A stretch of 64,000 nucleotides of DNA. It comes from Oceanispirochaeta sp. (GTDB lineage: Bacteria; Spirochaetota; Spirochaetia; DSM-2461). The translations under genes and the position numbers were made by a program. Within the stretch, counting starts at the first letter, position 1. The number at the start of each line of letters is the position of its first letter. The notes under the pieces are model-generated. The model saw nothing but the letters and a program-made list of their open reading frames with translations. It searched no databases and was not told the origin of the DNA. The DNA lies in the NCBI GenBank assembly GCA_963663385.2, contig CAXXXD010000002.1, positions 1,728,001 through 1,792,000 on the forward strand. Direction: 5' to 3'. Below are positions 1 through 64,000 of the stretch, in pieces.

Positions 1-609
1 GGAGATCTTTTCGTAATCAATCCGGCCAGGAAAGATCATTGGCTGTCTCTGATGCCGCTCTATCGCAATGAATTGATGATCTGTTTTGTTAAAAGCCGCA
101 AGGAAAATGACAAGCAGACAGAACAGTCAGCCTGTGATGACCTTTTCGCCCTTTTGGGCGGAGAAAAAATCAGGACAAAAAAAGCTTATGTAAATCCTGA
201 TGCCATTCCCGAAAAGAAAACTGAACCCGAACCCGAGGAAAAAACTGCTCCTGTTGGTCCTGATGCAGGTGCAGGCGTCAAAAAGGTATCTACAAAATAC
301 TCGGTTCTTGTCACCAATGAGCTCTTTCATAACGGTAATGTTGAAGCATGGAAGAAAATCATTGAGAGTTATACGACTAAACATCCCGGACTTGATGTTC
401 TTATCTGGTACGATGGAGAACGGATAAACGATATTAATACCCTGTTTAAATGGGGTAAGGTAAAACATGGTACGCCTATTATGTTCAGTGTTGCCGGGGA
501 TGATATTAAAGATGTGTCTAAGCTGAAAAAATACTTTTTCGAGGGTGCCAGCCCCCGATTTGAAGTTTTTTTAAGAGGTGCTGTAAACAGTGTCCTGGAC
601 CTGTTTTAG
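1..609 (+). CDS. 5'-truncated hypothetical protein with a Pro/Glu/Ala linker and a C-terminal HPr-like domain
   Basis: Frame 1 is open from base 1 (GDLFVINPARKDHWLSL-MPL...), so the gene starts upstream of the window. The C-terminal ~90 aa (VTNELFH...YDGERINDINTLFKWG..KHGTPIMFSVAGDD) resemble the HPr pattern. Confidence 0.7.
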   Translation, partial: GDLFVINPARKDHWLSLMPLYRNELMICFVKSRKENDKQTEQSACDDLFALLGGEKIRTKKAYVNPDAIPEKKTEPEPEEKTAPVGPDAGAGVKKVSTKYSVLVTNELFHNGNVEAWKKIIESYTTKHPGLDVLIWYDGERINDINTLFKWGKVKHGTPIMFSVAGDDIKDVSKLKKYFFEGASPRFEVFLRGAVNSVLDLF

Positions 610-642
610 GCTAAACAGACTATCGAAATAAGGAAAATCTTT

Positions 643-3267
643 ATGGATATTTATTCATTCAGCAGTACTGCTTATACAGAAGACAAAGGTGTCCTGGATG
701 TTCTGGGATACAGGGGACGAAGGCTGATGCATCTGGCCGGTTTGGGTATTCCCATTCTGCCCGGGTATGTGCTGTCCAATGATTCTCTGCTGGCTGAACT
801 GGAAGAACCCGGAACGTATAGTTCCAAAATCCATCAATCCATTGAAAATATGGATAAAGTGGTGGGAAAAAAATTCGGAGATTCAGAAAATCCTCTGCTG
901 ATAAAGTATGTATTAAGTCCGCAGCTTAATATGATCGATACTTTTTCCAGCCTGCACAATGTGGGACTGTGTAAAAATACAATCGACGGTTTTGCCAGAT
1001 TTGTTGGAGAGGAATTCGCCTATCACGAATACAGGAATATGCTCAGAAGGGTTATGATCCTGGATCTTGAGATAGAATCGGACTCCAACAGGCGTAAGCT
1101 TCTGGAAAAACTGGCAGCATCCCTGCAGAAATGCGACTCTGCCAAGAAGACAAAAGATGTACTGATCGAAGTGGAAGGCGTATATCCGGAAGAGATATTT
1201 TCCGATCCCTGGGCACAGTTGAGCTATGTTCAATCCCTTTATACGAAATATCTGAAAGAGAGTGAAACCCTGAATGATTCAGCTCTGCTGGTTCAGGCCA
1301 TGACTTTCGGTAACTATGGAAAGGAGAGCTTTTTCGGAAGTTATTATACCCGTGATATTGTTACGGGGAACAATGAACTGTCCGGCAAGTTTTTTGCCAA
1401 TTCCTTTGATGCCACCCAGTCTGACGGTCAGCCCATTACCAAAATAAAAAAGGGTTTCTTCGACGATCTTAAATCCATTGCAAAGCAGTTGGAAACTCAC
1501 TATAAAGAGATTCGTACCATAAAATTCACAGTGGAGGACGGCCGTCTCTGGGTTATTGATCAGAATGCGGCCGATAACAAGTCCACCCAGGCTCATATTC
1601 GCACACTGCTGGATCTGAATAAAGAAGAAATTGTTACAGATGAGTATGTTATAAATGCCATTCAGCCTGGTCGGCTGGCCGAGATCCTTCATCCCGTTCT
1701 GGATAAAGCATCTGCGGAAACCATGCCGTCCTTTTACGGCGGGATTTCCGGTTCCGTCGGGGCCGCTATCGGCAAGGTGTTTTTCTCAACAGAAAAGCTG
1801 ATGCAGGAGTACAGAATCGCCACCCAGCGCGGGCTTGATGCCAATTTCATCCTGTGTATGACAGCAACCTATGCGGAAGATGTCAAGGCAATAGAAGTCG
1901 CCCAGGGTGTAATTACATCAGAAGGCGGCTATGCATCTCATGCACCGGTTGTGGCCAGAAGCCTCGGTAAGGTGGCCATGGTTAACCCGGATATCAGAAT
2001 ACTGAAATCCTCAGTAAAAGTCGGTGAACATACCATCAAGGAAGGGGATTATATCAGTCTTGATGTTCCCTCCTATGATAAACCGACTATATACTTTGAT
2101 AAGGTTAAACTGATAAAGCCCGTAATTGAAGAGAGTGGTATCCTGGAATTTCTGGATATTGCCCAGAAATTCATAGGGGATTTTGATGTGCACGCCAATG
2201 CTGATCAGCCAAAGGATGCTCAGCTTGCCAAGCTTTTTCATGCTGACGGGATCGGTCTATGCCGGACGGAGCATATGTTCTTTGATGAAGAACGAATACC
2301 CCTTTTCCGGTCAATGATAATCGCGGAAGACAAGGAAGATCGGTTCAGGTTTCTTGAGAAGCTGGGAGAAATGCAGACTTCCGATTTCTATAATCTGCTA
2401 AAGATTATGGAGGGACATCCTGTCACAATCCGATTGCTTGATGCACCATTACATGAGTTTCTGCCGCACACCCGGGATAGCATGACTGAGTTTATAAAAT
2501 TCTATAAAAAGAATCATGCCGATGCCAGTGATGCCGATATCAGACTGCGTTGTGACATGATGGGCGAAGTAAACCCTATGCTGGGTCACAGGGGGATTCG
2601 TGTAGGTATTTCTACTCCTGAAATTTACGCCATGCAGATTCGTTCCATCTTTGAAGCTTCCTACAAGCTGATGAAAGAAGATGGTATTACTCCCAGACCT
2701 GAAATCATGCTTCCTGTAGTAATGTCTGAAAGGGAAGTCAAGACCATCAGATTTGGCAAGAGAATCGAGGGAACAGAAATCCTGGGTATTCGTGATATCG
2801 AACTGGCAGTAAGGCAGAAGTACGATGTGGAAGAGACTCTGCCCTACAGGGTAGGTACCATGATTGAGCTCCCCGGCGCTGCTATACAGGCGGACAAAAT
2901 TGCCCGTTATGCTGATTTTTTCAGCTTCGGTACAAATGATTTGACTCAGACGACCAATGGAATTTCCCGGGATGACTTCAATTCATTCTTTACGGATTAT
3001 AACGAATTTGACCTTCTGGAAAGAAATCCCTTCAAGTATCTTAACGGACCCGTAAAAGAACTTGTCTCCATTGCAGCAGAGAGAGGTCGTCTGGTTAGAC
3101 CGGATATGTCTATGGGCTTGTGTGGTGAACATGGGGCAGAGCCGGAGAATATCGAGTTCTGTATGAACCTTGGACTTAACTATGTATCCTGTTCACCTTA
3201 CGGGATCCCCATTGCCAAGTTGGCAGTTGCTCAGAAAACCCTGAAAGATAAAGCTGCATCCAAGTAA
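643..3267 (+). CDS. ppdK: Pyruvate phosphate dikinase-family protein with a degenerate N-terminal nucleotide-binding domain
   Basis: 874 aa. Phospho-His motif GGYASHAPVVAR; PEP-domain motifs GIGLCRTEHMFF, TIRLLD.PLHEFLP, NPMLGHRG, FSFGTNDLTQ and CGEHG. ATP-grasp motifs are substituted. Confidence 0.9.
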   Translation: MDIYSFSSTAYTEDKGVLDVLGYRGRRLMHLAGLGIPILPGYVLSNDSLLAELEEPGTYSSKIHQSIENMDKVVGKKFGDSENPLLIKYVLSPQLNMIDTFSSLHNVGLCKNTIDGFARFVGEEFAYHEYRNMLRRVMILDLEIESDSNRRKLLEKLAASLQKCDSAKKTKDVLIEVEGVYPEEIFSDPWAQLSYVQSLYTKYLKESETLNDSALLVQAMTFGNYGKESFFGSYYTRDIVTGNNELSGKFFANSFDATQSDGQPITKIKKGFFDDLKSIAKQLETHYKEIRTIKFTVEDGRLWVIDQNAADNKSTQAHIRTLLDLNKEEIVTDEYVINAIQPGRLAEILHPVLDKASAETMPSFYGGISGSVGAAIGKVFFSTEKLMQEYRIATQRGLDANFILCMTATYAEDVKAIEVAQGVITSEGGYASHAPVVARSLGKVAMVNPDIRILKSSVKVGEHTIKEGDYISLDVPSYDKPTIYFDKVKLIKPVIEESGILEFLDIAQKFIGDFDVHANADQPKDAQLAKLFHADGIGLCRTEHMFFDEERIPLFRSMIIAEDKEDRFRFLEKLGEMQTSDFYNLLKIMEGHPVTIRLLDAPLHEFLPHTRDSMTEFIKFYKKNHADASDADIRLRCDMMGEVNPMLGHRGIRVGISTPEIYAMQIRSIFEASYKLMKEDGITPRPEIMLPVVMSEREVKTIRFGKRIEGTEILGIRDIELAVRQKYDVEETLPYRVGTMIELPGAAIQADKIARYADFFSFGTNDLTQTTNGISRDDFNSFFTDYNEFDLLERNPFKYLNGPVKELVSIAAERGRLVRPDMSMGLCGEHGAEPENIEFCMNLGLNYVSCSPYGIPIAKLAVAQKTLKDKAASK

Positions 3268-3272
3268 TAAAA

Positions 3273-4157
3273 TCAGGGGAAGAAGAAACGGATCTTATTC
3301 TTTTCTTCTTCCTCTCGCATTTCTGCAAAACACTCGGCCAGATGAACAATGATTTTTAAAGCTGAGTTTTTATTGATATCCGGAAATCGTCTCCGCAGAT
3401 AGTTTATGTGGTTAACACTATGCGTAAAGTTAACTTTCCAGTTAATCCTTCCAAAGCGATCTGTCAGAAATGATGCCAGGTAGTCCATCAGGCTGGCGTT
3501 CAGATACTCTTCCATTTTGTTCCAGTGAGGATTAATTTGCGGATGACGGGGGATATCCCGGGCTTCAAGGGTGATATACTGAAAAAAATAGAGAATAAAA
3601 TCCCGATACACTTCATAAATATATTTATCGTAATCGCTTTTACAGTACATGCTGAGCTCTTTAACCGAGGATGTAACAGTTATCTGTTCTTTAAGGCACT
3701 GTCTGTAACGGAATTTCCGGCTACCTTCATACCGGAGGAAGCGGTTTTCCAGTCCATATTCATAATACCTGTCTGTTGTTTTATGGAAGAGTCTTGTTGT
3801 CTCTGTCATAGCAGCTTTGTATCCGGGGGTGAGCGTTTCAACCCGGGAACTCTGTTTCTCATTTTTTTTCTTTTCTGAATGAAATCTGTTGATATCCTGA
3901 TAAAAGGGGTAAGGGGTTTCAGGTTCGGTATTTCCGGTCGGAGTTACTTTGTTCTTTATCGGATTATTAAGCAGTTCCTTACACTGTTCATAGGCTAGAT
4001 TTATTTCAGTCATTTTTTTGTGAGACCAGTCCTGATTCTCCTGGTTGTAATCGGGATGGTATTTTTTTACCAGTTTTTTATAGGATTTTTGTAAGTCGTC
4101 CTTTGAAAAGTTCTCTTTTAAATGAAAAATCATAAGAGAACGCCGAATATCATGCAT
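3273..4157 (-). CDS. DnaJ (J)-domain protein
   Basis: N-terminal J domain with YKKLVKKYHPD...EINLAYE, followed by a helical C-terminal region of unknown function. Confidence 0.85.
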   Translation of the reverse strand: MHDIRRSLMIFHLKENFSKDDLQKSYKKLVKKYHPDYNQENQDWSHKKMTEINLAYEQCKELLNNPIKNKVTPTGNTEPETPYPFYQDINRFHSEKKKNEKQSSRVETLTPGYKAAMTETTRLFHKTTDRYYEYGLENRFLRYEGSRKFRYRQCLKEQITVTSSVKELSMYCKSDYDKYIYEVYRDFILYFFQYITLEARDIPRHPQINPHWNKMEEYLNASLMDYLASFLTDRFGRINWKVNFTHSVNHINYLRRRFPDINKNSALKIIVHLAECFAEMREEEEKNKIRFFFP

Positions 4158-4331
4158 GTTTAATCATTATAAAGAAAAAAAATTATGATGGATACAGAAC
4201 TTGGAATAAAAATATGAATATTTAATTGCATATTATCCCATTATAATTATAATTGATTTCATTTACAGGCGTCTTTGTATATTATAGATATGAATATATA
4301 GGGACACTATTATACTAAACAGGAGGAGCAG

Positions 4332-6011
4332 ATGAAGAAAGGGCGAACTTACGGAGCTAAGGCGCTGGTGAAAACCCTTGAAAGATTGGGTGTTGAAATT
4401 ATCTTCGGCTACCCGGGCGGTGCAAACCTCCCCATTTATGAAGCACTGGCATCAAGTTCTATCAAGCATGTACTTGCCAGGCATGAGCAAGGCGCAGCGC
4501 ATATGGCTGACGGTTATGCAAGGGCTACTGGTAAAGTCGGTGTGTGTATGGCCACAAGCGGACCGGGAGCGACTAATCTAGTCACAGGTATTGCAACTGC
4601 CTATATGGATTCTGTTCCCGTACTGGCTATTACAGGGCAGGTTCCCAGAAGCAATATCGGAACAGATGCGTTTCAGGAAGTGGATATAAGCGGGATTACT
4701 ATTCCAATTACAAAACATAACCTTCTGGTGCAGGATGTAAAGGAAATTCCCTCCCGTATCGAAGAGGCCCTTCATATCTGTTCGACTGGCCGTATGGGGC
4801 CGGTGCTGGTAGATATACCCAAAGATGTTCTTCAGGAGGAATTTACCTTGCCTCCGGTAAAAGAGATTGTTCTGGAAGGATATAATCCAAACTCTGTCGG
4901 TCATCCCGGACAGATTAAAAGGGTTGCAAAGATTATCGATCAGGCAAGGCGTCCTTTGATTATTGCCGGAGGCGGTGTCGTTTCTGCCGGTGCATTTGAG
5001 GAATTGAAGAGTTTTGTAGAGTTAACCTCCATCCCTCTTACCTATACATTCATGGGAAAATCGGCTCTGGATAACAATCATCCCCTCAACCTGGGGATGT
5101 GCGGTTATCATGGGCAGCCGGTTTCAAACCAGGCAATTGATCAGTCCGATGTAATAATCGCCCTGGGCGCCAGATTCAGCAATAGGCATACCATTAATCT
5201 TGATACCTACCCGGGGCATAAGAAACTTATCCATATAGATATTGATCCGGCGGAAATCGGCAAGAATGTTGAAACACTGCTGCCGATTGTCGGGGATATT
5301 AAACAGATTCTTGAAAAACTTCTGGATATTGTGAAGAAAACAGATCGATCCGGCTGGCTGAAAACCCTGGAAGGGATATCTGAAAAAACAAAGGATATTG
5401 AGATCCCCGATACGATTTTGTCGGAAACTGGTGTTCTGCGGATTATGAATGAATATATAAAATATCCCCTGGTTACCACGGATGTCGGCAGGCATCAGAT
5501 GTTTGCCGCTCATGAGATTCCCGTAGCCAGCGGCAGGGATTTTATCAGTTCCGGCGGTCTGGGGACAATGGGATTTGGTCTTCCCTCTGCCATCGGTGCA
5601 GCCCTGGGCCGTCCGGACAAACAGGTTGTGGTTGTTAATGGAGACGGCGGTTTTATGATGAACAGCCAGGAGATCGTTGTCGCTGCCGAGCTGGGACTTA
5701 ATATAATTGTTCTTCTGATGAACGATTCCAAACTCGGCATGATTACCATGCTTCAGGATGAATTCTATCAGAGCGGTTTTGATATCAGTAACCTGAGCGC
5801 AGATATAGATTTTGTGAAACTGACAGAGAGTATGGGGGGGAAGGGGCATTCTGTCTCAACCCAGGAGGAACTCCGAAAACTTCTCGCTGACGACGGAATA
5901 AAAAGAGGAATCCATGTGATCGATTGTGTTATCGGTAAAGATGAACATGCATTTCCCATGGTTAACGGCAGCTCTATCGTAGACGTAGTGGAAGGAAGGG
6001 AGAAAAAATGA
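4332..6011 (+). CDS. ilvB: Acetolactate synthase large subunit (isozyme 1)
   Basis: FGYPGG, RHEQGAAHMADGYAR, TSGPGATN, DAFQE, SGGLGTMGFG and ThDP motif GDGG...N; RBS AGGAGG. Confidence 0.95.
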   Translation: MKKGRTYGAKALVKTLERLGVEIIFGYPGGANLPIYEALASSSIKHVLARHEQGAAHMADGYARATGKVGVCMATSGPGATNLVTGIATAYMDSVPVLAITGQVPRSNIGTDAFQEVDISGITIPITKHNLLVQDVKEIPSRIEEALHICSTGRMGPVLVDIPKDVLQEEFTLPPVKEIVLEGYNPNSVGHPGQIKRVAKIIDQARRPLIIAGGGVVSAGAFEELKSFVELTSIPLTYTFMGKSALDNNHPLNLGMCGYHGQPVSNQAIDQSDVIIALGARFSNRHTINLDTYPGHKKLIHIDIDPAEIGKNVETLLPIVGDIKQILEKLLDIVKKTDRSGWLKTLEGISEKTKDIEIPDTILSETGVLRIMNEYIKYPLVTTDVGRHQMFAAHEIPVASGRDFISSGGLGTMGFGLPSAIGAALGRPDKQVVVVNGDGGFMMNSQEIVVAAELGLNIIVLLMNDSKLGMITMLQDEFYQSGFDISNLSADIDFVKLTESMGGKGHSVSTQEELRKLLADDGIKRGIHVIDCVIGKDEHAFPMVNGSSIVDVVEGREKK

Positions 6012-6481
6012 AACATACAATATCCATTCTCTGTGATGACGTCCCCGGTGTAATGACACGTATTTCCGGTCTGTTCTCCCGGAGAGGTTTCAATATTGAA
6101 AGTTTATCCGTTGGTAATACGGACAGGCCCGGTAAGAGCCGGTTTACCATTGTTGTCAACGGAGATGATACGGTTCTGGAACAGGTCCGAAAACAGCTTC
6201 AGAAGCTTATTAATGTTATCAATGTCTGGGATTATAAAAGTGAATCCATCGTAGGCCGGGAACATGCCCTGATAAAAATAAAGGCAGACAAGAAGAATCG
6301 AACTGAACTGCTTCAGCTTGTGGCTTCCGTTCAGGCCAAGATTATAGACTCTTCCGGAGACATCTGGATTCTTGAGGTTACCGGTGATACAGAAGATATA
6401 AACAGCATTATTGACCTGTTTAGCCACTATAACATTGTAGAATCCATACGGACAGGAAAAATTGCTTTAAAAAGAGGTTGA
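6008..6481 (+). CDS. ilvN: Acetolactate synthase small (regulatory, ACT) subunit 1
   Basis: PGVMTRISGLFSRRGFNIESL and RTG motifs; ATGA overlap with ilvB. Confidence 0.95.
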   Translation: MKHTISILCDDVPGVMTRISGLFSRRGFNIESLSVGNTDRPGKSRFTIVVNGDDTVLEQVRKQLQKLINVINVWDYKSESIVGREHALIKIKADKKNRTELLQLVASVQAKIIDSSGDIWILEVTGDTEDINSIIDLFSHYNIVESIRTGKIALKRG

Positions 6482-6572
6482 GATTCTGTATAATTAACCA
6501 TAATTTTATATATAGGGGCTGAAGGAAACTTTAGCCCCTGAAGATTATGTTCACTTTTTCGAAGGAGATAAT

Positions 6573-7121
6573 ATGGCCAGGATCAAGGATCTTTTTGATG
6601 CATATCAAAGCGGAGAATTCCCTACTGAGGGCGGATATATTATATCCAACTTCTTTGATAGCAACTCTCACTATACACGTATAGAGATGATATCCTATGG
6701 CAATGTCAAGGATATATATACGACGGATGACGGAATTACCTTTCAGGCTGATGGTTTGAAAATGTATGTTCTGGTTGAACCCGCTTCGTATACGCAGAAA
6801 CATACAGAGCCCTGTTACCGGGATGACAGGCATAAAATCCCCTACCGTTTTAAAGAAGTGGATACCTATGTGACTAAACGGCAGGATAAGATTATGGTCG
6901 GCAAGGAACCGGTTGAAACCTATACCGCCTTTACGGTTATGAATGAAACGGGACTTAATCAGTCTTTTGTTGTTTTCAAGGATGAAGGTATTGAAGAATC
7001 CCTGGCGAATTATTTTAATCAGGTTCTTTGGAAGAATGTAAATATTCCCCGGAATGATGCACAGGCCGCAACGGAAATGATCTCAAAAATCGTTCCCCTT
7101 ATGGTGAACCCTTTCTCCTGA
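6573..7121 (+). CDS. Hypothetical protein
   Basis: 182 aa ORF with a good RBS (GAAGGAG) and protein-like composition; no motif recognised. Confidence 0.75.
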   Translation: MARIKDLFDAYQSGEFPTEGGYIISNFFDSNSHYTRIEMISYGNVKDIYTTDDGITFQADGLKMYVLVEPASYTQKHTEPCYRDDRHKIPYRFKEVDTYVTKRQDKIMVGKEPVETYTAFTVMNETGLNQSFVVFKDEGIEESLANYFNQVLWKNVNIPRNDAQAATEMISKIVPLMVNPFS

Positions 7122-7176
7122 TCCTGAAATGCCAATACCCGGCGGCGGGTTTCTGGTCGAGACGGTTATTTCAGTA

Positions 7177-7200
7177 AAGGCGGGTTTTAAACCCGTCTAT
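7177..7200. terminator. Probable terminator hairpin between convergent genes
   Basis: GGCGGGTTT-T-AAACCCGTC inverted repeat between the stop codons at 7121 and 7215. Confidence 0.5.
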
Positions 7201-7214
7201 ACAAAAAACTGTCG

Positions 7215-8411
7215 TTAACCTATATTAAACAGTCCTCCCAGGCCGCCAAGGGGGTTGTCGCCGCCGCTCTGGTTTCCCAGTCCCATCATCCTGACAGTGC
7301 CCTGCAGTTCCTGGATCTTCTTCTGCTGTCTTTCGATAATCTCCATCAGCTGGTCAATGTCGTACTCTGGCTGCGCACTTCTTTCCTGCTCTTCTTTGAT
7401 CTGTTTATACAGTTGAAAATCGTTCTCGGTCTCTATCTGCGCCAGCTCATAGGAGCTGCTGTATTCATTCAGGTTCAGGGGCAGTTCCGGAAAATGCCGG
7501 GACTGGGCGATCTTCTGGGCGATACGGAAAATCTGCTGGGCTGTCAGGGTATCCTGATACTCCATCAGAAAGGGAACGCGGTTATGGAGGGATTCATTAA
7601 TATCCCGATCGAACAGAACCGTGCCCATACAGTCCATGGACACAAGGAGATCTTTTTGCACCAGGCGTCCCAGGTTTTCAGCCATTTGAAAATCTTCTTC
7701 GTCTTCAATCATATTCAGTATCATCTTGGGCTGAAGAACTTCCAGGTAGGCCATGGCCTTTTCCATGGTTTCCGGTTCATCCTGACCTATCTCATGGAGG
7801 AGGTGGGCCAGGGTTAAATCCGTACCAGGCAGCATGCGCTTTATATTCTTTTTCAGGTAGGTATCCATCTTTTTGTTTTTGCTGAATGCCTTGTGCAGAA
7901 AACGGATTGTCAGGTTTTTGGTAAAGGAGTAGGCATTCAGGATAGAGCTGGCATGGGGTGTTGTTACTATCAGTCCCGAATTGGAGATCAGAAAAAAGTC
8001 TATTGTATTGAAACTGCTGCCGGCTCCCAGGTCAAGGATAATGTAATCCGCATCCAGTTCCTGGATTTCCTTCATAATTTCCTTTTTCTGGGCATCCGTA
8101 ATGTCTGCCATCCCATAGGAAAGAGTATCTCCGGGTATAAAGTGGAGGTTTTTATAGGGAGTTTCTATAACCAGTGATTTAAAAGTTCTTTTATTGTCCT
8201 GCAGGTAGGTTCCTATTCCGGGATTGGTATTTCTGATGCCGAGAATCGTGTGTAGATTGGCTCCCCCCAGATCCATGTCGACCAGTATGGTTTTTCTATC
8301 TGAAATAGCCAGGGACAGAGCTATATTAACCGATAGTATGGACTTGCCGACTCCGCCCTTACCTCCGGCGATAGGTATAATCTTTTTTTCGATTGTTTCA
8401 TTCAGTACCAA
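7215..8411 (-). CDS. MinD/FlhG (FleN)-family P-loop ATPase with a C-terminal coiled-coil extension
   Basis: Deviant Walker A GGKGGVGKS, plus VDMDLGGANLH and ILDLGAG. Confidence 0.88.
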   Translation of the reverse strand: MVLNETIEKKIIPIAGGKGGVGKSILSVNIALSLAISDRKTILVDMDLGGANLHTILGIRNTNPGIGTYLQDNKRTFKSLVIETPYKNLHFIPGDTLSYGMADITDAQKKEIMKEIQELDADYIILDLGAGSSFNTIDFFLISNSGLIVTTPHASSILNAYSFTKNLTIRFLHKAFSKNKKMDTYLKKNIKRMLPGTDLTLAHLLHEIGQDEPETMEKAMAYLEVLQPKMILNMIEDEEDFQMAENLGRLVQKDLLVSMDCMGTVLFDRDINESLHNRVPFLMEYQDTLTAQQIFRIAQKIAQSRHFPELPLNLNEYSSSYELAQIETENDFQLYKQIKEEQERSAQPEYDIDQLMEIIERQQKKIQELQGTVRMMGLGNQSGGDNPLGGLGGLFNIG

Positions 8412-8566
8412 TTGAGGCTCCTGCAGTTATCTTTTGCCTGTAAATTATACCAGCACTTTTCCATAGAAAACAGTCCCGGGTAACAAAATAGGAAAAAAGT
8501 ATGAAGACATATCAATTCTTTTGTATAATAATAGAGTATATTATTGGTAGTTAATGAACCATTGTT

Positions 8567-10042
8567 ATGAGGGTAGGCTTGAACTCGATGAGTGCAGACG
8601 CAACTGAGATTAATAAAACAAAAAAGACTAGCAATGGGGAAAAGCTTCGGGAGGATATTGAGAAATACTATCTTCCTGAAAATCTTGTAAAATCCATACT
8701 TGAGATTGGTTCCATACCGGAGGAGTCGGAGGAAGCTCTTGTGGGTATCGGATTTCTGGATATTGCCGATTACACATTCCTTTCAAAATTTCTAAGCGCC
8801 AAGGAAAATCAGACTATCCTGAACGGTCTTTATTCCGCTTTTGACTGGGTTCTGAAAAAACATGGCGGTTACCTGAATAAAATCGAAGGGGACAGCCTTA
8901 TGTTTCAGTACGGCGGCCCTATCGATCCCCGAACACGCGGACTGACGGAAGAGGAAACCAGGCTGTATATATCTACCGAACTGTTTTATACCTGTGTCGA
9001 GCTGCAGAGGGTTTGTAACCTTTTTAATCAGGCTAATGACAAATTCCTCTATTCGGAAGAGGAGGGAAAAACCAAACAGAGTATATTAAAGGCTTTTGAT
9101 ATCATCCGGGGGTTGAGGAACAATGAATTTCTCTCACCTTCCATCAATGCCCTCTTTCAGATCAGGATAAGAGTAGGCGCATCAATTGGCAAGGTTCAGA
9201 TAGGCAACTTCGGTCCCGACGGGGCCAAGCACTGGGATGTCATCGGGATGCCCGTTATTTATGCCAAGAGAATGGAATCGACAGCACCGGTCGGGGGATT
9301 CAGAATATCGGAAGAGTATTTCAAGATTCTGGATGATCAGGGTGTCGTTGAGGCTTATATGACCCGGTTTAAAAGGGAGGCTTCCGCTCTGTTCAGCGAT
9401 TACAGGACGATAAAGAAAGAGGAGCTTTTCCGTTTCAGTCAGGTATTTCTGAAAGAAAAGAAGAATGCCGGATTCAATACCTACAGTGTGCAGGTTGAAC
9501 CGAATCTTCCGGAGGAACTGGTACGTCAGGTGGAACTTCTGCTTCAGAAAGATGAACCGGGGGCTTCCCGTATTATTGATTTTCTGCAGTATTACAGGGG
9601 AAATCAGTATGTTATTAATAAACTCGAAGACCTTTTCAGGCGTTCGAAAATAAATATAAGAAAAGATGAGCTGCTTAAACTTCTTCTTCCCGGCCGGTAC
9701 CGGTACTATATTTCACAGGCCATGGGTGATGAGGGGAAGGCGGCGGAACTGATACACGAGGAATTTACTTTAAAGGACCTTATGGATATTCTGGGGGATC
9801 TGCAGGATGCTGTAAAATCGGTGAGGAATCAGACGCCCCCTCTATTGTCTGAGTATCCCGGATATGAAGAGTATATAAAACAGGAAGAGTATAAAATCAC
9901 AGCCCATTACGATGACATAAAAAACTCCATTGCTCATACAAGCTATTTTTACAATCTCCTTTTTCCGCTGTTTTTCAGGCATATCAAATCCAGTATTCTG
10001 GAATATCAGCAGAGGCTGGAGATTGTGGAGGATGTATTGTGA
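8567..10042 (+). CDS. Class III adenylate/guanylate cyclase domain protein (soluble)
   Basis: GFLDIADYT, KIEGDSLM, IRVG...G..G and WDVIG.PV..AKRMES motifs. Confidence 0.82.
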   Translation: MRVGLNSMSADATEINKTKKTSNGEKLREDIEKYYLPENLVKSILEIGSIPEESEEALVGIGFLDIADYTFLSKFLSAKENQTILNGLYSAFDWVLKKHGGYLNKIEGDSLMFQYGGPIDPRTRGLTEEETRLYISTELFYTCVELQRVCNLFNQANDKFLYSEEEGKTKQSILKAFDIIRGLRNNEFLSPSINALFQIRIRVGASIGKVQIGNFGPDGAKHWDVIGMPVIYAKRMESTAPVGGFRISEEYFKILDDQGVVEAYMTRFKREASALFSDYRTIKKEELFRFSQVFLKEKKNAGFNTYSVQVEPNLPEELVRQVELLLQKDEPGASRIIDFLQYYRGNQYVINKLEDLFRRSKINIRKDELLKLLLPGRYRYYISQAMGDEGKAAELIHEEFTLKDLMDILGDLQDAVKSVRNQTPPLLSEYPGYEEYIKQEEYKITAHYDDIKNSIAHTSYFYNLLFPLFFRHIKSSILEYQQRLEIVEDVL

Positions 10043-10635
10043 GACAGCTCTCACTCTCAGTGTTTTTTCTATTGTTTTTTGCAGCTTTGCTTTCTGCCGG
10101 GGAGATCGTTCTGGTTAATAAAACCGGATTTATCCTGTATGAAGTTTTTTTTACACCCCAGGAATCTTCCGATTGGGGTGAGGATATTCTGCCTTATGAC
10201 GTAATCCTGCCTGACGGGTATGCCTCTCTTGATGTTGATGAATCCGCCGGCAGCGGAATTTTCAAGATTCGACTGATAGACGAAGACGGAGAAATCTATC
10301 TGAAGCATAATATCAACCTGGATGTCAGGAGGAAAATCCTTGTCCAGCCAAAGGATCTGCTGGCTCTCTCTCCCGATGAAGGTTTGACGTTCACCCTGGT
10401 CAACAGTACGGGAGATACCATTACAGGTCTCTATATCTCCTCTGAAACGGAAGACAGCTGGGGAGATAATCTGATAGACGGTTATTTCCTGAACAATAGC
10501 GAACAGGTAATTGAGCTTCAGTCTGACTTCGATTCAGCCTTTTACGATATCCGTTTTGATATGAGAGAAAACAGTTATATTCAAAAACATGTTTTTTTAT
10601 CCCATAGAGCCCGTATCCTGCTGTCTCTTGAGTAG
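10039..10635 (+). CDS. Exported protein with two tandem homologous domains
   Basis: Signal peptide; repeats LVNKTGFILYEVFFTP..SSDWGEDIL and LVNSTGDTITGLYISS...DSWGDNLI; GTGA overlap with the upstream stop. Confidence 0.8.
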   Translation: MRQLSLSVFFLLFFAALLSAGEIVLVNKTGFILYEVFFTPQESSDWGEDILPYDVILPDGYASLDVDESAGSGIFKIRLIDEDGEIYLKHNINLDVRRKILVQPKDLLALSPDEGLTFTLVNSTGDTITGLYISSETEDSWGDNLIDGYFLNNSEQVIELQSDFDSAFYDIRFDMRENSYIQKHVFLSHRARILLSLE

Positions 10636-10688
10636 AACACATGGAAAACAGGTGATATTATACTGCTCTGATTTATGAGGAGTTTTTT

Positions 10689-12608
10689 TTGGGCAGTGAT
10701 TTTTTACCCGTAAACCGGGAGGATATGAAAAAACGCGGCTGGGGCAGTTGTGATTTTGTACTGATATCTGCAGACGCCTATGTGGATCATCCTTCCTTTG
10801 CCATGGCCATCATCTCCAGGGTGCTGGAGGATAGGGGGTACAGGGTTGGTATTATTTCACAGCCTGACTGGAAGGACCCTGATGCATTCCGGGTACTGGG
10901 AAAGCCTGATCTGGCCTTTCTCGTATCTGCCGGCAATATCGATTCCATGGTCAACCATTACACTGTTAACCGCAAACTGCGCAGACAGGATGCATACTCT
11001 CCCGGAGGAAAAACCGGTCTGCGTCCGGACAGGCCTTCCATTGTTTATACTTCCATGGCCAGGCAGGCATACAAAGAGATTCCGGTTATTATCGGAGGGT
11101 TGGAGCCCTCTCTCCGGAGATTGTCTCACTACGATTACTGGAGCGATAAGGTACGCCGTTCCATGCTTCTGGACAGTAAAGCTGATCTTCTGATGTACGG
11201 GATGGGTGAAAGCAGTATGGTATCCATCGCTGAGGCTCTGAAAACAGGGCGTTCCGCAGCTGAACTGAAGAACCTGAGAGGAACGGTCTGTGCTGTCTCC
11301 TCAAAGGACCAACTCCCTCCGGACTGTCTGATTCTGCCGTCTTTTGAGGAAGTTTCCGCGGACAGGAGAGCCTATGCAGAAAGCTTCCGGATCCAGTATC
11401 ATAATACGGATCCTGTTCTGGCAAAGCCTCTGGCGGAACCCTGCGGAAAACGGTTTGTACTGCAGAATCCGCCATCTTTTCCCATAACCCGAGAAGCCAT
11501 GGATAGAGTCTATGCTCTGCCTTATATGAGAAAGGCACATCCCATGTATGATTCAGAAGGTGGAATCCCGGCCCTGAAAGAGGTCGAATTCTCCCTGGAA
11601 CACAACAGGGGGTGTTTCGGCAGCTGCAACTTCTGCGCCATTACATTTCATCAGGGGAGGATTGTCTCTTCCCGGAGCCACAGTTCCGTACTGGCCGAAG
11701 CTGAAAAGCTGACAGCTCTGCCCGGGTTTAAAGGGTATATACACGATGTGGGCGGGCCGACTGCCAATTTCCGGAGGCCTGCCTGTTCAAAACAGCTGTC
11801 CAATGGGGCTTGTCAGGATCGGTCCTGTCTGACACCTGATCCATGCGGGAACCTCGATTCGGATCACCAGGATTATCTTGACCTTCTCAGAAAGCTGCGG
11901 AAACTGAACGGGATTAAGAAAGTATTTGTGCGTTCGGGAATCCGTTTCGATTTTATGCTGCAGGACAAAAATGAGAAGTTCTTCAGGGAGCTGTGCGAGC
12001 ACCACATCAGCGGACAGCTCAAGGTCGCTCCGGAACACGTTTCTCCCCGGGTTCTCAAAGCGATGAACAAGCAGAAACACCCCGTTTACAGGAAATTCAT
12101 GAAGAGATTCGCCGAAATAAACAGGGAGTTGGGGAAAAAGCAGTACCTTGTTCCCTATTTTATCTCTTCCCATCCCGGCAGTACCCTGAAAGATGCCATT
12201 ATGCTGGCTGAATTCATGAAGGAGACCCGCTTTATTCCCGATCAGGTTCAGGACTTCTATCCGACACCGGGTACAATCTCCACCTGTATGTACTATACCG
12301 GCCTTGATCTTGAAACAATGCAGCCAATTCCTGTGGTCCGGAAAGAGCGGGAAAAGAAGATGCAGCGGGCCCTGCTGCAGTTTAACCGGTCTGAAAATTA
12401 CAGGCTGGTTAAAGAGGCTTTGCAGAAAGAGGGCCGAACTGATCTGATCGGGAACGGTCCCCGCTGCCTGATAGGGAATAATGGGAGTTCAGAAAGGTAT
12501 GCCCGGGGCGAACAGAAAAAAGAAGGAGCCCCGATACTCAACGGGAATCTTTCCCGGGGCAGGGGCAGAAAACGTCCGAAGGGTAATAATACCCGGAGAC
12601 GTTCATAA
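10689..12608 (+). CDS. ygiQ: YgiQ (UPF0313) family radical SAM protein
   Basis: DAYVDHPSF, RGCFGSCNFC (CxxxCxxC), DVGGPTAN, LKVAPEH and QVQDFYPTP. Confidence 0.93.
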   Translation: MGSDFLPVNREDMKKRGWGSCDFVLISADAYVDHPSFAMAIISRVLEDRGYRVGIISQPDWKDPDAFRVLGKPDLAFLVSAGNIDSMVNHYTVNRKLRRQDAYSPGGKTGLRPDRPSIVYTSMARQAYKEIPVIIGGLEPSLRRLSHYDYWSDKVRRSMLLDSKADLLMYGMGESSMVSIAEALKTGRSAAELKNLRGTVCAVSSKDQLPPDCLILPSFEEVSADRRAYAESFRIQYHNTDPVLAKPLAEPCGKRFVLQNPPSFPITREAMDRVYALPYMRKAHPMYDSEGGIPALKEVEFSLEHNRGCFGSCNFCAITFHQGRIVSSRSHSSVLAEAEKLTALPGFKGYIHDVGGPTANFRRPACSKQLSNGACQDRSCLTPDPCGNLDSDHQDYLDLLRKLRKLNGIKKVFVRSGIRFDFMLQDKNEKFFRELCEHHISGQLKVAPEHVSPRVLKAMNKQKHPVYRKFMKRFAEINRELGKKQYLVPYFISSHPGSTLKDAIMLAEFMKETRFIPDQVQDFYPTPGTISTCMYYTGLDLETMQPIPVVRKEREKKMQRALLQFNRSENYRLVKEALQKEGRTDLIGNGPRCLIGNNGSSERYARGEQKKEGAPILNGNLSRGRGRKRPKGNNTRRRS

Positions 12609-12687
12609 AGCATTCATAAATCAAGACTTTACGATCAGGTTGGTTCTTGTTACTTTATAGAGTAGAATGCCATAGAGGAGCAATTCA

Positions 12688-13515
12688 TTGAGAGGTTTAG
12701 AAGGATTAATCGGGGGAGTCATCGGATTCTTCCTTGGTATAATGTCGGGTATCCCTTTTATGGGTATAATCGGTGCTGTGGTAGGCAGTTCCATCGGGCG
12801 GAGTTTTTCATCCTACTCCGGTCGGGCGGGGGGATCATTCAATCAGTTCAACCGTTTTCAGGGAACAGGAGGGTATAATCGGCAACAGGCGTCCTTTTCT
12901 GATGCACAGAATAACAGCCGTCTGTTCTTTTCAACCCTGTTTTCCATGCTGGGTAAACTGTCGGTTGCGGACGGCCGTATTTCTGATGAAGAGAAACAGA
13001 CCATCTACCATTTCATGCGACAGGACCTCAGGCTGGATCCAGTCAGTCAGCAGGCTGCCATGGAGATATTTAATGCGGCAGCCCGTTCAGGTGATCTCTT
13101 TGAATCCTATGCCCGTCAGTTTTATCAGGCTTTTGCCGGAAATGCCCAGTTTATGGAGCTTCTGCTTGATATCCTTTTAAGAGTGGCTGCCGCGGACGGT
13201 AATATCCATCCCGAGGAGGAGAGGATGATCCAGGAAGCGGTTCGTATCTTCGGTTACAGCCAGACATCCTACGACCGTCTTAAAAGTAAATATGCCAAAA
13301 CCACATCCTCATCGGCGTCCTACAGTATTCTGGGTTGTTCTCCATCCGATCCGGATGATATGGTAAAAAAGGCTTATCGTACGAAGGCTTCCGAGTTTCA
13401 TCCTGACAGGGTGGCGGCTAAGGGGCTTCCTGAAGAATTTACCCAGTTTGCCAATGACCGTTTCCAGGAAATACAGGAGGCCTGGGAGTCCATTAAAAAG
13501 GAACGGAACCTTTGA
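12688..13515 (+). CDS. djlA: DjlA-like co-chaperone (TM anchor, TerB-like domain, C-terminal J domain)
   Basis: Gly-rich N-terminal TM, ADGRIS/ADGNIHPEE TerB repeats, FHPDRVAAKGLPEE. Confidence 0.88.
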   Translation: MRGLEGLIGGVIGFFLGIMSGIPFMGIIGAVVGSSIGRSFSSYSGRAGGSFNQFNRFQGTGGYNRQQASFSDAQNNSRLFFSTLFSMLGKLSVADGRISDEEKQTIYHFMRQDLRLDPVSQQAAMEIFNAAARSGDLFESYARQFYQAFAGNAQFMELLLDILLRVAAADGNIHPEEERMIQEAVRIFGYSQTSYDRLKSKYAKTTSSSASYSILGCSPSDPDDMVKKAYRTKASEFHPDRVAAKGLPEEFTQFANDRFQEIQEAWESIKKERNL

Positions 13516-14393
13516 TGAGATGCTGGTTTCACACATCCGGTCATAAATTCCGCAAAGAGTTCATCAGCTTTTTAAGCCTTACCCTGGGCTGCCTTATTAT
13601 GGCCCTGGGGATGAATCTGTTTCTTATCCCCAATAAAATCGTAGCAGGCGGTCTATCCGGTATCGGTACGGTTCTCTACCACCTTTTTGATCTTCCCGTG
13701 GGTATGACGGTTTTAGCCATGAATGTGCCTCTGTTTCTTGCCTCCTGGAAGATGCTGGGGAGTTCTTTCGGAATTAAAACCCTGATAGCCACGGTTCTGC
13801 TCTCTCTGTTTATAGATGGGACCACTTTCCTCAATGTCCTGACGGATGATCTGCTGCTGGCTTCCATTATGGGGGGCGGAATGATCGGGCTCGGGCTGGG
13901 ACTCATCTTTCGTGAGGATGCTTCAACGGGAGGAACGGATCTCGGGGCGAAAATCGTTCATAAGGTTATTCCATTTATTTCGGTCGGACAGCTGCTTCTG
14001 GCCATTGATGCGGTGGTTGTCCTGATGGCTGCCTTTGCCTTCGGTCAGTATGAACTGGCCTTATATGCCGGGGTGACTATCTTTCTGACTGCCCGTGTGA
14101 TTGATGCAGTTGTGGTTGGTGTCAACTATACCAAAGCGGCTTATATCATCTCTCTGAAATCTGATTTTATCAGCAGGCGGATTCTGGTGGATATGGACCG
14201 CGGTGTAACTGAGCTTAAAGGGAAGGGGCTGTATACGGGAAATGACCGTCCTGTTCTTCTCTGTGTGCTCCGCAGTCGTGATGTTCCTCATCTAAAGCAG
14301 ATTGTTTCGGAGATTGATCCCGAGGCTTTTATTTTTATTTCTGATGTGAGAGAGGCTTTCGGGGAGGGATTCAGCTATGAGTCGAAAGGATAG
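13512..14393 (+). CDS. YitT family membrane protein
   Basis: GGLSGI, ASTGGTD, RGVT...GKGLYTG and IDPEAF motifs. Confidence 0.9.
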   Translation: MMRCWFHTSGHKFRKEFISFLSLTLGCLIMALGMNLFLIPNKIVAGGLSGIGTVLYHLFDLPVGMTVLAMNVPLFLASWKMLGSSFGIKTLIATVLLSLFIDGTTFLNVLTDDLLLASIMGGGMIGLGLGLIFREDASTGGTDLGAKIVHKVIPFISVGQLLLAIDAVVVLMAAFAFGQYELALYAGVTIFLTARVIDAVVVGVNYTKAAYIISLKSDFISRRILVDMDRGVTELKGKGLYTGNDRPVLLCVLRSRDVPHLKQIVSEIDPEAFIFISDVREAFGEGFSYESKG

Positions 14394-15123
14394 AGTATTT
14401 GATGATACGGATCCTGTGGTACGCCCCTTTGAATTTAACGAGACCGTTGCCCATGTCTTTGATGATATGGCCCGGCGCAGTATACCCCATTATGTCGATG
14501 TACAGTCTATGGCCACCACTCTGGCCCTCACTTTTTATAGAGAAGGGAGCTGGATTTATGACCTGGGCTGTTCAACCGGAACCACGATCAGTCTGATTCT
14601 GGAAGGTCTGAAAGAGCATGGTTTAAGGGATTACTACATCCGGGGGGTCGATAATTCACCTGCCATGTGCCGGGAAGCCCAGGAGAAGGTGGGCTCTCTT
14701 GCTGCCGATCCCGGAAGAGTGAGCATCGAAGAGGCGGATATTCTTAATGTCCCCATTCAGAATGCTTCTGTTGTTATAATGAACTATACCCTGCAGTTTC
14801 TGGATCCCCTGGAAAGGGAGCCCCTTATCCGCCGGATCTATGAGGGTTTGAACCATAACGGTATTCTGCTGGTAAGTGACAAAACCCTTCAGTCCCATAC
14901 GGATATCAGCCGTATTTTTATTGATAACTACTATAATATGAAGCGTGCCAATGGGTATTCCGAGCTGGAAATCTCCCGCAAGAGGGAGGCTCTGGAAAAT
15001 GTTCTTATTCCCTATCCCATCCGGGAAGAGGAGAATCTTTTCAGGAATGCCGGATTTGAAGCGGTAGACCTTTTCTACACCTGGTATAACTTTTCTTCAT
15101 TTATCTGCCTGAAAAAAGGATAA
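14377..15123 (+). CDS. cmoA: Carboxy-S-adenosyl-L-methionine synthase
   Basis: FEFNE.VA.VFDDM.RRSIP.Y, YDLGCSTG, NYTLQF and NGYSELEISRKREALENV. Confidence 0.93.
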   Translation: MSRKDRVFDDTDPVVRPFEFNETVAHVFDDMARRSIPHYVDVQSMATTLALTFYREGSWIYDLGCSTGTTISLILEGLKEHGLRDYYIRGVDNSPAMCREAQEKVGSLAADPGRVSIEEADILNVPIQNASVVIMNYTLQFLDPLEREPLIRRIYEGLNHNGILLVSDKTLQSHTDISRIFIDNYYNMKRANGYSELEISRKREALENVLIPYPIREEENLFRNAGFEAVDLFYTWYNFSSFICLKKG

Positions 15124-15129
15124 CTACTC

Positions 15130-16119
15130 TTGAAGCATACGGAAATCTCCAAAGAATATCTGAAAGATCGCTGCTATGACCCATACAAATCGGAAATCAG
15201 GATGGATGAGCTCAAACACCTCCGGAAAGATCTGGCAATCAAGCTGGAAAAACCCTCTGTAAAAGTATGGGAGGATCCTGTGGAAGCTCTGCAGCAGAGA
15301 GAGGGGGACAGTTTTGATTTTGATTCTCCAGCTGTGCGTTTCGGGCGGGAGGGTGACCTTTGTGGCGAGGAAAGGGAGAAACTTGTAACAGCCCTGAAGG
15401 CTTTGATGCCCTGGAGAAAAGGTCCTTTCAGCTACTATGGTACGGAAGTGGATGCGGAGTGGCGCAGTAATCTTAAATGGGACAGGGTTTCTCCCTGGCT
15501 GCCAGATCTGAAAAATAAAAAGATATGTGATATAGGCTGCAATAACGAATACTATATGTACCGTATGCTGCCGCAGGATCCCTGGTTTGTTCTGGGGATA
15601 GATCCCATGGTCCGCTATTACTATCATCACAGGCTGAACCGGAAGTTCTACCGGGATCCCCGTGTGAATTTCGATCTGCTTGGTGTGGATGATCTGGTTC
15701 TGTTTCCCCGCTTCTTTGATGTGGTTTTCTTTATGGGGATCATTTATCACAGGAGAAACCCCCTGCAAACACTCGAGATCCTGGGGCAATCGATGAAGAG
15801 GGGAGGAACCCTGATTCTTGAGAGCAGCGGTATCCCCGGGGATGACCCCTACTGCCTTTTTCCGGAAGGGCGGTATATGCAGGCACCGGGCTACTGGTTT
15901 CTGCCCACAGCCTCGGCTCTTGTAAATATGCTGAACCGTTCCGGTTTTTATAAAGTGGAAGTTTTTGACAATTTCAAGCTTGAAACGAAGGAACAGCGGC
16001 GGACTGACTGGGCTGTCTTTTACTCCCTTGAAGAATTTCTCGATCCTGAGGACCCTTCGAAAACAACAGAAGGTTATCCGGCGCCGACACGGATCTATAT
16101 AAGAGCTGTTAAAAAATAG
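15130..16119 (+). CDS. cmoB: tRNA 5-methoxyuridine(34)/uridine 5-oxyacetic acid(34) synthase
   Basis: LMPWRKGPF, DAEWRSNLKW, DIGCNN, MGIIYHRR and TTEGYPAP; adjacent to cmoA. Confidence 0.93.
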   Translation: MKHTEISKEYLKDRCYDPYKSEIRMDELKHLRKDLAIKLEKPSVKVWEDPVEALQQREGDSFDFDSPAVRFGREGDLCGEEREKLVTALKALMPWRKGPFSYYGTEVDAEWRSNLKWDRVSPWLPDLKNKKICDIGCNNEYYMYRMLPQDPWFVLGIDPMVRYYYHHRLNRKFYRDPRVNFDLLGVDDLVLFPRFFDVVFFMGIIYHRRNPLQTLEILGQSMKRGGTLILESSGIPGDDPYCLFPEGRYMQAPGYWFLPTASALVNMLNRSGFYKVEVFDNFKLETKEQRRTDWAVFYSLEEFLDPEDPSKTTEGYPAPTRIYIRAVKK

Positions 16120-16142
16120 GCCTGTTCTACAATTGTCAGGGC

Positions 16143-16169
16143 AAAAAAATAGCCCCGCCGAGGCGGGGC
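16143..16169 (-). terminator. Rho-independent terminator, minus-strand oriented
   Basis: 7-bp GC stem (16152-16158/16163-16169); the A7 tract is on the left only. Confidence 0.7.
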
Positions 16170-16235
16170 AACCGACTAAACGGATCTGCCGGGAAGTATT
16201 CGTTGGGAGGGGAATAGAGTTTCCCGGCAAACCAC
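16143..16235 (-). ncRNA. Candidate small RNA (two hairpins, intrinsic terminator)
   Basis: Minus strand: long stem with a CCCUCCCAAC loop, then GCCCCGC-CUCG-GCGGGGC followed by UAUUUUUUU. No minus-strand CDS is nearby. Confidence 0.5.
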
Positions 16236-16242
16236 GTTATAA

Positions 16243-16269
16243 TGATCGGCAGCAGTTTAGGAATGTTGA
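16243..16269 (-). promoter_or_regulatory. Putative sigma28 (FliA)-type promoter
   Basis: Minus strand TCAA-N15-GCCGATCA versus consensus TAAA-N15-GCCGATAA. Confidence 0.4.
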
Positions 16270-16297
16270 ATTAATAATGCAAAAAAGGGGAATCTCC

Positions 16298-18085
16298 ATG
16301 AATATAATAAGTGAACGTTTAAAATCATTAAGGGAACTGATGGCCCGTGAGAATATGGATGCCTATATTATATATAGTTCAGATCCCCACGGCAGTGAAT
16401 ATGTCGCGGACCACTGGCGCTGCCGGTCCTGGATTTCGGGATTTACAGGAAGCGCCGGTACGGTTGTTATAACCCGGGAGGAAGCAGGACTCTGGACGGA
16501 TTTCCGTTATTTCATTCAGGCGGATGAAGAGTTGAAGGGCAGCGGAATTACCCTATACCGTTCCGGAACGCCAGGTGTTGAGGAATACCGGGAGTGGATC
16601 TGCAGCAGGCTTCTGCCCGGCAGTGTTATCGGAATGGACGGCCGGACCCTGACGGTTAAAGAGTGGGAATCCCTTGCTCAGAAATTTATACCCCTCCAGT
16701 ACAGTATTGCCAACAGAAAGGATCTTGTAGGGGAGTTGTGGCAGGATCGTCCGTCTCTGCCTGCTGCCCCGGTCTGGCAGCTCCGTCCCGAAGAGGCGGG
16801 TGAACTGCGCAGTGAAAAGCTGGCAAGAGTCCGCGGGGAGATGAAAGAGAGGGGCGTTACAGCCTATCTGATCTCTTCTCTGGATGACATCGCCTGGCTG
16901 TTGAATGTGCGTGGAGGGGATGTCTCCTATAACCCTGTTGTCCAGAGCTTCCTGCTGCTGGAACAGGAGGGGGCATTCTGGTATGTTGATGGAGGAAAGC
17001 TGGAGAAGGATGACAGGACCGCTATTGAGGGTGATAAGATTCAGATTAAACCCTATGAAGCTGTCGCGGATGATCTTTCCGGACTGCCTGATGAAACAGT
17101 GCTTCTTCTATCACCTGTCAGAACGAACTCTCTCCTGGCCACCGCTCCTCCCGAAAACCTTAAAATCCTCCAGTCTCAGGATATTACAACCGCTTTTAAA
17201 GCCTGTAAGAATGAAACAGAGCAGAAGCAGATACGGATTGCCATGGAAAAGGATGGAGCCGCTCTTGTCCGGTTTTTTATCTGGCTGGAAAGGGAAATCG
17301 GTAAGAGGAATATAACCGAACTGGAGGCTGCTGCTGTTCTGCGTGAATGCAGAAGCGGGCAGGAGGGGTTTCTTGATGAAAGTTTCAGTCCCATTCCCGG
17401 ATACAGAGCTCATGGTGCAATCTGTCATTATGAAGCGGATGAGAAAGGGCAGTTTACCATGGACTCTTCAGGTCTGTTGCTTCTGGATTCGGGAGGACAG
17501 TACAGGCAGGGGACTACGGATATTACCCGAACCATAACACTCGGTTCACCTTCGGAGGAGGAGGTAAAAGACTATACCCTGGTTCTCAAAGGGCATGTCG
17601 CTCTTTCCCGGGTCCGCTTTCCCCGCGGTACCAGAGGCTATCAGCTTGATCTTCTGGCCCGTCAGCCCCTGTGGGAAGAGGGGCTGAATTACGGCCACGG
17701 TACGGGGCATGGGGTAGGATTTGTTCTGAATGTTCATGAAGGTCCCCAGAGAATCAGCCCCCATGCCATAGATGAAGCCCTTTTACCCGGAATGGTTACT
17801 TCCAACGAACCCGGGATTTACAGGGAAGGAAAGCATGGGATCCGGATTGAAAACCTTATCATGACAGTTCCCTGGGAGGACTGCCCCGGAGAAGAGGAGT
17901 TCTTACGGTTTGAAACCCTCTCTCTCTGTCCCTACGACAGAAAGCTGATTGACACAGCTCTGTTATCGGAACCGGAAATTGAATGGATCAATGCCTACCA
18001 TGCAGAAGTTGTCCGCCGCCTCTCCCCTTTTCTGAACGGGGAAGAAAGAACGTGGCTTGAAAGGGCCGCCCGTGAAATCTCTTAA
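16298..18085 (+). CDS. Xaa-Pro aminopeptidase (aminopeptidase P, M24B)
   Basis: DPHGSEY, SGFTGSAG, LDSGGQY..GTTDITRT, HGTGHGVG..LNVHEGP, SNEPG.Y and GIRIEN. Start moved to the ATG at 16298, after AAGGGG. Confidence 0.92.
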   Translation: MNIISERLKSLRELMARENMDAYIIYSSDPHGSEYVADHWRCRSWISGFTGSAGTVVITREEAGLWTDFRYFIQADEELKGSGITLYRSGTPGVEEYREWICSRLLPGSVIGMDGRTLTVKEWESLAQKFIPLQYSIANRKDLVGELWQDRPSLPAAPVWQLRPEEAGELRSEKLARVRGEMKERGVTAYLISSLDDIAWLLNVRGGDVSYNPVVQSFLLLEQEGAFWYVDGGKLEKDDRTAIEGDKIQIKPYEAVADDLSGLPDETVLLLSPVRTNSLLATAPPENLKILQSQDITTAFKACKNETEQKQIRIAMEKDGAALVRFFIWLEREIGKRNITELEAAAVLRECRSGQEGFLDESFSPIPGYRAHGAICHYEADEKGQFTMDSSGLLLLDSGGQYRQGTTDITRTITLGSPSEEEVKDYTLVLKGHVALSRVRFPRGTRGYQLDLLARQPLWEEGLNYGHGTGHGVGFVLNVHEGPQRISPHAIDEALLPGMVTSNEPGIYREGKHGIRIENLIMTVPWEDCPGEEEFLRFETLSLCPYDRKLIDTALLSEPEIEWINAYHAEVVRRLSPFLNGEERTWLERAAREIS

Positions 18086-18983
18086 TTCCGGTACCCTGGC
18101 TCTGATAGCCTGTCTGTTATGGTCCACTGCTTTTCTCGGTGTAAAGACGGGACTGCAGTTTATGGATCCTCTTCTGTTTGCAGGACTGCGCTTTACTCTG
18201 GCCGGGGTTGCTGTGGGGCTGATTTTCCGGCGGAAGGGGTATTGGAGGCAGGTGCGTTCCCACTGGAGGCTGATTATTCTGGTAGGGTTCTTTCAGACTT
18301 TTCTCCTTTATTCGCTCTTTTATCTGTCCCTGGATAATATGAGGGGGTCAACAGGAGCAATTGTAAACGGTCTGGGGCCTTTGATGACGGCACTTATAGC
18401 ACACTTTTTTATGCCCGGTGACCGTCTTAGTTTCAGACGCCTTTTCAGCCTCTGTCTGGGAGTCCTGAGTGTCGTTCTGATAACCTGGTCCGGTATTGTA
18501 CCCGGCAGCACAAAGAATGAAACCTTCGGTATCATGCTGATGATGATTTCTCTTCTGGCCAATGCAGGCGCTGTTGTTATCGTTGCCAGAACACCCGACA
18601 GGCTTGATCCTTTTGTTCTGAATTCCGCTCAGCTTTTCAGCGGCGGTACAATGCTTCTTCTTGCAGGAGTTCTGACCGGTGGACTGCCGGCGGCCGTTCC
18701 TCCATCCCTTTTTTATGCGGGGCTTCTCTGGCTTGTCTGTGTTACATCGGGAGGGTTTTCCATCTGGTACTACCTGCTGAAGATCAGGAAAGAGCCTGTT
18801 TCTCATGTAACTGTCTGGAAATTTGTGATTCCCTTCAGCGGATCGCTTCTTAGCTGGATCTTTATTGGAGATGATTCTCCTGATTTGATCTCTGTCGGTG
18901 GAATGCTGCTGACATCTGTTTCAATTATGCTTTTTTATTCCGGCAAGGGAATTGATAAGGGTTTGAGTAAGGAGAGTATGTAA
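18072..18983 (+). CDS. DMT/EamA family transporter
   Basis: About 10 hydrophobic segments with LLWSTAF and RFTLAG. The GTG start overlapping the upstream gene is inferred. Confidence 0.85.
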   Translation: MKSLNSGTLALIACLLWSTAFLGVKTGLQFMDPLLFAGLRFTLAGVAVGLIFRRKGYWRQVRSHWRLIILVGFFQTFLLYSLFYLSLDNMRGSTGAIVNGLGPLMTALIAHFFMPGDRLSFRRLFSLCLGVLSVVLITWSGIVPGSTKNETFGIMLMMISLLANAGAVVIVARTPDRLDPFVLNSAQLFSGGTMLLLAGVLTGGLPAAVPPSLFYAGLLWLVCVTSGGFSIWYYLLKIRKEPVSHVTVWKFVIPFSGSLLSWIFIGDDSPDLISVGGMLLTSVSIMLFYSGKGIDKGLSKESM

Positions 18984-19498
18984 TGCCGTACTTTGTTATA
19001 CAGGTGACCAGTGGGAGAGAAAACGAATGCCGGACCTATCTTGTTAAATCCGGCCAGTTTCCCGAAAAATCCCTGGTTTTCCCCCGCAGGAAGCTTATGA
19101 TCCGCAAACAGGGGAAAACCGCAGAGAAGCAGGTCCCCCTGTTTCCGGGTTATCTGTTTTTCAGAACAGATGAAGTGCATCCCGATCAGATCAGGGCGGT
19201 CCGGGAAACCCCCGGAGTCTTTTGCTTTCTCCGAATTGACGGGGCTCTTATTCCTCTGCACAGAGATGAAGAGGAACAGTTGAGCTTTTTTCTGCGTACT
19301 GGTGAAGTTGCCGGTATTTCTACCATTGACCTGAAAGAGAACAATAATATCACTGTTATTAAGGGACCCTTAAAAGGACAGGAAGGCTTGATTGTGAAGC
19401 TTGATAAGAGGAAGAAGCGGGCAAAAGTTCGTCTTTCTCTTTATAAAGAAGCTTTTTTGATTGATTTTGGGTTTGATTTTGTGGAAAAAATTAAATAA
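18983..19498 (+). CDS. loaP: LoaP-like NusG-paralogue antitermination factor
   Basis: NGN domain (YFVIQV.SGRE, PLFPGYLF) and KOW domain (GPLKGQEG.IVKLDKRKKRAKV). Confidence 0.8.
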   Translation: MPYFVIQVTSGRENECRTYLVKSGQFPEKSLVFPRRKLMIRKQGKTAEKQVPLFPGYLFFRTDEVHPDQIRAVRETPGVFCFLRIDGALIPLHRDEEEQLSFFLRTGEVAGISTIDLKENNNITVIKGPLKGQEGLIVKLDKRKKRAKVRLSLYKEAFLIDFGFDFVEKIK

Positions 19499-19608
19499 TA
19501 ACCGTTTTTTTACTGTTTTCTGCTAATTCCTTAGAGTAAATCCTGTAAAGTATAATATTTTCCTCATTTTGCTTTGGTGTTTAATTGTAGTTCCTCCATA
19601 GGTCCATC

Positions 19609-19637
19609 TTGACAGAAATGGCATTTTGGTATATTTT
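19609..19637 (+). promoter_or_regulatory. Putative sigma70 promoter of gltBD
   Basis: TTGACA-N17-TATTTT upstream of the gltB RBS. Confidence 0.5.
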
Positions 19638-19698
19638 TTGTGGCAACACATTGCCGTAAAGTTGCTGGTTGGGATCACGCGGTGAAGGAGTCTGTAAT

Positions 19699-22600
19699 AT
19701 GATGAAGAAAAGGGGTCTTTACGATCCAGCTAATGAACATGATGCCTGTGGTGTCGGTTTTGTTGCACGAATAGACGGAGAAAGAACACACAGGATTGTA
19801 GAAGAGGGTGTACAGATTCTCTGTAACCTTGAACACCGCGGCGCTGTCGGCGGTGATATGAAGACCGGGGATGGAGCGGGGATGCTGCTCCAGATGCCCC
19901 ATAAGTTTTTTTCAAGAGTTCTTCCCTTTTCGCTTCCCGAAGAGGGTTCCTATGGTGCAGGGATGATTTTTCTTCCCGCAGATGCAGAGAAAGCGGCGGA
20001 AGCTGTCGAAATGACCGAAAGGATTATAGCCCGTGAGGGTGGTTCTCTTCTGGGATGGAGAGATGTTCCTGTTGACCCGGACTGTCTGGGTGAGCTGGCC
20101 CGCAGGGTAATGCCTTCATTTAAACAGGTTTTTGTCAGTTTTGACGGTCTGTCGGGAGATACGCTTGATAGCAAACTTTACGTACTGAGAAAATGTATGG
20201 AAAACGCCGCTTTGGCCAAAGGGTATGAACTGGATGAGTTCTACCTGCCCTCCCTGTCCTCCAAGACAATAGTCTATAAGGGAATGTTTGTGTCGGCCCA
20301 GTTTGTTACTTTCTATCCCGATCTGGGAGAAGAGGACTTTATCTCCGCCATGGCGCTTGTTCACCAGAGATACAGTACCAATACCTTTCCTTCCTGGCCT
20401 CTTGCGCAGCCTTTCCGCTATATAGCCCACAACGGTGAGATCAATACCCTCCGCCGGAATGTTAATAATATGAAGGCCCGTGAAACATCTCTCTCTTCTC
20501 CGGAATTCGGAGAGGATATGAAAAAAATGTTTCCCATTGTTCAGCCTGACTGCAGTGATTCTGCGGCTTTTGACAATGTTTTCGAACTGATTTCCAAAGG
20601 CGGACGTTCCATGGAGCACACCATGATGATGATGGTCCCCGAGGCGTTCGGTACGAAATATCATATCTCAGAGGATAAAAGAAACTTTTTTGAGTACCAT
20701 GCAGCCATAATGGAGCCCTGGGACGGACCGGCGGCACTAGTTTTTACAGACGGTTATAAAATAGGCGCCACCCTGGATAGAAACGGACTGAGACCGGGCC
20801 GCTATGCCATTACGAAGAGTGGAAAAGTAGTCCTTGGTTCCGAGGCGGGTGTAATTGATATTGAACCGGAAGATATTCTGGAGAATGGACGCCTGGAGCC
20901 TGGTAAAATGTTTCTGGTTGACCTGAAACAGCACCGGATTATCCGCGACAACGAGGTGAAGAGTCTCATCTCAAGGCAGAGACCTTACAGAAGATGGTTA
21001 AGCGAGCAGAAAATCGAATTGAAGGGACTTCACGGAACTCCCCGTAAAATCAAACATGATCCAGAAACCCTCCTTGAGAGGATGAAAGCCTTCGGCTACT
21101 CTTTCGAGGATATACGTACAGTAATTTCCAAAATGGCAAGCAATAGCCAGGAACCAATCGGGTCAATGGGGAATGACAGCCCCCTGGCTGTCCTTTCTGA
21201 AAAACCCCAGCTTGTTTACGAATATTTTAAACAGCTCTTTGCCCAGGTAACCAATCCCCCCATCGATCCCTACAGAGAGAACCTTGTTATGTCTCTTATG
21301 AGCTTTGTAGGCCGGGAAAGGAATCTCCTGAAAGAAACACCGGAGCACTGCCATCAGCTGAAGCTAAGCCACCCCGTTCTGACAAATGACGATATAAAAG
21401 CTTTGAAATCCATGGATATGGATGATTTCAGGGTTTCAACTGTTCCTATGCTGTTCAGGGTGACAGAAGACGAGCATCAGCTGGAAAATGCTATTGATAA
21501 ACTCTGCACGGATGCGGAAAGCCGGATCGATTCCGGGGATTCCCTGATTATACTTTCCGACAGAGGGGTGGATAAGGAACACTCAGCCATTCCTGCTCTC
21601 CTGGCTGTTTCGGCTGTTCATCACTATCTTGTCCGCCAGGGCAAGAGGCATCTGGCCGGTTTGATTATCGAATCGGGTGAAGTGAGATCGGTTCACCACT
21701 TCGCGACTCTGGTCGGATACGGCGCCAGCGGAATTAACCCCTATCTGGTTTTTGAAGCTCTCTCGGATCTGAAAGAGAGAGGATACCTGCCGGATGATCT
21801 GACTCTGCCCCAGGCTATCGAGCACTATATCACAGCGGTTAAGAAAGGACTTCTCAAGATAATGTCCAAGATGGGTGTTTCCACCATCAGAAGCTACCGC
21901 GGTTCACAGATTTACGAAGCCATCGGCCTTTCCGAAGAACTGGTGGATAAGTATTTTGCCGGTACTGCCTCCAGGGTGGGTGGAATCGACATCAATGTTA
22001 TTGAACACGATGTCCTTGCCCGTCATAGAAAAGCCTGGGAGGAAAAGGATGTATACAGTCACAGACTGCAATCCAGCGGGGAGTTCTCTTCCAGAAAAAA
22101 TGCGGATAAACACCTTTTTTCTGCCGAAGCCGTTGTCAATATGCAGAAAGCTGTCCGGACAAATGATTATCAGGCGTTCAAGAAGTATACCGCCGGTATA
22201 AACGATATCAGCAAAAACCTGAACACCCTGAGAGGGCTTTTTCAGTTCAGGAAGGGGAATCCCGTTCCTCTGGAAGAGGTTGAGCCGGCATCGGAAATTG
22301 TCAAACGTTTTGTTTCCTCCGCCATGTCCTTCGGTTCCATGAGCCGGGAAGTCCATGAAACCATGGCGATTGCCATGAACCGGCTCGGAGGGATGAGCAA
22401 CTCCGGTGAGGGCGGAGAGGATATGGAACGCTACACTGTGAGAGAAAACGGGGATAATCCTATCAGCCGGGTAAAACAGATTGCTTCCGGCCGTTTCGGC
22501 GTAGACAGTCCCTATCTGTGTAACTGCGATGAACTGCAGATTAAAATGGCCCAGGGTGCCAAACCGGGAGAGGGCGGTCAGCTTCCCGGTCATAAGGTAA

Positions 22601-24225
22601 ACGAAGTTGTTGCGAAGGTAAGGCACTCCACTCCCGGAGTAATGCTGATTTCTCCTCCGCCCCATCACGATATTTACTCAATCGAGGATCTCTCCCAGCT
22701 GATTTTCGATTTGAAAAATGCCAATCCGAAAGCCCGGGTATCGGTAAAACTGGTTTCCGAAGTGGGAGTCGGGACTGTTGCAGCCGGTGTCGCCAAGGGT
22801 AAAGCGGATATGGTTCTGATTTCCGGCGGCGACGGTGGTACGGGAGCATCTCCCCTGTCATCCCTGAAGCATGCCGGATCCGTCTGGGAAATAGGACTGG
22901 CCGAAACCCAGCAGGTTCTGGTTATGAACAAACTGCGTTCCAGGATCCGGATACAGTGCGACGGTCAGATGAAAACGGGACGTGACGTTGTCATCGCAGC
23001 CCTGCTTGGCGCGGAAGAGTTCGGTTTTGGTACGGCCTCTCTTGTATCGCTGGGCTGCGTTATGATGAGAAAATGCCATACCAATGCGTGCCCTGTGGGG
23101 ATCGCCACTCAGAACGCCGATTTGAGAAAACGTTTTGCCGGCAAGCCCGAACATCTGATGAACTTTATGACTTTCGTAGCCGAGGAAGTCCGGGAATATA
23201 TGGCGGAACTGGGATTCAGAACTTTCGATGAAATGGTCGGTCATGTGGAATATCTGGAAGTCAATGAGGCGGTTGAACATTTTAAAGCCAAAGGGCTGGA
23301 TTTTACAAATATCCTGATGCCTCCCCAGCTGGAAGAGGGCGGATCTCTCCGCTGCGTAGCCAAACAGGATCATGATTTCTCTCTCTCCCTGGATCAGGGA
23401 TTGATTGAAAAAGCAAAGGATGCCCTGGAGAAAAAGAAACCCGTTGTAATCGAACAGCCTATCCGGAACTGCAACAGAACCGTGGGCGCCACACTGAGTT
23501 ATGAGGTAACGAGCCGTTATGGTGTGGATGGACTGAAAGACGATACCATTCACGTAAATCTGAAAGGAAGCGCCGGGCAGAGTTTCGGAGCCTTTCTTAC
23601 AAAGGGTATCACCTTCGAACTGGAAGGGGAGAGTAATGACTACCTCGGCAAGGGGCTCTCGGGAGGCAGGATTATCCTCTATCCTCACAAGGGAACCACT
23701 TTCTCCGGGTTCAGAAACATCATTACGGGTAATGTAAACCTTTTTGGTGCTACTGGCGGTGAAGCGTATATCAACGGAAGGGCGGGGGAACGGTTTGCCG
23801 TTAGAAACTCCGGCGCTATTGCCGTAGTAGAAGGTGTCGGTGACCACGGTTGTGAGTATATGACCGGTGGACGGGTTGTTATTCTCGGTAAAACGGGAGT
23901 GAACTTTGCAGCCGGGATGTCCGGTGGTGTCGCCTACGTGTATGATGAAACCCAGCTGTTCGATACCCGGTGTAACCTGGAAATGGTGGATGTCGAACCG
24001 GTGATTGAACAGGAGGACAAGGACTTCCTCACCAGTATGGTGAAGAAGCACATCAAATATACGGACAGCCTTCTGGCCAAGCGGTTGATGGAGTCCTGGG
24101 AGGAGTCTCTTCCCAACTTTGTTAAAGTAATGCCTCTGGACTACAGAAAAGCTCTGGAGAGAATTAAAGAGCAGGAAACCAAGGAAACGGAAGCTGCCAC
24201 TATTACCGAGGAGGTATATGCATAA
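19699..24225 (+). CDS. gltB: Glutamate synthase large subunit
   Basis: HDACGVGF (Ntn Cys), HQRYSTNT, QGAKPGEGGQLPG, ISPPPHHDIYSIEDL and CVMMRKCHTNAC; RBS AAGGAG before the ATG at 19699. Confidence 0.98.
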   Translation: MMKKRGLYDPANEHDACGVGFVARIDGERTHRIVEEGVQILCNLEHRGAVGGDMKTGDGAGMLLQMPHKFFSRVLPFSLPEEGSYGAGMIFLPADAEKAAEAVEMTERIIAREGGSLLGWRDVPVDPDCLGELARRVMPSFKQVFVSFDGLSGDTLDSKLYVLRKCMENAALAKGYELDEFYLPSLSSKTIVYKGMFVSAQFVTFYPDLGEEDFISAMALVHQRYSTNTFPSWPLAQPFRYIAHNGEINTLRRNVNNMKARETSLSSPEFGEDMKKMFPIVQPDCSDSAAFDNVFELISKGGRSMEHTMMMMVPEAFGTKYHISEDKRNFFEYHAAIMEPWDGPAALVFTDGYKIGATLDRNGLRPGRYAITKSGKVVLGSEAGVIDIEPEDILENGRLEPGKMFLVDLKQHRIIRDNEVKSLISRQRPYRRWLSEQKIELKGLHGTPRKIKHDPETLLERMKAFGYSFEDIRTVISKMASNSQEPIGSMGNDSPLAVLSEKPQLVYEYFKQLFAQVTNPPIDPYRENLVMSLMSFVGRERNLLKETPEHCHQLKLSHPVLTNDDIKALKSMDMDDFRVSTVPMLFRVTEDEHQLENAIDKLCTDAESRIDSGDSLIILSDRGVDKEHSAIPALLAVSAVHHYLVRQGKRHLAGLIIESGEVRSVHHFATLVGYGASGINPYLVFEALSDLKERGYLPDDLTLPQAIEHYITAVKKGLLKIMSKMGVSTIRSYRGSQIYEAIGLSEELVDKYFAGTASRVGGIDINVIEHDVLARHRKAWEEKDVYSHRLQSSGEFSSRKNADKHLFSAEAVVNMQKAVRTNDYQAFKKYTAGINDISKNLNTLRGLFQFRKGNPVPLEEVEPASEIVKRFVSSAMSFGSMSREVHETMAIAMNRLGGMSNSGEGGEDMERYTVRENGDNPISRVKQIASGRFGVDSPYLCNCDELQIKMAQGAKPGEGGQLPGHKVNEVVAKVRHSTPGVMLISPPPHHDIYSIEDLSQLIFDLKNANPKARVSVKLVSEVGVGTVAAGVAKGKADMVLISGGDGGTGASPLSSLKHAGSVWEIGLAETQQVLVMNKLRSRIRIQCDGQMKTGRDVVIAALLGAEEFGFGTASLVSLGCVMMRKCHTNACPVGIATQNADLRKRFAGKPEHLMNFMTFVAEEVREYMAELGFRTFDEMVGHVEYLEVNEAVEHFKAKGLDFTNILMPPQLEEGGSLRCVAKQDHDFSLSLDQGLIEKAKDALEKKKPVVIEQPIRNCNRTVGATLSYEVTSRYGVDGLKDDTIHVNLKGSAGQSFGAFLTKGITFELEGESNDYLGKGLSGGRIILYPHKGTTFSGFRNIITGNVNLFGATGGEAYINGRAGERFAVRNSGAIAVVEGVGDHGCEYMTGGRVVILGKTGVNFAAGMSGGVAYVYDETQLFDTRCNLEMVDVEPVIEQEDKDFLTSMVKKHIKYTDSLLAKRLMESWEESLPNFVKVMPLDYRKALERIKEQETKETEAATITEEVYA

Positions 24226-25646
24226 TGGGTAAGGTTCTCGGATTTATTGAATATAAAAGACAGGACTTCCTCTACCGTTCCGTAGAGGAGAGACTGAAGG
24301 ACTATAAGGAAGTCATGATCCCCACTCCTGTGGAGGAACTGACAGATCAGGGTGCCCGCTGTATGGACTGCGGAACTCCTTTCTGCCACATTCTGGGCTG
24401 TCCAATAAATAATTTGATTCCCGAGTGGAATGATGCTGTTTACAGGGGCCAGATGAGAGAGGCTTTTGAAAGACTGGAACTGACCAACAACTTTCCCGAG
24501 GTAACCGGAAGAATCTGCCCGGCCCTCTGCGAAGCTTCCTGTACTCTGAGTATCAATGACGCTCCCGTTACCATCAAACAGATGGAACTTGGAATTATAG
24601 AAAAGGCTTTTGCCGCTGGATGGGTCGTACCCCGTCCTCCCAAAATTGAAACGGGGAAAAGCGTTGCCGTTGTTGGAAGCGGCCCTGCCGGAATGGCTGC
24701 CAGTCAGCAGCTGCGGCGCATGGGGCATCAGGTTACCCTGTTTGAAAAGAGCGAGAAGATAGGCGGTCTTTTGAGATACGGGATCCCTGACTTCAAACTG
24801 GATAAGAGCGTTCTTGACAGGAGAATCAAGCAGATGGCCGAGGAGGGTGTAAACTTCGAAACCGGTGTAGCCATCGGGGAAGATCTTTCCATACGCTACC
24901 TGCAGAACAAGTTTGATGCCGTACTGATAACAACCGGCGCCGGCACCCCCCGTAACCTCCCTGTTCCGGGAAGAGACCTGAATGGGGTTCACTTTGCTCT
25001 GGAGTACCTGGGACAGTCCAACAGGAATGTGTCCGGTGAGTTCTATGACGAAGAAGTTATCAATGCAAAAGATAAAACCGTTCTGGTAATCGGCGGCGGC
25101 GATACTGGTTCCGACTGTGTGGGAACTGCCAACCGTCAGGGGGCCAAAAAGGTCTATCAGTATGAGATACTGCCCAGACCCCTGGACTGGAAGGACGCTC
25201 ACAACCCGAGCTGGCCCGAATGGCCCCAGATCCTTCGGACATCCTCCTCCCATAAGGAGGGATGCGAGCGGGAGTGGAACATCGCCACAAATGCTTTCGA
25301 AGGAAACGGCCGTGTGAAAAAAGGCAGATTTCAGAGAGTTGAATGGGTGGCGGACGAAAACGGCGGACGTCCTCAGATGAAGATGATTGCCGGCAGCGAA
25401 TTCGAACTGGATGTGGACCTTGTATTCCTGGCTATGGGATTTGTCCATGTGGAACATAACCGGATTATCACCGATCTGAATCTGGAGCTGGATGACCGCG
25501 GCAATATCAGAACCGATGGGAATTACGGTACTTCCATAGACGGCGTCTTTGCCGCGGGAGATTCAGAAACCGGCGCTTCTCTTGTAGTAAGAGCTATCGG
25601 ACACGGCAGAAACGCTGCCGAAGCCATTGATGCCTACCTGTTATAA
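24225..25646 (+). CDS. gltD: Glutamate synthase small subunit
   Basis: RCMDCGTPFC, GRICPALCE, VGSGPAG and IGGGDTGSDC. Confidence 0.97.
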   Translation: MGKVLGFIEYKRQDFLYRSVEERLKDYKEVMIPTPVEELTDQGARCMDCGTPFCHILGCPINNLIPEWNDAVYRGQMREAFERLELTNNFPEVTGRICPALCEASCTLSINDAPVTIKQMELGIIEKAFAAGWVVPRPPKIETGKSVAVVGSGPAGMAASQQLRRMGHQVTLFEKSEKIGGLLRYGIPDFKLDKSVLDRRIKQMAEEGVNFETGVAIGEDLSIRYLQNKFDAVLITTGAGTPRNLPVPGRDLNGVHFALEYLGQSNRNVSGEFYDEEVINAKDKTVLVIGGGDTGSDCVGTANRQGAKKVYQYEILPRPLDWKDAHNPSWPEWPQILRTSSSHKEGCEREWNIATNAFEGNGRVKKGRFQRVEWVADENGGRPQMKMIAGSEFELDVDLVFLAMGFVHVEHNRIITDLNLELDDRGNIRTDGNYGTSIDGVFAAGDSETGASLVVRAIGHGRNAAEAIDAYLL

Positions 25647-25659
25647 GTTCATTATATGA

Positions 25660-25702
25660 TTAAAAAATCATCCCGGAGGAGTGATCCTCCGGGATTTTTT
25701 AA
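25660..25702. terminator. Bidirectional intrinsic terminator
   Basis: ATCCCGGAGGA-gtga-TCCTCCGGGAT flanked by A and T tracts, between convergent gltD and the ADH gene. Confidence 0.85.
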
Positions 25703-25815
25703 TCAACGGATATATTGACCGGTTTTATGATAATAGCTTGAATAAGGATTCCCACTTTTAGGGGCTGCCGTTAAATACGGGTGCTTTTCAGATTTAGCTT
25801 TTATAATGCGGATAA

Positions 25816-26988
25816 CTACAAGCAGGATCTGTAGATATTTTTAATATCCTCGTCGGAATACCCGGGGATATTCCAGAGTACTGACAGTTTTTTTGCCTGT
25901 CCGGCCAGTTCATCCGGATCGGGATTCAGAATCCCCGCTTCGGAAAAGCTGAGAGGGCAGCTTATGGATTGTATGAAATTTTCAAACTGTGAAATTACGG
26001 TTTCACAGGCTGCATTCCTGTTCATAAAATCCAGTTTGTCCATTTCCAGAATCTTTTTTCCAAAAAGGATGATCCTGTCGGCAATATCCGTCTTTTTATA
26101 CCTGAGCCAGGCTGGCATAACTATGGATAGACCGGCTCCATGAGCTATATTGTACAGAGCGCTCATAGGATGCTCCAGCATATGGCTGGGTATTGTGGCT
26201 CCTTCCAGCCCCGCATTGGCCAGTCCGTTCCAGGCCAGTGCCGCACCCCACATGATGGAAGCACGGGCATCGTAATTACCGGGATCTTTCAATACGACCT
26301 TGAGGGATTGCATTATTCCCTTTACCATACCTTCCACAAATCCATTCTGAATGGGAGAGAAGGTGGAAGTCGTAGTAAAGTAACCCTCCAGAAGGTGGGA
26401 CATAATATCAAAACAGGCATAAGCCGTATACTGGACCGGGATTGTAAATGTGGTTGACGGATCCAGAAATGCCGCTCTGGGAACAAGCAGGGGAGACCGT
26501 ATGCTGAATTTCTCACCGGTTTCCGGATTTGTCAGGACACCTGCCTGATTGGTTTCCGAGGAGGTTGCCGGCTGGGTCTGGACGGCGATGATAGGCAGGG
26601 CTTTTTCCACAACAGCCTTTTTGCGGTAATAGTCCCACAGGTTTCCGTGACTATACACTCCGGCGGCAATCCCTTTTGCTTCATCAATAACGCTTCCGCC
26701 TCCGGCTGCGACGATAAAATCAACAGACTCTCTTTTCGCAATCTCTATACCCTTCAGAGCGTGAGGCAGTACAGGGTTGGGCTCTACGCCTCCGTGTTCA
26801 ACTATCCGGATTTCCGCGTCTGTAAGACTCTTAACAATAATATCAAACAGGCCGTTCTTCTTAAGGCTCTCTTTCCCATACAGGAGAAGGGCCTTCTTCC
26901 CATATTTCAGGGATTCTTCACCGATGCGGGTAAACACACCCCGGCCGAAGATGATATTTGTCGGTGAATAGAATTCAAAATCAGTCAT
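25816..26988 (-). CDS. Iron-containing alcohol dehydrogenase (butanol dehydrogenase-like)
   Basis: GVEPNP, GGGSVID, DIMSHLLEGY and HMLEHPMSA..NIAHGAGL; RBS GGAGG before the ATG at 26988. Confidence 0.92.
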   Translation of the reverse strand: MTDFEFYSPTNIIFGRGVFTRIGEESLKYGKKALLLYGKESLKKNGLFDIIVKSLTDAEIRIVEHGGVEPNPVLPHALKGIEIAKRESVDFIVAAGGGSVIDEAKGIAAGVYSHGNLWDYYRKKAVVEKALPIIAVQTQPATSSETNQAGVLTNPETGEKFSIRSPLLVPRAAFLDPSTTFTIPVQYTAYACFDIMSHLLEGYFTTTSTFSPIQNGFVEGMVKGIMQSLKVVLKDPGNYDARASIMWGAALAWNGLANAGLEGATIPSHMLEHPMSALYNIAHGAGLSIVMPAWLRYKKTDIADRIILFGKKILEMDKLDFMNRNAACETVISQFENFIQSISCPLSFSEAGILNPDPDELAGQAKKLSVLWNIPGYSDEDIKNIYRSCL

Positions 26989-27021
26989 TTTTGCCTCCAC
27001 TCTCCTGTTAAGTATAGAAAA

Positions 27022-28092
27022 TCAGCCGTTATAATCCAGTATAACCCTGCTGAGAGACGATTCTCCCGCCAGATCCTGGCCAATCTCCCAGATAAAAACA
27101 CCTTCGATATTATGATCTGAAGCCAGCTGCATTTTCCGGGCGATTGTTTCGGGTCCGTTAAAATAAAATCCCCCTGCTTCATCCTGCCAGGGGGCTGGCG
27201 TGAAATCCCGGACAATTTCCCTGTAGCTCTGACTTTTATTCCAGTATTCCGGTGAGAATCCGTCAAATATCCGGCCGTAGAAGGGGAGCCCCATTACGAT
27301 CTTTTCCGGCGGGATTTCATACCGGGTCAGCATAAACTCCAGGGCTTCCAGTGTTCCTTCCCAGGTGGAATGGCGGCCGTAGAAATCGTAGGCCATAAGG
27401 TTGATACTATCGGGGATTTTATAGGTTTCGGCCGGAAGCAGTCTGTAACGGCTGACAGCCATGCTGAGAGTTTTTTTATTTCTGTCGGCGATAATCTTTA
27501 TATCTTTCATAAAATCCAGATGCAGCTGTTTTTCCTCATCATTCCGGGGGAATTCCCAGTCAAGATCAATGCCGGAAATATTATATTCCTCCATCAGGCA
27601 TTCTATAGCTTCCAGGGTCTGTCTGCGCTTCGCTTCATCTGTGATCAGGGGAAGAATCTCAGTTGAAGAACCGGCCAGGCAGAGCGACATCTTTCTGTTG
27701 TACAGGGACACAATACGGGAGAGGTATTTCAGGTTTTCCCTGTCCTGCTGTTCAATTTCCAGGATATCCTCTTCGGAGAACCGGATGGTAAAGTAAAAAA
27801 ACTCGCTGAAACTGCCCATCAGATACTCACCCCGGGATTCCCTGTAATCTACGGGAAGTATCCTCTTCCGCTCGACAAAGGCATTTTTTCCGGAGGGGAA
27901 GGGGTTCATATCATACCAGGGCATACCTCCCTGAACTGTGCCGGGAAAGAGCTGCTGCATCCGGTATTCGGGCAGATAGGTTTTCCGTTCGGGGATCATA
28001 CCCGATTCACCGGAAAGGGTTGATCCGAAACAAAGAAAAGTAAAAAAAAGGATAAATATATTAACTCTGTTAAAGAGGAATGTTCGTTTCAT
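27022..28092 (-). CDS. Glycoside hydrolase family 18 (chitinase-like), exported
   Basis: Catalytic GIDLDWEFP (DxDxE), NLMAYDF, MGLPFYGR and GVFIWEIGQD; N-terminal hydrophobic segment. Confidence 0.9.
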   Translation of the reverse strand: MKRTFLFNRVNIFILFFTFLCFGSTLSGESGMIPERKTYLPEYRMQQLFPGTVQGGMPWYDMNPFPSGKNAFVERKRILPVDYRESRGEYLMGSFSEFFYFTIRFSEEDILEIEQQDRENLKYLSRIVSLYNRKMSLCLAGSSTEILPLITDEAKRRQTLEAIECLMEEYNISGIDLDWEFPRNDEEKQLHLDFMKDIKIIADRNKKTLSMAVSRYRLLPAETYKIPDSINLMAYDFYGRHSTWEGTLEALEFMLTRYEIPPEKIVMGLPFYGRIFDGFSPEYWNKSQSYREIVRDFTPAPWQDEAGGFYFNGPETIARKMQLASDHNIEGVFIWEIGQDLAGESSLSRVILDYNG

Positions 28093-28207
28093 GATTTGAG
28101 TATTATAGTGGAGCCTTTTCTGCAGGTAAAGTAGGGCCCGGCATTTACAAAACCTCCCGATTTTTTCATAATCAAAGCTGTGTTGAACTAAGAGGGGTGC
28201 AGGGATA

Positions 28208-28543
28208 ATGAATATACAGATAATCGGAACAAAAAAATGCAGTGATACCAGAAAGGCACACCGTTTCTTTCAGGACAGAGGAATTAAATTCCATACTCTG
28301 GACCTGAAGGAAAAGGGGCTCAGCAAGGGAGAGCTGAAAAGTATCCTGGCAAAGGTTTCTGCAGAGGATCTGGTTGATACGGAGGCTCCTCTTTATAAAA
28401 AGAAATTCGCCTATATGGATTTTGATGCGGAGGAAGAGCTTCTGGAACACCCCGAACTGATCCGCACTCCCGTTGTCCGGAGTGAAGGGCGTGTAACAGT
28501 CGGCTATGATCCGGACAGCTGGAAGTCCTGGTTTGAAGGCTGA
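28208..28543 (+). CDS. ArsC/Spx family protein
   Basis: GTKKCSDTRKA.RFF and HPELIRTPVVR. Confidence 0.85.
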   Translation: MNIQIIGTKKCSDTRKAHRFFQDRGIKFHTLDLKEKGLSKGELKSILAKVSAEDLVDTEAPLYKKKFAYMDFDAEEELLEHPELIRTPVVRSEGRVTVGYDPDSWKSWFEG

Positions 28544-29333
28544 CAAGACTGGACCACGGTTCGCCGTTCTGGGGAGCGGATCTGCCGCCAACGGGTATAT
28601 TTTCGAATATGATAACTTCTCTTTTCTGGTGGATAACGGGTATTCCCTGGCAGAATTCCGTCGACGGATGCGTGCCGTGCAGTTTGAAGAAACCCGGTTG
28701 GCTTTCATTTTCCTGACCCACCTGCACAGTGATCATTTCAAAGGTGTAGAGTCACTATCCCATGCCCTGAGCATTCCGGTTGTTACCCATGAGCAGATGC
28801 CGGTGGAGCAGCATCTGAAAAAAAACGGTCTGCATCGCCTGGATATACTTACGGGAAGGGATTATGATTTCCCGCCCCTCCGTTTCAGAGCATTCGAAAC
28901 ATTCCATGATGCTCCTCATTCCATCGGGTTTCACTTTACCATGGGAGAGCAGGTTTTTACTCTGATTACGGATACTGGCTGTATCAGTGATGAAATGGAA
29001 AATCTGGCTCTTGCTTCGGACTACCTGTTTCTGGAATCCAACTACTCCCCCGATATGCTTCACAGGGGACCTTATCCCCAGTTCCTGAAGAACAGGATTC
29101 TTTCCGGGCAGGGACACCTTTCAAATCTTGATGCAGCCGCTTTTATGAGCCGTCTGGCAAACAATGACAAATCCCGCCTGAAAAAAATAATTCTCTGTCA
29201 TTTATCCGAAAAGAATAATACAGTAGAAAAAGTAAAGGAAGAAGTGAATCGTTTGTACGACGGGGCTATCCCCTATGTTATATGCCCCCGAAACGATTTC
29301 CTGAAACATGACGCATTAATTCAGACCGCCTGA
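28506..29333 (+). CDS. MBL-fold metallo-hydrolase (YycJ/WalJ-like)
   Basis: LGSGSAAN, THLHSDH, HDA, TDTG, LESNY, GHLSN and HLSE.NN. The true start is probably the TTG at 28533. Confidence 0.88.
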   Translation: MIRTAGSPGLKADKTGPRFAVLGSGSAANGYIFEYDNFSFLVDNGYSLAEFRRRMRAVQFEETRLAFIFLTHLHSDHFKGVESLSHALSIPVVTHEQMPVEQHLKKNGLHRLDILTGRDYDFPPLRFRAFETFHDAPHSIGFHFTMGEQVFTLITDTGCISDEMENLALASDYLFLESNYSPDMLHRGPYPQFLKNRILSGQGHLSNLDAAAFMSRLANNDKSRLKKIILCHLSEKNNTVEKVKEEVNRLYDGAIPYVICPRNDFLKHDALIQTA

Positions 29334-29370
29334 TTATTTCTATAAGATAAAATAAATAAAGGAGTTTGAT

Positions 29371-31365
29371 ATGGCATTTGAAAAGCAGAAGTTCTGGTCA
29401 TTTATTGAGGAGACCTTGCCGGAAATCCGGAATTTTCTGGAAAGCTCGGATAAAAGTACGAGTCATCTGAGTAAAGAGGAACAGGCCATATGGGACTTCC
29501 TTTTAATCCTGTCGGGCAGAATGGGTGAGAATCCGTCTGCCGGATCAAATGAGTTTATGATAGCTGCGGCAGGGAAAATAACCCGGGAATGGGACATCCT
29601 CTGCCGGGACAACCCTGAACTCTGCGAACAGGCGGAGAGATTAATAACTGAAAACAGGAATGCCTCACCGGAGAAGAAACAGGAAGCGCTTATGGCTTTT
29701 CTCTTCCCGGAGATCAATTTCGCCGGAGGAGATGTTCAGGCTCAGCAGGATGAGGTAAGAAGACGGCGGACTGTCAAAATCCATGAGCTGAATCCCCGGC
29801 CCATCAAAAACCCGGCAGATGAGATCCTTTTTACTTCCAATGTTCTGTTGACGGTCCCTCCGGAAAATTATTATGACAAGCTTGATCCGGCCATGCGGGA
29901 GAGGGCCCGGAGGGTGGCCGATGAAAATCAGCAGTACTGGTTTGACCATCCCATTCTGATGGGAGTTGAGACGGATGCCAACGAGATGATCTACGGTCTT
30001 CGCGGTCTGGCGGAAACCCTTGAATTCGAAAAAGAGCAGGGGAATGCCGCTCCCGATGCGGAAATGACCGTTCTGCTCTCCCTGTCGGTAACCCATAAGG
30101 GGCTGAAGGATCTGGCTCACGAGTATCTGGCGGATGAACTGAAAAAGGCCGGCAGCCTGGAAGGGTTGAAGGTTTATCTGTTTTCCGAAGAAGATACGGC
30201 TTTTCTTTCCGCCAGTCTGAGCCGCTTGTCCGATGTACCCGGAGCAGAGCAGGCTATTGCTCATGTATTTGGTGTGGACGGCCGTTACGGCAGACACTAC
30301 AGCTTTCTCAAAGCCATTGCTCCCTTGTGGGCTCTTTGTATGGATCCCCGGGTTAAGGGTACCTTTAAAATAGACCTGGATCAGGTCTTTCCGGAAAAGG
30401 AGCTGATGGAACAGACCGGTCAAACCGCCTTTCAGCACTTTCAGACCCCTCTCTGGGGAGCCAGCGGCACGGACAGCTCCGGCCGGGAAGTAGCCCTGGG
30501 GATGATTGCGGGAGCTCTGGTAAACGAAAAGGATATCCATAAGGGTGTTTTTACCCCGGATGTCCCCCTCCCGGAAGAAGACGCGCCCCTGAAAGGGGAA
30601 ACCAGAATTTTTAACAAACAGCAGGCTATGGCCGTTTCAACAAGAGGGGAGATGATGACCCGTTATACTCCCGAACTGTTCCCCGGTCATCCCGATGGCA
30701 GGACAACCTGCATCAGCCGTGTTCATGTAACGGGAGGAACGAACGGTATACTCTGCGATACCCTGAGGCAGTTCCGGCCCTTTACCCCCGGTTTTATAGG
30801 AAGGGCGGAGGACCAGGCGTATCTGCTGTCTGTTTTACTGGGGAATCCGGCGGGGGACCAGGCGGGGCCCCTGATGCGCTATGTCCATGAATCCGGCCTG
30901 ATTATGCGCCATGATAAGGAGGCCTTTGCAGGAGATGCCATTGCCGCCGCCAAACTGGGAACCTGGATCGGTGATCTGTTACGGCAGCTGCACTTCAGTT
31001 TTTATGCCCGTTTTCTTAAAGGCGGAGTGGATGCGGTCAAGGAGGAACTGGACCCTTTTACGGGGTGCTTTATTACGCCCTTTCCCTATACCATGATCTT
31101 TCTGCGTCTTATTTTAAAGGTATTGGATGAACCGGAAAACCGGAACAATCTTCTGGACCTGGCGGCCCGCCGTCTGGGACCCTTTATAAGAGGGGAAGAG
31201 GGCACCGAATCCGTCATGAAGGCATGGATGGCGGAAAGGGAAGGGTGGGACCTCTACTATGATTCCCTGGATATACTTGAGAGCGAGCTGGAGGAATCCG
31301 GCGGGACAGGAGAAGAGGTTAAAGGGGCAATCCGGAGAAGGCTGGAACACTGCCGGATATGCTGA
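29371..31365 (+). CDS. Uncharacterised protein, probable GT-A fold nucleotide-sugar enzyme
   Basis: 664 aa with a strong RBS; FKIDLD, GGTNG, GRAED and MRHD motifs occur in GT-A order. Confidence 0.6.
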   Translation: MAFEKQKFWSFIEETLPEIRNFLESSDKSTSHLSKEEQAIWDFLLILSGRMGENPSAGSNEFMIAAAGKITREWDILCRDNPELCEQAERLITENRNASPEKKQEALMAFLFPEINFAGGDVQAQQDEVRRRRTVKIHELNPRPIKNPADEILFTSNVLLTVPPENYYDKLDPAMRERARRVADENQQYWFDHPILMGVETDANEMIYGLRGLAETLEFEKEQGNAAPDAEMTVLLSLSVTHKGLKDLAHEYLADELKKAGSLEGLKVYLFSEEDTAFLSASLSRLSDVPGAEQAIAHVFGVDGRYGRHYSFLKAIAPLWALCMDPRVKGTFKIDLDQVFPEKELMEQTGQTAFQHFQTPLWGASGTDSSGREVALGMIAGALVNEKDIHKGVFTPDVPLPEEDAPLKGETRIFNKQQAMAVSTRGEMMTRYTPELFPGHPDGRTTCISRVHVTGGTNGILCDTLRQFRPFTPGFIGRAEDQAYLLSVLLGNPAGDQAGPLMRYVHESGLIMRHDKEAFAGDAIAAAKLGTWIGDLLRQLHFSFYARFLKGGVDAVKEELDPFTGCFITPFPYTMIFLRLILKVLDEPENRNNLLDLAARRLGPFIRGEEGTESVMKAWMAEREGWDLYYDSLDILESELEESGGTGEEVKGAIRRRLEHCRIC

Positions 31366-31383
31366 TTTCTTCCTGTTAAATTT

Positions 31384-32358
31384 TCAGTCGTTCAGTTCCA
31401 TTTCAAATATCAGCTTCATCAGCTGCTGGTGCCAGTTTTCCGGATCCGGTTCAATATGACTGAACAGCTGGCCACCTGCCATTTCCTTGTGGCCGCCGCC
31501 CCGTCCGATTCCCCTGATAAACTTTTTCAGAATGAGAGAGGCATGGCGGTCGGGCCAGCTGTTCCGGAAAGATAGATTTATCGTATTGTTGTTCCGGGCG
31601 AAAAGGCAGACAAACTGAACTTCATTCAAAGATAGGATAAAGTCTCCCAGAATTCCCAGCAGGTTCTGGGGACAGCCCTCGGGAAGGTAGCAGAAGGCTA
31701 TTCCCTTCTCGTAACGGATCTCCTCAATTATGGAGCGGAAAAACTTCAGATCCGACAGCTGAATGTTATTCCTTAAAATATCGTTTACCACCGTATGGTC
31801 CGCATAGGCAAAAAGGTGATGAAAGGCATCCAGGTCCATCTCCGTTACCCCTCTGGTGTACAGGTCCGTATCCCGGGCCAGTCCGATCAGCAGGGCCGAG
31901 GCCGCTTCCCGCGAGGGGATTATATTCTGTTCTCTGAAGTATTCACTGATGATGGAGGAGCAGGAGCCGTATTCCGGCCGGATATCCGCAAAAACAACAT
32001 CGTCTGTTGTGCGGCTCCTATGATGGTCTATAACAGCAATCTCCCGTCCTGTCAGATCCTCCACATTGGAGTTCCCCTTGCAGCCGTCGACAATGATGAT
32101 ACGGTCTTCATTAATCAGGTTATACTGTTTCCAGTGGTAGATGGGAATTCTCAGTTCCGATATCATGCGAATAAGAGAGTCCCGCTGGAGCTGCCCGTCG
32201 TAGAGAATCTCGCAGGCAATGCCCAGCTGATTCAGCAGATCTTTCAGGCCGAAGGCGCTTGAGATGGCATCGGGGTCGGGAAAGTTGTGGGTCTGAATAA
32301 ACAGGCGGCCTTCCTCCTGTTTTATCAGTTCAATCAGTTTTTCGGAAAAGATAAGCAG
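31384..32358 (-). CDS. DHH family phosphoesterase (NrnA-like); start codon non-canonical or uncertain
   Basis: THNFPDPDAIS motif upstream of the first ATG (32166), plus IVDG, IDHH, DT and GGGH..MAGG. Confidence 0.85.
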   Translation of the reverse strand: MLIFSEKLIELIKQEEGRLFIQTHNFPDPDAISSAFGLKDLLNQLGIACEILYDGQLQRDSLIRMISELRIPIYHWKQYNLINEDRIIIVDGCKGNSNVEDLTGREIAVIDHHRSRTTDDVVFADIRPEYGSCSSIISEYFREQNIIPSREAASALLIGLARDTDLYTRGVTEMDLDAFHHLFAYADHTVVNDILRNNIQLSDLKFFRSIIEEIRYEKGIAFCYLPEGCPQNLLGILGDFILSLNEVQFVCLFARNNNTINLSFRNSWPDRHASLILKKFIRGIGRGGGHKEMAGGQLFSHIEPDPENWHQQLMKLIFEMELND

Positions 32359-32442
32359 CCCCCGATAGTCAAAGTATTCACCTTAGTTTATCATCTTATT
32401 CACTGAATTATAAGAATTATAAGCGATTAAGCGAGGATTTTC

Positions 32443-33345
32443 ATGGCCATACAGTGGTTTCCCGGTCACATGACCAAAACAAAAAAGCTCATTAAAGAGA
32501 ACCTGAAAAAGGTGGATATGGTCATAGAGATTGTTGATGCACGGGCGCCCCTGGCCAGTCGGAATCCTCTGCTGGATGAATTGACTGCGGGGAAACCCCG
32601 GCTGATTCTATTGAATAAAGCGGATCTGGCTGATCCGAAAACCACTGAAAAATGGCTTCGTTTCATGGAGACGGGCAGTGAGGTACGGGCTATTGCTGTC
32701 AATTCCAAAAGCAGTAAAAGTCTGAAGGCTGTTCCCGGTGAATGCAGGAAGTTGTGTAAGGGGAAAAAGTGGATCAACCGCCGTCCGGTCAAAGCCATGG
32801 TGGTGGGGATCCCCAATGTGGGTAAATCTACCGTAATCAATACCCTGGCCGGCAGGAAGAAAGCCCAGGCTGCCAACCAGCCGGGAGTGACCAGGGATAT
32901 GCAGCGGGTCCCCGTCAGTCGGGAGCTGCAGATTTTCGATACTCCCGGGCTGCTCTGGCATAAATTTGACGACCAGGTGGTTGGGATGAAACTGGCTTCC
33001 CTGGGTTCCATCCGGGATGCTATTCTCCATCTGGACGATATCGCCTTTGCCTGTACGGGGTATTTGAGCCGGGAGTATGGGGAATTGCTGCAGAAACGGT
33101 ACAAACTGGCCTGTATCAGGGATGAGGGAGAGGTTCCCGAACCCCATATTATCATTGAAGAGATTGGAAAAAACCGGGGGTTTCTGCAGGCCGGGGGGGC
33201 TGTGGATTATGAAAGAGCGGCCAAGCTGCTCTTAAAGGAGCTGCGGGACGGTGTGCTGGGGCGGATAACCCTGGAAGCTCCGGATGATCCCGGTAAGTTC
33301 TGGATTGTCATTACTCCGTCAGAAACGGATATCCCGGAAGAGTAG
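32443..33345 (+). CDS. rbgA: Ribosome biogenesis GTPase RbgA/YlqF
   Basis: IQWFPGHM, DARAP..SRNP, NKADL, GIPNVGKS and DTPG. Confidence 0.95.
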   Translation: MAIQWFPGHMTKTKKLIKENLKKVDMVIEIVDARAPLASRNPLLDELTAGKPRLILLNKADLADPKTTEKWLRFMETGSEVRAIAVNSKSSKSLKAVPGECRKLCKGKKWINRRPVKAMVVGIPNVGKSTVINTLAGRKKAQAANQPGVTRDMQRVPVSRELQIFDTPGLLWHKFDDQVVGMKLASLGSIRDAILHLDDIAFACTGYLSREYGELLQKRYKLACIRDEGEVPEPHIIIEEIGKNRGFLQAGGAVDYERAAKLLLKELRDGVLGRITLEAPDDPGKFWIVITPSETDIPEE

Positions 33346-33350
33346 GAGTA

Positions 33351-34991
33351 TCAGTCTACTCCCACGGCTGTTCCGTCCCGTCTTATATCTGCCGCACCCT
33401 GGAATCCTTTACCGTCTGTTTTTCTGATTACAGCCTGAATGCATCCCAGATAAAAAGATCTGCTTCCCCTTCTATCGATCCTGAATCCTTTGTATTCAAG
33501 AAACGGTATGAGACTCTCGGGAAAATTCGTCTCCTCCAGGCTTACCCGCCCCCCGAGGGAGCAGTGGAGTCTGGGGGAAATAACTGCTTCATCCAGAGAC
33601 CTGGATTTTTCGATTAAATTGATAAGAAACAGGGCCAGTGATGAAATTATCCTCTCCGATCCGGGGCTTCCGAAGGCCATCCAGAGATTGTCTCCGTTAA
33701 AAACAAGGGAAGGGGCTACTGTTGCCCAGGGAACCGAGTTGGGACGTAAGTAGAAGGGATGTTCCGGTTGAGTGTATTCAAAATCGGACAGATAATTGTT
33801 ATAGAGAAAACCAAGGCCTCCTGCCGCTGCTTTACTCCCGTAAACTCGCTCAATGGATTGTGTCAGACTGACAGCCATCCCGTTTTTATCAATTACGGAT
33901 AAATGCGTCGTTTCTCCTGTCAGTTCATCTTCCGTCGGAATGGTCGTCAGAATAGTTTTGTCAATATCACATAGTATTTCGAGAAGACACTCTCTTGCAT
34001 ACAGGGGATCGAGCATATTCTGCTCCTGTACCGTCTGATGAAAAAAGTTCGGATCAAACGGTCTGTCTGATCTTTCCAGTAGGACCCTTCTCAGAATGTT
34101 AATAAAAAGAAGGTGCTCTTTCAGTGGATCATTCAGCTCCACCTCTTTGGGAATAAGATCATGCATCTTCAGGACGAATAATAGTGAACGTCCTGATCCA
34201 GGAGGCGGCATTGTGAATATATCCAGATTCCTGAATGTTCCATGGAGAGGTTCCCTTTCAATGGGAAACGGAATCAGGGCAAGGTCGTCCCGTCTTATAA
34301 GTCCTCCGTTTTCTCTCATATCAGCATCTATCTGAAGAGCTGTTTTTCCCCTGTAGAAGTCCTCTATTCCTTTTCGGGACAGACGCTTGAGTAACAGGGC
34401 CAGATCATCCTGCCTGAACAGTTCTCCTTCCGTATAGGGAGTCCCGTTGTGAAAAAAATATCTGATTCCCGATTGGGACTCCACCCGATGAAAATCTTCA
34501 CTTTCCCGTTTAAGAAGTGTTTCCTGAAGTCCGGTAATCGTATACCCGTTCCGGGCAAGAGCGATGGCTGGATCAAGAACCTGCTGCCACTTCAATGAAC
34601 CATACCGGTTATGAATATACCATAGGGTCGCCGGTGTGCTGGGCACGGTAGCCGCTCTGTAACCAACAGATTTATCCTGCTTGTATATGGAACTGACATG
34701 AGCCAGGGAGGGAGCCCGGGAGGAGCCGTCAACAGCGATAACTCTGCCGCCGTAATTGATAAGCATCATTGTCTGTCCGCCCAGACCGCTGGCTTGCGGT
34801 TCTGTTACTGCCAGGGCAAAGGCTGCGGCAATAGCGCTGTCGACTGCATTTCCTCCGGATCTGAGTATGTCCGCTCCGACCTGGCTGGCATAGGATGACT
34901 GGGATGAAACCATGCCGTTTTTAGATGAACTGAACTTCCCGTCATCAGAAGGGTTGAACCTGTTTTCAATCTCTGTTAAATCCGGTCTCAT
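33351..34991 (-). CDS. ggt: Gamma-glutamyltransferase family (Ntn hydrolase)
   Basis: GGNAVD.AIA, EP.ASGLGG, PPPGSG, ETTHLSVID (nucleophile Thr), GSPG, PRLH and GAADIRRDG. Confidence 0.9.
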   Translation of the reverse strand: MRPDLTEIENRFNPSDDGKFSSSKNGMVSSQSSYASQVGADILRSGGNAVDSAIAAAFALAVTEPQASGLGGQTMMLINYGGRVIAVDGSSRAPSLAHVSSIYKQDKSVGYRAATVPSTPATLWYIHNRYGSLKWQQVLDPAIALARNGYTITGLQETLLKRESEDFHRVESQSGIRYFFHNGTPYTEGELFRQDDLALLLKRLSRKGIEDFYRGKTALQIDADMRENGGLIRRDDLALIPFPIEREPLHGTFRNLDIFTMPPPGSGRSLLFVLKMHDLIPKEVELNDPLKEHLLFINILRRVLLERSDRPFDPNFFHQTVQEQNMLDPLYARECLLEILCDIDKTILTTIPTEDELTGETTHLSVIDKNGMAVSLTQSIERVYGSKAAAGGLGFLYNNYLSDFEYTQPEHPFYLRPNSVPWATVAPSLVFNGDNLWMAFGSPGSERIISSLALFLINLIEKSRSLDEAVISPRLHCSLGGRVSLEETNFPESLIPFLEYKGFRIDRRGSRSFYLGCIQAVIRKTDGKGFQGAADIRRDGTAVGVD

Positions 34992-37141
34992 TCTGATGAT
35001 TCCGTACCGATTTCAATTAAGGTTTTGGTTAATAAAGCCATCCTTTCCGTAAGGCTGTAGGAAAGGATATACTCCGGACTTTTCTGGGGTTTTATTCCTA
35101 TCGGGCCCAGGCCGTCAATAATACAGGGATTCTCTACCTGAGAGATATCGGCGGAACTCCATCTGTGTTCCTCCAGAAGTCTAATATCCAGAGAATCTGC
35201 TATTGCTTTAATTTTCTGGTAAAGATCCTCGCTTTGAGGTGATTTTATCATGGGTGGTCTGCTTAGTCCCCCTTCCAGCCGGATATCAATATCCTTCTTG
35301 TTCTTCCGCTGTGTAATCAGTTTTCTTATCTTCTGGTCAATAAGCTCAAACTGGTTTATAAAATTATAGCGGACACTGATCTCTGCTTCCCCATGGGCAT
35401 AGGGTTCAGTGATGTTTGAGTTATAGCTCAATCTGGAAGGGCTCAGGACATACCCTTCCTCCGGGGCGCTGATTGTAACAATCTCATTCACTATTCTAAT
35501 GAATGATTTCGAGGCCAGTAACACTTTTGACTCATCTGCCGTATTTATCAGATTCATGGAAATATTATAGGATGCCGCACCGGATCTTGAGGTAACAACT
35601 CCGCCGTCAAGGAAGGATCCATGTAAACCCAGAACAGCCTTTGCGTTACCCGTCAGGGATATTATGATGGGTTTTGAGATTTTTCCATGGATAGCATCAT
35701 CGCTTGTCAGAATGACACCGATCTTTATTTTCCGGAGTTTTTTCAGATACCTGAGGGCCTGCAGCGCCCCAATAAGAATGATCAGCCCCCCTTTATGTTC
35801 CCAAATTCCGGAACCAAGTACCTTTGAGCCTGTATTTTTATAATACTGCTGTCTGGAAGGCTGAGTATTATTATCAAGATTCCCTATCAGAATAATTTCG
35901 GGTGATTCATCAGTGTTTTTAAAATAGAGAATGTTGCCGATTTCAACCTGGGGGTATGATTCGCATGTAAAGCGAAGGGAAACCAGCTCCTTTCTTAATA
36001 TATCTCCCAGGGTATTTACTCCTTCCAGGTTTCTGACATAGCTGTTCAGGTTTACCATTTTCTTAAGAATCTTCTCGTAATTATCCTGCCGGCTTCGCAG
36101 ATACCCCCTGATTTTGACACCCTGGGGTAACTCTTTCATCCTTACTTCATCCGGCAAGACAGTATTGGCAAAATATCTTATTGAAGCAGTTTCAAGCATT
36201 TTATTTACAAGGGCCTGGTAATCCAGACCGGCAACCTGAGCAGCATGGTAATAGGAGCCGGTTTTTCCCAGGCTTGCCATGGAATTGATTTCAAGGATAT
36301 GGACATTGTTCATCTCATCAAGCCGGATATCAACTCTTGCAAAATCTCTCAGACCCAATGCCTGAAAAGCCTGCCTGCTCCATTCGATCATCTTTCGAGC
36401 CAGTTCATCCGGGATATCAGCCGGACATATTTTTCTTCTGGGCCGTCTTTTCTTGTTATCCACTGTCTGGATCCCGTCCGGATCACCTTCCAGATCGATT
36501 TCCAGTACGGGAAAGGTTTCAATCGGATTGTTCCCGATAAGACCGACACAGAACTCTCTGCCCCGTATAAACTGTTCTACCAATGCCTGCTGCTGAAATT
36601 CACTGACTATGAATCTTACCGCATCCTTAAGATCATTCCTGTTATAGACCACTTTAAGACCGAATGAAACGGCCTCCATTTTAGGTTTGACAATTACAGG
36701 GTACTCTACCGAATCCATATCCTCTTCGGCATTATTGAATACCCAGAAATTAGGGGTCGGTATGCTGTGTTTCTGCATAACTATTTTTGTTATAACTTTA
36801 TCCAGGGCAAGGGCATGACCGGCAGGTGTTGATCCCACGTATGGTATTCCAAGCATTTCAAGCAAAGACGGCAGGTGGGTGTATCTGCTTTCCCCCTGGA
36901 TTCCATAGGCCATATTGAAGACCATTCCCATCCTTTCGCCTTCAAGTACCTTTGGCATAAAACTCTGAAGCCCTTCAATAACATGCATATCCCCATCGAT
37001 GATGCAGACATTGTGTCCCCCCGCTTCAAGTGCCTCTGCAACCATTTGAACTGTTTTAGGGTTGTACTTTTCCTTATTCTGCATACCGAATGTGTTAATC
37101 ACATTGGAGAAATCCTTGTTGTAGATAATAGCTACTTTCAT
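34988..37141 (-). CDS. Ddl-like ATP-grasp ligase fused to an M20 peptidase-like domain
   Basis: N-half: LLEMLGIPYVGS, VIVKP, VEQFIRGREF, ARVDIR, LEINS. C-half: M20-like GNLD, GSG...HKGG, SRSG, RPP, SAD, DGLGP. ATGA overlap with ggt. Confidence 0.85.
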   Translation of the reverse strand: MKVAIIYNKDFSNVINTFGMQNKEKYNPKTVQMVAEALEAGGHNVCIIDGDMHVIEGLQSFMPKVLEGERMGMVFNMAYGIQGESRYTHLPSLLEMLGIPYVGSTPAGHALALDKVITKIVMQKHSIPTPNFWVFNNAEEDMDSVEYPVIVKPKMEAVSFGLKVVYNRNDLKDAVRFIVSEFQQQALVEQFIRGREFCVGLIGNNPIETFPVLEIDLEGDPDGIQTVDNKKRRPRRKICPADIPDELARKMIEWSRQAFQALGLRDFARVDIRLDEMNNVHILEINSMASLGKTGSYYHAAQVAGLDYQALVNKMLETASIRYFANTVLPDEVRMKELPQGVKIRGYLRSRQDNYEKILKKMVNLNSYVRNLEGVNTLGDILRKELVSLRFTCESYPQVEIGNILYFKNTDESPEIILIGNLDNNTQPSRQQYYKNTGSKVLGSGIWEHKGGLIILIGALQALRYLKKLRKIKIGVILTSDDAIHGKISKPIIISLTGNAKAVLGLHGSFLDGGVVTSRSGAASYNISMNLINTADESKVLLASKSFIRIVNEIVTISAPEEGYVLSPSRLSYNSNITEPYAHGEAEISVRYNFINQFELIDQKIRKLITQRKNKKDIDIRLEGGLSRPPMIKSPQSEDLYQKIKAIADSLDIRLLEEHRWSSADISQVENPCIIDGLGPIGIKPQKSPEYILSYSLTERMALLTKTLIEIGTESSE

Positions 37142-37375
37142 AATGCCTCTTCAGAAAAAGAATCTAAAAATATTCTAATCCCTGAGTATTATAATTACCA
37201 AGAAAAAATAACCTGGTAACTATCTGTTATGTATTTGTTAAGTGTTTATGTGGAAAAAGGATGTATTTTTTTTCTGTACTGAATCGCAGCCCGTTTTCAT
37301 TATACCGTATCGGAAAAATCGTTTCCCCGAGGTTGCTGTGCAGGTTGAAATGGAAGTCTTGATGGCAGTTTCCCT

Positions 37376-37406
37376 TTGAACAGGGGGGGAGCCCCCCCCC
37401 CTTGAA
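37376..37406. terminator. G/C hairpin directly after the ABC operon
   Basis: G7-AG-C10 stem immediately past the stop at 37407. Confidence 0.5.
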
Positions 37407-38276
37407 CTAGCCTTTGGAAGCTCCCAGAGTCAGACCGGAAATAAAATACCTTTGCAGAAAGGGGTACAGAAGCAGCAGAGGGAGGATGGCAATAATAACC
37501 CCGGCCATCTGAGCGTTGTTGGATATCTGTACAGCCGATGATGCCGCATCATTCTCTATGACAAGTTTCTTGAGAGCCTGCTGGAGTGTGTATTTCCGGG
37601 GATCGTTCAGAAACAGGAGCGATTCGGTAAAATGGTTCCATTTCTCTACAAACTGGAACAGGGTAACAGTCGCCAGACCCGGTTTGGCAAGGGGAAAATA
37701 GATTCTCCATAAAACTGTCATTTCAGAGGCGCCATCGATTATGGCTGCTTCCCGGATCGATTCGGGTATCCGTTCAAAAAAGTTCTTCAGGAGGATTACC
37801 GTATATCCGGTGATCATTCCTGTCAGGGTTACCGCCCACAGAGTGTCCAGCAGTTTCAGATCCCGGTAGAGGATATAAAGGGGAATCATGATATTCTGAA
37901 TGGGAATCATCATGGTCAGCATCATAAATGAAATAAACAGTTTCTTCCCCGGAAAGGGGCCACGGGACAGAGCATATCCGGTGAGCATGCAGAAAAGAAC
38001 ATGGAGGAAGGTTCCCCCCAGTGTCACAATACTGTTGTTGATCAGGGGAGTCAGGATCCTGACCTGCTCAAACAGGACTTTGTATCCGTGAATACTGAAC
38101 TGTTTCGGCCAGAGCATTACACCCGGAGTAGAGGATGCCAGATCTGATGAGAAGGAAATGGACAGAGTATTGATCAGCGGTATAATGGTGATTGCCATGG
38201 CAAGGGAAAGAAAGATCCAGTTGAAGATATGAAACGCCGTTCTTCCTTTTTCATTTTTATAGAGATTCTGGTTCAT
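37407..38276 (-). CDS. Carbohydrate ABC transporter permease (MalG/LplC type)
   Basis: EAA loop IPESIREAAIIDGASE; multiple TM helices. Confidence 0.93.
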   Translation of the reverse strand: MNQNLYKNEKGRTAFHIFNWIFLSLAMAITIIPLINTLSISFSSDLASSTPGVMLWPKQFSIHGYKVLFEQVRILTPLINNSIVTLGGTFLHVLFCMLTGYALSRGPFPGKKLFISFMMLTMMIPIQNIMIPLYILYRDLKLLDTLWAVTLTGMITGYTVILLKNFFERIPESIREAAIIDGASEMTVLWRIYFPLAKPGLATVTLFQFVEKWNHFTESLLFLNDPRKYTLQQALKKLVIENDAASSAVQISNNAQMAGVIIAILPLLLLYPFLQRYFISGLTLGASKG

Positions 38277-39199
38277 TCTCCCTCCCCGGATTTACCGCCG
38301 ACAAGCAGCTGATAGAGACCGGTCAGGCCGGCAATAATGACAAGCATGATAAAAGCTACGGCGGATGCGTAATCCATTCTGAAATTCTGAAGACCTACCT
38401 TATAGGTGTAGGTCATGGCTACTTCTGTTTTATCGATAACCATCGGGTTGGAAAGGATTATCGATTGGGTGAACATACGCAGGGATGCGATAATGTTCAG
38501 CATAAACACTACTTTCATGGTGCTGTAAATCCCGGGAATCGTAATCGCGAAAGTTTGTCTGAACCGGCTGGCTCCGTCGATAGTAGCCGCTTCGTAAAGG
38601 CAGGGATCGATTCCTGTCAGAGCCGCCAGGAAGATGACACAGCCGTATCCTGCAGACCGCCAGGTGTAGAGCAGCCAGAAAATGGGTGTTATGAGCTTTT
38701 CGTTTGTCATAAACATGACCGGTTCCATTCCCGCTGCTTTGAGCAGGGAGTTGGCCAGCCCGTAATCCGGAGAGAGGATGCTGATCCAGATTCCGCCGAT
38801 GGCGACCCAGGAAAACAGGTAGGGGATATAGATAATGGTCTGTACGGATTTTTTGAAGCTTTTGTTTAACACTTCGTTCAGGAGCAGTGCCAGCAGTATC
38901 TGGAAGACAAAGCTTAAACCGATATTCCCGAATCCGATGACCATAGTATTTCTGAAAGACCTCCAGAATTCAATATCCTTCAGAATTACTTTGTAATGGA
39001 ACAATCCGACGAATGTACTGTTTCCTCCAAATCTATAATCCTGCAGACTGATAAATACCCCATTGATCATTGGTATATAATGAAACAGGGCAAAGTAGAC
39101 TGCCGCCGGCAGTAAAAGGGCATAGATATTCTTATGACGCCGAAATCCCTGCCAGACAGCAGAACCTCCGGATCGCCCTTCAAGGGGGATAATCTTCAT
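38273..39199 (-). CDS. Carbohydrate ABC transporter permease (LplB type)
   Basis: LYEAATIDGASRF and FVGL.HY motifs. Confidence 0.93.
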   Translation of the reverse strand: MKIIPLEGRSGGSAVWQGFRRHKNIYALLLPAAVYFALFHYIPMINGVFISLQDYRFGGNSTFVGLFHYKVILKDIEFWRSFRNTMVIGFGNIGLSFVFQILLALLLNEVLNKSFKKSVQTIIYIPYLFSWVAIGGIWISILSPDYGLANSLLKAAGMEPVMFMTNEKLITPIFWLLYTWRSAGYGCVIFLAALTGIDPCLYEAATIDGASRFRQTFAITIPGIYSTMKVVFMLNIIASLRMFTQSIILSNPMVIDKTEVAMTYTYKVGLQNFRMDYASAVAFIMLVIIAGLTGLYQLLVGGKSGEGE

Positions 39200-39221
39200 G
39201 TACTGATTCCTTTTTGAATAA

Positions 39222-39256
39222 GAGCAGGAATCCTGTCATAGAGGGGATACCTGCTC
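39222..39256 (-). other. Intercistronic stem-loop after the solute-binding protein gene
   Basis: GAGCAGG...CCTGCTC inverted repeat; typical position for an mRNA-stabilising hairpin. Confidence 0.5.
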
Positions 39257-39267
39257 CTGATAATGTA

Positions 39268-40674
39268 TTAGTCGATATAATTTTTAGCTGACAGTTCTTT
39301 CTGCATATTCTGTACCGCTTCGGTACCGCTCATGGCGCCCATGATGGCCCGGACACCGTATTTTACGACGATCTCTTTAGCGGAGCTGCTTGTTTCACGC
39401 AGCAGTTCCGGGCGGGAGTATCTGGAAACGATTTCCCTGGACTGTTCGAAGTTCATGGGTGTCTTGACGGGGTTAACCCAGGTCAGATCTATAGGAACAA
39501 CCACACCGTGATCCATAGCATGCTGCTGACCTGTCTCTGTCAGAACGTATCTGCCGTCGGTAACTGTGAAGTCATGGTTTTCAATACCCAGAGTCTGAAG
39601 AATCTGACCTTCTTTTGTATTAAAGAACTCAAGATAGCGGAAGGCATTTTCTTTATTGGTACTCCGTTTCAGCATAACCCATAAACCGTCCTGTCCGTAA
39701 GTCAGCATGGTGTTTCCGTTCTTATCCAGAGGTGGTGCCATTCCCTTGATCTCAAAGCTTGTATTTTCATTGGCGCTTCTGGCTTTCTCATTGAAGAGCC
39801 CCGTCCAGTTGTCCCAGTAAACCATCATACCGGCCCGGTCGCTCAGGATCATCTCCCGGCAATTTGAACTGCCGTTTGTGGGGAAATTGGGATCGATAAG
39901 ACCTTCCTTAAACGCGGCTGCCAGCCAATCGTATACGGCGGCGGCTTCATCGCTTGCCCAGGGGATATACCATTTGCCAGAGCTGTCTTTGGCATATCCG
40001 CCGTCATAGCCACCGCCGATGCCGAAGGCGCTCATAAAGGGCTGAATGTCATAGAGGTTTTTCATGGTCAATCCGTAAGTATCATCCTTGCCGTTTCCAT
40101 CGGGATCGTTGAAGGTAAACCGGCGAAGCATTTCATGGTAGTCTTCCAGAGACACCGGGTCATTCAGTCCAACTGTATTCAGCCAGTCTTTCCTGACCAG
40201 AGGGAGCCTTCCCCCTTCATATTTATTGAACACACCATAGATTTCACCGTCATCCCGGCGAATCCTTTCCCATTCCGCCTGATTAAACCGGGAAGAATCA
40301 CTGAAGATTGAAGAACTCTCAATCCGACTGGTCATAGGCTCGAAAAGATCCATATCATAGAGTTTTTCAAAACTGCTGCTGATCATATAGACAATATCGT
40401 AGTCGGCTCCGGAGGCCAGAGCGGTAGTCAGTTTGGTAACATAGTCGCCGCCGGCAACATAGGTCATTTCCAGAGGTATTCCCGAAAGGCGTCCAGCTTC
40501 CTGCTGCCAGAGATCGTGCTCGTCAGGATCCTTTCCTCCGGTGATTTCCGAAAGTATCCGGACAGGGTTCGTATTCACATCTTCCGATGTGTCCTTTTGT
40601 CCCTCTGCAGAGAGGAATCCGGTAAAAAAAGTCATTAAAACAACGACTCCAGTTAGAAAATTCAGTTTTTTCAC
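39268..40674 (-). CDS. ABC transporter extracellular solute-binding protein (LplA-like)
   Basis: Signal peptide, RKDWL..GL..P, DPDGNGKDDTYG and EGLIDP; RBS AAGGAG before a GTG start. Confidence 0.92.
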   Translation of the reverse strand: MKKLNFLTGVVVLMTFFTGFLSAEGQKDTSEDVNTNPVRILSEITGGKDPDEHDLWQQEAGRLSGIPLEMTYVAGGDYVTKLTTALASGADYDIVYMISSSFEKLYDMDLFEPMTSRIESSSIFSDSSRFNQAEWERIRRDDGEIYGVFNKYEGGRLPLVRKDWLNTVGLNDPVSLEDYHEMLRRFTFNDPDGNGKDDTYGLTMKNLYDIQPFMSAFGIGGGYDGGYAKDSSGKWYIPWASDEAAAVYDWLAAAFKEGLIDPNFPTNGSSNCREMILSDRAGMMVYWDNWTGLFNEKARSANENTSFEIKGMAPPLDKNGNTMLTYGQDGLWVMLKRSTNKENAFRYLEFFNTKEGQILQTLGIENHDFTVTDGRYVLTETGQQHAMDHGVVVPIDLTWVNPVKTPMNFEQSREIVSRYSRPELLRETSSSAKEIVVKYGVRAIMGAMSGTEAVQNMQKELSAKNYID

Positions 40675-40940
40675 TATTGTCTCCTTTATTGAAGATTTTT
40701 AATCAAGCTGCCGATCCCGGGTATTCGGCTTAGCTGATGTTGATCTAATCATATTTCCCCTTTCGGAGGTTTGTAAATCATGGCTTTTATTCCTTTCCAT
40801 CAGATTAGCTTACAATTCTCGATTTTTCAGTTGAAATCAGTATAATTGTAATATTAAGGTTGAGTATCTAAGCGAAAATGATGGTTATGGTTAAAAATCA
40901 TGCTTTTTTTTTCCTCATGTCAATGTACAATAAATCCATT

Positions 40941-42182
40941 ATGAAATTCATTGAAATAAACATGCCCTATGATAAAAGTCTGGAAAAACAATTCCGGTCC
41001 CTGGAGTTTTCTGTTCCCTCGGGAACAGATCAGATGGAGATTTCCTGGTCCGTTGAAGGGGCTGATCCCCGGAACAGTGTCGATCTGGCGATTGAAGACC
41101 CTTTCAGGTTCCGGGGATGGAGCGGATATTCATTCAGGGAAATCCTGCTGGATTCAATACGGGCAACACCGGGATATATACCGGGTCCTCTCCCTGAGGG
41201 ACTGTGGAGGTGCCGCCTGGGGTTCCCTAAAGTTTATTCATCGGGTGTTGTGACTGTGCGTATTAGTTTTCGCAGGGATGAGGAACAATGGTTTCCCGGG
41301 GATTTGCATCTGCATAGTATCCACAGCGGTGACGGTACCTACACGATACCCGAACTGCAGCACTATGCTGAGGAAAGAGGACTGGCCTTTCTGGCTCTGA
41401 CGGATCACAACGCCCAGACCCAGAATGACGATATTCCTCTCAGTTCCAAAGTCCTGATGATTCCTTCTGTGGAGTTAACCACTTATAAAGGACACAGCAA
41501 TTTCTGGAATCTGGATAAAAAACTGGAGCAGATGATCTGCGATAAGGTTCAGAATGTTTCCTCCTGTGTGCAGAAAGCGCGGGAAGAGGGGGCTGTCATC
41601 AGTATGAATCATCCCTTCGCACCGGACAGGTGGGACTGGGGATACGGCTTTCCTTTTGATGCGGTTGAGATATGGAACAGTCTCTGGACCGATTCGGACA
41701 GAAAGGCACTGGCCTGGTGGCATAATCAGCTGTGCCAGGGACGTATCCTCTGTGCTGTCGGAGGGAGCGACACCCATAATGTGGAGAAATCCAACCGTGA
41801 TTTCGGTTTGCCTGTCAACTGGATAAGGGCTGAGAGGCTGGAGAAGAATGCCCTGATGCAGGGAATCCGTTCCCGGCATGTGATTGTATCAGAATCCGTA
41901 AATGCCCCCCGGCCCGAACTGGAAATCGGAGAACTGTCTACCGGTGATAAGGGTCCTTTTACGGATGGCGAGGTACGAGTCAGGATTTTTCAGCCCGCTG
42001 CCGGCAGGCTTCTCCTTTTCTCTGATCAAGGTATGGAAAAGAGTTTTCCTCTAAGCGGATCTGATAAAAATCTTCTTTTTCCCGTAAACAGGGATCGTCA
42101 TTTCTACCGTGTAGAGATACGGAATAATGCCGATGAATTACTGGCGGCGGGAAATCCCATCCTGAACAGCAATTATATTTAA
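40941..42182 (+). CDS. PHP-domain (CehA/McbA-like) metallohydrolase
   Basis: GDLHLHSIHS.DG, LTDHN, E.T...GH.N, NHPF, EIWN and GGSDTH. Start uncertain (40878-40962). Confidence 0.85.
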   Translation: MKFIEINMPYDKSLEKQFRSLEFSVPSGTDQMEISWSVEGADPRNSVDLAIEDPFRFRGWSGYSFREILLDSIRATPGYIPGPLPEGLWRCRLGFPKVYSSGVVTVRISFRRDEEQWFPGDLHLHSIHSGDGTYTIPELQHYAEERGLAFLALTDHNAQTQNDDIPLSSKVLMIPSVELTTYKGHSNFWNLDKKLEQMICDKVQNVSSCVQKAREEGAVISMNHPFAPDRWDWGYGFPFDAVEIWNSLWTDSDRKALAWWHNQLCQGRILCAVGGSDTHNVEKSNRDFGLPVNWIRAERLEKNALMQGIRSRHVIVSESVNAPRPELEIGELSTGDKGPFTDGEVRVRIFQPAAGRLLLFSDQGMEKSFPLSGSDKNLLFPVNRDRHFYRVEIRNNADELLAAGNPILNSNYI

Positions 42183-42191
42183 GGTGGTACT

Positions 42192-44525
42192 ATGGCAGGG
42201 AAATATCTGCAGGGTTTTCACTGGAATCTATTCAATAAACTGTTCTTTACCTATCTCCTGTTCCTGATTCTGCCTGTTATGGGGTTCTCATTTCTGTTTC
42301 AGGTGGTTGTTATGACTCATATGAAACGGGAAATCGAGGAAAACGACCGGCACAGCCTCACCCTGCTGGCCGGTAATTCGGAACATATACTCAAAAGGGC
42401 CTGGACAGATGCGGTAAGCCTTTCGATGGATCCCCGGCTGGATCAGCTGCTGCAGATGCAGGCCCATCTGAACAAAGGTACAAGCCTTGAAGATGAAGCG
42501 GATTACATGTCTGCTGTACTGGACATACTGGTTGTTCTTAAAACCATGAATGATACAGATGAACTTGTTCACTCCTTCTATATCTACAATGAAGAGACCG
42601 GGATGCTCCTGACCTCCCGGGGAGAACTGATGCCTGCTTCCGAGTACATCGATACGGAATGGCTTGACTATTACGAAGAAGATATGAATCAGATCTGTTT
42701 CATCCCTGCCCGTAAACCCATTGATAAAGGGATTCTGGAAGAGGAGGGGCAGTTCCTCGATGTGGCCAGGGATATTTATTCTCCTGTTATTACAATGCTG
42801 TTCCCCCTTGCCTACCATCCCTATCAATCGCTGAACGGTGCCGTAGTTATAAATCTTATGGAGCATAATCTTCTGGTTCAGCCCGAAAAGGGGGAAGGGG
42901 GGATCTATTTTCTTCTGGATCGGGAAGGCCGGCTCCTTTCAAAAGCGGCGGATAAAGAGGAACAACTCCTGATAGAAGAAAAAACAGCGGATATTCTGGC
43001 AGGAGGAGGGCGTCAGGGGGCATTGGATGTGGAACTGCGCGGGAAGCACTATATATTGTCCTATCAGATGTCGGGAGACAGCGGCCTGCTGTTTCTGAAA
43101 CTGACACCCCTGTCGGATTTTTTCGGTATTATCCGGAAACTTCAGTACCTGTTTCTGCTGATCACCCTGGCGGTTCTTGTAGTCGGTTCAATCCTGGCAT
43201 ACCGGTTTACCCGCAGATTCTATAGTCCCATACAGACAGCTTTGTCCGGGCTTAAACGCATAGCCGGAGAGGACAGAGACAAGCGGAGTACCGATGAGTT
43301 GAAGCAGATAAATCAGGCTGTGGAGTACATCCTGAGGCAGAACAGGGAAGTTCATCAATTGCTGGATAAAAACCGGTTGAACCTGAGAGAAGCGGCCGTT
43401 ATGGAATTTATCAGCGGAAATACGGAAAAGGGAAGGGATATTTTTCAGCTGAATACCGGGCTTTTTGTCTGTTTTGTTCTGACCATAGACGGGTACCGTG
43501 GTTTTTCAGAGCGATACTCCAACGGTGAACAGTATACAATCAGGAGTCTGCTGCTGCAGAAAGCGGAGGAATCTCTGCCAAACCGCGGCGGCGGAGGGGT
43601 GCTCTTGAGCAGTGACAAGATTGCTCTGGTGGTTCAGGTAGCCTCTGAGGAAGTTGCTGATGAACTCGCTTCGACTATTCTTGAATCCTGCGACATGGTC
43701 CCGGAAGTCAGTGTCGTACTCTCAAGGGGAGGGGTCTACGAGGGATGGGACTCTCTGCGCTGTTCTTTTCTGGAGGCACAGGAAAATCTCGTTTACAGAA
43801 TCTCCTTTACAAAAAAAGAGCGGTATTTTCATCCAATAGACATAAAGGCGTTTCAGGATATTCCCGATATGGAGACCCATATCCATAAAATTCTGAACCT
43901 GCTCAAAGGCGGGGACGAGGAGTCCCTCAAGGGTGCTGTCCTGAAGATGTTTTCATCCATGTATGATCAGAGGATATTGAGTTATGAGCAGGCACAGGGG
44001 TACCTGTCTCCCCTTGTAGCCGGTACAAACCGTTTTCTGAGGCAGTTGAATATTCCCGACTCCAGGGTTATGGACAAGTACCGTTCTTTATACGAACTGA
44101 TTTCGGGTCAGGAAACCCGTGAGGAGCTGGAAGGGGCGATCACCTCATATTATGAAAGGGCTGTTCAACTGGTCAGGGATCAGTTGAGAGACAGCTCTAC
44201 AGTTCAGCAGCTGCTGGACTATATCCGGCAGAATTCCCGTGACCCGAATCTGGATCTCACCAGTCTTTCCGATGCGTTTGATCTCAGCTACTCCCATACC
44301 AGAAAACTGATCAAGGATGAATCGGGATTGTCCTTTGTGGATTTTCTGAATCGGATTCGAATTGATGAGGCCAGGATACTCCTCAAGGAGAGCAAAGACA
44401 ATCTGAAAGTGATTGCGGCGAAGGTAGGGTATCACAATGATCAGAGTTTTTCCCGGTTTTTTAAAAAGTATGAGGGTATATCGCCCGGTGAGTTCCGGCG
44501 GTATCAGCCAAAGGGCAAGGCTTGA
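42192..44525 (+). CDS. Membrane-anchored AraC family regulator with an extracytoplasmic sensor domain
   Basis: Two TM helices flanking a Cache-like region; C-terminal IAAKVGY....FSRFFKKYEGISPGEFR. Confidence 0.9.
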   Translation: MAGKYLQGFHWNLFNKLFFTYLLFLILPVMGFSFLFQVVVMTHMKREIEENDRHSLTLLAGNSEHILKRAWTDAVSLSMDPRLDQLLQMQAHLNKGTSLEDEADYMSAVLDILVVLKTMNDTDELVHSFYIYNEETGMLLTSRGELMPASEYIDTEWLDYYEEDMNQICFIPARKPIDKGILEEEGQFLDVARDIYSPVITMLFPLAYHPYQSLNGAVVINLMEHNLLVQPEKGEGGIYFLLDREGRLLSKAADKEEQLLIEEKTADILAGGGRQGALDVELRGKHYILSYQMSGDSGLLFLKLTPLSDFFGIIRKLQYLFLLITLAVLVVGSILAYRFTRRFYSPIQTALSGLKRIAGEDRDKRSTDELKQINQAVEYILRQNREVHQLLDKNRLNLREAAVMEFISGNTEKGRDIFQLNTGLFVCFVLTIDGYRGFSERYSNGEQYTIRSLLLQKAEESLPNRGGGGVLLSSDKIALVVQVASEEVADELASTILESCDMVPEVSVVLSRGGVYEGWDSLRCSFLEAQENLVYRISFTKKERYFHPIDIKAFQDIPDMETHIHKILNLLKGGDEESLKGAVLKMFSSMYDQRILSYEQAQGYLSPLVAGTNRFLRQLNIPDSRVMDKYRSLYELISGQETREELEGAITSYYERAVQLVRDQLRDSSTVQQLLDYIRQNSRDPNLDLTSLSDAFDLSYSHTRKLIKDESGLSFVDFLNRIRIDEARILLKESKDNLKVIAAKVGYHNDQSFSRFFKKYEGISPGEFRRYQPKGKA

Positions 44526-44651
44526 AAAGAGCAATATGAAAAAGTAAAACCCTGCTTTCTGTCCGGGCATCCATTCTTCAGGCGTATCAGATCCCAATCT
44601 GTTATCGATATAATTTGACCAGCCAGTATAAATATCCAATAATATAGAATT

Positions 44652-46541
44652 ATGAAGGTTGGTGAAAAAAACGGAACCAGGAACCGTATAGATCAATATC
44701 TATCCGCAGAATATGATCCTGAGCTACATAATATAAAAAAGCGGGTTCTGTTATATTTCAGCTGTTTCATGATTACGGTTTATGCTTTTTCTTTTATTAT
44801 CTCCCTTAAAGGAATAGCAGGATTAAGGTCCGGATACTGGTATTACGCATCATTGGTTCGAGTCATTATTCTGGTCATTACCGCTTACTCTCTTGTCTTT
44901 GTTTATAAAGACAAACTGGAAGATTCTGTCAATACACTGATTACCGCTCAGATACTGGCTGCTTTTAATTCTGCCGTATTCGGGAATACCCTGCGGGATT
45001 CATTATCCTATTTTGGAATCATTGTTTCTTTTGTTTTTGCCATTCAGATTATCAATCTTTTTAAAGAGAGCATAATATCACGTATATTTCTTAATTCGTT
45101 TCTTTTCTTGAGTTCAATTACAGTAGGTGTATGGTACCTTATAGGATTGACCGGTTCAGAAAGAGATAAGTTGGTTGTAACTCTCTATATTGTAATAATA
45201 ATGATGCTTGTAATCAGTGTCTCCAGCATTTTAAGTTCAGTAATCAAAACTTATATGGAAAGAGTGATTATAAAGAAAACCCTGTATGACTCTATCACAG
45301 GGCTTCCTAATGAAATAATGCTGGAAAGAGAATTATCTCAACTTCTGGAGAATGTTCACAAACAGGAAAAAAAACTTGCTGTCTTTGGAGTTTACCTTAA
45401 TAAACTGGAACGGATTAATCATAAATACGGCCATCAAACAGGAGATTCGGTATTAAGGGATATTGCCCATAGGGCTGAGCAGCTGAAAGACTATAAAATA
45501 TACCGTTTAAAAGGGGCGTTATTTGTTTTAATTCCGCAATTTGACTGGAATCCTGCCCTTTCAAACCAGTGCAGAAAACAATTATGCCGTTTTGTCAATA
45601 ACCCGGTTCTGATAAAAAATGATCCGCAGGAGTTGAATCTTTTCCTTGTCGGTACGGAATGTCCTAACGATGGCAGAAGCGCACAAAGGCTGCTTTCCAA
45701 TCTCTATAATATTATTTCAAGACAGAACGGCAGGTTTAAAACAAATGATATTGAATGGTTTGATCATGACTCATATCTATTGACTAAACGGCAGTATGTT
45801 ATAGAAGAAGGGTTGAGAAAGATGATAACGAAAAAAGAATTTTCCTTATTGATTCAACCCAAATACAAGTTAAACGATTCTTTGCATGGTGGCGAATTTC
45901 TGGCCAGGTGGCATCATCCGGAACTTGGAACAATATCTCCACTGGATTTTATTCCCCTGTTGGAAGAAAACGGTTTAATGGTGGATTTTACACAGGCCAT
46001 TTCTGAGGATATTGTCAGCTATATTCAACATAATAAAAAAAAGCTGTCTTCTGATCTTGTTATTGCTGTAAATATAAATGCAACTTCAATCCAGAATAAA
46101 AGTTTTGTTGCTGAATTAATAGAAATCGCTGGAAAAATAACGCCTCTGACTCTTGAGATAGAACTGACTGAAGATGTTTTTTTAATGATAGATCCTCTGC
46201 TGCTGTCGCATTTGGATCGAATGAAAGAGCACAATATTCGTATAGCTCTGGATGATTTTGGAACCGGTTTTTCCAATATGAGTTATCTGCAGGATTTAAA
46301 TGTAGATACGATTAAAATAGATAAAAGATTCATCACACCCCTGTCAGAAGAAGGAGCATCGAAGGGCATCGTAAGAGCCCTTATTGATATGGCTCACTCT
46401 TTTAATATTGATGTTGTAGCTGAAGGTGTGGAAGATGATTATCAAAAACAAATTTTAGAGGAACTGGGTTGTGATATTATTCAAGGCTTTTTGTACTCAA
46501 AGCCTGTTGAATTTGATTCTTTCCTCACATTGATCAAGTAG
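44652..46541 (+). CDS. Membrane GGDEF(degenerate)-EAL protein, probable c-di-GMP phosphodiesterase
   Basis: About 6 TMs; GGDEF replaced by KGALF; EAL motifs EFLAR, ELTE, LDDFGTG, KID, AEGVE and QG are intact. Confidence 0.9.
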   Translation: MKVGEKNGTRNRIDQYLSAEYDPELHNIKKRVLLYFSCFMITVYAFSFIISLKGIAGLRSGYWYYASLVRVIILVITAYSLVFVYKDKLEDSVNTLITAQILAAFNSAVFGNTLRDSLSYFGIIVSFVFAIQIINLFKESIISRIFLNSFLFLSSITVGVWYLIGLTGSERDKLVVTLYIVIIMMLVISVSSILSSVIKTYMERVIIKKTLYDSITGLPNEIMLERELSQLLENVHKQEKKLAVFGVYLNKLERINHKYGHQTGDSVLRDIAHRAEQLKDYKIYRLKGALFVLIPQFDWNPALSNQCRKQLCRFVNNPVLIKNDPQELNLFLVGTECPNDGRSAQRLLSNLYNIISRQNGRFKTNDIEWFDHDSYLLTKRQYVIEEGLRKMITKKEFSLLIQPKYKLNDSLHGGEFLARWHHPELGTISPLDFIPLLEENGLMVDFTQAISEDIVSYIQHNKKKLSSDLVIAVNINATSIQNKSFVAELIEIAGKITPLTLEIELTEDVFLMIDPLLLSHLDRMKEHNIRIALDDFGTGFSNMSYLQDLNVDTIKIDKRFITPLSEEGASKGIVRALIDMAHSFNIDVVAEGVEDDYQKQILEELGCDIIQGFLYSKPVEFDSFLTLIK

Positions 46542-46560
46542 TTTCCAATATATTCACTAC

Positions 46561-46602
46561 AGGGCATTTTCAGGAGCAGTGAATCTGCTCCCGAAGTACC
46601 CT
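46561..46602. terminator. Hairpin between convergent genes
   Basis: GGAGCAG-tgaat-CTGCTCC with an extended flanking stem. Confidence 0.55.
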
Positions 46603-46641
46603 TTGCTTATGAACCTGTAAAGATGGAGTTTAAAGAAATAC

Positions 46642-47667
46642 TTACTCCGGTATCCCGATAACCTTCCACTCACCCTGCAGATATTTCACCATAAAAACCA
46701 GAGCCTGTTCATCCATAAATCCTGATTTTCCGGGTTTCAGCTCCGATCCCAGAAAAAGGTAGCAATTACCATCGGGATTCCAGCTGCGCTCTGTATCGGC
46801 CCATTCGGGGAACAGGGCAATGTACTCATCGTGTGTATAAATGTGTGTCCGGTAATTGTTTTTATAGTCTCTGATGGAGTAGGTACTCAGATCAGCCGCC
46901 GGGGGGGCAATCCTGTATTTGGATTCACTCAGTCCTGTTGAGAGTATTCTTATCTGATCGTTAAGGGATTTATAGAATCCGGGAAGGTTGCCTTCAATCG
47001 TATATTCCAGAAACTGAAGGGAGAAAGCCAATGCCTGCTCCTTTGTTTTTCCGTCACTTTCAACCTCTGCGGTTGTCCGTGCCGGATCAGGACTCATAAA
47101 AGCAGTAGGGGAGGATAGGGCCATGCGGAATTCCGGCGTTTTTTCACCAGTTTCCATGGAGCCGTCCATAAAGTCCCATGCCTCCAGTTCTATCTTGTAT
47201 ACTTTCCCCGGAGAAGAACTGCGGGGAGGGGCAATCAGCCTGACCGACAGTGTGGCATTTTTATTTAAAAGAGATCCGTCTGCCGAAAAGGGGATAAACC
47301 AGTTGCTGTTCTTCTCCTGCCAGCGGGAACCCATTTCTGTCCAGGGGAGGGTAAAAACGGGGTTGTTCTGATTGTTCTGGCGCAGTTTGATCTGAAGGGT
47401 ACTCTGCCCCTGAGAGGATTCATCAATATAGGTTGATTTAATCCGCCATTTCCTTAATGTCCCCGGAGCCGGGTAGCTTATACTGCCTATCTCCTCCGAG
47501 AAGACCTGGCCTATATCCGTCCACCCTCCATCGCTGTTAATAAAAACAGGCCGGTAGTTCTGGCTGTCGTAGAGAGTGAAACTGCCGCTGAGGGTTCCAT
47601 TTTCCTCCTGGGCAAAGAGAAAAAAGGAAAGACTGGTCAAAACTACTGCAAGAATGATTTTTTTCAA
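46642..47667 (-). CDS. Exported hypothetical protein
   Basis: GGGAGG RBS before the TTG at 47667; signal peptide MKKIILAVVLTSLSFFLFA. Confidence 0.8.
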   Translation of the reverse strand: MKKIILAVVLTSLSFFLFAQEENGTLSGSFTLYDSQNYRPVFINSDGGWTDIGQVFSEEIGSISYPAPGTLRKWRIKSTYIDESSQGQSTLQIKLRQNNQNNPVFTLPWTEMGSRWQEKNSNWFIPFSADGSLLNKNATLSVRLIAPPRSSSPGKVYKIELEAWDFMDGSMETGEKTPEFRMALSSPTAFMSPDPARTTAEVESDGKTKEQALAFSLQFLEYTIEGNLPGFYKSLNDQIRILSTGLSESKYRIAPPAADLSTYSIRDYKNNYRTHIYTHDEYIALFPEWADTERSWNPDGNCYLFLGSELKPGKSGFMDEQALVFMVKYLQGEWKVIGIPE

Positions 47668-47745
47668 GTTAATTTGCCTCCCATTATAACAGTCTGACAC
47701 TCTATTCTCGGCATAATTGACAGGAAGCTCAAGGGAAACCAGAGG

Positions 47746-47791
47746 AAAAAAAAGAAGCCGCTCTACAGGCCTGAATCCATAGAGCGGCTTC
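47746..47791 (-). terminator. Intrinsic terminator of the second ilvBN operon
   Basis: 12-bp stem GAAGCCGCTCTA/TAGAGCGGCTTC with a T8 tract on the minus strand. Confidence 0.8.
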
Positions 47792-47877
47792 AATTGAGAT
47801 AGAAACCGTTAAACTATTCTAATATTGGCTTGTCCCTGCTCCATGGAAAGGGCAAGCCGTTAACCGAAAGATACAAA

Positions 47878-48384
47878 TTACCAGGAAGTCTCTTCCTCTC
47901 CTCTGGCAATCAGAACTTTTCCGGTTCTAACCACTTCCAGAATGCCGAATTTATCCAGCATTTTTCTTACCGCGTCAATCTTCGATGAGCTGCCGGTTAC
48001 CTGAAATGTCATGGTTGTATCACTGATATCCACATTTCGGCATTTGAAGGCATCCGCTATCTGCAGAATCTCGGTGCGGGATTCACTGTCACAGTGCACC
48101 TTAATCAGAGCCAGTTCCTTCTGGATAACATCCTCGTCGGAGTACTCTCTGGCATGGATGACATCAACCAGTCTGTTAAGCTGTTCCAGCATCAGGTGCA
48201 GGGTCCGGGAATCTCCCGTTGCCTCGATGTTTATGCGGGAATAGCGCGGGTCCTGAGAGTGTGAGCCGACAAAACTTTCAATATTGTAGCCTCTGCGGGC
48301 AAATACCAGGGCGATCCGGATGGTAACGCCTGGTTTGTTCTCCACATAAAGGCTGATGTTGTGTTTTCCCTGTACTTGATTCAT
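47878..48384 (-). CDS. ilvN: Acetolactate synthase small subunit 2
   Basis: VENKPGV..RI..VFARRGYNIES, KELALIKV and EVVRTG. Confidence 0.93.
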   Translation of the reverse strand: MNQVQGKHNISLYVENKPGVTIRIALVFARRGYNIESFVGSHSQDPRYSRINIEATGDSRTLHLMLEQLNRLVDVIHAREYSDEDVIQKELALIKVHCDSESRTEILQIADAFKCRNVDISDTTMTFQVTGSSSKIDAVRKMLDKFGILEVVRTGKVLIARGEEETSW

Positions 48385-50099
48385 CAGGTTCCTCCCGTCG
48401 GTTTTTCAAGTTTTCTTCGGGGCATGGACAGAAGCATTTTATCCAGAGTAGCTCCGGCCGGAACCATGGGGAATACATTGTCATGCTGTTCTACTTCCGC
48501 ATCAATAATGCAGGGACCGTCATTATAGGCAAGGGCGGCATTCAGAACTTTCCGGACATCTGCGCTCCGCTTTACACGAAACCCTTTCATGCCGTAGGCA
48601 CTGGCCAGTTTGACAAAATCCGGATTCCCTTCCAAATCTACTCCTGAAAGCCTGTTTTCATAGAACATATGCTGCCACTGACGAACCATACCAAGATAAT
48701 TGTTGTTGATAAGAAGTATCTTCAAGGGAAGTTTCTCATTGACTGCCGTAGACAGTTCAGGGAGTGTCATCTGGAACCCGCCGTCACCTACAACTGCCAC
48801 AACCGTCTTTCCCGGGTTGGCCAGCTGAGCGCCAATTGCTGCGGGGAAACCGAATCCCATGGTACCGGCGCCGCCTGAGGAGATCCAGTGACGGCTTTTC
48901 TCTGTTTTAAAAAACTGGGCGGCCCACATCTGATGCTGTCCAACGTCGGTAGTTACAATAGCATCACCGCCTGTCAGTTTATACATTTCCTCGATTACAT
49001 GCTGGGCCCGGAGTTTCCCTTCTTTTTTGTACTTGAGGGGATACTCTCTTTTCAGCCTTTTTATCTGCTTTACCCATCTCTGGGTATTGCCCTTTTTCAG
49101 GTAGCCATAGAGGGACTCCAATACAGTTTTTGCATCGCCCACAACAGAGCAGTCCACCTGAACTGTTTTGTTGATTTCCACCGGATCTATATCGATATGT
49201 ATTTTTCTGGCCTGTGGACAGAACTGTTCGGGATTTCCCGCGATTCTGTCATCCCATCGGGAGCCAACGGATACAATAAGATCACATTCGCACAGAGCCA
49301 TATTCGAGTATGCGGTTCCATGCATGCCGGGCATGCCGAGATTCAGTTCGTGGCTCTCGGGGAAACAACCTTTGCCAAGCATGGTATTAACAACGGGGAT
49401 CTGCATTTTTTCCACTACAGCACGTACTTCCTTCGATGCTCCCGAGATGACAGCCCCGTGTCCGATCAGCAGGAGAGGCCGCTGGGCTTCCGAGATCATG
49501 GCTGCCGCTTCTTTTACATGATCCTGATTAATCTCCTTCACAGGATTATAGCCGGGCAGCGAAAACTCTCCCGATGTATCTTCCGGAATCAAAGCGCTGG
49601 TTATGTTTTTTGGCAGGTCTACAATAACCGGTCCTGGTCTGCCTGTACTGGCGATGTAAAAAGCCTGGTTGATAATGGAAGGCAGTTCTTCCGCATCGTT
49701 AACCAGAAAAGAGTGTTTTACGATAGGATAGGACATTCCTGAAACATCCGCTTCCTGGAAGGTATCCAAGCCCAGGTTGGTCGTTAACTGTTGTCCGCAA
49801 AATACAACAATGGGGACAGAATCCATCATGGCTGTCATTACACCTGTCAGGGTGTTGGTCGCTCCGGGTCCGGACGTAACAACTACAACTCCCGGTTTTC
49901 CCGTAGAACGGGCATAGCCGTCGGCCATATGCGTTGCGCCCTGCTCATGTCTGGTTAATACAAGCTTCATGGAAGATTGAGCCAACGCATCATAGATGGG
50001 GATGGCGCTTCCTCCGGGTAAGCCGAATATGCATTCAACTCCCTGATCCTGCAGTATTTCAATCATTTTTGCGGCGGCAGTACATTGTTTTTTGTTCAT
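48384..50099 (-). CDS. ilvB: Acetolactate synthase large subunit (isozyme 2)
   Basis: RHEQGATHMADGYAR, RWDDR, DVGQHQMW, GDGGFQM and LGMVRQWQ; RBS GGAGG before the ATG at 50099. Confidence 0.95.
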   Translation of the reverse strand: MNKKQCTAAAKMIEILQDQGVECIFGLPGGSAIPIYDALAQSSMKLVLTRHEQGATHMADGYARSTGKPGVVVVTSGPGATNTLTGVMTAMMDSVPIVVFCGQQLTTNLGLDTFQEADVSGMSYPIVKHSFLVNDAEELPSIINQAFYIASTGRPGPVIVDLPKNITSALIPEDTSGEFSLPGYNPVKEINQDHVKEAAAMISEAQRPLLLIGHGAVISGASKEVRAVVEKMQIPVVNTMLGKGCFPESHELNLGMPGMHGTAYSNMALCECDLIVSVGSRWDDRIAGNPEQFCPQARKIHIDIDPVEINKTVQVDCSVVGDAKTVLESLYGYLKKGNTQRWVKQIKRLKREYPLKYKKEGKLRAQHVIEEMYKLTGGDAIVTTDVGQHQMWAAQFFKTEKSRHWISSGGAGTMGFGFPAAIGAQLANPGKTVVAVVGDGGFQMTLPELSTAVNEKLPLKILLINNNYLGMVRQWQHMFYENRLSGVDLEGNPDFVKLASAYGMKGFRVKRSADVRKVLNAALAYNDGPCIIDAEVEQHDNVFPMVPAGATLDKMLLSMPRRKLEKPTGGT

Positions 50100-50231
50100 G
50101 ATGCCTCCAAGATATATTGGTTCTTTCATATTAGTTTATATTTTTTTAGGGGTCAATAAGTATGGAACTTGATTTTTTGAGTATTAATGGTTGATTTTTG
50201 CTTGATGATACAGCTTTGACTATGTTTTTGT

Positions 50232-51539
50232 TTATTTTGCAGTCAAATTTAATGTATTAATTATATCTTTATGCAAATCGTTTTTCATTTCTTCGGTAAT
50301 TTTCATGAAATCAGAAGGCTCTTCCCGGTATAAACCTCTTTCGATCTTGGTGGATATTATGCGAATAAGAGAACTGTTAAGTCTTTCTTCACTGATAATC
50401 CCATTTAAAAAGGCTTCTTTAAGGGATTTTTGTGCTTCCGGTATATTGGCAGGCATTAATATTATATCCGATCCTGCAAGAAATGCGTTCAGGGCGGCTT
50501 CCCCGGGCGTCCAGTACCTGGTTACGGCTCCCATATCCATAGCGTCAGTAATGATAAGTCCTTTAAATCCCAGAGTGTTGCGAAGCAGTTCTGTTTGTAT
50601 CCTGTAGGACATGGAAGCGGGCATATCATTTCCGGTAAGGGCAGGGGCCTGTATATGTGCGGTCATTATAAAATCGACACCGGCCTCAATTCCACTGTAA
50701 AAAGGCAGAAAATCTACCGTTTCGAACTCCTCCCTGTCTGCTCTGGCCTTAACCATGCCATTGTGAGTATCTCCGTTCACATAGCCGTGACCCGGGAAGT
50801 GTTTAAGAACACTGGAAATCCGGTTTTCCTGATAACCCCTGACAGAAGCGGCGACCATCCTGGCTGCTGTTTCCGGGTCCGAACTGAAGGACCGGTTTCC
50901 GATAACATCCGGAGAGACATGGCGGGTAACATCCGCCACAGGGGCCATATTCATATTGAACCCCAAATCCCTCAGATCGGTTGCCAGAACCGCAGATGCT
51001 TTTCTGACAAGTTCCGGATCGCCTCTCCTGCCGAGTTCTTCTGCTGGGGGCAGGGATATGACATTCATGTTCTTCTGTTTTCCCAGGCGGGAAACCTTTC
51101 CCCCCTCTTCATCGGTTGTTATAAAAAGGGGCGTTCCAGTATATTCGTTTAATCCGGCAATCAACTCCCGAGTCTGCTGGGGGGTCTTGAAATTCAGACT
51201 GAAGAGGATTATCCCTCCGGGTTTGTATTTATCAAGGAACTCCTGCAGGTACTCATCCATTTCAAGTGCAGGTTTTCCGTAAGCCGTATGCCGCATGGCC
51301 AGAATAAAAAGCTGGCCGATTTTTTCATCCAGAGTCATTTTGGAAAGGATTTTTCGGGAATCCTGAAGGATTCGTTCTTCCGGGGGCGTTTCATCCTGAT
51401 GGATTGCGGCGGGAACTGCCTGATTCTCTTTTGATTCGTGCTTAAGGCCGCCAGGTACTGCATCGTACCGATTCTCAACGGTACGGCAGGATGACAGGAT
51501 AAAAAGGGATATAAGCAGGAAAGTCAGAATTTTCTTCAA
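50232..51539 (-). CDS. GH3 beta-N-acetylhexosaminidase (NagZ-like) lipoprotein
   Basis: Lipobox LSSC, DEEGGKVSRL, KHFPGHG....DTH and ITDAMDMGA. Confidence 0.9.
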   Translation of the reverse strand: MKKILTFLLISLFILSSCRTVENRYDAVPGGLKHESKENQAVPAAIHQDETPPEERILQDSRKILSKMTLDEKIGQLFILAMRHTAYGKPALEMDEYLQEFLDKYKPGGIILFSLNFKTPQQTRELIAGLNEYTGTPLFITTDEEGGKVSRLGKQKNMNVISLPPAEELGRRGDPELVRKASAVLATDLRDLGFNMNMAPVADVTRHVSPDVIGNRSFSSDPETAARMVAASVRGYQENRISSVLKHFPGHGYVNGDTHNGMVKARADREEFETVDFLPFYSGIEAGVDFIMTAHIQAPALTGNDMPASMSYRIQTELLRNTLGFKGLIITDAMDMGAVTRYWTPGEAALNAFLAGSDIILMPANIPEAQKSLKEAFLNGIISEERLNSSLIRIISTKIERGLYREEPSDFMKITEEMKNDLHKDIINTLNLTAK

Positions 51540-51663
51540 TTATCGCTCCGGGAAACCGACCGGTCAGTCGAACGGTCTTGCTATTTTTAAAGAATTGTAC
51601 CATTTTTATTTCTACTGCCCCTTTCAAATTTTATCAAGAGGCAGGATAGGAGCTATATATATA

Positions 51664-52704
51664 ATGGAAAAACTGAATGATGTTAATATCTCTTCCATTT
51701 TACCTCTGGTTGCGCCTTTTGCACTGAAGGAGAAATTTCCGATTACGGATGAATTGAAGCACTCTATTATTCAGCATCGTAAAGAGATCCGGAATATTCT
51801 GGAAAAAAAAGATCCTAGAATGCTGGCAGTTGTCGGTCCCTGTTCGATTCATGATCCGAAAGCCGCAATGGATTATGCCCGGGAACTGCAGAAGCTGCGG
51901 AAGAAATATGAAGATAAACTATTTATAATTATGCGGGTCTACTTTGAGAAACCCCGTACGGCTCTTGGCTGGAGAGGTCTTATTCTGGATCCCGATCTGG
52001 ATGGCACCTACAAACTGGAAAAAGGACTGAGTCTGGCAAGGGAACTCCTCCTTTCCATAAACAAGCTTGGCCTTCCCGCCGGAACGGAAATTCTTGATCC
52101 CATTGTTCCCCAGTATATTTCCGATCTTATCTCCTGGGCCGCCATAGGGGCCCGTACGACCGAATCTCAAACACATAGAGAGTTGACCAGCGGCCTTTCC
52201 ATGCCTGTCGGTTTTAAAAACGGTACGGACGGGAGCCTGGATGTTGCGGTCAACGGAATTCAGTCTGCCCGTCATCCCCATAGTTTTATAGGGATAGATA
52301 AACAGGGGCAGACCTGTGTGCTCAATACCAGGGGGAATGCTACCGGACATCCTATCCTGAGGGGAGGGAAGCACGGTCCAAACTACTATGAAGAGAACAT
52401 TGAAGAAGCGGAAGAAGCCCTTATAAAGGAGGGGTTGAATCCTGTTGTCGTTATTGACTGCAGTCATGCCAATTCCGGCAAAAAGTATTTTAAACAGGAA
52501 CGGGTGCTCAACTCCATCCTGGATCAGAGAAGCCGCGGACGCGATTCCATAGTCGGGTTTATGCTGGAAAGCAATCTGCATGAAGGGAATCAGAAAATAA
52601 AAGAGAAGCTTTCCGATCTCTCTTACGGTATATCCATTACTGATGCCTGTATTTCCATGGAGACAACTGCTGTTCTTCTGGAGAGAGCTTATAACTCCCT
52701 TTGA
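51664..52704 (+). CDS. 3-deoxy-7-phosphoheptulonate (DAHP) synthase, class I-alpha (AroF/G/H type)
   Basis: GPCSIHD, MRVYFEKPRT, AIGARTTESQ.HRE, GFKNGT, DCSHANS and SITDAC; RBS AGGAG. Confidence 0.96.
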   Translation: MEKLNDVNISSILPLVAPFALKEKFPITDELKHSIIQHRKEIRNILEKKDPRMLAVVGPCSIHDPKAAMDYARELQKLRKKYEDKLFIIMRVYFEKPRTALGWRGLILDPDLDGTYKLEKGLSLARELLLSINKLGLPAGTEILDPIVPQYISDLISWAAIGARTTESQTHRELTSGLSMPVGFKNGTDGSLDVAVNGIQSARHPHSFIGIDKQGQTCVLNTRGNATGHPILRGGKHGPNYYEENIEEAEEALIKEGLNPVVVIDCSHANSGKKYFKQERVLNSILDQRSRGRDSIVGFMLESNLHEGNQKIKEKLSDLSYGISITDACISMETTAVLLERAYNSL

Positions 52705-52719
52705 TCATTCGGTGAAGAT

Positions 52720-52759
52720 CCCATGAATTTAAATTGTTCTAATAAGGGAAATTCATGGG
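52720..52759 (+). terminator. Inverted repeat after the DAHP synthase gene
   Basis: CCCATGAATTT...AAATTCATGGG, 11-bp arms. Confidence 0.4.
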
Positions 52760-52879
52760 TAATTCAAAATTATTCTTTTTTTTAACAGGAAATATTTGAA
52801 ATTCCATTATTCCGTGCTTGATGATTGAGGGGAAAAAATTTTATCCTTTTCAGCGCAACAATTCAAGGAATAGGAGTTT

Positions 52880-54349
52880 ATGAATACAACGGAAAATTCC
52901 AGCAGTACAACTTCCGTAGTCGAAAGGGTTTGCCGGACAGCTTTTCATCTTCTGGGGAAGACCCACAGTTTTCATATCAGGAAAACAGATGAAAAACTGT
53001 TAAACGGCGGGACCTGTTCTTATACGCTTTCTCTTTCCGATCTACCCGATCAGAGTATCCTGATCGAAGAGCAAATCATTCCCGAGGGGAGCGAGCATTA
53101 TACTCATCGCCACTGGATTTTTATTCAGGAACATGAGCGGTGGAAGCTTCATAAAGCGGATAAAAACAGTATGGCCCTGGGGACGGATATTATGGATCTG
53201 GAGCTTCTGGATCTTCTGGACCGCCTGGAAGGTGTTCTGCATAATAGTTCTTCCCCCTATGAAATGCCAGTGCCATCTCATAGGGTCAACCGTAACGGTT
53301 TTCAGGATATCCTTCATAGAAAATCTTCAAGGGTTTTTACCCTTGCAGCTGCCGGACTGATAATGGCAGGGCTTTTTCTTACCGTATTTATCAGTACCAT
53401 GCAGTATGGAAGAATGCTGAAAACGGTTTATACTCTCAATCAGTCAATACAGGCTTCTACCGAAATCAGCAGCAGCTCTATTAATAATCTGACCGAAGAA
53501 CTGGCAAGCATCAGCATTGAACTGGATGATTTAAAATCCGAAGTCTTTCACGAAAGAGAAGCTTTTCTATTCAACCGGAAACAGACCGCCATGAACCTTA
53601 GATGGCTGTCTTCACAGTTCCCCCGGTCAAGCAGATCCCGATCCAGAGCGTATCTATACCTGGCAGATAAGGTAGATGCTGCCGAAACATACGGAGAAAT
53701 GGTTTATCAGATGTCCCGTTTGCCCGAAAATAACGATCAGGCGGAAACACTTATGGCAACGGACAAAGACAACTATCTTTCCATGAACCGCTTCAATCCT
53801 GTTTTTTCAGGGATGATTCTGCCTGTTGATACGGGGGTAGTGGAAAACGGAGAAAGCAGCTTTATGATGTCCAGCGGTTATACTGACAGACGCATCTCGC
53901 CTCTCGGTTCCGGCGGAGTCAGGCCCCATCGTGCGGTGGATATTATTAATCTGGACAATATTGTCCGCATCTCCAAGGATAATCACATTATCAGGGATGA
54001 AACGCAGCCCGGGCATGTTATTTCCGCCTATCCGGGAACCATGCTGGATGAAGGATTCGATTATGTGTACGGCTGGCATGCAGAAGTTAGGCATGAGTTG
54101 ACGGAGGAAATCCTGAAGGCTTATCCCGGTGCTGAGTCCTGGTCCACCTACTACGCCCATCTGAAAGATCCGGCCTTGCCGGAGTTGGGCTCCAGTCTGA
54201 ATGCCGGCGCTATTTTGGGTGAGATCGGGAATTCCGGTCGATCTACAGGTCCCCATCTGCATTTCGAAGTACGGATCTATCACTCCGGCGGACTCGAAAC
54301 AAGCCCATTCGGTAATTTTGACAAGATAAATCCCTTCAAGGAATCTTAG
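52880..54349 (+). CDS. Membrane-anchored M23 family metallopeptidase with a coiled-coil stalk
   Basis: Central TM; HRAVD (HxxxD), YAHL and GNSGRSTGPHLHFE. Confidence 0.88.
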   Translation: MNTTENSSSTTSVVERVCRTAFHLLGKTHSFHIRKTDEKLLNGGTCSYTLSLSDLPDQSILIEEQIIPEGSEHYTHRHWIFIQEHERWKLHKADKNSMALGTDIMDLELLDLLDRLEGVLHNSSSPYEMPVPSHRVNRNGFQDILHRKSSRVFTLAAAGLIMAGLFLTVFISTMQYGRMLKTVYTLNQSIQASTEISSSSINNLTEELASISIELDDLKSEVFHEREAFLFNRKQTAMNLRWLSSQFPRSSRSRSRAYLYLADKVDAAETYGEMVYQMSRLPENNDQAETLMATDKDNYLSMNRFNPVFSGMILPVDTGVVENGESSFMMSSGYTDRRISPLGSGGVRPHRAVDIINLDNIVRISKDNHIIRDETQPGHVISAYPGTMLDEGFDYVYGWHAEVRHELTEEILKAYPGAESWSTYYAHLKDPALPELGSSLNAGAILGEIGNSGRSTGPHLHFEVRIYHSGGLETSPFGNFDKINPFKES

Positions 54350-54442
54350 GTCCCTTACCTTAATTCCCCTCTCTTGGAGAGGTTAGGGGAGACTTTATTA
54401 ATTGTCTTTCCGGATCCTCAAGCGCAGCCGAGAGGGGGAGGC

Positions 54443-54934
54443 TTACGGTATCAATTCTTTCATTTTTTCAAAGATAAGATAAACAGCCGGACAGATCAGA
54501 GTATTCTCCAGCATCTGCGGGGTATATTTCCTGAAGGACATATTATCCGTATGGGGGTAATCCCGACAGGCGCCCGGTCTGTTTTCATATACAATGCAGT
54601 AGTTGTCCGCTCCCAGAAAAGGGCAGGGCATTGACTGAAAGACGTAATCTTCATCCTCATCAATCTTAAGGTACTTATCGGTAAAATCTCCCGGTTTTAT
54701 TCTCAGGGCTTTTGCCAGCCGGGAAATATCCCTTTCCCTCAGGAGCGGTCCGGTGCCGCTGCAGCAGTTGGCACAGCCAAGGCAGTCAATTTCCAGAAAA
54801 ACATCATCATGAAGCTGGGCGATAAGGGGATCAATCAGGCCCGGCTTCATTTTTTTCAGTTTCTGAAAGTATTTTTTATTTTCCTTATACCCGGTTTTGG
54901 CCTGGGCAAGGAGTTTCTGATATTCACTGTCCAT
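54443..54934 (-). CDS. YkgJ family cysteine-cluster protein
   Basis: CLGCANCC, CPFL, C.VYE.RP..CRDYP and CP. Confidence 0.9.
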   Translation of the reverse strand: MDSEYQKLLAQAKTGYKENKKYFQKLKKMKPGLIDPLIAQLHDDVFLEIDCLGCANCCSGTGPLLRERDISRLAKALRIKPGDFTDKYLKIDEDEDYVFQSMPCPFLGADNYCIVYENRPGACRDYPHTDNMSFRKYTPQMLENTLICPAVYLIFEKMKELIP

Positions 54935-54940
54935 GAGGTC

Positions 54941-55324
54941 TTACTTTTTATATACCTGATCGGGATCAAAAAGGGGTTCGCCCTGAACCTTTAACTCGCC
55001 ATTATCCCAAACCCGGTAATAACAGCTCCTGTGGCCGGTGTGGCAGGCAGCTCCGCCGATCTGCTCCACCTTGTAGATAACAGAGTCATTGTCGCAGTCT
55101 ACCCGGATTTCTTTCAGGATCTGGATATTCCCCGAGGACTCTCCCTTACGCCAGAGTTTCTGCCGGCTCCGCGAAAAATAGACACCTTTCCCGCTGGCAA
55201 CGGACTCATCCCAGGCTTCTCTGTTGATATAAGCCTGCATCAGTATCTCACCGCTCTCATAATCCTGTACGATTACAGGAACAAGGCCTCCGCTTTTCTC
55301 AAAATCCAGGGGGCATTCACTCAT
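54941..55324 (-). CDS. hisI: Phosphoribosyl-AMP cyclohydrolase
   Basis: [29 protein letters not shown] and ACHTG.RSCY; start set at the ATG at 55324. Confidence 0.95.
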
Positions 55325-55349
55325 TTTTCTATCCTTTCTTAATAGTATA

Positions 55350-56891
55350 TTAACTGTTTTCCCGGGGAATCCATTTCCCTTCTTGCAGATATAAACCGTA
55401 TTCATGTGTCAGAAGATACTCCATACCCTTATGAAGAGAGATTCCCGTCTCTTTCAGGCTTCCGGAACCGGATGATCCCGGAAAGGCCGGATCATCAAGC
55501 TTTAAACCGGATGTCAGCAGGTTTTCCATAAGTATTTTGGCTGCCAGAAACCGTTTAAATTTATCAATGCCGAATATCAGGGGATTTTCGATCAGACCGA
55601 TCACTTCCCAGGTTACCTGTTCCGCCTGGGAGTAGAGGCCGGCATCCTTATTCTGGTCACTGAACCGGAGCGGCAGGTTTGCTATGATCCTGTCAATATT
55701 ATCCAGCAGCCAGGTCAGATCGAAGAGTCCCGTTGCACAGTTGAACAGAATCTTTTCTCCTTTTTTTTCAAGAGCTGCTGCATCATCAGTAGATATTCCG
55801 ACTCCCAGATCGACGCAGTTTAGCCGGTCGTCTTTATCCTTTATCAGGATACCCCCTTTTACATCCACAGGTGTTTTAAAAGAAAAATCAAAACCTGCGG
55901 GATTACCCCTGAGGGCCAGCAGGGCAAGGGACAGGGGATCGGGAGTATATCCCAGGTTGTCAATATTTCCCAGGCTGATAAAACGGATACCCCGGGAATG
56001 AAGGATCTGGAAGGCTTCTTTCAGAACCCGGAAACTCTGGCCGTGTCCTCCGGGAAGCGGCAGAACTCCGGAAGGATCTTCCGATGACGGATGGAATATA
56101 CCTTTCTCTGTTCCCTCCCGGCTGTGGGTGTAGGCAGTAATCATGGGCTGGATCCCTGTCAATCCCTTCCATACGGGATAATCCAGTTCCGCTGCCAGTG
56201 ATTTGAGCCAGGGACTGCTGCTGTACTCCTTCAAGGCATTCTGAACCGTTTCGTCATTGGAAACGCTTGTCATCTGAAAGAAGGGAATCCTGGCAGAACA
56301 GGCCCGGGATTTTAAAAGGACGGCCCGGAGTTTCAACTCCATATAGGAAGGACCAGCCGAACCATCCGGCTGGACAAAGGCAGGTGTGGTCCCTTTTGGC
56401 TGCCCCTTGGCCAGATGCGCCATCTCTTCAAAAGCCTTTTTATACAGTTCAAACAGTTCCGGATTAAACCCTCTGTTTTTCTTTATATCCGCATAGGATG
56501 TGGCGGAACCGCCATTTAAAAAACCATAGGAGTAAAGGGGAAAAAGCCTGTTTCCAATATTTTTCAGTTCATCAACAGTCAGGGATAACACCTTTTCAGG
56601 TGAGGTGAGTTTTTCAAAATCCTCTATGATATCCGGGAAACGTTCAGAAAACTTCAATATTTCGGAGCGGCTGAAACGAAAGATTTCAGGAGTTCTCAAA
56701 TCCAGAATCCTTTTCCCGTCAATAGAGGGGACTCCAACAGGAACAACCGGAGGAGTACGGCCGATTTTGCCGGCATTGTAATCATTCAGTATGGACAGGG
56801 ACAAGTCTACATCAATACCGGTTTTACCCATTAATGCCAGCTCGCGGGGTGAAAGGTTTTCTTTTGTAATCAATTCAGACTCCCGGGTCAA
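55350..56891 (-). CDS. UTP--glucose-1-phosphate uridylyltransferase family (eukaryote-type UDPGP fold)
   Basis: [26 protein letters not shown] and KGG. Confidence 0.8.
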
Positions 56892-56907
56892 TTATACCCT
56901 GAGTGTA

Positions 56908-57249
56908 TCATGCCTCTTCGAAATGGGCCAACAGTTTCCTCCGCTGCTCTTTCAAATGATTGCCCAGAGTTTTATTCCAGATTCCCGGACCGGAATACTT
57001 CGGACTGGGAGGGAGGCTGTTGAGTATCTCCCCGGGATTATCAACACAGTGAGGAGAGAGCAGTTTGTATAGAGCCCGGTCTTCGCTTTTTGCAATCAGC
57101 TGATAGGCCTGGCGGATTGTATCATTTTTCCGGTGCCCCCTGGAAAGGTTCTTCCAGGCCGTTTCAATCTCCCTGTCATCCGCATCGATACTGACGCCGA
57201 GGAGATCCCAGGGGTTTATGGTAAGGTTTATTATATCTAAGGTATTCAA
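56908..57249 (-). CDS. Small J-domain-like protein lacking HPD
   Basis: NPWDLLGVS.DADDREI..AWK...IRQAYQLI...EDRA.Y; RBS AGGAG before a TTG start. Confidence 0.7.
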   Translation of the reverse strand: MNTLDIINLTINPWDLLGVSIDADDREIETAWKNLSRGHRKNDTIRQAYQLIAKSEDRALYKLLSPHCVDNPGEILNSLPPSPKYSGPGIWNKTLGNHLKEQRRKLLAHFEEA

Positions 57250-57260
57250 AACATCTCCTG

Positions 57261-58355
57261 TCAGAAAGCGAACAATTCCAGCTGTACGGGAGCGGAACTG
57301 TTCTGGGTTATCTTTTTATGGGATGAGGCCGGAGTTTTCTCTTTTTCACCCGCCAGGCTTTGAAGAAGTTTCATTACGTTCTCCGGTTCCGGCTGCTCTT
57401 TATTGTCAACATTTACTACCATATCCGGATAAAGATGATTGAGCCCGGCAATAAGAGAAACCGAGTGGGTTGTAATGAGGCTCAGGTATTCGTCGGTCAG
57501 TTCAAATTCCAGTGCTACCGTTTCAGAGACATCCTTGATAATGCGGAGGTAGGCTTTTACTTCCGCCCTGGATGTGCTGTTGCCCTCCAGATAGGCCTGA
57601 AGGGTTAGGAGCCAGTAGACCAGGCTTTTATCCTGATCATAGGATAAAGTTGCAAGAGCCGTTAACCGCAGCCCCTCTGAGTTGCCGAAGAGAAGACGGG
57701 CTTTATCTGCCGCTTTATCAGGGAGAATCTCTTCTTCCTGAATCTGATGGAAGCACCAGATGAGGATCTTTTGAGCTGTTTCCGGGTGCTCCCGCAAGAT
57801 ATCCTTGATAATCATTCCGGCTGTTTCAAGGAGTATATCCTCCATTCCGGCCTGGGCGGCCTCTGTCAGCTGTTCCATTGAGCTGGCCAGTTCCCTGTTA
57901 TCATCAAGAACAGATTCCGCCAGCTCCTTCCACGATTCGGGCATAGCCGTTTTATTTATAACGGCTTTGAAAAAACCTATGTAGGCGTAGGGAGCAGACC
58001 AGTCGGGGATTGCTTCCATCAGGGGAAGAACCTCACTGAAATTCCCCGAATAAAATGTATCTATTCCCTTAATCAGGGGAACCCAGGGCATAAACAGGGA
58101 ATCCTCGCCGATTGTATTCAACTCACCCGAAAGCTCCGCGGAAAACATACCGTTTGTAACCGCTTCAAAGGCATCTGAAATAATCCATGCATCCCTTTTT
58201 AACGGGTGTTCGTGGGGGATAAAATCACATTTCGTTACAAATTGGGGATGGGGAATCTCCATTTCCAGTTCCCGTTTCAATTTGAGCCGCAGTTCTGAAT
58301 CTTCAGACTGTATGTAGTTTTTCAGTTTGTTCTGTAATTGACTGGTAAATGACAA
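57261..58355 (-). CDS. Hypothetical alpha-helical protein with C-terminal QLELF
   Basis: Long ORF. The upstream part of the track ORF overlaps the HD-GYP gene, so the TTG at 58355 is the inferred start. Confidence 0.75.
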   Translation of the reverse strand: MSFTSQLQNKLKNYIQSEDSELRLKLKRELEMEIPHPQFVTKCDFIPHEHPLKRDAWIISDAFEAVTNGMFSAELSGELNTIGEDSLFMPWVPLIKGIDTFYSGNFSEVLPLMEAIPDWSAPYAYIGFFKAVINKTAMPESWKELAESVLDDNRELASSMEQLTEAAQAGMEDILLETAGMIIKDILREHPETAQKILIWCFHQIQEEEILPDKAADKARLLFGNSEGLRLTALATLSYDQDKSLVYWLLTLQAYLEGNSTSRAEVKAYLRIIKDVSETVALEFELTDEYLSLITTHSVSLIAGLNHLYPDMVVNVDNKEQPEPENVMKLLQSLAGEKEKTPASSHKKITQNSSAPVQLELFAF

Positions 58356-58413
58356 ATTTCTACTCTCTGATGAATTTCTCCGGGAAAAAAATAATACTGC
58401 ATTAGATGTTCTG

Positions 58414-59589
58414 TCAAGAATCCGCAGTCTGTATTTTACCCCGTATTTCAAGAATTTCCCGGTTATTAAGGACCGTTGTAATTTTGAGCCCCTCTTCCTC
58501 CCGGGATTGAATGACCGGCTGTTCCTGCAGCTGGTTGTGATTGGCATCCAGAAGCAGTTTCACCGTAGGATAGCGAAAATCCTCAGAATTTGTATCTACT
58601 ACTACTCCTGTGTAGTTGTTTTCCAGAACCACATAACTCCCGAGAGGGTAGATAGAGAGAAGACTAAGGAGAGCCTTCATTACTTCCTCATCATAATGAG
58701 AGCGCATTTCCTTCAGCATTCCGGTTAAACTGGTATGGGCGTCACGGCTGTTTCTGAAGGGACGGTGGGATATCTGGGCATCGTAGGAACAGGCTACCGC
58801 AATGATTTTTCCGAAACGGGATATTTTAGAAGCATCCAATCCCTGGGGATAGCCGGAACCATCAGTCCTTTCGTGATGTTCCAGTACACCAAGCAGAACA
58901 TCACGGGGCAGTGAGAAGTCTCTGAGAGAACGGAACCCGAGTACCGTATGGGCATTTATCACTTTCTTTTCTGCAGCGGTCAGAGCCCCTTCCTTCTGGT
59001 ATATTTTACTGGGTATCTGCAGCATGCCGATTTCATGAAGCAGGGTGGCTATACCGAGTTCTATCAGTTTAAAGTTGGGCATCTTCATCTTCTCTCCGAT
59101 GGCAAGAGCCAGAACTAGAGAGCGTACAGAGTGAACAATATTATAATCGATGTTTTTCTCGAAATTCAATTCCTGAAAACGAAGGACATATTTTTCATCC
59201 TCCCGGATAATGGAAATGGCTTTTTTTACCTCTTCCGTAATAAAACTGACGTTGAGTATATTATCTTCCTTAAAACGGTTAAGGATTTTTTCTGTAAAGG
59301 GAACCAGTCCATCATAGAACGCCTGAGCCCGTGCCAGACCTTCTCGGTCTTTCACATTCTGATCAAGTGTCGCCCCCTTGGAGGTTGAGGCAGGGGACTT
59401 GGCCGGGGCTTCCCTGCCGACGGGAGAACCTTCTGTCGAAAGATCGTTAAATCCCCATGCTGCAAGATTTCTGATAAGTTCTGCCGAAACAGGTATGTCG
59501 GGTGTAAGCAGTATGTAGTTTTCGCCAAGAAAGACGGAAGATTCAAAATACATTCCCTCTTTCAGGCTCTTTGTCTCGATCCTGTTCAT
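58414..59589 (-). CDS. HD-GYP domain protein (variant HE motif)
   Basis: LKEGM N-terminus, HSVR, LLHEIG, HT..G, HHERTDGSGYP and YPLGS.V. Confidence 0.9.
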   Translation of the reverse strand: MNRIETKSLKEGMYFESSVFLGENYILLTPDIPVSAELIRNLAAWGFNDLSTEGSPVGREAPAKSPASTSKGATLDQNVKDREGLARAQAFYDGLVPFTEKILNRFKEDNILNVSFITEEVKKAISIIREDEKYVLRFQELNFEKNIDYNIVHSVRSLVLALAIGEKMKMPNFKLIELGIATLLHEIGMLQIPSKIYQKEGALTAAEKKVINAHTVLGFRSLRDFSLPRDVLLGVLEHHERTDGSGYPQGLDASKISRFGKIIAVACSYDAQISHRPFRNSRDAHTSLTGMLKEMRSHYDEEVMKALLSLLSIYPLGSYVVLENNYTGVVVDTNSEDFRYPTVKLLLDANHNQLQEQPVIQSREEEGLKITTVLNNREILEIRGKIQTADS

Positions 59590-59663
59590 TATTCTCCTAC
59601 TTTCGCTTGGTTGACCCAGTAATGGATATAATCTACACTACTTCCATTATAGGAGCAACTACG

Positions 59664-60479
59664 ATGAAATTTAAAACCATTTTTTTCCTGTTTAATGGAA
59701 TAATACTGTTTTCTTTCCTATTTATCGCTCTTATGCCCCTGTTTGTTCTCGGAGGGGAATACACACTGATTTTCTGGGGAGAAAACTGGTTTCTCGCAGT
59801 TATCTTCCTTCTATTTATATCGGTTCTTGATACCTATTTCATTATCAACTGGAAGATGTTTTCTCTTTTGGAGAAGGAAGACTGGCCCGGTTTAACCGCT
59901 TACCTGGAGCAGCAGATCTACGACAAAAAAAGGATCACCCACAGAAATGTCCGTATGATGGTGAATACATCTCTTACTGTTTCGAATCTGGATAAGATAA
60001 GCCGTCTGGAGAAGGAGATAAGGGAAAAAAAATATGACTGGTTATCCCGTTACGGCACCATGCTTGGTATCCCCTACCTTCTGAGTCAGAATTATAAAGA
60101 AGGAAAGGATTTCTTTCAGGAGTGTCTGAATAAAGCCAAACCGGGGGATACTCCCTGGCTTCAATGGTGTTATGCCTTTATTCTTATCTCAAACCAGGAG
60201 CTGGAAGACGCGTTTCCCTACCTGAAAACCCTGGGAAGCAGTGTAAAGGACCCCGTACTGCAGATGCTCTCTCTCTATTTACAGGACTCTACAAAAGCAG
60301 GAAGTGAAAAAGCGGATGAAATGAATTCGCTGAAAGAGGATTTCCTGAAGCGATTCCCGGATAAAAAAAGTCTGGAACGAATACTGAATAAAACACGCAG
60401 CAATAATATTACAGTACTTCTTCTTTCCAGTATACTGGATGATAGTTTGAAATGGATGTATGGAGAAGCTGATGCGTAA
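59664..60479 (+). CDS. Hypothetical membrane protein
   Basis: RBS AGGAG before the ATG at 59664; two N-terminal TM segments and a helical C-terminus. Confidence 0.78.
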   Translation: MKFKTIFFLFNGIILFSFLFIALMPLFVLGGEYTLIFWGENWFLAVIFLLFISVLDTYFIINWKMFSLLEKEDWPGLTAYLEQQIYDKKRITHRNVRMMVNTSLTVSNLDKISRLEKEIREKKYDWLSRYGTMLGIPYLLSQNYKEGKDFFQECLNKAKPGDTPWLQWCYAFILISNQELEDAFPYLKTLGSSVKDPVLQMLSLYLQDSTKAGSEKADEMNSLKEDFLKRFPDKKSLERILNKTRSNNITVLLLSSILDDSLKWMYGEADA

Positions 60480-61686
60480 TATTAAAAAGTCCCATAAGCT
60501 GGATAATGTCTGTTACGATATCCGGGGACCCGTCTTGAAAGAGGCTGTCCGTCTGGAAGAAGAGGGTTATCGTATCCTGAAGCTGAATACGGGGAATCCC
60601 GCTGTATTCGGATTCGATGCTCCCGATGAAATACGTCATGATATTATCTGCAACCTTCTGGATGCTCAGGGATACAGTGATTCCAAGGGTGTTTTTTCCG
60701 CCAGAAAAGCTGTAATGCATGAGTGTCAGCGGCTGGGAATCAAAGGGGTGGATATTGAAGATATCTATCTGGGAAACGGTGTGAGCGAGCTGATTTCAAT
60801 AGCCATGCAGGGGCTTCTGGACAATGGAGATGAGATCCTGATCCCCATGCCCGATTATCCACTCTGGACGGCCGCTTCTGTTCTGGCAGGGGGGAGCGCG
60901 GTGCATTACAGGTGTGATGAAGAAGCCGGGTGGATCCCTGATCTGAAGGATATTGAAAGTAAGGTCAGTTCGAAAACAAAGGGTATTGTGGTTATCAACC
61001 CCAATAATCCTACAGGCAGCGTTTATCCCAAAGAGATTCTTGAAGGGATCCTTGCCATTGCCAGAAAACATAGCCTGATTGTTTTTTCCGACGAGATTTA
61101 TGACAAGATTCTCTATGATGACAGTGTTCACTACCCGATGGGATCTCTGGCGGATGATCTGCTTATTATAACATTCAACGGATTGTCCAAATCCTACAGG
61201 GCCGCCGGTTTCAGAGCCGGATGGATGATTTTGAGTGGCGACAAGAGGCATGCCAGAGACTATATCGAAGGTCTTGATATTCTGTCCAATATGCGTCTTT
61301 GCAGTAATGTGCCCGCACAGCTCGGTATCCAGACTGCTCTTGGTGGATATCAGAGCATAAAAGATCTGGTTAAACCGGGAGGCCGTCTGCTGGCACAGCG
61401 GGATTTCTTTTATGAAAAACTGATTTCCATTCCCGGAATCACCTGTGTCAAACCAAAAGGCGCTCTGTATATGTTTCCCAGACTGGATACAAAAAAGTTC
61501 AATATCAGAAATGATGAAAAGCTTATCTACGATATTCTGACGGAGACCAGGACCCTTCTTGTTCAGGGTACAGGTTTCAACTGGGATGCACCCGATCATT
61601 TCAGGATGGTTTTTCTGCCGGATCTGGAAGTTCTCGCTCTGGTAGCGGAACGTCTGGAGAAGTTTTTTGCTTTGTATAAGCAGTAG
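60472..61686 (+). CDS. alaA: PLP-dependent class I aminotransferase (alanine transaminase AlaA type)
   Basis: KL.NVCYDIRGPV, GNGVSELI, NPNNPTG, DEIYDK, NGLSKSYRAAGFR and QGTGFNW. Confidence 0.92.
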   Translation: MRNIKKSHKLDNVCYDIRGPVLKEAVRLEEEGYRILKLNTGNPAVFGFDAPDEIRHDIICNLLDAQGYSDSKGVFSARKAVMHECQRLGIKGVDIEDIYLGNGVSELISIAMQGLLDNGDEILIPMPDYPLWTAASVLAGGSAVHYRCDEEAGWIPDLKDIESKVSSKTKGIVVINPNNPTGSVYPKEILEGILAIARKHSLIVFSDEIYDKILYDDSVHYPMGSLADDLLIITFNGLSKSYRAAGFRAGWMILSGDKRHARDYIEGLDILSNMRLCSNVPAQLGIQTALGGYQSIKDLVKPGGRLLAQRDFFYEKLISIPGITCVKPKGALYMFPRLDTKKFNIRNDEKLIYDILTETRTLLVQGTGFNWDAPDHFRMVFLPDLEVLALVAERLEKFFALYKQ

Positions 61687-61821
61687 GAAACCCACCGGGG
61701 AAGGGTGATCTGTATTTATATAAAAAAATCAAATTATCTAAAAAATAAAGTGGAATCTCTTTGTTTCTTCTGCTAATATTTTACACATCACACATAAACC
61801 TTTTCTTTTAAGGAGAACTCA

Positions 61822-62424
61822 ATGAAAAAGACTATATTAATCCTCACAAGCCTGCTGCTGTTCAGCACCAGTGTATTTGCTGCAAGAATAACACCCTTTC
61901 AGGTAGATATTCCCGAAGCTCAGAAAGAAATCGAATCACTTTCCCAGAAAAACAGCGATATGGAAGCTGAAAATGCAACTATGCAGGCGGAAATTGACAA
62001 ACTGGAAACAGAAATCACGGATATGGAAGCTCTGAAAAGAGAAGTTGCTATTACCATGGGCAAGGTAAAAAAACATGCCGGAGAACTCTACAGCCTTTTC
62101 CAGAATGTAAATGACGCCGAACTGAAATCCAAACTGAACGGCCAGATCAGCGAAAACAGAAAACAGCGCTATGCCCTGGAGAAAAAATCCGATGAGCTGT
62201 CGGCGCAGATCAATGATCATCAGAGTGAGATAGAACTGAACCGCCGCTACATCAGCGCCAACAATGTTCAGATTGACAAGAACACCTACAGAATCGATGT
62301 TCTGGATGCCAGCATCAAGTTTACCGAAAGCGAAAGTGTATCTCTGGACTCTACCATTGAACAGTCCCAGACTCTTCAGTCTGAAGTTGACAGCCTGATC
62401 AGCCAGAATCCTGTTTCTGAATAA
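61822..62424 (+). CDS. Exported coiled-coil protein
   Basis: RBS AAGGAG, signal peptide ending in VFA, heptad-rich body. Confidence 0.8.
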   Translation: MKKTILILTSLLLFSTSVFAARITPFQVDIPEAQKEIESLSQKNSDMEAENATMQAEIDKLETEITDMEALKREVAITMGKVKKHAGELYSLFQNVNDAELKSKLNGQISENRKQRYALEKKSDELSAQINDHQSEIELNRRYISANNVQIDKNTYRIDVLDASIKFTESESVSLDSTIEQSQTLQSEVDSLISQNPVSE

Positions 62425-62447
62425 TCTTTTGAATCAGATCTGATTTG

Positions 62448-62479
62448 AACCCGTCCGAACCGGACGGGTTTTCTGTTTT
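62448..62479 (+). terminator. Intrinsic terminator
   Basis: AACCCGTCCG-aac-CGGACGGGTT followed by a T-rich tail. Confidence 0.8.
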
Positions 62480-62559
62480 ATAAACAGGCCCTCTGGTCAT
62501 TTCGAAGGGAAATGAATATAATCACTTATTAAATTCTGTCAAATCTGAAAGGATATATC

Positions 62560-64000
62560 ATGTCAGTGCGTGTTCGCTACGCTCCGTCCCCCACCGGGCT
62601 GCAGCATATCGGTGGAGTCAGAACGGCGCTTTTCAACTACTTTTATGCCCGGGCCAAAGGCGGCCAGTTTATTCTGAGAATAGAAGATACGGACCGGGAA
62701 CGTTATAACGATGAATCCCTCCAGGATCTGTACGATACCCTGGAATGGCTGGGAATCGATTGGGATGAAGGACCCGGCAAAGGGGATTACGGACCCTATG
62801 TGCAGTCCGAAAGATTCGATCTCTATCAGGAGTATGCCCGGAAGCTTCTGGATGATGGCAAAGCCTACTACTGTTTCTGCACGGCCGAACGGCTTGATGC
62901 TGTTCGTGAGGAGCAGAAAAAGCAGAAATCGAAGAATCAGGGTTACGATCGGCACTGCCGGGATCTTGATCCTGCAGAAGCTCTGAAGAGAAAGGAAGCG
63001 GGAGAACCCTGTGTAATCCGTCTGAAGGTTCCCATGGAAGGGAAAACCACCTTTCACGATGAGATTATGGGAGATATTACCCGGAAAAACAGCGATGTCA
63101 GTCCTGATCCGGTAATTGTTAAAACCGACGGTTTTCCTACTTATCACCTGGCTAATGTCATTGATGATCATATGATGGGGATTACCCATATCATGCGGGC
63201 CCAGGAGTGGATCCCCTCAGGGCCTTTACATGTTCTGCTGTATCAGGCTTTCGGCTGGGAAGCTCCCAGGTACTGTCACCTTCCCCTGGTAATGGGAAAG
63301 GACGGATCCAAGCTCTCCAAGCGTCATGGGGCTACATCCCTTAGGGACTTCAGGCTGGGCGGTTATCTTCCCGAGGCGATAATCAACTATATTTCTTTAT
63401 TGGGGTGGTCTTTCGATGATTCAAGAGAATTTTTTTCCCGGGAAGACCTGGAAAAGCTTTTTACCCTTGAAAAGCTGAACAAGGCTCCTGCCGTTTTTGA
63501 TTACAGAAAACTGGAATGGTTCAACGGGCATTACATCCGTCAGAGAGATCCCGAATCCCTTAAAGCGCTTCTCCTGCCCATTCTTCAGGCTGACGGAGTT
63601 GTTTCCGATCCTGTAACAGATAAGGAAATGGCTATTTTTGACGGAGCTTTTCCCCTGATCAGGGAACGTCTTAAGCTGACGACCCAGGTTTCGGAAATGA
63701 TCCGCTTTCTCTTTAAGGAGATTGAAAGTTATACCACAGCCGATGCGGTTCCCAAAAAAATGGAGGCTTCCGATGTCCCCGGGATTCTGGATTCCTGTGC
63801 GGCTCTTCTGGACGGATTTGAAGCCAGAAGCGATGAAGAGAACGAGAAGCTTTTCTATGATAAAGCGGAGGAGCTGGGAATCAAGATGGGGCAGATTCTG
63901 CAGCCCCTGAGAGTGGCAGTTACAGGAACGAATATTTCCCCGCCCCTGTTCGAATCCATCCGCCTGCTGGGGGCAGAGAAATCAGAAGCCCGTATCCGGG
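62560..64000 (+). CDS. gltX: Glutamate--tRNA ligase (3'-truncated by the window edge; absent from the ORF track)
   Basis: Own translation gives MSVRVRYAPSPTGLQHIGG, LRIEDTD, PTYHLANVIDD and KLSKRHG. Confidence 0.95.
   Translation, partial: MSVRVRYAPSPTGLQHIGGVRTALFNYFYARAKGGQFILRIEDTDRERYNDESLQDLYDTLEWLGIDWDEGPGKGDYGPYVQSERFDLYQEYARKLLDDGKAYYCFCTAERLDAVREEQKKQKSKNQGYDRHCRDLDPAEALKRKEAGEPCVIRLKVPMEGKTTFHDEIMGDITRKNSDVSPDPVIVKTDGFPTYHLANVIDDHMMGITHIMRAQEWIPSGPLHVLLYQAFGWEAPRYCHLPLVMGKDGSKLSKRHGATSLRDFRLGGYLPEAIINYISLLGWSFDDSREFFSREDLEKLFTLEKLNKAPAVFDYRKLEWFNGHYIRQRDPESLKALLLPILQADGVVSDPVTDKEMAIFDGAFPLIRERLKLTTQVSEMIRFLFKEIESYTTADAVPKKMEASDVPGILDSCAALLDGFEARSDEENEKLFYDKAEELGIKMGQILQPLRVAVTGTNISPPLFESIRLLGAEKSEARIR

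What the first reader, a model, noticed from the sequence alone, without database searches (positions are those of the whole stretch)
643..1600. ATP-grasp catalytic residues of the PPDK homologue are systematically replaced
Comparison is to canonical PPDK motifs recalled from memory (Clostridium symbiosum numbering). GGKG (K22) is GYRG; SVRSG (R92) is KYVLS; NAQGEDVV is NSFDATQS; DIEFT (D321/E323) is TIKFT; LQTR (Q335/R337) is IDQN. In contrast the C-terminal R561, R617, E745, N768/D769 and C831 equivalents (CRTEH, TIRLLD, MIE, GTND, CGEHG) are all retained. The domain is near full length with no frameshift, which points to repurposing as a docking or ligand-sensing module rather than decay.
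Basis: partly seen in the sequence, partly recalled or inferred. Interest (0 to 1): 0.75.

Follow-up and report, generated by a model that had tools for sequence, protein, structure and literature searches.

The report
Filament-linked dikinase copy without ATP site
This gene is a second copy of the enzyme pyruvate phosphate dikinase that keeps its phosphate-carrying histidine and its PEP site but has a rebuilt ATP pocket, and across spirochaetes, apparently including the syphilis agent, it always sits just after the cytoplasmic filament gene.

Summary
The ORF at 643-3267 (874 aa) is a full-length PPDK paralogue. In 108 family members K22 is R (108/108), R92 is V (108/108), and D321, E323 and R337 are never kept (0/108). 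His455 and six PEP-site residues are kept in 108/108.

The N-domain has not decayed. It folds confidently, has dN/dS of 0.14-0.23, and carries new invariant residues at the old active-site positions.

The genome also holds a canonical PPDK elsewhere. The paralogue is the third gene of a conserved cassette, cfpA (cytoplasmic filament) - TP_0747-like protein - paralogue. In 151 genomes of the class, 82 have both genes, none has cfpA alone, and 78 of the 82 have them adjacent.

A 1.1-Mb genome matching published Treponema pallidum TP0746 data has only this copy, no canonical PPDK and no pyruvate kinase.

My best reading (0.5) is a PEP-driven, ATP-independent histidine phosphotransfer protein of the filament module. 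The acceptor is unknown.

This scan found the same thing earlier on other DNA (e1-5048466). My literature searches found nothing in print.

The parts
1..609 (+). 3' part of the TP_0747-like gene ('U313', 313 aa). The whole gene is L038 9668-10609, that is, it starts 333 nt before the window. It is the second gene of the cassette.
   Evidence: ORF. No Pfam or NCBIfam hit in the local copies. The Atlas's nearest clusters carry PF27497 TP_0747_N (score 0.96). In the AF2 model (pLDDT 77.9), residues 74-166 match HPr/NPr: the top 5 VIA hits have Z 8.6-6.6, with 80 of 85 residues aligned at rmsd 2.0. It lies between cfpA and the paralogue in 20 of 20 fetched loci.
643..3267 (+). PPDK-like paralogue, 874 aa plus stop. 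It is the third gene of the cfpA cassette.
   Evidence: TIGR01828 scores 667.9 bits over profile positions 4-864, below the cut-off of 843.45. Pfam finds PF00391 and PF02896 but no PF01326. C. symbiosum PPDK matches at E about 1e-143. The AF2 model has pLDDT 86.8 and pTM 0.81. The top Foldseek hits are PPDK structures at E about 1e-64.
643..1677 (+). Remodelled ATP-grasp (nucleotide-binding) domain, aa 1-345.
   Evidence: 25% identical to the genome's own canonical PPDK, against 45% for the PEP domain. 24/146 canonical-invariant columns are kept. Invariant in 108/108 paralogues: R24, K88, V90, S92, H105, D212, F255, R291, Q307.
706..717 (+). GYRG, in place of the canonical GGKG (K22 -> R24).
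   Evidence: K in 29/29 canonical, R in 108/108 paralogues.
904..918 (+). KYVLS, in place of SVRSG (R92 -> V90, with a new invariant K88).
   Evidence: R in 29/29 canonical, V in 108/108 paralogues. K88 is in 108/108.
1399..1422 (+). NSFDATQS, in place of the NAQGEDVVAG loop. The segment is 7 residues shorter in the MAFFT alignment.
   Evidence: F255 is invariant. Block pLDDT falls to 70 here.
1516..1530 (+). TIKFT, in place of DMEFT (D321 -> T292, E323 -> K294), preceded by the new invariant R291.
   Evidence: D is kept in 0/108. E is kept in 0/108, replaced by R in 62, K in 43 and T in 3.
1555..1566 (+). IDQN. Q307 corresponds to the retained Q335, D306 is a one-residue insertion, and R337 -> A309.
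   Evidence: Q in 108/108, R337 kept in 0/108.
1678..2157 (+). Linker and swivelling phospho-histidine domain (aa 346-505). The catalytic His433 is at nt 1939-1941, in GGYASH.
   Evidence: PF00391 covers aa 400-474. His is in 108/108. The Thr two residues before it (T453) is replaced by A in 81 and S in 27.
2158..3264 (+). PEP/pyruvate-binding TIM-barrel domain (aa 506-874) with all checked catalytic residues.
   Evidence: PF02896 matches at 3.9e-70. The R561, R617, E745, N768, D769 and C831 equivalents are each in 108/108.
3273..4157 (-). Convergent DnaJ-domain gene (294 aa). It is a frequent neighbour and is not on the cassette's strand.
   Evidence: PF00226 matches at 9e-10. A BLAST relative lies at the same place in 10 of 20 loci.

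Best explanation
The gene encodes a pyruvate phosphate dikinase paralogue that no longer does the ATP/AMP half of the dikinase reaction. It keeps the PEP half.

Its intact C-terminal barrel should take the phosphoryl group from PEP onto His433, releasing pyruvate. This step is inferred from complete conservation of the site. The swivelling His domain then carries the phosphoryl group to the N-terminal domain. That domain keeps the ATP-grasp fold, but its cleft has been rebuilt: R24, K88, V90, H105, R291, K/R294 and Q307 are fixed in the family, and the Mg/phosphate ligands R92, D321, E323 and R337 are gone. There the phosphoryl group is handed to an acceptor that is not a nucleotide, or it is simply held as a signal of the PEP/pyruvate ratio. 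This last step is inference.

The protein belongs to the cytoplasmic-filament module of spirochaetes. It is the third gene of the cassette cfpA - TP_0747-like protein - paralogue. The likeliest acceptor or docking partner is therefore a protein of that module. The neighbouring TP_0747-like protein, which contains an HPr-fold domain, is my first candidate. In working logic the protein resembles PTS Enzyme I more than PPDK. Ordinary PPDK activity in this genome comes from the canonical copy on another contig.
For: Shown:
- The architecture is full-length PPDK, but the score is below the curated cut-off (667.9 vs 843.45 bits) and PF01326 is not detected.
- A canonical PPDK scoring 1333.8 bits lies elsewhere in the same genome.
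- Across 29 canonical PPDKs and 108 paralogues: K22->R in 108/108, R92->V in 108/108, D321, E323 and R337 kept in 0/108. His455, R561, R617, E745, N768, D769 and C831 are kept in 108/108.
- Canonical-invariant columns kept: N-domain 16%, His domain 39%, PEP domain 76%.
- The N-domain is under purifying selection. dN/dS is 0.142 and 0.230 in the two unsaturated pairs, against 0.077 and 0.052 for the canonical N-domain. It folds confidently.
- Passages of PMC5507339 say that Arg95 and Glu324 of plant PPDK bind ATP directly and that mutating them would probably abolish activity. I take these to be the R92/E323 equivalents.
- Linkage: the cassette order is kept in 20 of 20 fetched loci. In a 151-genome class sample, 82 genomes have both genes, 3 have the paralogue only (each at a contig edge), 0 have cfpA only and 66 have neither. 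In 78 of the 82, cfpA is directly upstream on the same strand, with a gap of 1085-1912 nt.
- In T. denticola, TDE0842 (cfpA), TDE0843 and TDE0844 ('PPDK, putative') are repressed together (Table 5 rows of PMC3914990).
- The neighbour's residues 74-166 match HPr/NPr. The top five of 48,161 chains are all HPr or NPr, with Z 8.6-6.6.
Against: - No biochemical data exist for any member.
- K22->R is conservative and Q335 is kept. Each lost charged residue has a new invariant residue of like charge nearby in the sequence: K88, R291 and the inserted D306. A rewired nucleotide or Mg site therefore cannot be excluded, and I could not inspect the model's coordinates.
- 69 of the 120 listed relatives of the L050 protein (my hand count of the listing) carry a precomputed PF01326 hit, so the N-domain is still recognisable as PPDK_N in part of the family.
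- The HPr-fold domain of the neighbour has no conserved His at the His15-equivalent position (about residues 87-89 are S/D/T and variable). Z 8.6 is in the range the tool calls middling.
- Enzyme I docks HPr on a helical subdomain that is unrelated to an ATP-grasp.
- The genome that matches T. pallidum data has neither a canonical PPDK nor pyruvate kinase. That would be easiest to explain if this protein still turned over PEP to pyruvate as an enzyme. However, a PEPCK plus oxaloacetate decarboxylase bypass is present there.
Confidence: 0.5

Rival explanations
1. Docking or sensor subunit without onward phosphotransfer. The protein binds PEP/pyruvate and may autophosphorylate. The rebuilt N-domain is only a surface that attaches it to CfpA filaments or to the TP_0747-like protein, tying filament behaviour to metabolic state by conformation alone.
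For: The linkage and conservation data are the same as for the best explanation. The His domain's Thr at -2 is lost (A in 81, S in 27 of 108), and only 39% of canonical-invariant His-domain columns are kept, so the domain's contacts have changed.
Against: His433 and every checked PEP-site residue, including the catalytic Cys, are invariant in 108/108. That is more than ligand binding alone would need. The new invariant residues sit at the former phosphate-binding positions (R24, K88, R291) rather than only on the outer surface, as judged from sequence position; the geometry was not tested.
Confidence: 0.2
2. It is still a working PPDK, or a close variant that uses another nucleotide, with a rewired ATP/Mg site.
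For: - Full-length similarity to PPDK.
- K22->R is conservative and Q335 is kept.
- New invariants K88, R291 and D306 lie close in sequence to the lost R92, R337 and D321/E323.
- The genome matching T. pallidum data has this copy only and no pyruvate kinase, and its copy has Glu at the D321 position.
- Passages of PMC10013896 describe TP0746 as most likely catalysing PEP + AMP + PPi -> pyruvate + ATP.
Against: - The E323 position carries Arg or Lys in 105/108, a charge reversal at a residue that PMC5507339 passages call directly involved in ATP binding.
- R92 is Val in 108/108 and R337 is never kept.
- The loop after NAQGED is 7 residues shorter.
- Most genomes keep a canonical copy as well. 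In the 41 relatives searched, 38 have a match above the cut-off.
- Strict linkage to cfpA rather than to glycolytic genes.
- A PEPCK/OadA bypass exists in the genome that lacks the canonical copy.
Confidence: 0.17
3. A PEP-dependent phosphotransferase for a small anionic acceptor, for example PEP + Pi -> pyruvate + PPi. It would feed the PPi-dependent glycolysis of spirochaetes, with the basic rebuilt cleft binding the anion without Mg.
For: Acidic Mg ligands are replaced by basic residues, and further basic invariants are gained (R24, K88, R291, K/R294). The full catalytic apparatus for PEP is retained. The gene survives in a 1.1-Mb reduced genome without pyruvate kinase.
Against: There is no direct evidence. 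The idea does not explain the obligate cfpA linkage. No such enzyme is known to me (recalled, not searched).
Confidence: 0.1
4. A decaying duplicate, that is, a pseudogene in the making.
For: The N-domain diverges about twice as fast as the canonical one (mean pairwise identity 0.469 vs 0.728 over 18 genomes). One relative (G027) has the gene split by a frameshift.
Against: The frame is open. dN/dS is 0.14-0.23. There are 108-sequence invariants. The gene is present in 85 of 151 genomes of the class and 59 of 201 of the phylum, and it is retained in a 1.1-Mb genome.
Confidence: 0.01

Closest known systems
Pyruvate, phosphate dikinase (EC 2.7.9.1; TIGR01828; C. symbiosum 1dik/1kbl, maize 1vbg, Flaveria 5jvl)
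   Same: It has the same three-domain order and length. The swivelling His domain has the catalytic His. The PEP/pyruvate barrel has all checked catalytic residues. Foldseek E is about 1e-64, phmmer E about 1e-143.
   Different: It scores below the curated family cut-off, and PF01326 is not detected. R92, D321, E323 and R337 are replaced in all 108 members, and K22 is Arg. The regulatory or catalytic Thr two residues before the His is lost. It coexists with a canonical copy. It is linked to cfpA, not to metabolism genes.
PTS Enzyme I with HPr (ptsI/ptsH), including the EI-Ntr/NPr regulatory branch
   Same: It has a homologous PEP-binding barrel and His domain (TIGR01417 scores 106 bits on the C-terminal part; EI structures appear in Foldseek). 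The presumed logic is PEP -> His -> non-nucleotide acceptor. A protein with an HPr-fold domain is encoded immediately upstream.
   Different: The N-terminal module is an ATP-grasp derivative, not EI's helical HPr-binding subdomain. The neighbour's HPr-fold domain lacks a conserved His15 equivalent. No transfer has been shown.
Rifampin phosphotransferase and PEP synthase (other ATP-grasp + swivelling-His enzymes)
   Same: Both have an ATP-grasp module plus a mobile His domain. Both appear as weaker fold or sequence matches (RPH 5hv1/5fbs at E about 1e-4; PEP synthase TIGR01418 at 104 bits).
   Different: Those enzymes keep a working ATP site and pass the phosphoryl group to rifampin or pyruvate. 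Here the ATP site is the part that changed.
T. pallidum TP0746 / T. denticola TDE0844, annotated 'pyruvate phosphate dikinase', beside cfpA (TP0748 / TDE0842)
   Same: The position is the same: downstream of cfpA with one gene between (PMC3914990 Table 5 rows; PMC3373638 table rows). The unnamed 1.1-Mb genome G161 has the gene at 810752-813313 on the minus strand. Its ORF is 901 aa with E501, P655 and A869, matching the published TP0746 size, coordinates and residues. It shows the same replacements: GIRG, V at R92, R at E323, P at R337.
   Different: It is only about 45% identical overall, by the alignment and the profile score of 608.5 bits. In G161 the D321 position is Glu. The papers I read treat the gene as the glycolytic PPDK.

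Membership tests
Pyruvate, phosphate dikinase (TIGR01828 equivalog) | Score above NCBIfam's curated cut-off (843.45 bits) | tested here: not met
   667.9 bits. The genome's other copy scores 1333.8. Across 41 relatives the scores are bimodal: 1296-1376, plus one truncated match at 1101, against 619-676.
Pyruvate, phosphate dikinase (TIGR01828 equivalog) | Three domains in order: nucleotide-binding ATP-grasp, swivelling His domain, PEP/pyruvate barrel | tested here: met
   Profile positions 4-864 of 865 are aligned. The AF2 model has pLDDT 86.8 and its best Foldseek hits are PPDK chains. Pfam's PPDK_N model (PF01326) does not reach E 0.01.
Pyruvate, phosphate dikinase (TIGR01828 equivalog) | Nucleotide, Mg and phosphate ligands of the ATP-grasp site (K22, R92, D321, E323, Q335, R337 in C. 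symbiosum numbering; the list is partly recalled) | tested here: not met
   R24, V90, T292, K294, Q307, A309 in this protein. In 108 paralogues K is kept in 0, R92 in 0, D321 in 0, E323 in 0, Q335 in 108 and R337 in 0. All six are invariant in 29/29 canonical copies.
Pyruvate, phosphate dikinase (TIGR01828 equivalog) | Catalytic His and PEP/pyruvate-site residues (H455, R561, R617, E745, N768, D769, C831) | tested here: met
   All are present here and in 108/108 paralogues.
Pyruvate, phosphate dikinase (TIGR01828 equivalog) | ATP + Pi + pyruvate <-> AMP + PPi + PEP activity | not testable with these tools
   This needs enzyme assays.
PTS Enzyme I (TIGR01417) | PEP-binding barrel plus phospho-His domain | tested here: met
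   TIGR01417 scores 106 bits on aa 641-869. PF02896 and PF00391 are found.
PTS Enzyme I (TIGR01417) | Family score, and the EIN helical HPr-binding subdomain | tested here: not met
   106 bits against a cut-off of 341.7. The N-terminal 345 aa align to the PPDK ATP-grasp instead.
PTS Enzyme I (TIGR01417) | HPr-type partner with the active His at the start of helix 1 | tested here: inconclusive
   The neighbour has an HPr-fold domain (Z 8.6) without a conserved His at that spot. Another invariant His (H221) precedes helix 1 of its C-terminal domain. The complex prediction gave no verdict.
cfpA-cassette PPDK-like proteins (TP0746/TDE0844 type; a family defined in this report) | Lies downstream of cfpA and a TP_0747-like gene on the same strand | tested here: met
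   cfpA (NF040882, 1053.9 bits) is at L038 7708-9666, U313 at 9668-10609 and the paralogue at window 643. The order holds in 20 of 20 loci and in 78 of 82 genomes.
cfpA-cassette PPDK-like proteins (TP0746/TDE0844 type; a family defined in this report) | N-domain signature: R24, K88, V90, S92, H105, D212, F255, R291, Q307 | tested here: met
   All are present in this protein and invariant in the 108-sequence alignment. The N-domain profile separates paralogues from canonical copies: full-length paralogues score at least 311 bits and two partial ones 251 and 214, against 187 or less for canonical copies.

The most novel reading that the evidence does not exclude
The cassette cfpA - TP_0747-like - PPDK-like is a PEP-fed phosphorelay that couples glycolytic state to the cytoplasmic filament ribbon, and through it to cell division or chromosome handling, in spirochaetes.

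In this reading the PPDK-like protein acts as an Enzyme-I analogue whose former ATP cleft is the transfer site. The TP_0747-like protein acts as the carrier, using a non-canonical His: H221, in the invariant FHNGN loop before helix 1 of its C-terminal domain.

A corollary is that the syphilis spirochaete has no true PPDK. Its model of energy metabolism, with PEP -> pyruvate and ATP gain through TP0746, would need revising.
Probability: 0.2. Interest if true: 0.85.

Novelty: new variant of a known kind. Interest (0 to 1): 0.7.

Why it matters
Databases and papers label this gene 'pyruvate phosphate dikinase'. In Treponema pallidum the cassette copy (TP0746) is taken to be the glycolytic enzyme that makes ATP from PEP, AMP and PPi (passages of PMC10013896).

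If the ATP site is really gone, three things follow. That step of the pathogen's energy budget is wrongly assigned. The CfpA cytoplasmic filament, whose function is still poorly understood, gains two obligate partners. One of those partners is built to read PEP. This gives a concrete, testable link between central metabolism and a bacterial cytoskeleton.

It is also a clean natural example of an ATP-grasp domain that was re-specified rather than lost.

Tried and rejected
- **Complex prediction.** I submitted the paralogue (aa 1-505, 107-row alignment) with the whole TP_0747-like protein (21 rows). The result was 'no answer', score 0.01 against a mark of 0.32, and the controls were not run. I use it neither for nor against binding.
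- **dN/dS.** dS was saturated or undefined in most of the 15 genome pairs tried. Only G011-G024 and G020-G016 were usable.
- **Named Treponema record.** The single genome-contig scan returned 507 relatives, but the 80 kept were all other Spirochaetota.
- **RNA evidence.** Three marine-sediment metatranscriptome runs hold only 0.05-0.09 of the sampled words. I did not lay the reads, so this is not used.
- **Foldseek on the TP_0747-like model.** Nothing reached E 0.001. HPr entries appeared only at E 0.04-0.15. The HPr claim rests on VIA-align.
- **Literature.** These searches found no paper that notes the lost ATP site or the paralogy: cfpA + PPDK, TP0746, cfpA operon, PPDK paralog spirochete, T. 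pallidum PPDK/pyruvate kinase, Treponema dikinase ATP-grasp, TDE0844. A search for the C. symbiosum residue names found nothing relevant. I opened no supplements.
- **Decay.** Considered and rejected; see the rival explanations.
- **Sigma-70 promoter or terminator between the TP_0747-like gene and the paralogue.** None was found in the 33-nt gap. The scan was at background level overall.
Full report
**1. What is at the coordinates**

Window 643-3267 (+) is one open frame of 874 aa. NCBIfam's PPDK model TIGR01828 aligns over positions 4-864 of 865, but scores 667.9 bits against a curated cut-off of 843.45. Pfam finds the mobile His domain (PF00391, aa 400-474) and the PEP-binding domain (PF02896, aa 513-865). 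It does not find the N-terminal PPDK_N model at E 0.01. phmmer against PDB sequences gives C. symbiosum, maize, Flaveria and T. brucei PPDKs at E 1e-131 to 1e-143, aligned from residue 17 to 870.

**2. The observation**

The HMMER and MAFFT alignments give these equivalences:
- GGKG -> GYRG
- SVRSG -> KYVLS
- NAQGEDVVAG -> NSFDATQS, with a shortened loop
- DMEFT -> TIKFT

For LQTR, both aligners place Q307 under Q335 with D306 as an inserted residue.

I compared 29 canonical spirochaete PPDKs (from; one of the 30 loci, L013, has stops and was dropped) with 108 paralogues (alignment A3). Counts are:

| Position | Canonical (29) | Paralogues (108) |
|---|---|---|
| K22 | K 29/29 | R 108/108 |
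| R92 | R 29/29 | V 108/108 |
| D321 | D 29/29 | D 0/108 |
| E323 | E 29/29 | E 0/108 (R 62, K 43, T 3) |
| Q335 | Q 29/29 | Q 108/108 |
| R337 | R 29/29 | R 0/108 |
| H455, R561, R617, E745, N768, D769, C831 | each 29/29 | each 108/108 |

Of all canonical-invariant columns, the paralogues keep 24/146 in the N-domain, 21/54 in the His domain and 101/133 in the PEP domain. The replacement is therefore systematic and confined to one end of the protein.

The catalytic roles of the C. symbiosum residues are partly recalled (Herzberg, Dunaway-Mariano and co-workers; not seen here). PDB titles confirm that K22A and R337A mutants were made. Passages of PMC5507339 state that Arg95 and Glu324 of Flaveria PPDK bind ATP directly.

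**3. Not decay**

- The AF2 model built on 108 sequences has mean pLDDT 86.8 and pTM 0.81. N-domain blocks are mostly 84-96, with two weaker blocks at the changed loops (72 and 70).
- Its best structural matches are PPDK chains.
- Over 18 genomes that have both copies, mean pairwise identity of the paralogue is 0.469 (N), 0.602 (His) and 0.660 (PEP). For the canonical copy it is 0.728, 0.679 and 0.701. The N-domain thus evolves about twice as fast as its canonical counterpart.
- Selection on it is still clearly purifying. In the only two genome pairs with unsaturated dS, N-domain dN/dS is 0.142 and 0.230, against 0.077 and 0.052 for the canonical N-domain.
- Several former active-site positions are fixed to new residues in all 108 sequences: R24, K88, V90, S92, H105, D212, F255, R291.

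This is re-specification, not loss.

**4. A paralogue**

The same genome holds a canonical PPDK on another contig, scoring 1333.8 bits. In 41 relatives the TIGR01828 scores fall into two groups. One runs from 1296 to 1376 bits (38 genomes are above the cut-off, one of them a truncated match at 1101). The other runs from 619 to 676 bits for full-length matches.

A profile of the paralogue's N-domain (A1) separates the two kinds. Full-length paralogues score at least 311 bits (two partial ones 251 and 214), and canonical copies score 187 or less. The paralogue was found in 85 of 151 genomes sampled from the class and in 59 of 201 sampled from the phylum. Forty-seven of those 59 lie outside the class, and two large families have none (0/30 and 0/31).

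Source names for relatives include Oceanispirochaeta, Marispirochaeta, Sediminispirochaeta, Alkalispirochaeta and an Olavius symbiont. In the second protein search, 69 of the 120 listed relatives carry a precomputed PF01326 hit (my hand count). The fold is therefore still recognisable in part of the family, although the members I aligned have the same replacements.

**5. Surroundings**

Upstream on the same strand lie, in order:
- a TPR protein;
- a 949-aa protein without a family;
- CfpA, the cytoplasmic filament protein (NF040882, 1053.9 bits);
- a 313-aa protein without a local Pfam or NCBIfam hit, whose stop is 33 nt before the paralogue's start.

In 20 of 20 loci fetched from 20 genomes of at least 13 GTDB families, the order cfpA - 313-aa gene - paralogue is kept with gaps of a few bases. 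The 949-aa gene is recognisable in 14 of the 20 and a convergent DnaJ-domain gene in 10 of the 20.

In the 151-genome class sample, 82 genomes have both cfpA and the paralogue, 3 have the paralogue only, none has cfpA only, and 66 have neither. In each of the 3 paralogue-only genomes the gene lies within 1.5 kb of a contig end on the upstream side. In 78 of the 82, cfpA lies directly upstream on the same strand, 1085-1912 nt away (median 1344). In the other 4 the two genes are on different contigs of fragmented assemblies. Related genomes are not independent samples, but the pattern spans many families.

Published data agree. In T. denticola, TDE0842 (cfpA), TDE0843 (hypothetical) and TDE0844 ('pyruvate phosphate dikinase, putative') are listed together as repressed by the same partner species (Table 5 rows of PMC3914990). 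In T. pallidum, TP0748 (cfpA) and TP0746 (PPDK) lie on the reverse strand a few kb apart (table rows of PMC3373638).

**6. The syphilis-type genome**

One sampled genome (G161) is 1.1 Mb in one contig and 99% complete. Its only PPDK-family match is of the paralogue type: 608.5 bits at 810752-813313 on the minus strand. The next best match scores 112.6 bits. cfpA lies at 814710-816533 on the minus strand.

The ORF is 901 aa with E501, P655 and A869. These agree with the size, the coordinates (SNVs at nt 810772 and 811414) and the residues published for TP0746 (passages of PMC10013896 and PMC3373638). I therefore take G161 to be a T. pallidum-type genome. This is an inference, not a named record.

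Its protein shows GIRG, V at R92, the shortened loop, R at E323 and P at R337, with Q335 kept and Glu at the D321 position. The genome has no pyruvate kinase match. It does have GTP-dependent PEPCK (544 bits) and oxaloacetate decarboxylase alpha (939.6 bits, above the cut-off), so a PEP -> oxaloacetate -> pyruvate route exists without a PPDK. Three other genomes with only the paralogue (G046, G055, G057) do have pyruvate kinase. The papers I read treat TP0746 as the glycolytic PPDK.

**7. The neighbour**

The 313-aa protein has three parts: an N-terminal part, a low-complexity linker and a very conserved C-terminal domain (alignment A2). The Atlas's nearest clusters are named after TP_0747 and carry PF27497 TP_0747_N (score 0.96; a lead only).

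Its AF2 model has pLDDT 77.9. Against 48,161 PDB representatives, residues 74-166 give HPr or NPr as the five best chains. The top hit is E. coli HPr at Z 8.6, rmsd 2.0, with 80 of 85 residues aligned; the others score 7.9, 7.8, 7.2 and 6.6. Residues 202-300 give generic ferredoxin-like matches at Z about 6. Foldseek alone found nothing at E 0.001.

The HPr-fold domain has no conserved His where HPr has His15. The C-terminal domain has the element order beta-alpha-beta-beta-alpha-beta-alpha, with an invariant His (H221, in the loop FHNGN) just before its first helix. A shared fold does not show function.

**8. How it most likely works**

- Inferred with high confidence, from complete conservation: PEP phosphorylates His433 at the intact barrel.
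- Inferred from the replaced ligands: the N-domain cannot carry out the canonical reaction of the phospho-His with AMP and PPi.
- Inferred from re-specified invariants at the old phosphate-binding positions and from the kept linkers: the His domain still visits the N-domain, where the phosphoryl group meets a different acceptor or is held.
- Inferred from gene order and co-occurrence only: the acceptor or docking partner belongs to the CfpA module.

I rate this Enzyme-I-like reading at 0.5. Against it, each lost charge has a new invariant of like charge nearby (K88, R291, D306). A rewired site that still handles a nucleotide or a phospho-anion therefore remains possible (rivals at 0.17 and 0.10). 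A purely conformational docking role is rated 0.2.

**9. Comparison and novelty**

By fold and descent this is a PPDK relative. By the tests that define the enzyme family (curated score, ATP-site residues) it is not a member. In working logic it is closest to PTS Enzyme I, but it lacks EI's HPr-binding subdomain. I file it as a new variant of a known kind.

My counts were made independently, and they agree. None of my seven literature searches on this point found it in print. The library lacks most subscription journals, and I opened no supplements.

Noticed in passing
L055 (G027:C1), about 10878-10884: In this relative the cassette's PPDK-like gene is split. tblastn with the window's protein matches aa 2-622 in frame 1 and aa 617-864 in frame 3, which indicates a frameshift or a sequencing error near the start of the PEP domain's second half.
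   Followed up: partly
G036:C29:310618-312153 and G007:C2:2209434-2210969 (not fetched): This is a third kind of PPDK relative. It scores about 606-612 bits to TIGR01828 but only over profile positions 356-864, in open frames of about 800 aa. It has the His and PEP domains behind a different N-terminus. G036 has no cfpA and no paralogue.
   Followed up: no
L038 4679-7528 (upstream of the window): A 949-aa protein without a family lies directly upstream of cfpA on the same strand. BLAST relatives are at the same place in 14 of 20 loci at 23-55% identity, so it may be a fourth cassette member.
   Followed up: partly
window 4332-6011 and 6008-6481 (+): Two overlapping ORFs look like the large and small subunits of acetolactate synthase (ilvB/ilvN), judged from their translations only. 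I did not run them against any library.
   Followed up: no
window 7215-8411 (-): A 398-aa ORF starts with a GGKGGVGKS P-loop of the ParA/MinD/FlhG type. This is read from the translation only and was not checked.
   Followed up: no
G133 (C32:94123-95934 and C53:174738-176549): This genome has two full-length cfpA matches (1198.7 and 1174.6 bits). Only the first is followed by the paralogue.
   Followed up: no
G161:C1:625850-626932: The T. pallidum-type genome's only other PEP-utilising match scores 112.6 bits over profile positions 420-777, in a 711-aa open frame. It is possibly the Enzyme I relic that I recall being described for treponemes. I did not examine it.
   Followed up: no
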